A DNA stretch of 54,157 nucleotides from Paramecium tetraurelia (taxonomy: Eukaryota), in contig CT868062.1 in NCBI GenBank assembly GCA_000165425.1, positions 124,001 to 178,157 on the forward strand, in the 5' to 3' direction. Below are positions 1 through 54,157 of the stretch, in pieces. The number at the start of each line of letters is the position of its first letter. The stretch's first letter is position 1. Made by a program: the position numbers and the translations under genes. The notes beneath the pieces were generated by a model that saw only the letters and a program-made list of their open reading frames with translations, did no database searches and was not told where the DNA came from.

Positions 1-306
1 CAGCAATTGAGGATTAGGGAAGAGTGTAAACGGATAGGATTGATCGAGAGGAAACAGAAATAAAATACTTATTAAATTGATACAAGATATTAGGTGTTAG
101 AGAAACAAAAAAAGGTATCAGTTTGGGAACAGGTGAATCGAGTTAGTCATTTATTTTCAAGTCCAATAGAGTATGACAAGTATAGAACTCAGATGAAGTT
201 ACTGTTGAATAAACAAAGGGAAACTTTGGAGATGAAAAATCGAAATCGCATAGATATATTATATAAATTGTTACCCTAGTAAATGGCAGAAAAAGTTTTA
301 TAATGA
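1..306 (+). CDS. 3' end of a hypothetical protein (truncated by window start)
   Basis: Frame 1 is open from base 1 with TAA/TAG read as Gln (QQLRIREECKRIGLIERKQK...LLPQQMAEKVLQ) to TGA at 304-306. Confidence 0.7.
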
Positions 307-312
307 TAAATT

Positions 313-594
313 TCATATTATCTAACAAAATTGTTTACAGCAGGGATCGGACTCCTCTTTCTCTTCAATATGATTATAGTGTTTCCAATTTTCCACTATG
401 TGTATATCACACACTTATTGAGAAGGGATGATTTCGTCTCTGAAGCAGATGTGAAACTTTAGTTATTTATTGATTGGATTTCCAAATTTATCAACTCTAA
501 CATCCTGATCTACTTCTGGATCTTCATCATCGTCAAAGTTCGATCTACAAAGCTCTTGAATATTTTGTAGTTTGTATTTAGGTCCTTGCAACAT
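313..594 (-). CDS. Small (93 aa) putatively prenylated protein with C-terminal CaaX
   Basis: ATG 594 to TGA 313, 94 codons, no intron: MLQGPKYKLQ...RVDKFGNPINKQLKFHICFRDE...IVENWKHYN...DPCCKQFCQII*. Confidence 0.75.
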
Positions 595-899
595 TTTATT
601 AAATTATTATGACTTTATTTGAACATATTAATTTCCTCAATGAATGGCTAAGACATTTAATAGTTAAACAACAAGAAATACAGTATTTTGAGTTAATCTA
701 AAAGATCATATAAATTGATTTGTTGATAATAAAAATATTAGTAAAATTTTGATTTAAACCTAAATATTAATTATTACATTCTTAATGTGCATTGAATGAA
801 GAAATCTAATATTCAAAATTCTGAAGATTAGTGGATAATAGGTATATTTAGTTTAATGTTGATTAAATATATTTAGTTTAATGTATATTAAATATATAT

Positions 900-1631
900 A
901 AGATCACCCATCATTTAATATTTATGCTGATTATTGTAGTAAACCTTGCAAAGAGAAGGGGGACGTAGCTACATAAGGGGATTGGTTGACTACTATTCTA
1001 TTAAGTTATTTTTAGGGACTGGAGTAAGAGAATGTAGTTTAAACATCTTTGAGTAATTATAATTCTTTGGTTTGAGTATTGAGTTAACTTTTAAGGGTCT
1101 CACATTGTAATCTGAGACATTTTTGTTGGTCATGTTGATTAGTGGAACCACAAACACACTCTGTTGTTGGGTTGCAGATAGAGACATGAGTTATGAAATC
1201 TTTTTTGTATGTCTGTTAACTGCATTCTTGCTTAGGACAGGTGATAGTATTATATCCACATTTCTGTTCATGAATTCTCAAATCTGGATAGCAGAGTTCT
1301 TCAGAACAACCGTTGATTCTGTTTTGACATGAGAATTTGACACTGGTGTATAATTTATGAAACATTTTTGGTAGTTAAGATGTTAGAACTGTAACAACTT
1401 CACAATTAGGACAGAAGCCTCTGTAATTGATATCCTAAACATATTTAGTGTTCTTATTGATCAGAATGGTTTGAACAGTTATTTCGATCGGTTCAGGAAT
1501 CTGATCATCTGCATAAGGGATGCATTTAAAGCAAAAGTTCTCATGACATTTAAGACATATCAATTATTGTAGAGACAGTGATTTGCAACATTGACAGACG
1601 AGGTGAGGCAGGAAAGTCGAAACTTTGGCAT
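900..1631 (-). CDS. RING/Zn-finger-like hypothetical protein (3' end uncertain)
   Basis: ATG 1631: MPKFSTFLPHLVCQCCKSLSLQQLICLKCHENFCFKC...FCPNC, in frame with listed ORF 993..1187. Stop codon not resolved; 900 is approximate. Confidence 0.55.
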
Positions 1632-1706
1632 AATTTGCAATTCTATTTTCAGGCAAAGGGAAATTCATTAAAGTATAATAATATTAATTATTAACAAACA
1701 TATTGA

Positions 1707-2753
1707 TCAAACCCTTTTAGCTTCTTGGAAGTGTTTGGCAAAGGTCTAAGCGACAACCAAAGGAAACACTAGAGTAGCCTCAGAGAACACTTTTACATAT
1801 TCAGCATCCACTCTTAATTTACCCCAAGTGATTCCTTCTGATGGCTTGGCACCAGCATCACTTCCATCATATTCGATGCCAGTATTAATGAATACAGCCA
1901 AATCTGCACCATTTCTCCAGATATTCGCATTCATTATATGGTGTTTAACCACTCCTCCTCCCAATATTACCAATCCTGATTTCTTAGAATACATGGCTTT
2001 CTTGTTTAATTTTACCACATCTTACAGGATATCACAAATCAATCCATCTTGCTTATAATTGAAGTGGAACATCATGTCTCCGATTGCTCCATCTGTTAAA
2101 GCAGGACAATACACTGGGATATCATTCTTAGCACACCAATAATAGATTGATCTCTCATCATTGATTCTTTCCCCAAACCTTTTGATCATAGATGAAGGTG
2201 ACCAAATAAACGATTTCTCTTTTTATTCTTTGTACATTTCTTAAAATACTGGGAGAAGCCAATCTTCCAGTTTTCCATAGTTGGCTGCAGGAACATATAT
2301 ATTACCAATCCTACAAATAGCTTTTAATCTTATTTCTTTATCATTGGCTTACCAATCTCCTTTGTGAAAAGTAGATAGACATTTCATGAGATCCTCCTCT
2401 ATTGCTCCAGCTGTAGTGACTATGGCATCAATCATTTTATGTTAAGCCAAATACCTGATTATTTCTCTATTGCCTGAAGATACCATATTACTAGTGTAAC
2501 CTAAAAATATTGTGCATCTAGTATTGGGATCTTGATTCTCTTCGTTTGGACCCAATCTCCAATGAATCATTTTATTGATTATGTCGATTGCTTTATTTAA
2601 TTGAGTCGCTTATAACCCGAAGTTGGCATAAGAATTCAAGAGAGCATCAAAATCGACTCCTTGATTAAAATCATATCCTTTTATTTCAGGAGTAGTTAAT
2701 GGTTCTGGTTATAGTTTATAGAGAGTCTGATATTGCTCTTCTGCTTGTTTCAT
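1707..2753 (-). CDS. DHPS: Deoxyhypusine synthase
   Basis: Intronless 348 aa. Motifs [67 protein letters not shown]. Confidence 0.97.
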
Positions 2754-2776
2754 TTTAAATAATTAATGGTGAATAA

Positions 2777-3734
2777 ATGAAATTAGATGTTATAATACAT
2801 TTTATTAAGAATTATGGTTCTGATCAGATTATTGTCGTTTTTTTGTTAAACTTTGCAAATGCCTTATGAATTCGTATCATACGAGCAGTCATAAACCTTA
2901 TTATTGTGATCTGTACTTAGTACGCAATTTAACAATGAGCAACACCACTAACAACAATGCAAGGATTACTAAACACCACAAATAGAATAAGTCGAAATAT
3001 TTGCTACATTACACCTATGTTCCACAGGACTGGTAGTTTTCTTGGATTAAACAACAATTATCGCAATTCAATTTGATGCAATGATTCTACTTAAATCATG
3101 ATGTACATCTGAGTATATGGAACACTCACTTTGATATTTGGAGCATCGATTCAGGTTGTTGCAACAAAGACTCTTACACAAAGAGGCTTCTTCAGGAGAC
3201 GAGCATTACATAATAAATTAATTAAAATCATAGAGGTCTCAAAAAACAATAGATAAAAAAGCTAAATTAAGTCTAGATTCCTGAAAGTTCAATTATTTCA
3301 CGGCCTAGTCCTTGAATGATCTTATCAGTCATCTCTTATTACAACTATTAACCTATACTCTTGCTGATCAAGTGATCTAGAACCAACTATAAATTAGCAA
3401 CAACAACTCCATTTAATAATCTCAATGAAATGTTGATTTCAGATAAAAATTCTTAATAACTGAAGGAGATAGCTTAAAAGTACTGATTTCAATATAGAAA
3501 AAATACAGAAGAACAAATTCTTTAAGTAGCAAAATCACGAGAATTAATATTGGAATTTAAATCAATTATATTGAAGAAACTAGTACTTTGTTAGCCCAAT
3601 TGATTCCTAGAATGTTAGATGATACCTAGATTTTGACCCTTCATTAGACCTTTAATATTACATGGAATTAAATTATTCTGTTTTCGGTTAGGATAATTAA
3701 AATAATGAAATTATATAATAAGAGAGTACGTTGA
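2777..3734 (+). pseudogene. Possible degraded gene (fragmented reading frames)
   Basis: Coding-like composition, but every + frame I tried is broken by TGA and I found no short intron that rescues it. No family recognised; limits approximate. Confidence 0.3.
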
Positions 3735-3806
3735 TTCATTTGGGCAATTATTAGGATTGCTTAAATATGAAGTTATTTACTAATGAATTTATTCGTTTTT
3801 ATAATT

Positions 3807-4835
3807 ATGAAATATTTCATTTTGACATTATTTGTTTTGAATGCATTTAGCTTCTCTTTGAACGATGATTGGGACGGTATGGAAGAAGCAGTCAAAGTTC
3901 AATAAGACGCGGTCTTGGTATAGAGAATAATTAAATAGGATCTAGTAGACTAGTTAGACTTATATTCAGAAACTCCGATCACAACTTAGATAGAGAATCA
4001 AGTTTAGTAATTGATAAATCCTCCCCTTGAGGCTGATCAGGCAGAATAAGAGAACGAACAAAGCGAGGAAGTACACTCTCTCGAATACTGGTTGGAGAGA
4101 TTGGGAGATGAATATTAAGACGAAACTATATTGTTATAGCAACCATAATCAATTACGGAATAAATCACAACAGTTGTTGGCAATTTGGTTCTAAAAGTAG
4201 GCGACGCTAATCAATTAAAGCTAATTGCTGAATAAGCTGAAATTGCAGATCCCTTGATTATAGATGGAATTGAATTGGAATATTAGGATAAGAATGATAA
4301 GGAAAATGTTTAGATGCAGTAACTCTTAAACTCAGCTTTGGAAATGCAGAAATCATTGAGTTAAGAAGATGAATAACAATAAAATGATCTAAATTCTAAT
4401 TCCAAGAAGAAGCATAAGAAGAAAAGACCAATCATTGATATTGATTTGAATGATTTAACTATGCCAGAAGACAGTGATTAAAATGAAATAGAAAATACAG
4501 TAGTGTAAGAAAATGACACTTCTGAAAACACTATTGAAGTCTAAATTGATTCCAATAATGAAGAAGCATCAACTGAGGCTGTTTCTAAGTTCACTCCAAA
4601 TGAGGAAACAATTAGTGAAGTTCAGGATAATAGTAGGATGTATAATTTCTTGAATGATGCTCATGAAGATGCTGGAAATGAAGATAATTAAGTTAAATAA
4701 TAGCCTTAACAATCTTATAATTTTAAAGAATATTCATTTAATAAATTTGAAGGAGATTAGCGATCGTTTTATAATGAAAAAGATGATTCTACATTGAAAG
4801 TAGTAGAAAGAGAATAACCAAAAGAAATTATAAAC

Positions 4836-4875
<40 letters not shown>

Positions 4876-5646
4876 GATTATAATACTAAGAAGAAAACAA
4901 ATCATATAAATTTATCAATACAGAATAATCAGATTAAAATAAGGATTAATAATCTACATTAAATAATTATGATTAACCACAAGAAACATCAATTCTTAAA
5001 AAATATTTATTATACACAGATCAACCAGAAGTGATATCCACAGGAACTACTGAAAAAGAGATTGAAGATGATAAAAAATTAGTTGCTGCCTTTAAATCTA
5101 TGGATAGAGATGAGCATTGGGAAAAAACTAACAAGAAGTAAAAAATAAATACAGATGTTAGAAATGAACTATTGAGATGTAATCATTATAATAATATATT
5201 AGTTACCAATGTTGATGAGGAACCACAAAAGAAAGAACCTGAATTCAAAGAGGTTACAGAAAGCAAAGTGGAAAACCCCCATAAATTCATTTCATTTAAA
5301 GCTGATCCTGAGTATGAGTATGAGTAGGCTGAAAATGCAAAGAAGAAAGAATTGGCTAAATCTAAATATGATGAATTGCCAGAAACCAAACTCTAAACCA
5401 AAGAAGACATGAAGAGAGAGAAATAATAAAAAATACGTATCAATTTAAATTCAATACTTAGAGGAAATGCAGAAAATTATTGAAGAATAATTGAAGAACA
5501 AGACTTTAAAAAAGAAGTCTGAAACTGACAAATCTTTACAATATGAAAGTGAATATTTGCAATGGGAAAGAGCTACATAGGCTAAATCTTACCCTGCTGA
5601 AATCAATTTTGTCATGACGTAAAATAATTTAAGAAAAAGATAATGA
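3807..5646 (+). CDS. Secreted acidic low-complexity protein
   Basis: Signal-peptide-like start MKYFILTLFVLNAFSFS, E/D/Q/N-rich body, poly-Asn tract, short intron near 5438-5462, ends NFVMTQNNLRKRQ* (TGA 5644-5646). Confidence 0.75.
4836..4874 (+). repeat. (AAT)13 microsatellite encoding poly-Asn
   Basis: Direct read; in frame as AAT codons in the 3807..5646 gene. Confidence 0.9.
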
Positions 5647-5670
5647 TTAAAACTATAGCATAAAAATACA

Positions 5671-6353
5671 TCAGCAACAACTTCCCCCTTAATTTTATGA
5701 CTCTTTCTTCTTTCCTTACTTCAGAGTATTTCTTGTATTGGTTTATTTAACAATTTACTTCAATTCTATGATTTCTTAATATATTTACCATTAGCTAAGT
5801 GATCGAAAATTTCTGGTATTCCCTTACCAGATTTGGCTGAAACCAAAAAGTGTTTTGCATTATATTGATTACACAATTCATCAATTTCTATTAATTGTTA
5901 TTTGACACATAGTACATGATTATTCTACATCTTTCTAAATGTGCATGTCACATTTATTGCCCACAATAACCAATAGCATATTATCATTTTCAGCCATTTA
6001 CTTGAGTTCTTATATCCATTAGCGTCCCTTCTGCAATGTTTCTTTCACTGTGATATCATAGACTATGATTGCAGCATCAGAATTTCTGTAATAGAGTGGA
6101 GCCAGACTGTGATACTTCTCTTGGCCAGCGGTATCCTTTATGTAAATGACTTATACGATACCCATACGGCCAAATCAATTGGTCCTTTTTTAGTCTATAT
6201 TGTTTTCTCCTTGCAATAGCCATCCGAAGTTTCCTGAGTCTATTCAGAGAAGGAATTATCGAAAAACCGTGTTATGATTGATGTCTTACCCACTCTGCCT
6301 TCTCCTAGTGTGACTACTTTGTATACTCGATCTTCAAATTTTTGTTTTTTCAT
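5671..6353 (-). CDS. RAB21: Rab GTPase, Rab21-like
   Basis: [45 protein letters not shown]-terminal GGSCC*; three short GT-AG introns. Subfamily inferred from the GEGxVGKTS P-loop. Confidence 0.88.
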
Positions 6354-6395
6354 AACTTTATTATTTGATATAATAAAATGTGTATTAAAATAAAT

Positions 6396-7017
6396 TCAAA
6401 ATTCGAAATCTTTTATTTACTCTGTTGTGAATCTAAATTTTTATTATGTCTTTTGACAAATAAAATCATATTCAGTAATTTTTTATTTGAATTTGCATTT
6501 TTCACATACTATCATATTATCATCATTATACACCAACCTCGAATTGCAAGAGTGAATCCAATTATGATCCTAATGACATACTTGACATTTGAATTGGAAG
6601 ATTGGATGATTCAATTAACTATACTATTTTTATTGTTCATTTTCTTCCTCAACAGGAGCCAACTTTTCACTATTCTTATGAGAAGAACGCTTCCTAAATC
6701 TTAATTTCATTTACTATAATTTCCTCAACTTATTTCGATTATTTCAAATACAAAAATTTATCATCACTACTATCATAAGAATTCTTAAAATATGGAGTAT
6801 TCGGCTATTCCAGACTGTGTTTCAATTGATTTGATTCCCCCAGATTTCTATTTTGCGGAGAATTCTTTTCACTACTCAAATACATTTCTAAAATCTCTTT
6901 CATCTCCCCACTTAACTCCTCATATTCCTCCTATTCCAACTATCTGTTTGTCGGCGATAAGAAACCATAAGTATTGTGTGGATTTTTTGAATTTTTATTG
7001 CTACAGCAAACGCCCAT
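6396..7017 (-). CDS. Putatively N-acylated protein with C-terminal Cys/His (Zn-binding-like) domain
   Basis: Starts MGVCCS; C-terminus CQVCHQDHNWIHSCNSRLVYNDDNMIVCEKCKFKQKITEYDFIC. Needs one 3n+1 intron near 6720-6750 (exact sites not resolved). Confidence 0.7.
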
Positions 7018-7037
7018 AAATAATTAATATATATATT

Positions 7038-9752
7038 TCAAATCAATAAGTTCAATTCTGTGCCATCTTTTACTCCTAATTCTTTTAGAGTCTTGTTAAC
7101 ATCTAAAACTTTACCATTCCATGCTAAATTTATGGTGTTGCCTTTGATACTATGTTATCTAACAAAGTCCCAGATAATATCACCTACTTTTTAATTAGGC
7201 TTTAATTATCTTTAATGTATTTGATTGTTTATTTTATTGATTTTTATGATAACCTTTATAGTTAGTGGAGAAACAATTAGAAATTCAAATGACACAGGAA
7301 TAGGATCGGAAGGTTTCAAAATAGTATTCCCTTACCTAATAACAATATCACTCTATTATTGAAATTATTATATGATGTACTATCTTAGATCTTCCACAGT
7401 TTTATTCTTCTCGAATTCTATTTCATGTCTCTTGTCTTTAATGGAGATATTTAAAAGACATTTATTTTCTTAATTGTTTGGCTATTCTGGATTATTGATC
7501 TTAGTTTTCTGATTCAATGTCAACTTTCCATTTTATGCAATCTCCTTTAACTTTTATTCATCTTTGGCTGCACTCTGATTACTTAATAATAGTTCTATTT
7601 CGTCAGCACTTCTAAGATTTAATGCTTGTCTTACATCTTTGATTGTCTATTCCTCAAGCAATTAAACTTCTTATTACTAATTCTTTTCAATTACAATTAC
7701 TTAAATCCACTAAACCTACTTTTTCTAAACTTCGTACTCAATTGTGTTTAAATCATAAAACTCTATTTCTTAAAAAGTCTTCTCTTAATTGATTTGTTTG
7801 TTCTAAAAATAGAAATTACAGTTGCAGTTTTCCAATTTTAAATTCTAAATCAGAATTGAAATCTTGGATTTGAAATTTATTTCAAAGTAGGACTCATCTT
7901 TTGTTATTCTATCATATGTTCTTACATTAATATAATCCTTAAGTAAAATTTGGAATTCACAAAAATTCAATGTATTTAATTGATCTTCTTCATTAAAAGA
8001 AGCATTGGGTTGATTTCTTATTTAGAATTCATTTGGTTGATTTTCAGGATAGGAATAATGAGATAAGAATATTTGTTTCAAATCCGATATTTTTTTTGTA
8101 TGGTTCATTTTAAACTCAACTAATCTGTCTTGGTTTATGATATAAATCTTATATGTTTTAGTTTGGGTATCATTTTCGCCATTTTAACTAGGCACAATTT
8201 TATAACACTTCTGACATGCTGCCCATAATTTTTTACACAATAATTGCCCTTATACAGTTTCATTTCCGTAATATAGTTCAAAATCTTATGATTCATCAAT
8301 TTCAAAATATTCTCTCAGTTTGTCGAACAAATCTATGACACATTTGTCTCTTTTTTGATAGATGTCATACAGATCATCCTTGTATTACACTTACAATAGA
8401 ATTTATGTTGGTTGATAAAATATCAAATCATTTTATATTTATAGAGCAGCAAAGGTTTATTCGATATCATCAATAGTTTAATTTTTACAACTTACCCAAA
8501 CATCATTGGTTTCTCTTCCGATCAAATCGTAAATGTATTTGGATAGTAATTCATTAGATAGTGCTTAAATTTCAACTGGGTTTTATTACTCAAGATGTTA
8601 GAACTTAAGTAAAAGCTATACGCCCTCTATTGGTTTATACTCAATAACAGTGTCATTTTGTGTGATTTGCAATTGACGGAAAGTCTCTTTTTTGTCTAAT
8701 TATTTGCCTTAATAAAAGTACTCCATCTATTTATTACAGAAAACTTATTTATCTAATACTGACAATTATTCATCTAAGGAGATGTTACTTTTCTTCCTGA
8801 GTCCTGGGTTTTCTTTATGCTGTAAGCAAATTTAAATCTTCTCCAACTTATTAGTGACAATCAACTGGATGACATCATTATTCGCAATTTAGCATTGATT
8901 GATAGTGTTGTTATTAGACAATTCAATGTCTTCGAAGATCAATTTCACATTGACTTAAGAATAGTTATGAGGGAAGAAGGAGGTTTTGGTTTTATTCATA
9001 AGTGTTTCTATTTTTTCATCTTTGAGTATTGTCATTTATCGAGTGACTTGGCCATAGACAATGGTAATAGTAACTTATTTATTATTTTGAATTTCTACAA
9101 TGCGTAATTTTAATTCTGTGTTGGGGCTCACTTGATAAAAATAGAAGGCATCATCTTTATTCATTTAATCTATTTGAATCTATTCACTATCTACATTTAT
9201 CATTTGGCTAATCATTGTGCATAAAGTCGACACTGAATTGGTAACATCAATTTCGAGTTCATATTATTTTGAATCATAAATGAATTAATGTTTTGAGAAT
9301 ATCTAATATGTTATATTTTCCCAAGGTGATACTTCGATTAAGTTCCTCCCCTAGTTAAGGATTTGGTCGTTCATGGAGAAGCGAACTTCATAATCTTATC
9401 TAAAGTTTAATTTCTTCAATAGAATAGCACCTAATTCATCCATGGTATTGATAATATCGCATTTAAGATTTTGGCTGTCCAATTTCTCATTGTGAACAGT
9501 GACTACAATTTTCTCGATGAATTCTGCTTCAATTTCTGAACAAGGCAAGGTGATTCTCTATTGATCCAGAGTTTTAGTGTTGTCCATTCTTTCTCCTTTA
9601 AAAAAAAAAATTGGATTGGGTGCATTTGTGGGAAATTTCAAATCGGCAATTAATTTATTCATTAACTCAATTGCTGTTTATTCTGGCTTGTATTCTACCT
9701 AGAATTTTAATTTCGTATTTCTTAGTTTAATATCGATTTATCTTACATTCAT
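7038..9752 (-). CDS. Tandem ubiquitin-like (beta-grasp) domain protein 1, about 904 aa
   Basis: 905 codons; frame consistent wherever spot-checked. Repeated UBL cores: IFFFKGERMDNTKTLDQQRI, YFYQGKQLDKKETFRQLQITQNDTVI, FYFQNKQINQEKTFQEIEF, LAWNGKVLDVNKTLKELGVKDGTELNLLI*. Confidence 0.82.
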
Positions 9753-9810
9753 TTAATTTATATATATATATATATATCTAGTATTTTTATTTATTTATTA
9801 ACTGTCAAAA

Positions 9811-10774
9811 ATGCTAGTTTCACAATATCGATAGTTGCCAGCCCCTTCCAAGGAACTCCCTTCCAATTTGAGTTAGGCTCATTTCGATTAGAAGATGAGA
9901 TTCCAATAGTAACATATACAAGCGAGGGTGATTGAGGAAAGACCCAATTTCCAAGAGATGTAAGGAGGATAACCTCCTATGAAGCCTTGGTTAGGAGAAG
10001 ATGTTTATATGGTAGCATTTCTGTTATCAGTGGAAAATGATAGATTGAGAGAGGAGAATGGAAGGATTGGAGAATATATAAATTAGAATGAATTAAGATT
10101 CAAGGGAGTGGATTTAATTGAAGGAGAATTGATACAATTGAGAAATAAAATAGGAGATTATGAGAAAAAGATTGCTTAGCTACAATATGAGAGTGAATAA
10201 TGGAGAGTGAAGTGTGTTAATAGAGAGAAAGAAAGTGAAGATCAACGCTATTAGAAGGAATTACAGAGAAGGATATCTATAGATAGGGAAATAAGGGAGT
10301 TGACAGCCAGATTTATATCAGATAGGAATCAATTGGAAAAGGAGAATAGATAATTGAGAACTGAATTGGATAGTCTGAAACTATCTAAAAGCAGTGTAGA
10401 TGACATAATGAGATAAGCAGATATGGTTTAGAAAGAAAATCACAGATTGAAATAAGAATTAGACAATCTTAGAAAGGGTTTCGATGAATTAGAGTATGTC
10501 CTTAAAACAGCTGCAGATTTGGAGACTGAGAACACTCATCTAAAACAATAGATAGAGAATTTCTAAGTCTAATTCTAGAACCAACAGTAACAGCAAATGC
10601 AACCAATTCAAAGAGTTGTCGTCAATTCAACAAATTTATGTAAGACTAAGATTTAATGACTTAGAAAATTCGCATAACTTAGAATCAGAAATTAAGAGAT
10701 TAAGAGATGAGAATGATAGACTCAAGGTAATTGTAAATTTAGGTCAAGCTACTAGACCTTAACCATTTATGTGA
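9811..10774 (+). CDS. Coiled-coil hypothetical protein (about 312 aa)
   Basis: ATG 9811, heptad-rich (LLSVENDRLREEN...), 25-nt intron near 10640-10664, TGA 10772-10774; spliced length is a multiple of 3. Confidence 0.75.
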
Positions 10775-10808
10775 TACATTATATATTAACTACTTATTAA
10801 CATTTATA

Positions 10809-13650
10809 TCAAATAATAATCTCAAATTTCGCATTTTAAGTAATTTAGAGGTCTGAGAAACACTGATCTAAATTTAATGTTGCACCGTCATAGAACATTT
10901 CTCCATCATTAAACTTATATTTTAATTTAAATTCCTATAAGAATGTCTTAAATTTTTGATTCATCTTCACATATTCTGTGTACTCCTTTTCATCCTAATC
11001 TATCAAAATGATTTTGATAATATTATGATCCAATTTGTATATTAGTTCAATCTCTTTGTTATTATTCTGTAGAGATTTCAAAATGAAATCATTGGGTAAT
11101 GCTTATGTCTAATCTCTTAATTGATAAAGATAATAATTCTCCCTATTCAATTTCTGTTGTTCCTTGAAAAGCTAAACAGTCATTTTCTAATCAATAGTTA
11201 AAGTTCTAATCTTATCATCGACATGCAATATCAATGTACTATCTAACTCCTCAATGAATAATTCTTAAGAATCTGGCACTTCTAATTCTGCCAAGGTGCT
11301 GTCTTAATTGATTTCCCTCTCTAAATAATATACTCTAATCTTGTTTTGATGATTCTGGCTAAGAATCTAACTGATTTTTGTGTCCATTCTGCAAATCTTT
11401 TAATACTACAATTCCTTTGTTTTATAGCTCATAAATTTAATCGTCACTAATAAAATATAGTGCAAGTGGTCGTTATTGTAAATATTTTCATCTCGGAATG
11501 AGTTTTAAATGTTTATCTCGCGATTTCCCTCCTAAATTACACATTTCCCTTTGATATGGTTCTTAATTGCATAACCAATTATGTCTTCTGGGTAGAAGTC
11601 AATTTCCACCACGTTATGAGTGTTATTTAAGTCAAACAATTAAACTTTACTAGTAGATTCTATAGTAATAACTGTGTTTGGGTCTAAATTTAGATCGATT
11701 AACTTAATAGTTTGATCCATTAGGTTATTGGCAATATAACATCTTGATTTTCTTTTTGCTATGTCTCCCAGCATTCCTCCCAATGTCTTAAACTTATTAA
11801 ATTTACCCTCATACACAGTTTATAAGTCTTAGATTTTATATTTCACATTTATATTCTTCTTTGAAATCCTGAGCACCTTACCAATGTATTCTGACAATTC
11901 ATCATCATCATTTATGTCATCATCTTTATTTTCATTTTTGTTGTCGACCTAAATACAAACCTCGTCTTAGAATAAATCTGTGTATAAAGACTTCATTTGT
12001 GACACTCTGTCTGTCTCATAGAATCTGGATTCTGATTGTTCTATATTGTTATCCAACAATAATTCGATCTTAAAGTGAAACACCTTACTTACTGTAAACA
12101 TTACATTATTTTTAAAATTCTTGATATATTCATTCTCATGTAAATCTTACCCATTTAGTAGTATTTTGCATTCATCTGTAATCTTAAATTGGTTTATCAC
12201 TTTCTCTTTTAGATCCTTCACTGTGTCCAAAAAATGTATACACATTTCTTTTATTTATCTCTGATTCCTAGTCCAAATCATCAATTATACTATCATGTCT
12301 GACAAACAATATTGAATGATATCCCCATCCTAGATTCCTTCTGACTTATATGTGCCATTCAAATCTATCAATTAACCATTCTTATACGCTTTTATTCTCA
12401 AATTATCATAATTAACATTCGTCATTATTTCCTCATTGATGATGTCCTCCGATTTCACCTATTTTGTAAATGAGTTGCCTTCATCATCTTGGAAGGTGAC
12501 ATTAAAGGTAATTGAAAATTCTACACCATTTCATACTAAATCAAATACTCATTTTCTTTAAATTTGATACTATTAAAAATTAGTCTCTCAGTAATTTCGA
12601 CTATATTACCATTAACATAGAATTAGAATACCTTTCCTTTAAAAGGTTGTAATTCAAAAATAGTTGAAAAATAATCTAAATTGGATACCTGTTTTGAAAA
12701 ATGAACTTACTCTTATACTTTACTTACAAATTTTATGATCATAGTCTTTTCTAGTATTTTATTTGTTATCTTAAATTCAGCATTATCTGCTAAATCTAAG
12801 CTTCCAATTTTTGTGTTGTTTTCTAACATTTTGTTAAGATAATAAACTTATAAAATTTGATTTTAATGTATTTGTTCAACTTACTTGTAGTATTTAATGA
12901 ACTCCTCTATAGTCATATTAACCGAAACATTAAATCTATATGTTTTGCTCTAATATGAAATTTAAATCTTTTGCAGGCTCTTTATTTTCATTTTCAATTC
13001 AGCATTCTAATAGATTTTGTAGAAAAAATATGTCTTTCGATCTTCCAATTATTGACCTCTGAAATATAATTCTATTTCCTCTTCAATACCAAGCTTTTGT
13101 CTAATCTTCTACTTTATTTTATCCAAATATGAAAAAGCATCAATCTAAAACAATTATAGTTTGTCTTAATATCTAATATAAAAAATCGCTTAAACTAGAT
13201 AAAATAGTTCTTATTAATAAAAGAATATTTGGCAGAGGAATAAATTTCTGTCTAAAACTTGATTTTTCTTAAGAATTTTAATTGGGTACTCTTCAATTTT
13301 TATTGTATTCGCAATTTTTTTTTCAATTTCTATTAATTACTAACATGCATCCACTTTATCCAATATAAGCTTATATTTCTCTCATCCTTATCTATGTGTT
13401 ATATTGTGAAGCTTTCTATTTCTTCTGAAAAATTGATATATATCACATTATTTTTGAGAGAATTAAGGTCATAATGTATATCTCTGACATTATTTTCATC
13501 AGCAATATACAATTTAGCTTTCGCAGGAAATCCTTTTTGTTAATTTAAGAATTGAACAACGTCGCTGATTTTTGCTGAGGAAGATTTGGGTTCATATTCC
13601 AATTTGAATGTGTTGTTATTCACAATGATCTCGTATTTTTTCATTGACAT
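10809..13650 (-). pseudogene. Tandem ubiquitin-like domain protein 2 with two frameshifts (about 946 codons if corrected)
   Basis: Fully translated. UBL cores LYFRGQQLEDRKTYFFYKI, AYKNGQLIDLNGTYKSEGIQDGDII, DTVKDLKEKV..ILLNGQDL, MFYDGATLNLDQCFSDLQI. Frame changes near 13380 and 12525 with no fitting intron; may be assembly error. Confidence 0.72.
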
Positions 13651-14410
13651 GTGACATTTATATATTTATATATAATAATACAGTTTAAATTTCTAATTCA
13701 TAAATCTATTCCACAAGCATAGTGCATTTAAAATACTATTATATTCTGATTTACAAGTAATTTTTAAGCAATTTATACTCCTTCATCCTTTCATTCATGT
13801 GCTATTATAAATATAACAAGATTAGGTTAAAATGCTTATTGTTGTAATAATTTTATATTCGATTAAAATAAAATATTAAATTTTTGAGATGTATTTGTAT
13901 TTTGTTTAAGTATTCTAGAAATTCATTCTTAAACTTAAATTGAATACAAATGAATCTTAAAATGTATACAGTTCCATTTTCAAATTTATGACTTCACTTC
14001 TAGCTCTAGATACCGCTGAAACATATGAAACATATTGAATGAATGAAATTTTCTCAATCTGAGGAAATGGTATGTTGGTTCAATTTTAATTCTTAGTTTT
14101 TCATTCAGATATGCTTACAAATTAAGATTACTTCTCTGATTTATAATTTGCTCATCAAATATAGATACTGTGTTTGAATCCTTATTTTAGTTTAATTTAG
14201 AAACCCTCCGAAACTTTCAAACAACAATTATATAATAAATTTACAAACCAAAGAGTTTATTAATCTATAATTAGCTAACTTATATCTTATAAATATATTT
14301 TCATACATGTTTACTTCATTAACTACCATATATATCGCTTAACCAAATAATACCATACAGTTCGATCTTTATAAAATAATAATAAATTTATTATATGCTT
14401 TAAAATTAAT

Positions 14411-14713
14411 ATGTCTGAAAGCGAAATTTCATTTGATTTCAATGATGATGAACCTGTCGAGGAAGTCAAGTCATCTCACATGTAAACTAAACCGGAGAGA
14501 TAAATGATGTCATTTTCTAAAAGTGATAAAAAGGACAAAAAAGAAAAGTTAAAGCAATTACAAATCACAATGCAAGGATAGAATTCAAGCAAATAGTAAA
14601 TGACAAAGGATTTGTTATTCCTATTAAAGTTTGAATAACATATGTTGAGTTCCATTAATAGTTTGCATTAGAGAATTATGAGATCTTTAGAAACGGAGGC
14701 TCCTGGAAATTGA
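14411..14713 (+). CDS. Small hypothetical protein (100 aa)
   Basis: MSESEISFDFNDDEPVEEV...LETEAPGN*; clean intronless ORF in table 6. Confidence 0.7.
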
Positions 14714-14889
14714 ACTCATTTATTAATATTATTATATATATAGTTTGATGTATAATTTAAACTTCAAATTAACATGATTATAAACTAATTACTAAAAATA
14801 ATTAAATTTCTAAACTCTAAAATGTTAAATAGAAATTTAAATTCAAATTTATAAATACAATTATAATGTTATATATCGAGTAATTGAAA

Positions 14890-16303
14890 TCATTTTCTTT
14901 TTAAAGGAGGCAACTCTAACTTTTGCCTTACAATTTATCTAGATTTAGCTGAATTGTCATTCAAAATCTCGTCAATTGTTTTGGGTCTCACAGAGGCCTT
15001 TTGTTAAAAGCACTTTTTGAATGAAGCTATTGTATACTTCTAATCTTCTAGTGTATTCAAATTGTCAAAAGAAGTCTTTGGCTTTGATTTTGAATTTTAC
15101 TTTGATTTCTAATCTTTCGGACTTTTGGATCTCATATTTTTTATTTTTTGAATATTTGATACCATTTTTTATTTTTATGATTTAGGATTGGGTAAAGATT
15201 AATACTGCTACAAAAGTTTTTTCTTATCAGTCAATTTTAATAATATCTCATCATTTGGATATGGTTGTTAAATTGGACAATTTTTCATTAGATATTGTAA
15301 AAAGAGCAGTAACTTAAATGACTATTGTAATGGTTAAATTAATTACATTTCGAATTTACTGATCCTTAATAAACTATGATATTTGCTCATTATAAGTTAA
15401 TGGAATTTTATCTGAGAAATTTCGAGTAATCCAAGGATGAATCAATGCCTAACCGACACTATACCTTTCAATGGGTTCAATTGTAGTCAATTTTTAGATA
15501 AGATCCTTTGCTAATGGGCTCATGTGATCTGATAATTACCATATTGGATTCATGATTTTCTTGATCACTTAATCTCTAGTGTCGTTTTTATTATAAAATG
15601 GATGCTAACCAGAATTCAATAACATGTACATAATAACTCCGCAACTCCATGAGTCAACTTGTTTACTATACTATCTATTATTTAGAATTGAGTACAAATT
15701 TCTCTTTAAATTACTCAGGAGCCATATAAATGACAGTTCCACATTTTTTATTAAGCAAACTATAGAACATGCCTTCTGATGCAAACTTGAAACTTAAGCC
15801 AAAATCAGCAATCTTGACTGTCCTTATGTCAGTTGTGGCAAACATGATGTTTTCTGGTTTTAAGTCTCTATGAATGATTCTTTTCTCATGTAAATAGTGA
15901 ACTGCTAATAGAATTCCTTTCATAATAATCGCAAAGTCCTCATCAGTATATTCTTAATTCATACGCTGTGCCAATGTTCCTCCTTTCATGAGTTCCATAA
16001 TTAAAAAAAATTAATTCTTATTTTCTGTTATCTTCATAAGAAATCTTAAGTACTCTTTTGCATTGGACGATATGAGGATGATTTAACTACTAATAAATAT
16101 CTGATTCAATTTATGCATCTTTGAAAAGTGTTTTAGAAACAACCTTAATAATTACAAGATTATTTAACCTTGACAGCACACTCTGTATTATCTGTTAAGT
16201 CTGTTGCCTTATACACTTTTCCAAAGCTTCCCTCTCCGATCTTTGCTATTTCTTTTATTTAATACATTTCTTGTAGAAAATCTACATCCTCACCTTGGAG
16301 CAT
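14890..16303 (-). CDS. Ser/Thr protein kinase, CAMK group
   Basis: IGEGSFGKVY, CAVK, HRDLKPEN, DFG, CGTVIYMAPE; several short introns; ends LELPPLKRK*. Confidence 0.92.
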
Positions 16304-16393
16304 TAATTTTATAATTAACAATATTATTATAATAGTGTCATAATTCTAATAATATTAATTTTAGATCATAAAAGGCAGCGTTTAAATTCAAAT

Positions 16394-18769
16394 TCAATTT
16401 TATAAATCTTGGAAAGTCTTGACTTCGGATGCCTCATGGTAAGAAAGCTATTCCTCAAATATAATGTTCTCATTAGGATTATAGTTTATGCTATTAATCG
16501 TAGAAGTCAAGTCCAAAACTTAGTTCTTATATAAAAGTCTATTAATCTTGACACCTAATTTGTTAATGATGCTTTTAAGGCTCTCATCCAATTCTGCTAT
16601 CATCTTTTGTACTGTTCCACTACGAGCATTTTAAAAATTCATTAATAATTAAGAGTGATACCTTATTATGGAATTATTTTCAATAGGCAAATCTTTTATG
16701 TTTTTATGCATTTATATGGTATAATTATAAAAAGTAAAGTTAGTCCCAATTATCTAATTTTTTTTTAAAGCAAACTCAAAAGTATTTTCAAGTTCTGCTT
16801 AAATTATTTATTTTAAACCATTCTAATTCACAAGTTACAAGGTTAAGGTAGTTATAAATTAAACCCTCAAGTCCGAACGAGTTTGATTAATTATATTGTT
16901 AATTTAATAGATAGTCTCATTTTCATCGACCTTTTTCTAACCTATAAAGAGATCGAGTACTTAATTTCTTGGTGATTGATATCTGTATTTGATTATCTGG
17001 CAAAGAGCTTTTGCTGTTTAGTTCTATTTCATATTAATATGGGCGCAACAACTAACATGATTGACATATACACACAATTCTATTATATCTTCTTGAGATT
17101 ACATGTCATTTTGGACATCAAATTCAAATTTAAAATTATTGTTTCCCTTTAAGAATTCTATTAATGACAAATTTTTAACTTAAGGTTGTATATTCTGTAG
17201 TTATAATTGTTGATTAAGATTATTCGATGCTTTGAATTGTTGTTCTATTGAAGAAATGGGTAGGTTTTAATCTACAATTACTTTTAAAGCTTGACCTTAA
17301 ACCTAGGCTTGAAATATTACAAAATCAGTGAAATAATTTAAGATGGAATTTGAAATAATATTTAATTTATCAAATCTCCATTTAAGATCAAGTAATTAAT
17401 TGCCAAAATATACCTTATAATATTTTGTATCCTTTAAAGTTTCCGTCTGAACAATACCTTAAAAGCCATCCATAATAGTGCAAGTAGAGGAAATTTTAAT
17501 TTATTTAGACGATTTTGTGTATTTATTTTGAAAAGTGATTGTGATTTAAGTCATGTCCTCACTTGGCAGATGTAAATCTTAACGTATATCTTATAATTAA
17601 TCTTAGTTATAATATAAATCTTATTGTTAATCCTGTTTTATTATCTAATAATTAATAATGCATTCTGATTACAAATCTAGTTATTTTAAATTGAATTTTT
17701 TATCTTTTATTTATTCTTCTAGAAAATATTAAATGGTTTCAGTGTATTTGTCATGATTTATTAGTATATCCAGATCAGCTAAGGTAGAATTCACAGCCAC
17801 TCTCTCGTATTGCTTCATAGAGTATTGATTTTGCAATAAGATATTAATCTTATTATCAGAAGGTTCTTTGATGAGAGTTAATTGACTATATATAGGAATA
17901 CATTCTTGATTTAGAGTATTACTTATATCAAGAAGGTTTTTCTTAAGTTTGTATTCTAATGTTAATGGAATAGTATTTTCTATTTTAAACTGTTGTCTGA
18001 CCTTGCGTATTAAATCAAATACTTCCATACTCCCTGGTATAGTAATCAATTTATTGTCTTGATTTTAAAATGCTACATTATAAATGAATTCCTATCGAAA
18101 CTCAACATCCCATGGTTAGTCTAGTGGTATGTTTAAGTTTATGTATAATAAATCAGGGTTTATATTTAGTTATCCAAGCTTAAAAGTAATGAGTTCATCG
18201 TCAATGTTTTACTAAATTTTGAATTAATTAATGTATTTAGCAATTGGTTAAAAGACATCAATTGTAATTTCCATAATCTATTATTTGTACTATATTTGCT
18301 ATTGCTTTTTGATTTGAATAAAAACTGTAAGATTTTAAAATACTCCTTACTTCCCCCAACATTCTGACCCAAATTAGGTCCCATCCTCAGAGTTAGTTAT
18401 CTATATCTCACATTATTTGATCTTGATTAAGTTTGATATATGGACTCTAAACTTGTTGGCTGATTCATATACATCTGTAGCAAAATTGATGGTCCCTAAA
18501 AATTCATGAACACATTAAATTGTTATTTTTTTTGATAAAATTACATCTATTTACGAGTATAAATTTATCTCAAGATCCTGAATTGTTTTATTAATATCAA
18601 CTTAAATATTATCAATCTTCAATATTGCTTGTAAACTATCTCTAACCTATTTAGCAATATTCAATCTGTTAAATAATAATTGCAGAATATTTAACCCTGT
18701 TTAATATGGATAAATTTCAATAGATTCCATTATGCTGAGTTGTTAAACCACTACATTTACTTTAATCAT
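16394..18769 (-). CDS. Tandem ubiquitin-like domain protein 3, about 791 aa
   Basis: 792 codons, in frame with listed ORF 17729..18049. UBL-like units MIKVNVVV...VDINKTIQDLEINLYSQI, VFDLIRKVRQQFKI...LDISNTLNQECI, LLYKNQVLDLTSTINSINY. Confidence 0.78.
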
Positions 18770-19673
18770 CTAGAGTTAAGAAATGTAAAAACAATTTCTA
18801 TTAATTTTTATTAATAATTATACTTATTTTTTTAACAGATTTTGTTAAAAGAATTCTTTACTCATATTTTATAGAATTCATAGCCATAAGTTCTTAAGAA
18901 GATTCAATTTCAGAATTTGAAGACAATAGATAACAATTTTTAAAATTATTTTAATCACAATTACACAAAATAATATAATATTTCTTCTTATATCTATGAA
19001 TTGTTTAAGTGATTTAAAGATTTTGTCTAATTTAATGACATAATCAGTTTGATTTGATACAGAAAGGTTAAATTTTAAATATCAATTGGATCTCAATCAT
19101 ATTCCATTTTATAGTAAGATTTGTTGATATTTCAATTTAGTTTATTTCGAACTCAAATAATCCATAATTGTATTTTATTATTTGGATAATTGATAAATTT
19201 TGTAAATTAATTCATCATATTTGTTTTCATAGTTTTCGCACATTCTCAACCTGAATAATGAATAAAAAATTAGTTAAGATTATTAATTAATAATTAACTT
19301 CTTATTATTTCTATATGATTATTCAATTCTCGATTACTTATTTATGTGACACTTAAATTTGTATATAGATTAGAATAGTTTATAGAAATTATATGATTTA
19401 TCAATAAAATTAAATACATTATAGTATAAATGAAAATAATGGGAATATAATATTTTATTTTAATACAATTTGTAAGTACAAAATATTTGATTAATATAAA
19501 TGAATTCTGATTGATTATGTTGCACAATTTAAATAAATTTAAAATATATATATTAAAACATTTATTACTCTTTAGGATGAAAAAACTGAATAATTTATAA
19601 TAAAAGTAAAATATATTATATAACTCGATGTAAACAAAAAATATAGTCACTATACTGATTCACTTCAGCGTGT

Positions 19674-20317
19674 TCAGCAATCGGAATCAAGTTCATAATT
19701 GATATCATTCGATCTTTAACTTTCACAAGGTTGATCTTCTGGAAGAGAATTCATATGGCTATACTCACTAAATGATAGTTAAATTCAAATTACCTTCCCA
19801 TAACTTAATCCCATCTATAACGAAGGTATTTGTAGTAGCGATTCTTAACCATGCTGACACTCTTGCCTGGAAATGACTTTGATATTTTATAAAACTTTGG
19901 TCCTATCTTAAGAACAAGCTCCAAAATTCTCTTATCTTCAACATTAGAGAAAGGATGGGCATTAGATTTTGGTTTCTCCATGACAAGACACACCTTCAAT
20001 CCATTTTCTTTAATATGGATAATAGGTTTAGGGGCAGGGCGCTTCTTTTTCTTGTGATAAGTGTATTGAATTCTTTTTGGAGGACGTCTTCTTTGAATTG
20101 GTAATTTTATTTTTTGAATTTCTTGCTGTTGTGGAGTCGATAAATTCGAATCTAACGAAAGACTTAATATATATTATCTACCTTAATCTACACAAGTGCT
20201 TAACCCTTAATCCGAAAAAATAAGAGTATTTGGAGAACTGACAAGACCAAATAGTTCAAGCTCTTCTTCAAACAATTCTAGTTTTTATTCTTCGTATGTA
20301 TCCACAAAGTTTATCAT
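19674..20317 (-). CDS. Myb/SANT-like DNA-binding protein
   Basis: PFSNVEDKRILELVLKIGPKFYKISKSFPGKSVSMVKNRYYKYLR is a single Myb repeat; two short introns; 3' end tentative. Confidence 0.85.
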
Positions 20318-21443
20318 TTGATTTTTTTATGATTATTAATGATTTTTCATTTTAATTTTAATTGCAATTTATAGAGTTGAATATCAGTTTTAATGACGAA
20401 AGGTATTTATAATTGGAAAAATCAATTAACTTAAATTAATTCAATTTACGTGATTATAAGATCTAAATTCTTAAGAATTCCGGAACATTTTAATTGTTTT
20501 TTTTCATTTTCAAAATCTTTTACTTTTTCCACTTTTTCCAGGTTCAGAAAAAGACAAATAGACAATTTTCATCCTTTTTTGGTTGATTTATGTAAATCTA
20601 TGAATCTCAACTGCTTTTCCGAAAATTGTAAAAACACCTTCCTATCCCTTTAAATTCAAAGTATAATCAAAAATTGATATCAATTCGATAATTTAATTAA
20701 TAAAATCCAAATAACTCATCGCAGAATATGCAAATTTCTATTAATAACCAAATTCAAAAAAACTGTATATTTATGATATCACAAAAGTAAGTTTATTTAG
20801 AAATTTATTTTACTTTTGGTTCAAATTGCATGGCATTCGTTTTTTTTATAATTTACTGAGAGTTCATAAATGAGAAAACTACAATAGATCCTTTAATCAA
20901 AAATCTCTTCGAAACTCAGTGTTTGTTTCACATATGTTGCTTCTATACCAGCTGCCTTAAATTTTAGGAATAAGTTATTTAAACCTATTTTAATAACTAA
21001 ATAGATTGCAAAAACACGTATTATATCTGATTATAATATATAAAATTGACAAATTTAAATTAAAACAAGATTCAGATTTTTCACTTCAGTAGGGTATCAA
21101 ATTTTAAAGTGATAGCTTAATAGCCATTTTTTTAGCAAAACTATGTTCATGATATTACAAATTCTTTATTATCAATCATTATTAACATCATATTTGTTGA
21201 GACTTTAATTATAAATTAAATTGAAACTTTTTCGAAATTCTTAAATATAGATATCTGTTTCCTTGAAGTATTAAGCCTTTAAATAGGAGCAATATCTTAA
21301 TTAAAATGCTAAGATCTTGATATAAGGATCATTAAATGAATATAAGGAAATCAATTATTTTCTTATATTGGCTTTAAAAGTTGTAAGAAATTAGAATTAA
21401 TATAAATCTTGATATATTTAATAAATGAATATAGAAGTTGAAT

Positions 21444-21730
21444 TCAAAACTTTCCTTATTAATATTAATATAGATCTGCCATATCTTCATCTTCGTCCCC
21501 CTCTTCTAAATTTGAATCCTCTGATATTTCATTTTTCTAGAAATTTACTGCGCAAAAATTGATATTTTTTATTTTAGGACTCTCAGAAGATTTCATAAGT
21601 GGCTGTGAATTCATTTAAGGTTGCTATTAAGGTGGTTGTAAATCCATTTAAGGTTGCTATTAAGATGGTTATTATTTGTTATCATCTCCTTTAAATAATA
21701 ATGCTGCCTTTTCAAAAAAACTTGGTTAAA

Positions 21731-21781
<51 letters not shown>

Positions 21782-23557
21782 GTTATTATTATTAATATTA
21801 TTATTATTAATATTATTATTCTGTTAGGACGGGCTGAGATGATAATTTTTCCTTTCTAACTTCTCTAATTTCTTATCTACACATAGTTGTTTATAACTTT
21901 GTATTATGCGTTTGAAAACTCCTATTTTTCTCTTTGTTAGCAGAATTGCTATTAATGTTAACATTTGTTTGAATGTAACCATCCCATTACTAATTATATG
22001 ACTATGCCTGTTAATAATTTCCTTGTTTAGCTATCTATGCAGTCTTCTATGTCATTCTTTTATGAATGACATCTACTTCAGCCTCTTCTTCTGCCTCCAT
22101 CGCATTTTCTGTTGTTGAGACCTATTTAGTAACTACTCTCATAAGTTTATCACCATTTAGATTAGTGTAATTAACCTTAAGTTAAAATGGAACAGTCTTT
22201 AAATCCTTGATATCAATTTATTCTTTTTGTAACTCCTAATCATTTTTTAATTAATATTCAAATGTTTGAGTAGTAGCAATAGTAGCATTACCTATGTCTC
22301 TTTTAAGTTTATGATTCAGATTAGGATCATCTTCTCCTCTGAACTTTAAAGCTCGATGCAAACTCACAAATAGCTGAACTTAAGTTCCTACTAATTCATC
22401 TTTTAAAATATTGGCAAAATCTTTTTCAATATCTTCGGGCTTGACTCTAGTAATGGTTCCATTAGTTTTTTCAGACAAGGCTCCCAGAATGTCCACTTTG
22501 CATCCTTCCCCTTTTATCGTTACAACTGATATCACTACTCCACATTATGTAGCAAAGTCACCCAAATTTTCATAAAATTGCTTATTTGCCTCATTTTCCA
22601 AAGATCCCAATCCCAAAATTGGCTAATCCATCTGTGCAGATAATAATCATGGATCCAGGTTTACCTATTTTCGCTAATTGCAAAGCTGAAATCAAAGCAG
22701 GTCCTAAGGCAGTCTATCCTTTTTCTTAGAGTTGCTCAAATTTCTTCAAGAGACTATCGGCTTGAGCTTTAACTGGAGATTTCATGAGTTATTTTGCAGT
22801 TCCATCTAAGAGAGCCTCTATTTCATCTTATTTAAAGAGTCTATCTCCAGCAATTGTAATTGGGACTTCAGAACCATCCCCATATACAACAACTTCATTA
22901 TTGAATGTGACTAATCCAACTATTTTATTGGGGTTCTTCTTCTTTAATTCTCCTATTTGTTATTCAATAGCTGCCATAACACATTATTTCCTGGAAACAT
23001 GAGTAACATGTTTGGTATTAAATTATGGCCATATCTAATGTTCGTCTCCAGGTTCAATGAATTATTTAAGCATTTCATACTCTTCAGCAGATATTCCATG
23101 TTTAAAATTGACCTTTCCCTTTATTTCAACAGTGCTGGACATTGAACCACTGGTATCAATACAAAATACTATAGAGTTATCAGCATCTTCTATTTGCATT
23201 TATTATTCCTAAGATGATTAAATCAGATAAACAGTATCTTCACTTTTAGGTATTTCTTCCTTTTCAATTTAGATGTAATTCTTATGATTACAAAACTCAC
23301 AAATCCAAAGATGCTTTCCAAATTATTGATTTTAAACATCATCTTCAATTTTTGAGTATATATTTAGAACAGTTTCACATTGTTAGCACAAAATAGGATC
23401 TCCTTGATGTATTTTAACAACGTTTTCTTTCAAGCAATCAAACTTAACTTGGAAGATATTGGTATCGACATCATCTAAAATTTAGGGTAAATAAGTTACA
23501 TTAATTGTCAAAGGTCCTTCTTTTCAGATAGGCCTTTTTGGAACACATTGCCATCAT
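21444..23557 (-). CDS. Sec23/Sec24-type Zn finger + vWA domain protein with poly-Gln tail; one +1 frameshift
   Basis: GDPILCQQCETVL...WICEFCNHKN, IVFCIDTSGSM, TALGPALISA, IICTDGLAN. One 25-nt intron near the 5' end; extra base in the 22615-22618 homopolymer. Confidence 0.8.
21731..21820 (-). repeat. (TAA)n tract encoding poly-Gln
   Basis: Imperfect (TTA)n on +, read in frame as TAA codons inside the vWA gene. Confidence 0.85.
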
Positions 23558-23659
23558 GGTTTTTAAATGAATAAATTAATTATAAATCAAGCATAAATAG
23601 ATTATATAGTACTCCAGTCTGGTCAATACTATTATTAATAATTATAGATATAAATAATT

Positions 23660-24083
23660 ATGTAAAAGCAGAAGACTCAAACATATAAAGATTCCCACAC
23701 GTTGGAAGATAGAAAGAAAAGAGTGTAGGAGCAACTAGCAAAGTATCCTGAAATGATTCCCATAATCGTGGAAAAGATTCCAGGTTGTAAATTACCTTAA
23801 TTGCAAAAAGTGAAGTAACTTTATTTAAATGATTGAATATAGGTTTTTGGTGAACTCTAGTTTCTCCTTTAATGAATTCAAAAATACAATCAAAAAGAAA
23901 TTGAACTTGGATGAGAAAACCTCGACCCTATTTATGTATTGCGGAAAAAATTTAATGAATGAACGTACTTCTTATAATCAATAATTAGATGATAAATTAA
24001 AAAACATTTACGATTAGTACAAAGATCCAGAGGATGGATTCCTCTATTTGCATTATGCAGATGCAGAAACCTTTGGTTTTTGA
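23660..24083 (+). CDS. ATG8: Autophagy ubiquitin-like protein ATG8 family
   Basis: KYPEMIPIIVEK, KFLV, IYDQYKDPEDGFLYLHYADAETFGF*; two short introns. Confidence 0.95.
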
Positions 24084-24111
24084 TTTAATAATAATCTATA
24101 TAATAATTTAT

Positions 24112-27100
24112 TCAAGCACCTTCCTTTTCGTCTATTCTCCTTAGAACATCAACTTTGGGCACTTCAAAACTCAGATGAATCGTATGTTTATCTAAAATAA
24201 TAAATATCTTCTTACCTTCTTCATTATATTTGCCGATCATTTTCTTTAAATTTTGTTATCTCCAATTATTATAATTCTTTAACTATTCCTCGAATTCCCG
24301 AATGGATAATCGTAAGTACTGTTATTGCATCTCGTTAATCTCAACTTCATGTTTATCTACATCATTATCCATTGCTACTTACAACTCAACTTCTTGTGCA
24401 TAACTGGTCGAGGAACGATCACTGGCTTTAATTAATTCTACTTTTATTAGGATTCATCCTATTCTGAAATCATTCTCTCCAATTTCAACTACTCCATCAT
24501 TTTTGGTTCCTCCTGTTGTTGCATCTTTAATTCTTATTCTCTCCTCAATTTCTTATGCACCATCTTTAAATAGTAACTTTGATGATCCTATTAATATTCT
24601 CTCTGATTCTCATTAATCTTGGCTTGTTCTAATTTGCTTAGGAATCTCAAGTATTTCATGTAGATATAATCAGACTAAATCATAATTCACACACCTTACA
24701 ATCAACTGTTATTGTGGCTACCTATTCTCGAAATAACTCTAATTCTTCTTTGGTCTATTAATCAACGTGTATTGTTGTATAATCTACCTAACTATAATCA
24801 TTAAGTGCTTACTCCTCATCCAAACCTCCAACTTTTGGGTTCTTGTGCTAATGAGATACTCTATACAGTAAAAAGTAATGAAATACTAATCTTACTGTCC
24901 TACTCCAATGCAGGAACAATTTAAACACTGCCTTCTCGAATAAAAATTCACATATGTCCTTTTTAAAGTCCACTTTCATAGATTCATAATGTTACTTGAA
25001 AATAATGGATAAATATTGTAAATAAGCCAAACACATTTAGCAATATTTATCGCATGTTCTGATTCTATTATGATTTATTTGATTCCTTTTAAAAAGAATG
25101 GATAATCGAAGTAAGCAGGCATGGTAGTCAATGTACCAAAACAAACATCCAAAATTTCAAATGTTTCTATCACTTATTCCGCATTGTATAGACTTAAATT
25201 AATAACATAAAGTACTTTGTTTTATTGAATTGCAAACTCACTACTATTCCTAATAAATTCACATTCTAAAGCAAACTTTTCAAAGCTATTTTCATTGCAT
25301 CAGGTATAGATTCCTACTATTTCAATTCACACATAAATGCTTTAACCAGAATTCTATAACCTGGAATGTCTTACCAGGGAAGTATTTTTACTTACAAAAT
25401 ATTCCTCACATATTTAGCCCATTCTTCTACAAAAAAACTGAAATTTATTGATCTATGTCTGATATGCTCCTTCCAACTTTCATCATCTAGTATTTAATTC
25501 AGGGCTGATTAATTTTGAATACCTTTGCTTTTATCAGACAGATAAGTGTGAAAATAATTCTACCAATCGAAAATTGAGATATTGGTTTTTGTACTTTTAT
25601 CAATATTTGTGGGGTCATCTTCCTGTATAAATTCAGTTCCTCTCAATTCCAACAACTAGGGATCATCAGATTTATTGATTAATTCTAAGAATTTTGCTCT
25701 GAATTCTGGAATTCGAAAATAGCTGATCACTAAATATTTTATATATAATTATCTCGCCTCTTGACTAGGATCTTTTTGATTTAATTTAGATAAAGTGAAT
25801 CGAAGTGTGTTCACCAAAAATGATTAATAATTCAAACCAACCTCAGTTTTAAATTCAGATTGCTTCTTACTCAATGCTTTAAAAAACCCTAATTATTACA
25901 ACATCAATTCTCCCCTGCTTAGTACCTAATTCAAACATTCAAAATAGGAATTGAAAGAAGCTAAAGTCTTCGAATAATCCACCAAGTGGATAGACAATTG
26001 AATCAATAAATCTTAGGCTTTCATTAAATCATCCTCAGATTTGTATTAAAATGTTTTAATATTGGTACCATGAGATTATCCCAATAATTGAGCCAACTTA
26101 CTAAGTTATTGATCCATATCTGAACGAACCTTTAATTTATCTTCCATATTTAAAGTTTTGTGCTCAATCTTAAAAATTGAACTTGACAATTTCTGAAATT
26201 CAATTTGAATCATCTTAATCTCTGTCACACTAATATTCTCTACATTGCCAACCACAGATGCAGTTGACACTATACCCTTCTCTGTCTAAACTCCAAATGA
26301 TGATTATTATAAATAATTGGGTAATCTTACACTTATTTCATAATCTATTTTACCGACCTCTACACCATGATACCAAATAGATTTAGCCTATTGACTTTTG
26401 ATTATAAAGAACTTGGCTCCCAAATCGGCAATGATGTTGGTTTCTAAATTAGATAAATTGATATATGTTTCTGCCACTAAATGATGGTCTTGGATCTCTA
26501 AATCCATGTATTCTGAGTCATGCTTATTTTAGGTCTTCTTTATAATAGTTTTATGAGGAGACTTGCTGCTACTTAAACTGTTTTTGTTAGATGAGATTGA
26601 CCACAAACATAATTGAATAGCAGAACCTTAGAATTCCGAGATTGGTAATTCTACAATTAAAGTCAGTTCATCTCCAGCATGGTCCCACTCTATTCTATGA
26701 TAGGGTTATGAGGCAGGAGATTGTCCTTTATTGGTCGGAGTCGCTGCTATGATGGACTCGAGGGAATGATTTACACCTCCACTGCTATTTATCATTGACG
26801 GTATTTTCGGTAAGGATATTATGGAATCTCTCATCATGTCCTAGTCTAAGATACTTTTACGACTGGAAGCGACTATACTCTTCTATTTTTCATTTTGCTT
26901 TCTATAATTGGGATTCACAAAGGTGGTTGAATGTTCAGAGATGAATGAGAACTATGAAGTCTTTAATTTTAGTTGATATTTATACCACCAATCGCAAATT
27001 ATAGTTGTATCTAACATCACTAAGACTTTAGTTTAATTCCCAGATGATAAACTTACTTTAGAGAGTTGCCTACAATACTTGATTCATTTTCAAATCAAAA

Positions 27101-27517
27101 CTAACATTGCCCATATTTTAACCTCGGATTGGTAATTGAAAGTGAAAGGGACCTACTGCTGCTTCAAATAAATTGATGGTTGCTGATCCAATTACTTAAT
27201 TGTCAATCACTGAAATTTTCATATTGGATTCTCGCATCTACTACTCAGTCATCTTTAAGGTTCCATCAAAACTAGCTCGCCACTTCCTTCTATGAATTTA
27301 ATACATAATGATCTCCATTATTATCTATGTGCACCGGTGATGTGTACTTACACTACCCCAAATCAAATTCAATCGAGCATTGTCTTACACCAGTCATTTT
27401 CAAAGTGATGTTCTTCAGCAATACCTTAATCTGCAACTCACCATTGGTTATGATAGGTTGGCTCAGTTTGTGAACTTAGTCTTCCTAACTTTTAGGTCTG
27501 CCTCCACAAATACCCAT
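24112..27517 (-). CDS. Large putatively N-myristoylated protein with N-terminal C2-like domain
   Basis: Starts MGICGG; beta-rich C2-like region (MKISVIDNQVIGSATINLFEAAVGPFHFQLPI..GNVSFDL); several short introns; ends EKEGA*. Middle not fully translated. Confidence 0.7.
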
Positions 27518-27618
27518 CTTGTAATATAAATCGTATTATAATAATATTATATTGAGTTCAAAATTTCCTTACAAACACATAAGATTTTGAAAATATTAAT
27601 AGTTATATAAAAGATATC

Positions 27619-30343
27619 TCATTGGTTAAATTATAATTTATTAATAGTTTTTATTTTTTGCATTTATTTTTTGGCCTCATTCAATATTACTTTTGATATT
27701 TGTGATTTACTTTTAGTCTATTTGAAAGTCTTTGATTTATCATTAATATTGTGTTCAGTTCGACATTCCTGTCTATAAGTAGACATCAGAGCAAGACTAT
27801 TGCTTCCAGGTCTAGTCTGACTGCTATGATTAGTTAGATACTGAATGGTCTTCTGTTCTCTGTGAATATTATGTTTAAAAGTATTGCTGAATTCCTGGTT
27901 GTTGATCTGATGATAAATGTGACTCACTACATACATATATGTGAAATAGTACATGATTGAATTCTATTCAAAGACAGAGTGAGCTATCTATTTTATTTGA
28001 TGAATTCAGTGCGTGGAGTGTAATTGTCATAAAGTAAACTCGTCTTTGCAACCATCGTAGAATCAGTCTAAACATCCCTTTTTATTAAAGGATTCTCTAT
28101 CCCATTTTTTATTTGACTGTAATATTTTTCATAGTTTTCTTCATTTGTCTCTTCTTATTAGGAGTTCTTCTCGTCTAACAACAGAGATCTTCGTCTAAAA
28201 ATTATACAAATTTAAATACGCAAATTGCTTTCTTTTCGAAGTAATATTGGGATCACTGATTTTTGAATCTGTGTAATTTTGCAACTTCTCTGCAGCCATA
28301 TTGTAAGTCATCTGAACAATGTGAGGCAATGGTGTTTATTCACTTGAAGATAAATGACAAAAATGTCTTAATTATTGTGTTTCCACCTTAATCTGATTAC
28401 AAATAATTGCTATCTATTCATAAATACATTAACTTTCAGAAGCTATCCTATTCAAACACAATTACACAAAAGCATCAAAATTATCAGACAATAATTTGTC
28501 ATCAATTTCATTCTCTGTTACTTGTTGACAATATTACTTAAATTCATTGAATATTTGAGCATCATGATATAATAATGATATATTATGAGATTTCTTTAAT
28601 TTTTTGAATTCTGGATAATCATCCAAATGCATCTAAGATTATTGCTGATTTTATTTCAAAAACATCAGAGTCATCTAAGATTACTGATATTTCTCAATCA
28701 TATCTTGACTAGCTATTTCACTTCGTTATGCTATATTGTGAAGTATATTTATTATTCTCTGCAAGAAGATACTAGCTCTATTGTTCATGCACAGAAACAA
28801 GTCTTCCATTTGTTGTCTTCTGCTTATGGTTTATATGATTTTTAGCTTGTTTGTTACACTTGATTAAGCAATATTAGATGTTATTACAACCTAATTAAAA
28901 TTATCATTAGTAGGTTTTGAGCATCTGATTATCCTCTCTTTATTACTTCCATCGTCAAGTTAGAACTAAGCATTTAAATATAATATACCTTCTATTATAT
29001 ATTATTATACTCTTTAAAACATTCGCCCTTTTATTCAATAAGGAATGTATGTTACTCTGCCAATTGTCTTTGCAAATTTGACTACTCTTCATATGCTTTG
29101 AGAATGATCTCTTCAATTATGTTAATGTCTACATTTAATTTAACTTAGGATATCAATTCTTTTGCAGTGATAAAATTCTGTAGAGATTATTGATAATTTA
29201 TTGATTTCTTCTAATTCTTCTTAATTGAATTAATAGATTTAATAGATTGTTTTGATTTGAGGGAAGTCTGTTTGATTTAAGTTTAAAAGACTCCTCCATC
29301 ATCCAAAAAGGAGTTGTCAGATGATTCTATAATCAAATCTTCAGACTCATCGTTCTCATTTTTGGAATCTTAGCTAATATCAATCTTTTAAATTTGATTA
29401 GTACAATATTCATACAACTTGGTCATTGCTAAATAATTTTTGATTATTATCATTTAATTGCCACTAGATTCCCATTTTAACCTTTCTTGTTATTTCAAAT
29501 CTTCGATTTATGACTTTTAGTTATGTATTTGTATTTTTAGTTCGTTGATATGATCCTAAATCACTTCGTATTCTTTCTTCTATTCTTCTGTGTTTGCTTT
29601 ATGAAGATCGTTTTGATCCATCAACTCTTGTAGATATTGATTTCTCCTGCTCTATAATCTTTATATTTTAGTTTTCATCGATTGTAGTAATTATTTGGAT
29701 CTAAGCATTTCAAATTCAGCTAGAATTAATTCATCTTCAGCTTATTTTTATTAATATTTCAACAGTTACATCTAATGTTCCATAGGATAAATCTATTGTT
29801 TCTTCTTATTTATAGACTTAATCAATTCATCAATAGAAATCTATAATTATTTTGTAGTCTCTAAACTTGAAATTGATTATGATTCATCAAATTTACTAAC
29901 AGTTTATAAATGCTAATCCGCTTTCTCAATAATAGTAGGTTTTGTTTCCGATTCATGTTTAATCATTTTCTAATATATTCTCTATTTATAAATGTTATTG
30001 TTTCTTATCTCCTAAAAAATCAAATTGAATTGAGAATTTTGATCATTTATCTATTTCTTCGATGCCTCCTATTTGTTAAACTCCTCCTCCAAAAGAGACT
30101 GAGGATCTTTTATTTTATTGATGTCTTTAAAACTACTTAATCTAGATTCCAAATGACTCAGAGTTTACATTCCTTAATAAATAAAAAATAATCTCAACTA
30201 GATATTAAATCACAAAACCTTAATCTAGCCTAAAAGGACCTCTTAATACAGTATTGAAAATGATTAATACCCTCAATCACTGTACTTAAACTAGTCTCAC
30301 TGATTGATAAATTAGTTTAAATGGAATAAAGAAGGAGACACAT
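27619..30343 (-). CDS. Large coiled-coil hypothetical protein (5' end uncertain)
   Basis: Long Q/E/K-rich frame that includes listed ORF 27718..27954; 23-nt intron near 28967-28989; TGA 27619-27621. Confidence 0.6.
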
Positions 30344-30593
30344 AATTATATAAGTATAATAAAATATTTCAGGGTATAATTGCATAATCAATGAAACCTC
30401 ATCGTGGAGTGATTTATACAAATATCATCATATAAAGTAATAGTATATATCATATCAGAGTGGTGATGCAAATTGAATCAATCTAGCTTATATTAAATAT
30501 AAGTTAATTCATGAGCCAATTGATTTTCATCACAAATTTTAATTTTAATAATGATATTAATTATTTATTTTAATATAATATGAAATACACAAA

Positions 30594-31678
30594 TCAACCA
30601 AGTATTCTAATTTTTTGATTGATAATACCTTAAGCATCCTTAACAGCAACATCAATTGTTTCGATTTCCCAATCATTTGTTTTTTTGTTCTTCTACCCTT
30701 TCACATAACAAACACCTGCCTTTTATCCATACATATCAGTCTCAAACTCGGCCTAATCCCTTATCTGTCCCCCTCTCAACTACTAATTGAATTGGATGTT
30801 TTAACCAAATAATTTCTTAATCTAAGGGTTACTCTATATTATAATCATAGATTATCTGTGAATTTGAGTGTTCAACACACTTATTCGCTAGACTATTACA
30901 TAATACATACTCTATTTGCCTTCACATAATTGTAAATGGCCATAGCTCCAATGATGGTACTAATAATAGTGATATTTCTAACACCACCAACTTTTCTATA
31001 CAACTCTTATTGTCTATATCTTCTTGCCTCTTCTATTTCTTATTCAGTAGTTGGCACCTTAGGTTTGCGAGCATCTATTTCTAACTTTAGATCATAGAGT
31101 GTTCTACGATCGGTAACCAGAGGAGGAGTCATTGCTTAAGCCACTTCCTTTTTCAACACTTAATTTGAATCAACCAACACTATTCTAAAGTCTCCTTATA
31201 ATCCAATGTCAGCAACTAGATGATCAATCTTCCATAACCTCACCTCTGGTGTTAATTTCCAATTTTATAATGCTTCAACATCTTTATTATATTTCATCAC
31301 ATCAGTCATTTGTTTTGAGGATGGTATGTAATATTAAGTCTTATTTTGTATCTCTTGCAATTCTCTTGATTATCCCATTAACTCCACTTTTGCTGCACCC
31401 TTAGGACCAACAACCTGAAAAGAAAATTAACACACATCGTTATTTTGTGTTGCATTGCTACCCATATTTATCTACAGTGATAATGGATATCCTGCCAATT
31501 AGATTATTTAATCATTATGTTACAATATCCTTAAGGCTTCTTAGACTATTGGATGATCATATTTCTGTTTATGCAAATAGCTTGTACCAAAATAACCCAC
31601 ACCTGAGAATCCTAGGAAACATATTAAGAAATTAGGACCAGACCTAAATGGAAATGAATTCTTTAATTTATTAAACAT
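30594..31678 (-). CDS. Probable mitochondrial inner-membrane protein with two TM + Coa1/Tim21-like domains (353 aa)
   Basis: TM then HPIVQEALRILQHNDQIIQLAGYPL...CQFSFQVVGPKGAAKVEL; second TM then SMIIIQSNPQIKKLFGQNI...AEFETDMYGQKAGVCYVKG...WEIETIDV; one 23-nt intron. Confidence 0.72.
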
Positions 31679-31695
31679 TATTTATATAATAATAA

Positions 31696-32550
31696 TCAAG
31701 CCAGAAATTACCTTAAAGTTATTTAGTAAGCAATCTGATAATGTTAGGCTATCCTCTTTTCATTCACTCTCATTTCTATAATTAATTACATAATATCTAC
31801 ATTTATATTTCTCTTTGGCTTGTCCTGCATATAATAAACTCTGCAATCCCATCACTATTTCCACAGCTACAAATATCACTAATACTACTGTAAATTAGAT
31901 CGTTTGAGATTAAGCTACTTTATCTTCCTTCCCATAAACATATGATTGTGTTTACAATATTTAACCATAATCAATCAATAATAATATTGTGATTATCCCC
32001 CTTGTTATCACACAAGTAAAGGTCAACATCATAAATATTGTTAACAACTACTCACTCTTCTGCACAACACAAAAATACCCTAATTCATTTTCATTCTTAC
32101 CTACTAAACATGTTAATAATTTCAGTACATGGACCATCACCAATATTGTTATCAAATAATATACTGTGAATCCCTGTTTATTCCATCTATAAAAACTGAA
32201 AATTGATGAACTATCATAAAACTTCAAGTTCGATTATCCTTCAATATTTATTATTGAACTCAAATTGTATAGAGTAATTGCCTATTCTTTTCCAATAACC
32301 ATACTAACTAAAGCGAATTGATCAAATTGAAAAGTGCTGCTCTTTCGTTAAATTTTGCCCTGTTTGATATCAGTTTTTCCAGTATCTTTTCTTTCTTTCT
32401 AGATTATTTCTTAGGTGAAGGCAGATCTGAATGTTCCGAAAATTGATACGGGCTCATAGCTTCTTGACTTTGAGTCTCATTATCGAATTGTTATAGTAAC
32501 ATAATATTTGTCTCCTGCATCTCTAAATGCTAATCTATTTCTTCACTCAT
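31696..32550 (-). CDS. Hypothetical multi-pass membrane protein
   Basis: ATG 32550, polar N-terminus then several hydrophobic segments (VYYLITILVMVHVLKLL; IFMMLTFTCVITRGIITILLL); short introns; TGA 31696. Confidence 0.6.
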
Positions 32551-33312
32551 CTTATTTTAATTTTATCAATCACAAGTTTGTTCATGCATTCTTATTTAAT
32601 TAAATCAATTATATACAATATTCTACCAATAAAATTTATTTTAAATGAACAATATTCTTAAAAATTTAGAACTTTATTCATAAAGAAACAGCAAATACTT
32701 TATTATTAATTCTATTCTCAATAGTTTAATTCTTATAGGGTCATTAGATTAATATATAAATTTTAAATTAAACTATATCTTATGGCATTTATATTCATTT
32801 AAAAAGACATTTAGAAAATGATTATTTATATTATTTCTAAGATAAATTTCACTCTTTTTAAATAGATATAGAAAGTCATATAAATTGATTATAATAATAA
32901 GTTATCTAGAATTTCAGTTTATTGATAATCGATCTAAATTATGTTAATTTTTTACTTAAATGTTAGTTTCAAGATATATTATATATTTTACAATCTAATT
33001 TGTATATAGTTGTATAATATTTTAAAGTCCTCATAATATTATAAATCAAACAAGTTAATTGTTATTATTTTTCAAATTAAAACAGTGAATATCACTCAAC
33101 ACTACCATTTTCTATCAATTATTACTTCTATTACTATGTAATTAGTATTAATAAAAAGTAATAATTAAATTTTTAATATATTTAATGTTTTTGAATTTTG
33201 ATCATATCTTAATATATCTTTTGATGTATCTTAGAAAGTCAAGATAAAAACCAAAAGTACTCCCCTAACAATATAGTTGAGGAATCTGGTGTAGAAAATG
33301 ATTCTTGACATG

Positions 33313-33366
33313 TGATTGGGTGTTAATTCTTTGAGTAGAGTATTGAGATCTTGAATCTGATTGGTT
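33313..33366 (+). promoter_or_regulatory. Two inverted CCAAT boxes (TGATTGG) upstream of H2A
   Basis: TGATTGG occurs at about 33313 and 33358, 80-130 nt before the H2A ATG; CCAAT boxes are typical of histone promoters. Function inferred. Confidence 0.4.
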
Positions 33367-33444
33367 GATTAATTAAATAAAAGAATTTTGTGACTGTTTA
33401 AAATTGAACCAAATTATCTATTCTAATTATTTAATTAAACTCAA

Positions 33445-33846
33445 ATGTCATCAGGAGGAAAAGGAAAAGCAGGAAAAGGAGGAAAGGCAGCTGGAGCTCA
33501 CAAATCAGTTTCAAGATCACACAAAGCTGGTTTATAATTCCCAGTCGGAAGAGTGTCAAGATATTTGAAATAAGGAAGATACACAGAGAGAGTTGGTGCA
33601 GGTGCTCCAGTCTATTTGTCAGCTGTCCTTGAATATTTGGCTGCTGAAGTTTTGGAACTTGCCGGAAATGCTGCTAAAGATAACAAGAAGAACAGAATCA
33701 ACCCAAGACACATTCTCTTAGCCATCAGAAACGATGATGAATTGAACAAATTAATGGCCAATACTACCATTGCTGATGGAGGTGTCTTACCAAACATTCA
33801 CCCACATTTGTATTCAGCTAAGGAAGACCCAAGCCAAGCTGTTTGA
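33445..33846 (+). CDS. H2A: Histone H2A with C-terminal SQ motif (H2A.X-like)
   Basis: Intronless 133 aa: [65 protein letters not shown], ends PSQAV*. Confidence 0.97.
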
Positions 33847-33874
33847 TTTAATTTTTATTAGTCAAATAATTAAT

Positions 33875-35157
33875 ATGAATATTGATAATATTATCAAAAT
33901 ATGCTAACTTAAAGAGACAAACAAATAATTGTCTTGTTAGTAAATAAGGAAATATTAATTTCTTTATATAACAGTATTTGTCTACTCATCTAGATAAGTT
34001 GTACCATTCCAAATATCAATCCATGATTGACAGAGGATGACAACGAAGTGGTAATCATTTTACAAATATAATTATGCATTGAATTGCTGTCTTCTATACA
34101 CAATTAGAGAAAATACATATTTATAGTAGCATAAAAATGAACAAATGAAGTTTGTATAAATAGTCCTAAGGGTTGTTAATCTTATTTACTTAACAATAAA
34201 GTAGAAAATATGGATTAAATGTTAACATTAATAAACATCAATATAAATTAGTAGTAATAATATAGAGACTAAATAAATAGTTAAAAAATAATAAATATAG
34301 CCTAAAGGAAAGTATTTTAAGAGATACAGCAATAAATATAATATTGTTAATTTCCATTTTAATTAATAGAATCTTTTATATCAGAGGACGTAACCAATAC
34401 TTAAAATTTTATTTTACTAAATTAACAATATCTTTTTAAAATATATCACAGGTTGTTGAATATTTAAAGAGTACTTCAGTCTTAAGAAATTATAATAAAG
34501 AACATCAATAAGTACTCGAATTTAATTTCAATATTGATAAAATTGATTCTAAATTAAACTTTACTATAATGTTTAAATATTTTCCTTAATTAGTCAATCA
34601 AAAAGGAGGTTTATTCTACTAATTTTATGATTTTCATCTATGGTCTTAATAAACATTGTTATTAAAATTTTATTACAAAAAATGAATTCATATTTGTTTA
34701 AACAACAGGATTTTTATCAATATTTACAAAGGACACTTAATAAAAGGCAAATATTGATGTAAGATGCTATCATACTAAGTGTTTTTGTTGATAAAATGAT
34801 TGCTTTTAGATATTTATTAAGAATTTTGGAAAATTAGAGTTAAAAATACACCTCCAAGGCTTATTATGGACAAATCTTTAGTAAACGAAATGGTTCAGAT
34901 TAATGATTAGATCAAAAGGATAAAGGCCATAATTAGTAAGATTTAAGAAATCGTTTCTAGAATAATATACAGATTTTTATAAATTAATTTTTGGAGCCAT
35001 TTAGAATATAGATGAGAGATTCAGTTTATAAGTTATTTAACAATAAGTTTCTGAATAATATGCCAATAAATTCTACTCTTTGAATTAGATAATTTCAGAA
35101 TATGATTTGGAATACTCTTTGGACAAACAAAAATACAATAATTTGATGTACTTATGA
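33875..35157 (+). pseudogene. Probable degraded hypothetical gene
   Basis: Gene-like frame interrupted by in-frame TGA at 34024 and 34138 and by further stops; no family recognised. Confidence 0.4.
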
Positions 35158-35184
35158 ATTAATATAAATTATATTGTTAAATAT

Positions 35185-36810
35185 ATGAAACAAACTCTTC
35201 CAGTGCTTGCCCATTTCGAAAAGAGTTCAGATGAAATTGCGAGTAATCTAAGTGATATTATACAATAGAATATTTTGCATTAAAGTATGGAAACAATTAC
35301 CATATAATAAAACAATTACAAAACCAAAGGAAATAAATTGAAACTCCTATGTTAGAGGCTAAAAGAACATTAAGGACAATAGAATAAGAATGTGATGGAC
35401 TCAAGAGAAGCAATTCCAAATAATCAGAACGCATGAAAGCAACATCTACTTTCAATTTCTCTAGACCTGGTAGTTAATTTGATACATTCATTCAGAGTAC
35501 TCAACATTTTGACTTAAATTCTGGATAACTTCTGCTTTAGAATATCAAATAGATTATGGAGAGTTTGTCAACAAAAGAGGACCCTCCAAATTTCTAATTA
35601 TATTGGGAATCCGTTTATATGTTTAAATGGGAACAATATTTACTTTGTTTTGTCAGACCTTTAACACAAAAGATAATTTAAGAATCAATATTTTTGAGTG
35701 ACATAGTAATTTCATTTATTTAATGTTAAATGAAAGAAAATTTACTAAATAATTCTTAAGAGCATCAATAAGAAATGATAGTATTAACAAAACTTTTATT
35801 GGAAAATTTCTGTCATTTTTTAAAGAAAATATTGACACAAACTAAACAGTAGAATACTTTAGTTGTACAATTACAGACTAAAATTGATTTAATACTGTGT
35901 AAAAATAACCCTTGCATCAGTTTTATTTAAGAATTAAAAAAGAATAATAGTTTCATCAAAACAATTATCGATAAGTTATTATAAAATGATAATCCTAATA
36001 TATAGCCTGTAATTATTACCTGTAGATATTAACTAAGTCAAATAAAGTCATTAGATATATAAACTAGTAGACCATAATTAGTTAATGCAATCTATTTATC
36101 AACTAGTGTTAGTTAATAGCCAGAACAATATTAATCGCCTTTGAAAACCTTATTCAAAGTACCTCATTAATAATAATACGTGATGCACTTAAGATAGTCA
36201 TACAGTAATTTAGAGCCAGTTGAAGTTCCATTTATTAAAACACCATTTCAGCACTCTTTATGTGTAATATTAGATCTGGATGAAACCCTGGGTCATTATG
36301 TATGAGATAGAATAATAAGTTTAGAATGATAAGATAGGCAAATTCATAAGGAGACCAGGATTGGTTGAGTTATTACAAGGTATTAAAGAACACTGTGAAA
36401 TAGTGATCTTTACAGCTGGTTTGCAGAGTGTATATATATAATATATTATAAAGTATGCAGATCATGCGATAGCAGAGTTGTAATGTGATGAATACATAGA
36501 TTATCGATTGTATAGACCACACACTACTTTTAATGGGAACAATTTTGTTAAAGTAAATAAATAATGATTGGATTAGGATATAAGCAAAGTAGGTAGACCT
36601 TTGGAGAGAACAATAATAGTTGACAATACACCTACAAATTATGAATAATAGTAGGACAATGGACTTTTGGTGTCAACATGGATTGATTAATAGGAGGACA
36701 AAGAATTGTTTGAGTTAAAGGATTTGATAATAAAAATAGCTTAGGCAAAAACTAAAGATGTGAGAAAAGCTTTGAAAAAATATAGAGATTACATCAGTAG
36801 ACATAAGTGA
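35185..36810 (+). CDS. FCP1/NIF (CTD small phosphatase-like) HAD-family protein
   Basis: C-terminal CVILDLDETLGHY, RRPGLVELL, EIVIFTAG, RLYRPH, DISKVGRPLERTIIVDNTPTNY; short introns; TGA 36808-36810. Confidence 0.88.
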
Positions 36811-36840
36811 TTATAGATATTGTGATAAATTAATGTTTGA

Positions 36841-37402
36841 TCAAGATCTTTTCTTTTTGAATGGGTTTTCATGAGTCATTTCAAAATAATTATCTACAAA
36901 TTTAGTGATTTCACATTGTTGATTTGCGAAATTCTTAGTTGGTTTATAGACATTCTAAAATATAATGTAATTTACTAATTAGTTGGCAAACCAACCGATT
37001 TCTTGATTTTGTGTCATTGGGAAATTGTATTTTTATCTTGGGATCTGATTTCTCAATTCCAAAGTCTTCTCTAATTTTTGATTTGAGAATGCCTCTTCAA
37101 CTGGATCATCCGTGTATGGATTTCCAAAGATATCATTATCCTTCTCTTTTCTAGAAGATTGATGCGATTGAGGTTCTTGGAATATCACAATGATATATAC
37201 TTATATGATTGGGTTTTTCAGCTAGAATTACAACTGAAATGAATAAGAATTAATAAATACCTCTATTGGGGTTCAATTGAAAATGTTCGGTTCTATTCTT
37301 ATCAAAGAATTTCATTTCGTTTCTAATGTTTTCACTAAACACTATGTCCTTATTTACCACTTGGCCAGGGTCTGGCTGTTTCAGTTATTTCTTTTATGCC
37401 AT
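36841..37402 (-). CDS. CFAP144: FAM183/CFAP144-like ciliary protein
   Basis: IVFSENIRNE..FQLNPNR..LAEKPN, PQDKKYNFPMTQNQEIGWF, CEITKFVDNYFEMTHENPF; short introns. Confidence 0.78.
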
Positions 37403-37417
37403 TAATTTATTAAAAAT

Positions 37418-39048
37418 ATGAATAAATAGGTTTTATCGTTCATTACTTAAAACCAAAACAAATATAGCTACATTCATTTATTAGATAACATCCTAAGTAT
37501 TCAACCTATTAACAATCAACAGTTTTTGATTTTACAAAAGAATAAATTGGACTTACTAACTTTACCAGCTCAATTATAATAAATTATTGATTTTGATTGT
37601 GAATTCGAATTCTTGGATTGTTTAATTTAAGAAACAGAAATCCTCTATATTTTATAATCCTTGCCAAGTAATTCAATTAGTTACTGTAGATTACAAATTA
37701 TTGTTATTAATATACAATAAAAACGAATAGAAACTAAAAGTATTTCAACGAGAAAGTAATGAGAGTCTATCCAAAATCAAAATGATTCAAATCATTGATA
37801 CTGAGTAGTTGATATACAATGCAATTCTTATTAAAAATGAATAAGTATGCTTACTAACTCAAGGTAGAAACAATCCATTTTGTCTTAGGATTAAACAACT
37901 TGACCATTGATATCTGCAGTGAAATTTAAAACCCTATCGATATTTATAGAATTAATGCATAACTACTTTTACTTTTAACCAAAAATTCAACATACATAAT
38001 CAATAATCAAATGGAAATCACATTGATTAATTTGCCAATTCCTATTAATAATATCCTTTAATCATTAACAATTCAAAATTAGCATTACATTCTATCTAAT
38101 AGAACACTTATACGATTTGATGAAACATCCTACACTCTCTATGAGAATCTCATTGATGGAATAACACTTTATGACCAAAATTTGTATCTATTTTATTATA
38201 ATGATCAACAATAATTGTGTTTATCCAATATCGATGGATAAATTTTAATCAAATTGGATTTTCACTAAAAGATATCCAATTTAAATATTGTCAATCTATA
38301 GTCATTATTAATAAAAGATTAACAAGATTCTGGATATTTGATATTTCAACCAGATTTCAAAACAATCTTATAATAATATTTTAGATTAGATGATTTCAAA
38401 GATCAATAGTAATAATAGTAATAATAATAATAATAGTAATAATAAATCACTTAAGAATAATTATTTAATCTTAATAAAACTCAAAGGTATAAATAAAATA
38501 TAGATGATATGATAAGTATCAGTCTTAAATATAGCTATATCTAATTGTTGTTATTGATGTGTGCAAGAATAAGGGTTTTTAGAGAATTCTTTATTCATAT
38601 AGATAAAATGTCTGAAAATGGAAATGAAAAAGAATTAAGAAATTTATTGGACATCAAAAAGATTAAGAAATGTGAATGCATAGAAAATGATTAAATAATG
38701 GAAGAGTTGATTGAAGAATGCCTTTAATATAAAGACAAGAAAATATTTATTTATTTTTAAAAACTTTTTATAGAGAATCCCTTATACGTCAGTGATCACT
38801 ACTATTGTCAAATATTATAGTGTGAAATCAACAGAGTCCTCTATCAAAATGCTGGCTTAGAAATGCCAATCATTCCAAGTTATGCATTTAAAAGAGTGAC
38901 CAATTATATTATGTTTTTATAGAAGGCAAAGATTGTATTTATTTAAGATTTATTTGTAAAGAAGGAAAAACAATTATAATTGTAATAATAAAATATGTAT
39001 TTTTAGAATAAAAAAGGGTATGATAGGAAATGCAATGTAATGTTATGA
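37418..39048 (+). CDS. Hypothetical protein (about 535 aa), beta-rich N-half, internal poly-Gln
   Basis: ATG 37418 to TGA 39046-39048; one 23-nt intron near 37846 gives a length divisible by 3. Confidence 0.6.
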
Positions 39049-39218
39049 GTGTTTGAAACCAATTTCATTTTCAGTCCAGAATAAGAATTAACAACAATAA
39101 GAAAGCAAAATAGTAAAGTATATGGATTGTTATCATGCAATACATAAATAATGTGTATAGATGTAGCATGAATGTAATTATGAGAATAATAAAAAATTGT
39201 TTTAATTTTGATAACTAA

Positions 39219-40202
39219 TCATAATTCGAAAGAGTCATTTTAAATATTAGTCTTACTTTCATTCTCAGTTAATGGAAAAATCCAATTGATATAAAGTGAA
39301 CCAAAGAGTTCTTTAAAATTGTCTACCATTCTTGACTTTCGAAATGGATTGTCAGTTTTCATTTCTTCTATGTGAAATTCAACCGTTGTCACATTTCTTG
39401 CAATATAATATAGGTGAAATGACAGAAGAGTTCCCATAGAGATACAAAGAAGTAAACATGTAAATGCACGCATTTGGCAAAGAAACTTTGAATTTCCTTT
39501 AAGTGAAGTTTCAATAAACAGTTCAAAGGTAATGAATATAACACATTATGACATACAGAGCAACGCATAGATTATGAATTAGCAAAAAACCTATGATTTT
39601 CATATCAATTCAATTATTAACCCATAAACAATGATGATCCTATTGAAGCAAATTGAAAATACCATTCTTAAAACACATTTATTACATTCTTTACAATGAT
39701 CAGTTCTAGGTTATTTAATATTTTTCATTTGAAACAATAGGAATCAAGTTACATAGCTTAAATGATGTCACTAAATGATATGATGTTAAATTGGATTACA
39801 ATATTTCATCTTCTCCATCAATTGCTAATTCATGTTTCTTCATCAAATTTTGTTTATTTTTCTTGAATGATTTTTGAATGTTTTTTAGTTCTGTTCTTGA
39901 TTTCTTCTAATGTATGCTCCTGATAATTTTTGGCCTAAGTTTAGGTCGATTTTAATACCAAATGAGGGAAAGGATAACCAGGGGATTGAATTTGAGCTTG
40001 AATGTAGGCCCAATGAATTATTATGTAGATAAGTGTGAATTCTATTCCAATGAAATTTGTGGATCCACTATTCTATACTAATTATAAATATGATACATTG
40101 CTATATCTATAAGGTAAATAATGAAATACAAATACATAATACTCACTGAAGATGATAGACAAAGATCACAGAAAATATGCCTTTAGGATTTTAAAATTTC
40201 AT
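39219..40202 (-). pseudogene. DHHC palmitoyltransferase pseudogene
   Basis: PRTDHCKECNKCVLRM|DHHCLWVNN and NVTTVEF..NPF..NFKELFG motifs, but TGA replaces the Cys of NNCIG (39610-39612) and there are small deletions near 40155, 39725 and 39585-39605. Confidence 0.85.
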
Positions 40203-40215
40203 AAATTAATATTAA

Positions 40216-41459
40216 ATGGACCCAAAATAAAGAAAAGATCGTTCAACATCAAGGGATAAAAAGAAAACAAATAAAAAATAAACACAGTATAGTTATGGAT
40301 AACTAAAGTATGTATTCGTATAGATTATAAGATTTGGTGAAGTACAAAGTAAGTCAAAAAAAATATCATTAAAAACATTCTTTGGAAACCCTGAATTTGA
40401 AATCTTTTGTTTGAGATTTGATTTCGAGGATCAACTCATAGCAGCTGGTTGTTCGGATGGAACAGTTAAAGTTTTTAACATCGTGTCTGGTAAAGTGAAA
40501 GCAGCAATATTAAAGGGAAACTGGCATTTAATTTATAAGGATCATCAGAAGGAGGCTAGTCCTACAACTGCAATTAGCGTGGAGAAGAGATGTAGCCAAT
40601 AAAGCCAAAAGTGTGTTTTTATCAGCGAATTCTGATGGCTCCCTTATGATGTGGCAAGCACAAACAGGAAAGCAATTATTTAGGACAGTAGAATAGGGCA
40701 ACCAATTATTGGCCTTAGATATAAGATCAGACGGAGATCAATTTGCTACTGCAGGCAAAGATTTTAAAGTTATTGATTTAGAATGATTATAATAGATACG
40801 TGTTTACGACGATGAAAAGAAGGAAGTAATCCACACTTTTGATAAGGCTGATTAGTATAATCATTATTCATACAAGCAATCAACCAGGCCATTAGAACAG
40901 AATCTTTGCACTTAAGTATTTGGAAGAAACACCCAATATTCTACTCTCTGGTGGATGGGATGGCAATCTCCTGATCTGGGATCTTAGAGATCACAAATCT
41001 GTAGGAACTATCTACGGTCCTAATCTTTCTGGAGATAGTTTAGATTTTAGGTATCCACGTATACATTATAATTTAGAAATGGTTAAATACTGACTGGCTC
41101 TTATAGAACAAACAATTAGGTATAATTATGGGACTTTGGCACCAGATCACTGATTTAGGAGATATAGTGGGATAAAAATAATAACAACAGTGATTTTTAT
41201 GTCTATTCGTGTTAATTCAGTAAAATCAATGGAGACACTATATTGGCTGGCAGCAGTGGCAAATAGGAACTGAAATTGTTTGATATTAATAACTAATATT
41301 AAACTTGTGGTTACATACAAGATTTGTAGGAAGGTAAAAAGAATCCAGAAATCTTTATTAGGTGTTTATTGTGTTGACTATGGAAATAAAAGTAATAAAT
41401 TTGCATTCGGTGGTGGAGAAGGTGTAGTCTACATATGTTCATTGACTAATTCAAAGTGA
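40216..41459 (+). CDS. WD40-repeat protein
   Basis: LIAAGCSDGTVKVFN, FATAGKDFK, GHQNRIFALKY..LLSGGWDGNLLIWD, ILTGSYR..VQLWD; many short introns; TGA 41457-41459. Confidence 0.9.
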
Positions 41460-41485
41460 TGAAGTATTAATAATATATTTAAATA

Positions 41486-42948
41486 ATGAACCCTTAATAA
41501 TTAATTGAAAATTTAAACGATATCTTACTGAGCGATTTCTTCAGATATATAGAAGTTTTGGGAAAGGGAAGTTTTGGAATTGTGGTTGCAGCTCATAGTT
41601 AAGAACTAGATAAAGTTGTTGCTATTAAAGTATTAACTAGTAAAAAACTAGATAGCACAATATTTCGAAAAGGAAAATGAATCATCTCTCTTGTAAGAAT
41701 GTACTCATCCAAACATTGTTAAATTGTACAAGGTGAGAGTTATTACTTAAGCACTATTAGGTTTTATTTGCTAATAATTTCATATATCTAATTATGGAAA
41801 AACTGAATGGAACCACTCTAGATGTAATCTTGAAAGAACAGAAACTTGATGAAATTCAAATAAGGAACATTATGCTCTAAGTATTAAATGCCTTAGCTTT
41901 TTTACATCGCAAAGGAATCATACATAGAGATTTAAAGCCTGGTATTTTTAAATACTAAATAAGAAAATATATTTATCTCAAATGGCAATCATGTAAAATT
42001 GATTGACCTAGGCCTAGGATATCAAATTGTGTGCAGAGGCATCATAGGCTAACAAGTTGGAACTCCATATTATATTGCTCCTGAACTAATTAATGGCTAT
42101 GAATAAACGCAAGTAGTTTATTAAAATTAACAAAGGCTCTTGACATCTTTTCTCTTGGAATAATATTCTATAAGATGTTATGCAACAATTAGCATCCCAT
42201 TTGGACTGAAGGATAAACTAAAAAGGAATATTACAAAGTCCTCTCTAGTGATTTTCAAATCAACTATCCATCACATCTCTCAGAGTATACAGAATTAATA
42301 ATATTTAAAGGATGGCAAAGGATTTCATCAAAAACACTATTACTCACAGTCCAATTGATAGAATGACAGCTGAATAATGCTTGGAACATCCATGGTTGTT
42401 AGGTGAAGAAAGAAAATCTCATCCAATTACAAATAAAGAAATTATTTAAAGATATAGGTTTATCTAAAAGTTTTAGCTAGTATATAAATTTAATTATGTT
42501 CTTAGATAGTAAAGGCATTGTAGATGACTAAGATATTCAAATAACAATGTTTAGAAGGATGTTCTTATCTGAAATCTCAGAACTCTGATGAAATCTATGA
42601 GATACTACTTAATGAAGATGCTCCAAAAACATAAAGAGTTCACACAGAAACACACATTATTGTTCGTCCTTAAAAGTCTTACTACAAACCTAAGAGTTTG
42701 AAGACGATTCAACTGACAAAAGAGACATCCTCATAAGATCTGGTGCCTATCAAAAATAAAATGCTGAATTCTAATCGATGCTATAGTAAATATTGATATA
42801 AATTACTTTAGATTTAACATCTAGATATAAATCCTCTTTCGATATATAATTGCCAAAAGTCAATAGTTAAAAGAAAATTCATTTCTAATTACCTTCAATC
42901 TCTCCTTAACAAACTAGATAGTCTAGCTTTATTTTTAGATTGTAATGA
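41486..42948 (+). CDS. Ser/Thr protein kinase, CAMK-like (DLG in place of DFG)
   Basis: LGKGSFGIV, VAIK, HPNIVKLY, IIHRDLKP|EN, KLIDLGLG, VGTPYYIAPE, RMTAEQCLEHPW. Confidence 0.9.
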
Positions 42949-42981
42949 TTTCTTTTTGCATAAATATATTTATATTTAAAT

Positions 42982-44318
42982 ATGAATAACTAATTTTATA
43001 ATTAAGACTCGTTAGCATTTGGTTCACCTTAGCCAATATCTTAGCTTAAGCAATCAAAAACAATAAAATTTGAAAATGTTTATATATCCATCGATTATTA
43101 CAAAAGGTACTGTTATTTATACAATATTTTACTTTACGACAAAAATAATATATTCGAATGTCTAATTCAAGGAAGCTTCAAAAAAAGTTTAGCAATAGAA
43201 AATAGAATCTGTCTAAAAAGTTCGTCCTTCAAGTGCTTAGTAGCAAGAGAAGTTCAAACCTTCGTGGAATGATAAGGTTGAATCTAATCCAAAACAATTT
43301 GATAATTTGAAGAAGAATGAAATATTCAAAATTGAAAATAAATTGCAAAAAGAAAAATTGAAAGAGAAAAGGAGAATAAAAAAGATAATTAGAAAATCCA
43401 CCTCCTGCTGCAGTTAAATCATATACAACTATAAAAGATATTGAATAAGTGATTGACAATTGTAATTTTTATTATCTTAATTAGAGTAATATAAGAAGGA
43501 TGTTTCTGAAATGAAGAAATAGAAGAGAGAATTAGAATAGTTATAATGGATGATAGACAAAGAGAAGAAATTGAAAGATGAGTAAAATAAACAATTTGAA
43601 GAATAATTAAAACAGTTAAAAACCTAAAAACATCCTGATTTGGCCCAAGATATAATGAATGCTAAAAAAAGGGTATGGAAAATAAAGAATCGCCATGTAA
43701 AACAAAAGAATAAAAAAAAGGGATAAATAAAAGTCAACTGAAAAAATGTAGATGATATCTATGTTGAACCACAATAAATAATTATCCTGTTTGGAAAGAT
43801 GGAATTCACTTAATTCATTATAAAGCCAAAACACCATTTTTACCTGGAGAATATAATTAAAATGATTTGGACTTAATACCTCAAAGCAACCTTAATAATA
43901 AGTAAGGATTGATGATAATAAATTCAAAAATGAATTAATTGAAATTAAAAAAAGAGAATTGCAAAGACAACATCACTTGGATACATTAATAGATAAACAT
44001 TAGTAGTTGTTAAAATCTGAAGCTCAAAATCCAAATAAATATTACAAAGAAATCAATTAGAAATTGGATAAGATCAAAGGAAAAGTAGATCCACTATTTA
44101 AGAAAATTGATAGTGTCCAAATTGAATATCCTTTTACCGGACATCTGTTAGCAAGAGGAGTCTCTAAAACGATATAAATGCTTGATCAAGTCTATGAAAT
44201 TTCTTTTCAATATATAGAGTTTGACTTTGTAACAATCGAATTTTACTATTTAGTATATTATTAATAAAATCAAAGAGCATTAATAAGTAAATTCTATATT
44301 TAGAGATTACTTTATTGA
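42982..44318 (+). pseudogene. Coiled-coil hypothetical gene, probably frame-disrupted
   Basis: Good coding segments (KFKPSWNDKVESNPK; IEYPFTGHLLARG) fall in different frames, with shifts in about 43700-43910 not explained by introns. Ends approximate. Confidence 0.45.
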
Positions 44319-44888
44319 ACAGAAATTGAAACTTTACTGTATTATTATTTTATTAAGTAATTATTAATTTTATTGAGTAAACTTAATTGATTATTATGTT
44401 GAAGTCAGTCATGCCTTAATTAAAATAGTTTCGTGAAAAATCATATATATTTAATGATAATTTAGAAATAGAAATAAAATTAAATAATTTAATTTTAAAG
44501 TGCTATTATTAGAGGTTGCTATATTTCTTATTAATTAAAGTTACAGAATGAATTAGATCTAAATAAACAGTTTAGATCATTATTGTTTGAAAAAAATTAT
44601 TTACTAAGAATAGAGTTTCTCCTTCTTTTAAATCCTTTTCTAATTCAGAGTTGTAATACAGATGTTAGAACATTCAGATACATTGGATATGAAGGTGAAA
44701 TAAAAAATATATTTTGTTTAATGATTTTTAATTTAACAAAAAAAATTAATTAAATGTAAGGATCTGAAAGTGTTTGCTATTGAAGCATATAAGGTTATAC
44801 AATTTGTTTTCTAGAAATATAATTAATTTTAATTTGTCATGAGTTTATTAATGAAATTAAGGAAGAATATAAATTAAGAGGAACAAAA

Positions 44889-45898
44889 ATGTAGTCCTGT
44901 TACAAAAACGATATGCAAACTCAGTAACATATATATTGATATACATATCAGAATAAAGAGATACTCAACATTAAATATCAAATAAAGTTGTTCTTCCTAT
45001 TCTTACGGTCCCAAGGCCCCTTTCTACGTTTATTAAATCAGCAGTTGAATTAAAATTATCATTGTCATGTCCGCAGGAGCGTTGTTTAGGCGGTTTAAGA
45101 GAAAATCCATGCACATACAATTATAAAGTTTGTAGAGTTGATCAATATGCTGACTTGTTCTTTTTTAGCTTAGAACAATATGATAGAGATTAATTCTCAA
45201 AGTAATAGGTATGTTAGCTTATAAAAAACATGAATGATCAATATAGTGAGTAAGCATTAGAATGTGTCGAAAATAGATTTAAGATTCTTGACAATTTTAA
45301 AGATTAAACATTACTATCAGAAAATGAATTACTTGAATTAGAAAAAATTGTATCTCAATATCCTTTCTAATGCACAATCTAAAATGTTAATCAACTCAAT
45401 AGTGTCTTATCATAAAGAATTCTAAATTAAAAATTTCTGGATGTAATGGGTATAACAAAAGATATGATGTTTGACCATTTAAAGGAAACACAAGCTTTAC
45501 CAACTATTTTCAATTTGGATGGAACCTTAAAAAATTGGTGCGAACTTGCTAAATATTCTGTGGAAGGTAGAGAATACTTTGATTTTTATTTAAATACCTA
45601 TGAAGGGGCCTAATACAAATGTAAAGTTGAATAGAAATAGATCTTTAAATAATCATCTCTAGACCCGAATTAAATTATATTTATAGAGTTCCGAATTATT
45701 CATATTGATCCTTCCTCAATGAAAAGTTTGTACAGATAAGAAAGAATTCTTAAAAATCATGCTGAATACTTTAATCTTAAGAATAGTGATTTAGTCTTAA
45801 ATTAATTTAAAACTCAAACAAACTATTTGGATGCCAAAAATTACAAAATAACACGACCTTGCGGACATAAAAAAATTGATAAAATTATTCCATCTTGA
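44889..45898 (+). CDS. Hypothetical protein (5' structure uncertain)
   Basis: Long open frame from about 45248 (EQALECVENRF...ILNQKFLDVMGITKDMM...YLNTYEGAQYKCKV) to TGA 45896-45898. Confidence 0.6.
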
Positions 45899-45970
45899 TT
45901 TGTATCTAACTATTTTATGATTTTCTTAATACATATATAAATCAAATAATTTTATCAATAAATTTTTACA

Positions 45971-46847
45971 ATGTAACATACCAATAATAAAGCAAAAAAG
46001 TCCTACTCTTTTTCTAAAGCAAAACGGTTTTCGTAAACAAATACAAAGTAGGCTCATTTATTAATTAGACTAGTTACATCACTGCTAATTACAATATTAA
46101 TAGAAACCTAAATAATAGGGGTCATTCTATTGGGAAAGGTCCTAGATCTGATTTTACTAAATCCTTCAGCAATGCTCCTCCTCCAACATAATATATCATC
46201 TCAGGTCTCTTTAATCTGCCTAAAGAGAAAGGAATTACATTTGGCATTTCAAGAGATGTTTAACATATAAATTAATATTCATAATAGAAGACCAAAGAAT
46301 TAGGGTATATTACTTAAGGAATTCAGAGAAATCCTGGAGTAGGCAATTATAATTGTTCTTATTGCTATGATCCAAAAATATAATACACTATGAGACCAAA
46401 AACATAATCTAATTGGTTACCTAGTAATATATTGATACAGAATTAGATTTCTTATAGGAGTAAAACTTGGAATGCATTCCTGGGCCAGGGAAATATGATT
46501 CTACTGATATTGATTAAATGGGTTAGACTATTTATGCTAGATATAGAAGTTCCAGATGTTCCAAAATAGGCAAAGAGGAACGATTTTAAAAAATAAGTAG
46601 TTAAGAAAATAATTTAGGACATAGTAGTCCAGGTCCAAATACATATAAATAAACAGATGGTCTAAACGATTCTGGGTTGTATTTTGAATCAAAACATCGT
46701 GGTCAAGGAAAGAGAATTATTTGTAAGGAACCAAGACGAAGCTTTATAGATCAGATCTATTAAAGGAAACCTTATGATTAGAAATTCTTAAACCACTCAA
46801 ACAGAGCTTTAGATTCTCAAATTAAGCTATATGAATCAGAATATTGA
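45971..46847 (+). CDS. SHIPPO-repeat (ODF3/STPG-like, PGP-repeat) ciliary protein
   Basis: YSFSKAKRF, APPPTQY, NPGVGNY, IPGPGKY, SPGPNTY repeats; several short introns. Confidence 0.82.
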
Positions 46848-46899
46848 TTTCAGTTAGTTATAGTTTTACAAATTAATTCAATATAAATATCATTTGATT

Positions 46900-49101
46900 T
46901 CATTGATGAGAATCTGGGCTTGGCTTTTGTTGATGAACCTAGTAATTATAATAAATTTTTGAAAAGTCCTCGTAAACTCGTCTAAAAAATAATAAGATAT
47001 CCTTAGATTCAAACGGCAAGTTAATATAGTCTAAGCCCTTTATTATTGCTTAAATAAACTTGTGAAACTAATTTAATTGAAATTTAGCCTTGCAATATGG
47101 ACAAACAAATGATTGCTCGGTAATGTGTTTGAGTTTGCAGGACTTCTCTTTTGGTGATGAAATTAATCTCTTCGAACATCTAACAAAACCATTCATATCC
47201 AAAAAGTAATCAGTCTAACACAATTCATGTTTCACCTAATATGGAGCATAGCTATCACACTTTCCGCATTAACTGATTATTTTTAATGGAATTCTTTTCA
47301 ATTTAGCCCATGGTTCAAGTTCTTAATTGTTATTAGAAGTTGTTACAATGACACCTTTCGGAGTGTTTTATCTAATTTATTTGCTATTATTTGTTTCTTA
47401 ATGAGGTGAATTAATAACAGTTGTTGATTTTCTTTATTGTTTTTGTTTTAATGCATAATCACTTAATTAAGAAGCTCTCTTCTTTTAATCTTTATTATAA
47501 ATAAGTTTATCAAGAGCCATAGTCAATTATTTTTCAATCAAGTCTGTGTCATCTGTTTTAATCATAATATTCTTAGCATTCAATATTGCAATATCGATAT
47601 TTTAGATTAATTAGTCAATTCTTTTCTTCTATTCATTATGTTTATCTTCAGTCAATTAAGAAATCTCATCTGCTTCCTTAGTTATGAAAGCTCCTAAATT
47701 GCATAAGTAGAGCTATTGCATTTTTTAAAACGACACCTGATATTCTTATATCATTTAAGTGACTTAATCAGTGGATTAATTCAATTTGAGGCCCTTAAGA
47801 TCTAAAAATTTATTGGAATTCTTTTGAAGTTCTTGTAAATCTTGAGAACACCTTTATCCATAATTTTAAATGAAAACTGAGAGCTTTTACTCCTGCCTCT
47901 TTGAAGCATTCAATATTAGAGTTATACATTCAAGTCTGGAAAAATATTAATTAATTTATTCAGCTATCTTTTATGATATCTTTTTCATTGACAATTAATA
48001 AAAAGGTTCAAAAATTTGTAGAGCATGTTATAAATTTTATTTTTATTTCGTTATAAATTACAATTAATATTTAGTAAATGTTTATTCGAAGTTTTAAGAC
48101 ATTTCTTTTATATTTTTTATACTTGTTTCAGCTTTATGAATGTGAAAACAATAAAAATCTTGGTCAAATATCTCCATTTTAGCTAATCCAAAAGCTTCCA
48201 ATAATATGGTCAAAGATGACAATTAAATCTCTTCTTAAATCAAGAAATCGTCCATTTATTCAATTACAGGTTAAATTATGTATTTGTCATAATTCTAGGT
48301 AAAACATTGTTGTAAATTATATGCAATATCTAAAAATTCTGATTTGAACAATATATCCTATTGATTTTCTCGTAACTATAATAATTATTATGCTAATCTA
48401 TATCCTAATTATTCAATTACCTTTACTTCGCTTAACTTTGATAATTCCTGCAAGTTTTTATAAAGATTTTTATCATTTCCTGTTTTCAGATAATTTATTA
48501 AATAATTCGAATAATTTACTATAACTTATTCACTTTGTCTAAATAATCTCTCTCTTAATTACGAAATTTAATCTTAAAGCCAAACCTAGTGAAAGTTTAA
48601 AATTTTATCATCAAATTTACCCAAAACGGTAATTATTTTTATTAAATTTTGCTCACTCTTTGCTATAATATAAAATTCGCCTAATTCTCCTGATTCTTGT
48701 TCAAGACAATTTATATTAACCAAAAATTCTTATTCCCATTTTTCAAAATCTACATCCGCAGACTTTATTTCATTTTGTACATTCGAGATAAATTCACGCA
48801 TTTTTCCTAATTGTTCTATTATTATAGAATCCTCTATGGTTTTCTAAGAGTGATATGTCTTTAACAAATGAAAATGCCTATCAAAAAAATTCCTGCAAGC
48901 AATTAAATAATCCTCCTCACTAAAATCAGAAGTTGTGATAAATTTGTTCATCTCTTCTTTTATGATGATTAACTCATCAAGCTATTTATTAAATTATTCC
49001 AACAAAACTTATGGATAACTTATGTCGAACTCTGTAAAAGTTTAATATCTGATAAGGTGTAGTTATTAACTATAATTATTATTTGTTGCACAGCAACCCA
49101 T
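46900..49101 (-). CDS. Putatively N-acylated protein (733 aa) with C-terminal Cys/His domain
   Basis: Starts MGCCAT; 734 codons with both ends in the same frame; C-terminal CGKCDSYAPYQVKHELCQTDYFLDMNGFVRC...CKLKHITEQSFVCPYC. Confidence 0.75.
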
Positions 49102-49679
49102 TTATATTTAATTTTATATAATTCAAAAGCATTTATTGCTGTTTTCAATGTATTTTATGGTTGTATTTTCAAAATCATCTATTAATTTATTTGCTTTCTA
49201 GTTCCTAAATGACTCCATTTTAGAATTCGCAAATAGAGATTTATTTTTAATGACTTAAATGATGACATTTCTTCAAACAAAATTAATATTAGAAAAACCT
49301 TTTGGAATAGTATTTTGATATTAATCTAATTAAAAGAATTTTATCATTAAATAATTAGAATAAATTACTATTCTAAAGATTGAAAATTATTTGTTCTTAA
49401 GATTTGATAGAATTTAAACAACTCTTTCAAATTATTTCTGTTTACTTAAATTGAAAAGTTATGTAGATATCTCTAAAAATATTTAGCTTTCAAAGCATCA
49501 ATTAAAATCTATAATTACAATAAAATTTTGGATGATTTAGAAAAATTAATTATTTTTTTTTTATTATAGTTTTATAAAGCTCGTCTGTACATTAATTTAT
49601 AGTTGTTATCAAGATAATATAATTGAAATATAACACAAAATAAATAGAAGTTATCCATTTAGGGATAAAATTGACATAC

Positions 49680-50800
49680 ATTATCTGGATGTTGAATCGC
49701 TCATAAAAAGGTATTGAAATTTTTAGTGATAAATCTTGTTGCCTGAATGGATGTTTGACAATAATTGTTTTGTATTTTGATTCTGTAATTCTTAAAGAAT
49801 CAAGCTGTCGCTACATTAAGTTACCTCAGTTAACAAATTTTTCTGGTTTTATAAAATAAAACCCAACTTAAAAAGTAATAGAAATTCAATATTATTTTTT
49901 TAATGAAAAAATAGGGCGTAAAATAAAAAAAAGAAGATTTATTGGTTTCTTTTAAAGATATTAATGAATCATTCCTCCATATAGCTTAATTGAAATATAG
50001 ATAAGTGAGAAGATCTAAAACTGTCGATAATTCTCTTATTAGATTAAATTCAAGACGAAACCGAAAAAGAAATGATCTAGGTAGAAAGTTAACGACAGAT
50101 CGAATAGGAATAGATGTTAATTGTTGGAAAAATAGATATTCTCTAATATTTTTAAGTTAATGATTTTAATTAATAAAATTCCTTTGTAGAAGAATTCAAA
50201 AATTGAAAGAAGACCTGATCATAAAAATATCAAATGATAAGAAAGATCATAAAATTATTAAAATTTTAGTTCAACTTAAAGTATTAGATGAGAGATATAT
50301 ATATAGTGTGGATCAATTCTCTTCATTTATTAGTTTAAATGAAAGTTGAATTGAAGAAATAATAATTTGAAAATATAAAAATTAGAAATACTTCGCTGTT
50401 TGGATCAAATATAGTGAGATGTGACTTAAGCGGATCTGAATTTGACATAACATGATTAGTGGATTGAATCTAAAACGAAATATTTAAGAATAAAGAAGTT
50501 AAAGTAATAATCATGGTGGTAGAGTATCATAGGGTTCTTTTTTCAGATGGCAAGTCAGTAGCATCATGCAATGTTGATAATTCAATTCAGTTTTTGGATG
50601 TGAAACAAAAAAATACAGATTGTAATAAAAGAAAAGGGCTAAGCAAAATTAGTTTATTTCTCATCTCATAATCCTATACCAGCTTTTTAATTTCACATTT
50701 TGTATTTATGTAATCTTAAGAAAGAGAAAGAATGTTTAAGATTCTCAACTTACAATTAAAAGTTTATCTTAAATCAAATTCATTCCATTAATATTGGCAT
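49680..50800 (+). pseudogene. Relic of Paramecium pentapeptide-repeat + WD40 family gene
   Basis: Broken frames give LVQLKVLDERYI..CGS..SLHLLVQMKVELKKQQFENIKIRNTSLFGSNIVRCDLSGSEFD and a WD40 remnant FSDGKSVASCNVDNSIQFLDVK. Limits approximate. Confidence 0.7.
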
Positions 50801-51917
50801 TGTCAAATTCAGATACAATCAAGTAAGTCATTTCTCACTAAATTTGTTCCTAATTGAATAAATTTGTGATAATTTGTTTAATATTTTCAAAATCTTCTTC
50901 AGAGTAATTCCATTTTATTAAAGTCATGATCTTTAAATTTTGTTTTGAGAACATCTTTTAATCCCTTAATCTTACTTTTTCCAACATTATCTCTATTTTT
51001 ATTATGAAGAGATCCCATCAAAATTTCTTCTTCAAGTTGCCTTTGATTTTCAAAAATTTGAGGATCTAAAACCTTTGAAGAATATTAATATTTGAAATTT
51101 TTCCAAATTGAAATAGAAAAACCCAGATGACAAGTTAAGGAAATAAAATTTACTAATAGCTATTGAAAAAATTTTAAGCATCATTGAATAGCATCGAATG
51201 GGCTTTAATTTCATCAGATATTTTTAGGAAGTTACTTTATTTTTGGAAAATATTTATTATCAAAACAATTTTTACTTTATTATTTTAGTCTTTCTCTAGT
51301 CTTTTCTTTTCTTTATTAATTTGTTGAAGTTCAGTAAATTTCAAAATGTATATCAAAATTTGGAGTATTTTATTTTGTTTTCATTAACTAAACATTTTTA
51401 TTCGAATCATTAACTTATCTCTCATAATTATTTTAAAATATTTGTGGTAGTGTGTTACTTCGTGGGTCATGATGATTCGCTTTAGGGGCACCAAACCCGA
51501 TGCATCTGCATGAGGTGTCACTATCGCAGTTATTGTAAGGAAAATAACCATCCTTCAGCAAGGATGCTACTTTGTAAATTTTGCACCACATTTAAAATGT
51601 CTAATAACATTTGTTGCACTGAGAGATAATTTGAGATTTAAAGTCAAAGGTAGAAAAACATATCTCGATCAAGGAGGAAAAGAAAGTGATTAACTTACAT
51701 GGTCATTTGTCTTATATGTTGATAATAATTGTGATCATAATATTTCTTTTTATTATAATAACTTCCTCTGCTTTTAAAATAAAATTAATATTGAAATTTT
51801 ATTTTTTATATTTTAAGAATCCATAATTTTTCATTTAAATCATTAGAGAAATTAAATATGGGAACTTTAAAATAACTGATTAATTGAATTTTGGGGCCTA
51901 TTAAATTCCTTTCCACC

Positions 51918-52741
51918 NNNNNNNNNNNNNNNNNNNNNNNNNNNNNNNNNNNNNNNNNNNNNNNNNNNNNNNNNNNNNNNNNNNNNNNNNNNNNNNNNNN
52001 NNNNNNNNNNNNNNNNNNNNNNNNNNNNNNNNNNNNNNNNNNNNNNNNNNNNNNNNNNNNNNNNNNNNNNNNNNNNNNNNNNNNNNNNNNNNNNNNNNNN
52101 NNNNNNNNNNNNNNNNNNNNNNNNNNNNNNNNNNNNNNNNNNNNNNNNNNNNNNNNNNNNNNNNNNNNNNNNNNNNNNNNNNNNNNNNNNNNNNNNNNNN
52201 NNNNNNNNNNNNNNNNNNNNNNNNNNNNNNNNNNNNNNNNNNNNNNNNNNNNNNNNNNNNNNNNNNNNNNNNNNNNNNNNNNNNNNNNNNNNNNNNNNNN
52301 NNNNNNNNNNNNNNNNNNNNNNNNNNNNNNNNNNNNNNNNNNNNNNNNNNNNNNNNNNNNNNNNNNNNNNNNNNNNNNNNNNNNNNNNNNNNNNNNNNNN
52401 NNNNNNNNNNNNNNNNNNNNNNNNNNNNNNNNNNNNNNNNNNNNNNNNNNNNNNNNNNNNNNNNNNNNNNNNNNNNNNNNNNNNNNNNNNNNNNNNNNNN
52501 NNNNNNNNNNNNNNNNNNNNNNNNNNNNNNNNNNNNNNNNNNNNNNNNNNNNNNNNNNNNNNNNNNNNNNNNNNNNNNNNNNNNNNNNNNNNNNNNNNNN
52601 NNNNNNNNNNNNNNNNNNNNNNNNNNNNNNNNNNNNNNNNNNNNNNNNNNNNNNNNNNNNNNNNNNNNNNNNNNNNNNNNNNNNNNNNNNNNNNNNNNNN
52701 NNNNNNNNNNNNNNNNNNNNNNNNNNNNNNNNNNNNNNNNN
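51918..52741. other. Assembly gap (824 N)
   Basis: Run of N. Confidence 1.
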
Positions 52742-53419
52742 AAATGTAAGGTTTTAAGGTTTAATTCTTCAATAGGTATTATAGACTTAACAATATACAA
52801 AACAAGGATCTATATAATAATGGTTAATTTTTGATACGCATTATATCAGAACTATCCTTTCATTTCAATATTTTCCATAGATTTAAGATCTATTAAAATA
52901 TCTTTCACTTCGTTATTTAAGATATTTTTCCCAGAAGCTATTCTCCCTATACCATTTACAAATTTTCTTTAATTGGTGTATGATTCTATATAAATTTCAA
53001 ATTTGCTTGAAATGTAATATCCAACCAAAATTCTGAATTAAAAAATTTTCTTAAATTCCCTAAGATTGTTTGACATTTAATCAGTTGAGTATTATCATTT
53101 AGCTTTCTCTATTCTACATCTAAAATGATGATTTTCTTACCTTTTAAAATTCTAGCAAGTAAACTACATTTCTTTCTCCATCATTTTTCGCTCCTAATAT
53201 ACTTTTGCTGTATCATTTATGTTGATCTATTATGAATTATTGCTAAATCTACATCTTTATAATCAATCCACTTCTATATATTTAAATGATATGCTATTGA
53301 ATTCTAAAGTTAATTTTATATAAAGTCTCATTAAAATTGAAACATCCGTACGTACGAATAAATTGTGTTAACCCTTACGGAAATATTTAATGTGATATGA
53401 GATTGATGTATTTATTCTC

Positions 53420-54016
53420 TCCTTAAAGTAAGATTTGTGAGGTAAGCAGGAAATTCTATGCATGTTCTATTACCTTAAGTTTATTTTCCAGATCATTCTA
53501 TTTCTTGACTACTACTCAGTGGTTTATTCTCATTTGCGAAATTAATTCTGGCTCCTTACTGAATATTGGTCAGACATCTTCCCTTCAACTAATGGTAATC
53601 TTATTTACTCCTCTTATTGTTTCTTCTCCAGGATTTTAAAGATTCCCTCTATTCTCCAACTCTTGTTGATTGTTCTCTACTACTAAGTTTCCTCAAAGTG
53701 GTTGTTTTCGTTAGCTTTTTTCTTCCTTTGCCATTTTTATATAGTTAGACCAGTCCTTTGAAATATATTGTATTCCTTTACTATTCTTATCCGTATATAC
53801 TTTCTTATGTTCTAATATTCCTATTTATATTGAGCTTCTGTCTGGGAAAGAGTTCCGCTTATGTAATAGGATCCTAGCTTGAATGTTTGATGATACTGTC
53901 TTTATGTATCATTCTTTAAGATTCTGATTGCACATTCTGATAAATAGTGACTACATCTAATTAAAAATCGGTTTTCCTCTCCTTACTTAGTAATCCAGCT
54001 TTTGGTGTTCTGACGA
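53420..54016 (-). mobile_element. Possible degenerate retroelement-derived or germline-type sequence
   Basis: Purine-rich minus strand with broken frames; RRGKPIFNQMQSLFIRMCNQNLKE*YIKTVSSNIQARILL loosely resembles the region after a non-LTR RT core. No catalytic motif seen. Confidence 0.2.
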
Positions 54017-54098
54017 GGGTTTGGGGTTGGGTTTGGGTTTGGGTTTGGGTTTGGGGTTGGGGTTGGGTTTGGGTTTGGGGTTGGGGTTGGGGTTGGGG
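54017..54098 (+). repeat. Paramecium-type telomeric repeats (mixed GGGTTT/GGGGTT)
   Basis: About 13-14 hexamers, G-rich strand running 5' to 3' toward the right end. Confidence 0.95.
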
Positions 54099-54157
54099 AT
54101 GGGCTGGGAGATTATAAGGGTGTCATTAACTGTAGACTCAGTTTTCCCGTGCGTCTT

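What the first reader, a model, noticed from the sequence alone, without database searches (positions are those of the whole stretch)
7038..18769. Cluster of three genes built almost entirely of tandem, divergent ubiquitin-like domains
Seen: three minus-strand, apparently intronless genes (7038-9752, 10809-13650, 16394-18769; about 800-950 codons) within 12 kb, each a string of 70-80 aa units carrying the beta-grasp signature (hydrophobic)-[FY]-x-G-x-x-[LI]-D-x-x-x-T-[FL]-x-x-x-x-I. I estimate 10-13 units per gene from length. Units differ strongly from each other, none of the proteins ends in Gly-Gly, and I saw no catalytic domain. Established: polyubiquitin genes have near-identical repeats ending LRGG and ISG15/FAT10 have only two UBLs, so these are neither. 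Inference: a locally expanded, fast-evolving family of non-conjugatable poly-UBL scaffolds or decoys, possibly in proteostasis or defence. Best candidate here for an uncharacterised system, though I cannot confirm it is undescribed.
Basis: partly seen in the sequence, partly recalled or inferred. Interest (0 to 1): 0.78.

Follow-up and report, generated by a model that had tools for sequence, protein, structure and literature searches.

The report
Paramecium ubiquitin-fold bead-string proteins
Three neighbouring Paramecium genes each encode a chain of 10-13 ubiquitin-shaped modules that keep ubiquitin's fold but have lost its attachment tail and its usual binding surface; they belong to an old, fast-changing, uncharacterised gene family, and similar ubiquitin-only chains turn up separately in a diatom and a gut fungus.

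Summary
Confirmed, with corrections. The three minus-strand genes encode arrays of 12, 13 and 10 ubiquitin-like units (median 17-20% identity to ubiquitin and about 20% to each other), with no Gly-Gly end and no other domain. Gene 2 is not one ORF in the window: it has two frameshifts, one shown by reads to be a reference error; orthologues are intact (938-946 aa). The genes are transcribed at low level, syntenic across P. aurelia species, homologous in register, and part of at least 11 such genes in this genome, present in all six duplicated sister regions examined, so the family is old. Core positions are conserved; the Ile44 patch, Lys48/63 and the tail are not; dN/dS is 0.39. Similar ubiquitin-only arrays (74 of 144 new top hits) occur elsewhere, with diatom and fungal units clustering apart. 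Best reading: non-conjugatable, non-cleavable multivalent binding platform; decoy role is the main rival. Function is inferred, not shown. No description found in 10 literature searches.

The parts
7038..9752 (-). Gene 1: 904 aa, 12 ubiquitin-like units
   Evidence: Single ORF; Pfam Rad60-SLD E 5e-17 with 5 stretches, ubiquitin E 8e-15 with 4; orthologues 83/68/50%; sense RNA depth about 3
9516..9752 (-). Gene 1 unit 1, modelled as a beta-grasp fold
   Evidence: pLDDT 61-81 over residues 1-80; Z 11.9, rmsd 1.5 over 72 residues to a ubiquitin chain
7041..7265 (-). Gene 1 unit 12, modelled as a beta-grasp fold; ends without Gly-Gly
   Evidence: Pfam Rad60-SLD E 3e-8; Z 12.6, rmsd 1.5 over 73 residues to TINCR UBL, Z 12.4 to Rad60 SLD2
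10809..13650 (-). Gene 2: about 945 aa, 13 units; in three frames in the window
   Evidence: Pieces P0005, P0004, P0003 align end to end with 938-946 aa orthologues; Pfam hits
12506..12510 (.). Frameshift in gene 2 that is an error of the reference
   Evidence: X13 contig (depth 28.4 of 28.4) and 1 X21 RNA read lack one base at each of the two places
13376..13384 (.). Second frameshift in gene 2 (unit 2); reference error or real lesion, unresolved
   Evidence: Frame change against orthologues; no fitting intron among GT..AG candidates of 20-35 nt; no listed read or contig row
16394..18769 (-). Gene 3: 791 aa, 10 units (11th unit lost here and in P. octaurelia)
   Evidence: Single ORF; no Pfam hit itself but orthologues hit TUG-UBL1 at E 5e-7 to 7e-6; held-out profile test; ohnologue on C509 at 39-41%
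17558..17572 (-). Conserved linker motif H-x-P-S-E/D between units 5 and 6 of gene 3
   Evidence: Pro and Ser invariant in 6 of 6 orthologues; present in the C509 ohnologue
16424..16438 (-). Second copy of the linker motif, kept although the following unit was lost
   Evidence: His, Glu, Ser invariant in 6 of 6; related motif before the last unit in C509, C29, C52 paralogues; background 8 matches in 89,466 aa

Best explanation
These are members of an old Paramecium family of soluble proteins built only of ubiquitin-fold units strung head to tail at the spacing of linear polyubiquitin. Shown or computed: the fold-forming core of the units is kept, while the C-terminal LRGG, Lys48/Lys63 and the Leu8-Ile44-His68-Val70 patch are lost; unit order has been kept through whole-gene and whole-genome duplications; N-terminal units and a short H-x-P-S-E linker motif are the best-kept parts; C-terminal units are gained and lost. 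Following from established ubiquitin biochemistry (my knowledge): without LRGG they cannot be activated by E1 or cut into monomers by ordinary deubiquitinases, and without the Ile44 patch canonical ubiquitin receptors should not read them. Inferred: each protein works uncleaved as a non-covalent, multivalent binding platform, a type II (integral) UBL adaptor multiplied 10-13 times, in which a few N-terminal units and the linker motif hold lineage-specific partners and the other units act as stable spacers or low-constraint extra docking sites.
For: Core columns 0.70 conserved among orthologues versus 0.53 for other columns (30 of 36 units, p 3e-8); Ile44-patch columns 0.50, no different from background (p 0.59); Ile44 kept in 9 of 160 unit sequences, His68 in 1, Lys48 in 29, Lys63 in 11. 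Median unit-to-unit spacing equals polyubiquitin's 12 residues over 32 junctions, without Gly-Gly. In-register profile alignments g1-g2 94.5%, g1-g3 95.4%, g2-g3 97.0%; unit-order shuffles reach the real score in 3, 0 and 0 of 40. dN/dS 0.39 against the ohnologue, i.e. purifying selection. Gene 3 units 1-5 0.55-0.63 conserved versus 0.38-0.51 for units 6-11; shorter paralogues keep the N-terminal part. Sense transcription of all three, 1.3-2.7 reads/kb/million in 2 RNA runs of one study. No transmembrane-strength segment (max 19-residue hydropathy 1.86).
Against: No partner, localisation or phenotype is known. No surface patch is conserved across units, which a scaffold for conserved host proteins would be expected to show. 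Only units 1, 11 and 12 of gene 1 were modelled with confidence (mean pLDDT 39.5); the gene 3 model is uninformative (39.4), so the fold of the middle units rests on profiles; 5 of 36 unit positions failed the held-out test. Unit borders were drawn by hand. Ohnologues of genes 1 and 2 are lost from the sister region C509, so dosage is not strongly kept. The g1-g2 register test is weak (3 of 40).
Confidence: 0.45

Rival explanations
1. Decoy or bait library in a biological conflict: a non-cleavable look-alike of linear polyubiquitin whose varied surfaces trap or sense ubiquitin-directed effectors (deubiquitinases, ligases) of bacterial symbionts, pathogens or giant viruses.
For: Gene 3 has the highest dN of 14 ohnologue pairs in the region (0.50 versus 0.02-0.32, median 0.056); surfaces unconstrained; the C74 paralogue shows accordion-like unit amplification, 6 copies at 67-97% identity here and 10 copies at 96-100% in P. 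sonneborni; best structural matches are linear di-ubiquitin and ISG15; the architecture recurs in unrelated microbial eukaryotes and multi-ubiquitin proteins exist in protist giant viruses.
Against: dN/dS is below 1 and no site-level test was possible; low expression suits neither a sponge nor, by my recall of Paramecium work, needs conflict to explain a fast rate; no signalling or effector domain is attached; fixed unit order over long times; five paralogue ids are absent from the one supplementary table of a Caedibacter infection study (that table is a GO-selected subset, so weak).
Confidence: 0.25
2. Fold-only structural rod or ruler: 10-13 stable beads giving a spacer of set length, as Ig or spectrin repeats do, with neighbours diverged to avoid misfolding.
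For: Core-only conservation; short junctions at most positions; unit-unit identity about 20%.
Against: No anchoring domain at either end; unit number varies from about 5 to about 20 among paralogues; low expression for a structural protein.
Confidence: 0.12
3. Proteostasis shuttle or built-in degron in the manner of Rad23/Dsk2, FAT10, TUG or UBX proteins, docking on the proteasome or Cdc48/p97.
For: Pfam matches to ubiquitin, TUG-UBL1, UBX-like families; Rad23 UBL is the top, non-significant, sequence hit among solved structures (E 0.08).
Against: Ile44 patch lost; no UBA or other cargo-binding domain; rate far above that of neighbours.
Confidence: 0.08
4. Functionless relic of decayed polyubiquitin genes.
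For: Spacing like polyubiquitin; a partly decayed three-unit polyubiquitin exists in this genome (L013); frameshifts in gene 2; ohnologue losses.
Against: Open frames of 790-950 codons kept in five species and six sister regions; dN/dS 0.39; core conservation; one frameshift is a reference error; transcribed.
Confidence: 0.04
5. Polyprotein precursor cut by a dedicated protease into separate small UBL proteins or modifiers.
For: Head-to-tail layout as in polyubiquitin; a conserved linker motif could be a cut site.
Against: No Gly-Gly at junctions or ends; junction residues are bulky and not conserved; the motif occurs at only 1-3 junctions and not in genes 1 and 2.
Confidence: 0.04

Closest known systems
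Polyubiquitin precursors (UBB/UBC/UBI4 type)
   Same: Head-to-tail ubiquitin-fold units, similar number and spacing; structural match to linear di-ubiquitin.
   Different: Units about 20% identical to each other and to ubiquitin, no LRGG, order fixed; true polyubiquitin loci exist elsewhere in this genome.
ISG15, FAT10, OASL di-UBL tail
   Same: Tandem diverged UBLs; matched by fold search.
   Different: Two units only; ISG15 and FAT10 end in Gly-Gly and are conjugated (recalled).
Rad60/Esc2/NIP45 SUMO-like-domain proteins
   Same: Non-conjugated tandem UBLs used as adaptors (recalled); best Pfam family; Z 12.4 to Rad60 SLD2.
   Different: Two SLDs after a long unstructured N-terminus (recalled); here 10-13 units fill the whole chain; Ubc9 binding untested.
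Type II UBL-domain proteins with several UBLs (USP7 five-UBL tail, TUG/ASPSCR1, talin F0-F1, Rad23/Dsk2)
   Same: Integral, non-conjugatable UBL domains as interaction modules (PMC1949818, passages on adaptor roles).
   Different: All carry catalytic, UBA, UBX or FERM parts (recalled); these have none.
Bacterial multi-ubiquitin (polyUbl / Ubl3) proteins
   Same: Tandem diverged beta-grasp domains; 2-3 units (PMC1779556, passages); form Ca2+-dependent filaments (10.1101/2024.11.21.623966, abstract).
   Different: At most three units, encoded beside E1/E2/JAB genes; no such neighbours here and no homology shown.
Unnamed long UBL-only arrays of other eukaryotes (diatom Cylindrotheca closterium CAJ1957214.1, gut fungus Pecoramyces ruminatium, metagenome proteins)
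   Same: 9-22 ubiquitin-family stretches, no well-supported other domain in the 30 scanned; 73 of 74 arrays do not end in Gly-Gly.
   Different: Closer to ubiquitin (median mostly 27-69%); units cluster by lineage, so probably separate origins; also uncharacterised in the labels seen.

Membership tests
Ubiquitin-like (beta-grasp) superfamily | beta-beta-alpha-beta-beta-beta fold with ubiquitin's core pattern | tested here: met
   Gene 1 units 1 and 12 modelled, Z about 12, rmsd 1.5; core columns hydrophobic in 80-99% of 160 unit sequences; held-out profile 31 of 36
Ubiquitin-like (beta-grasp) superfamily | Fold of the middle units and of gene 3 by structure prediction | tested here: inconclusive
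   pLDDT under 50 for residues 79-762 of gene 1 and most of the gene 3 model
Polyubiquitin precursor | Near-identical ubiquitin repeats | tested here: not met
   Identity to ubiquitin median 17-20%, max 34%; unit-unit max 36%
Polyubiquitin precursor | LRGG at every junction | tested here: not met
   No GG in genes 1 and 3 or in 4 gene-2 orthologues; one internal GG in the window's gene 2, not at a junction
Type I modifiers (ISG15, FAT10, SUMO, NEDD8) | C-terminal Gly-Gly, free or exposed by processing | tested here: not met
   C-termini listed
UBL-UBA proteasome shuttles (Rad23/Dsk2) | Ile44-type patch plus UBA domain | tested here: not met
   Patch not conserved; no UBA in Pfam scans
Rad60/Esc2/NIP45 | Two C-terminal SUMO-like domains after a long N-terminal region | tested here: not met
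   10-13 units over the whole length
Rad60/Esc2/NIP45 | Non-covalent Ubc9 binding by the last SLD | not tested
   No complex prediction was run
Type II (integral) UBL-domain proteins, broad sense | UBL domains inside a larger, non-conjugated chain | tested here: met
   non-conjugation is inferred from sequence, not assayed
Bacterial Ubl3/polyUbl | Up to three beta-grasp domains in an operon with E1/E2/JAB genes | tested here: not met
   Neighbours are Rab, coiled-coil, kinase, Myb, Sec23-like genes
Bacterial Ubl3/polyUbl | Ca2+-dependent filament assembly | not testable with these tools
   Needs purified protein

The most novel reading that the evidence does not exclude
An undescribed, repeatedly evolved class of eukaryotic 'pseudo-polyubiquitin' arrays: microbial eukaryotes turn ubiquitin repeats into uncleavable 10-20-unit libraries of ubiquitin look-alikes that bait or sense the ubiquitin-manipulating effectors of symbionts, pathogens and giant viruses, with the Paramecium family as the oldest and most diverged example and an expandable unit number as its adaptive dial.
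Probability: 0.25. Interest if true: 0.82.

Novelty: new variant of a known kind. Interest (0 to 1): 0.58.

Why it matters
Known multi-UBL proteins have 2-5 units, an enzyme or adaptor domain, or identical cleavable repeats. A conserved, selected protein class made only of 10-20 diverged, uncleavable ubiquitin folds, arising more than once in eukaryotes, would be a new use of the fold outside the ubiquitin code. Paramecium allows RNAi, tagging and infection with natural symbionts, so the scaffold and decoy readings can be told apart directly. The work also corrects two database gene models (gene 2 cut to 538 aa, gene 3 started 13 codons late).

Tried and rejected
Pairwise BLASTP among the three genes: not significant (best E 0.005); first profile comparison with only close orthologues was weak and became clear only after adding paralogues. 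Literal motif scan: 1 match. Idea that junctions lost ubiquitin's four-residue tail: rejected, median spacing is unchanged. Intron explanation of gene 2's breaks: no fitting candidate. AlphaFold2 of full gene 1 and of gene 3 units 1-5: low confidence; the second model was not searched. PDB sequence search: nothing under E 0.08. ESM Atlas for gene 1: ubiquitin/Rad60-SLD clusters at 0.84-0.90, a lead only; gene 3 could not be run there. TUG-UBL1 family search of the genome: 0 candidates. Unit tree is poorly resolved (7 of 137 inner branches starred) and the Paramecium grouping may be a long-branch or composition effect. Literature: 10 searches showed no paper on this family in the listings; five paralogue ids gave 0 papers. 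Earlier scan notes: 4 look-ups, none on this locus or family. No complex prediction was sent: no candidate partner had enough prior support.
Full report
Setting. The window reads under genetic code 6 and lies on contig C79 of a 72.1-Mb, 697-contig genome. Paralogues from other contigs match proteins labelled Paramecium tetraurelia, all 'uncharacterized' or 'ubiquitin-like domain-containing' (5 of 6 looked up were found).

The observation. Gene 1 (7038-9752) and gene 3 (16394-18769) are single open frames. Gene 2 (10809-13650) lies in three frames. Its orthologues in P. octaurelia, primaurelia and sonneborni are single proteins of 938-946 aa that align across both breaks. One DNA run (X13, depth 28.4) and one RNA read lack a base at 12506 and at 12510, so that break is a reference error; the other DNA run gave no row there, and the break near 13380 is not covered by a listed record. 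The database models of gene 2 (538 aa) and gene 3 (778 aa, starting at Met46) are therefore truncated. All three genes are transcribed on the sense strand at 1.3-2.7 reads/kb/million in two oligo-dT runs of one study; coverage of the 5' half of gene 2 is thin.

Are the units ubiquitin-like? I drew 12, 13 and 10 units by hand. Pfam finds ubiquitin or Rad60-SLD at E<0.01 in 8 of 35 units and none in gene 3, though three gene-3 orthologues hit TUG-UBL1 over its cut-off. A profile trained on two genes, without ubiquitin, scores ubiquitin at 20-32 bits and places 31 of 36 held-out unit positions (median over orthologues; gene 2 tested on orthologues) above the 99th percentile of 484-704 decoys; g1u6, g2u2, g2u8, g3u2 and g3u7 fail. 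AlphaFold2 models only units 1, 11 and 12 of gene 1 with confidence; these match linear di-ubiquitin and ISG15 (E about 1e-8) and single UBLs at Z 11.9-12.6, rmsd 1.5-1.8. The gene 3 model is low-confidence and shows only strand-strand-helix starts at the expected places.

What is kept and what is lost. Across 160 unit sequences the positions of ubiquitin's hydrophobic core are hydrophobic in 80-99% of units and better conserved among orthologues than other positions (0.70 versus 0.53; 30 of 36 units; p 3e-8), while the Arg42/Ile44/Lys48/His68/Val70 positions sit at background (0.50; p 0.59). Ile44 survives in 9 of 160, His68 in 1, Lys63 in 11. No chain ends in Gly-Gly. Median junction spacing equals that of polyubiquitin (12 residues from Leu67 to the next Ile3, 32 junctions), with five longer linkers. 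In the two long linkers of gene 3 a motif H-x-P-S-E/D is nearly invariant, is kept even where the following unit was lost, and recurs before the last unit of three paralogue groups; background is 8 matches in 89,466 aa. I cannot explain it.

Family and age. Orthologues were found only in the P. aurelia complex: 83/71/73% in octaurelia, 68/60/54% in pentaurelia or primaurelia, 50/46/46% in sonneborni; shared longest-contig lengths imply the cluster is syntenic (inference). These searches need shared 5-residue words, so absence elsewhere is not shown. In 344 kb of targeted genome stretches I found 11 such genes: 3 in the window, 1 on the recent-duplication sister C509, 2 on C29, 1 on C52, 2 on C33, 1 on C57, and 1 unlinked on C74; 0 of 4,286 reversed decoys scored. 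Neighbour genes show C79/C509 and C29/C52 as sister pairs and tie C33/C57 in more distantly, so arrays sat at this locus before at least two genome duplications (the number and order of Paramecium duplications is recalled). With paralogues added, the three genes align in register from the N-terminus (94.5, 95.4, 97.0%); shuffling unit order reaches the real score in 3, 0 and 0 of 40 trials. Gene 3 and its ohnologue are 41% identical, dN 0.50, dS 1.27, ratio 0.39; 13 neighbouring pieces have dN 0.02-0.32 (median 0.056) and ratios 0.03-0.53, the two highest dN probably inflated by non-coding codons. Genes 1 and 2 have no remnant on C509. The C74 gene shows how arrays grow: 6 recent copies of one unit here and 10 near-identical copies in its P. 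sonneborni orthologue, 56% alike between species.

Beyond Paramecium. A profile of 31 window units against 1.84 billion representatives gave 1,351 hits at E<0.001; only the best 150 were seen. Of 144 new proteins, 74 are arrays of 8 or more diverged units, 31 contain near-canonical ubiquitin, 39 are shorter arrays; 1 of the 74 ends in Gly-Gly. Thirty scanned by Pfam are dominated by ubiquitin-clan families. Of 24 looked up, named organisms are the diatom Cylindrotheca closterium, the gut fungus Pecoramyces ruminatium and Paramecium species; the rest are unnamed or labelled only 'ubiquitin C'. In a unit tree the diatom units form one clade (99), most fungal units another, and 67 of 69 Paramecium units fall on one side, suggesting separate origins, though the tree is poorly resolved. 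Multi-ubiquitin proteins of giant viruses appear in the viral fold search.

How it most likely works. Shown: fold-type conservation, loss of tail, lysines and patch, fixed order, purifying selection, low expression. From established ubiquitin biochemistry (my knowledge): no E1 activation, no ordinary deubiquitinase processing, no reading by Ile44-binding receptors. Inferred: an uncleaved multivalent binding platform whose best-kept parts, the N-terminal units and the linker motif, hold lineage-specific partners (0.45). Rivals: decoy or bait against ubiquitin-directed effectors (0.25), fold-only spacer (0.12), proteasome or p97 shuttle (0.08), relic (0.04), processed precursor (0.04). That these are ubiquitin-fold arrays forming one family I hold at about 0.93.

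Comparison with what is known. It fails the defining tests of polyubiquitin, type I modifiers, UBL-UBA shuttles, Rad60-type proteins and bacterial Ubl3, and fits only the broad class of integral UBL-domain proteins. Papers: PMC1949818 and PMC1779556, passages only (no mention of Paramecium or ciliates in the first; polyUbl of 2-3 units in the second); 10.1101/2024.11.21.623966, abstract and outline; PMC5814942, term search of text and its one supplementary file (five paralogue ids absent, window genes' own ids unknown to me). Ten searches of the open-access library showed no description in their listings; subscription journals, most supplements and ParameciumDB expression tables were not visible and may bear on novelty and function.

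Verdict. New variant of a known kind; interest 0.58.

Noticed in passing
G000:C74:134922-140417 (L063-L067, L074-L075): Unlinked 1,808-aa array of about 20 UBL units with six recent 88-aa repeats and Gln-rich linkers; the P. sonneborni orthologue has ten near-identical 78-aa repeats.
   Followed up: partly
L013 (G000:C99:5676-8888): Three-unit polyubiquitin-like gene: unit 1 canonical, units 2 and 3 diverged and without Gly-Gly; a possible early stage of array formation.
   Followed up: partly
window 17558-17572 and 16424-16438: Unexplained conserved linker motif H-x-P-S-E/D in gene 3 and paralogues.
   Followed up: partly
window about 23814-24080 (+): ATG8-family gene piece (Pfam E 7e-9), another ubiquitin-fold gene 5 kb from the cluster; ohnologue 91% identical; no link shown.
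   Followed up: no
window 9811-10659 (+) and about 14400-14715 (+): Genes between the arrays: a conserved coiled-coil gene (95% to its ohnologue) and a small gene; both are well covered in RNA run X21 and nearly absent in X23, i.e. condition-specific, unlike the arrays.
   Followed up: no
window 1710-2876, 5760-6395, about 14890-16387, 19751-20350, 21444-23523: Deoxyhypusine synthase, Rab-type GTPase, protein kinase, Myb and Sec23/vWA-like genes: ordinary neighbours with no ubiquitin-pathway link.
   Followed up: no
G000:C509:47041-53415: The sister region carries two genes absent from the window at the places where array genes 1-2 are absent from C509: reciprocal gene loss after duplication.
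   Followed up: no
window 51918-52741: Assembly gap of 824 N.
   Followed up: no
P0020-P0033, P0167 and related hits: A large group of 1,000-2,500-aa UBL-only arrays resembling the named diatom protein; apparently uncharacterised and worth a study of its own.
   Followed up: partly
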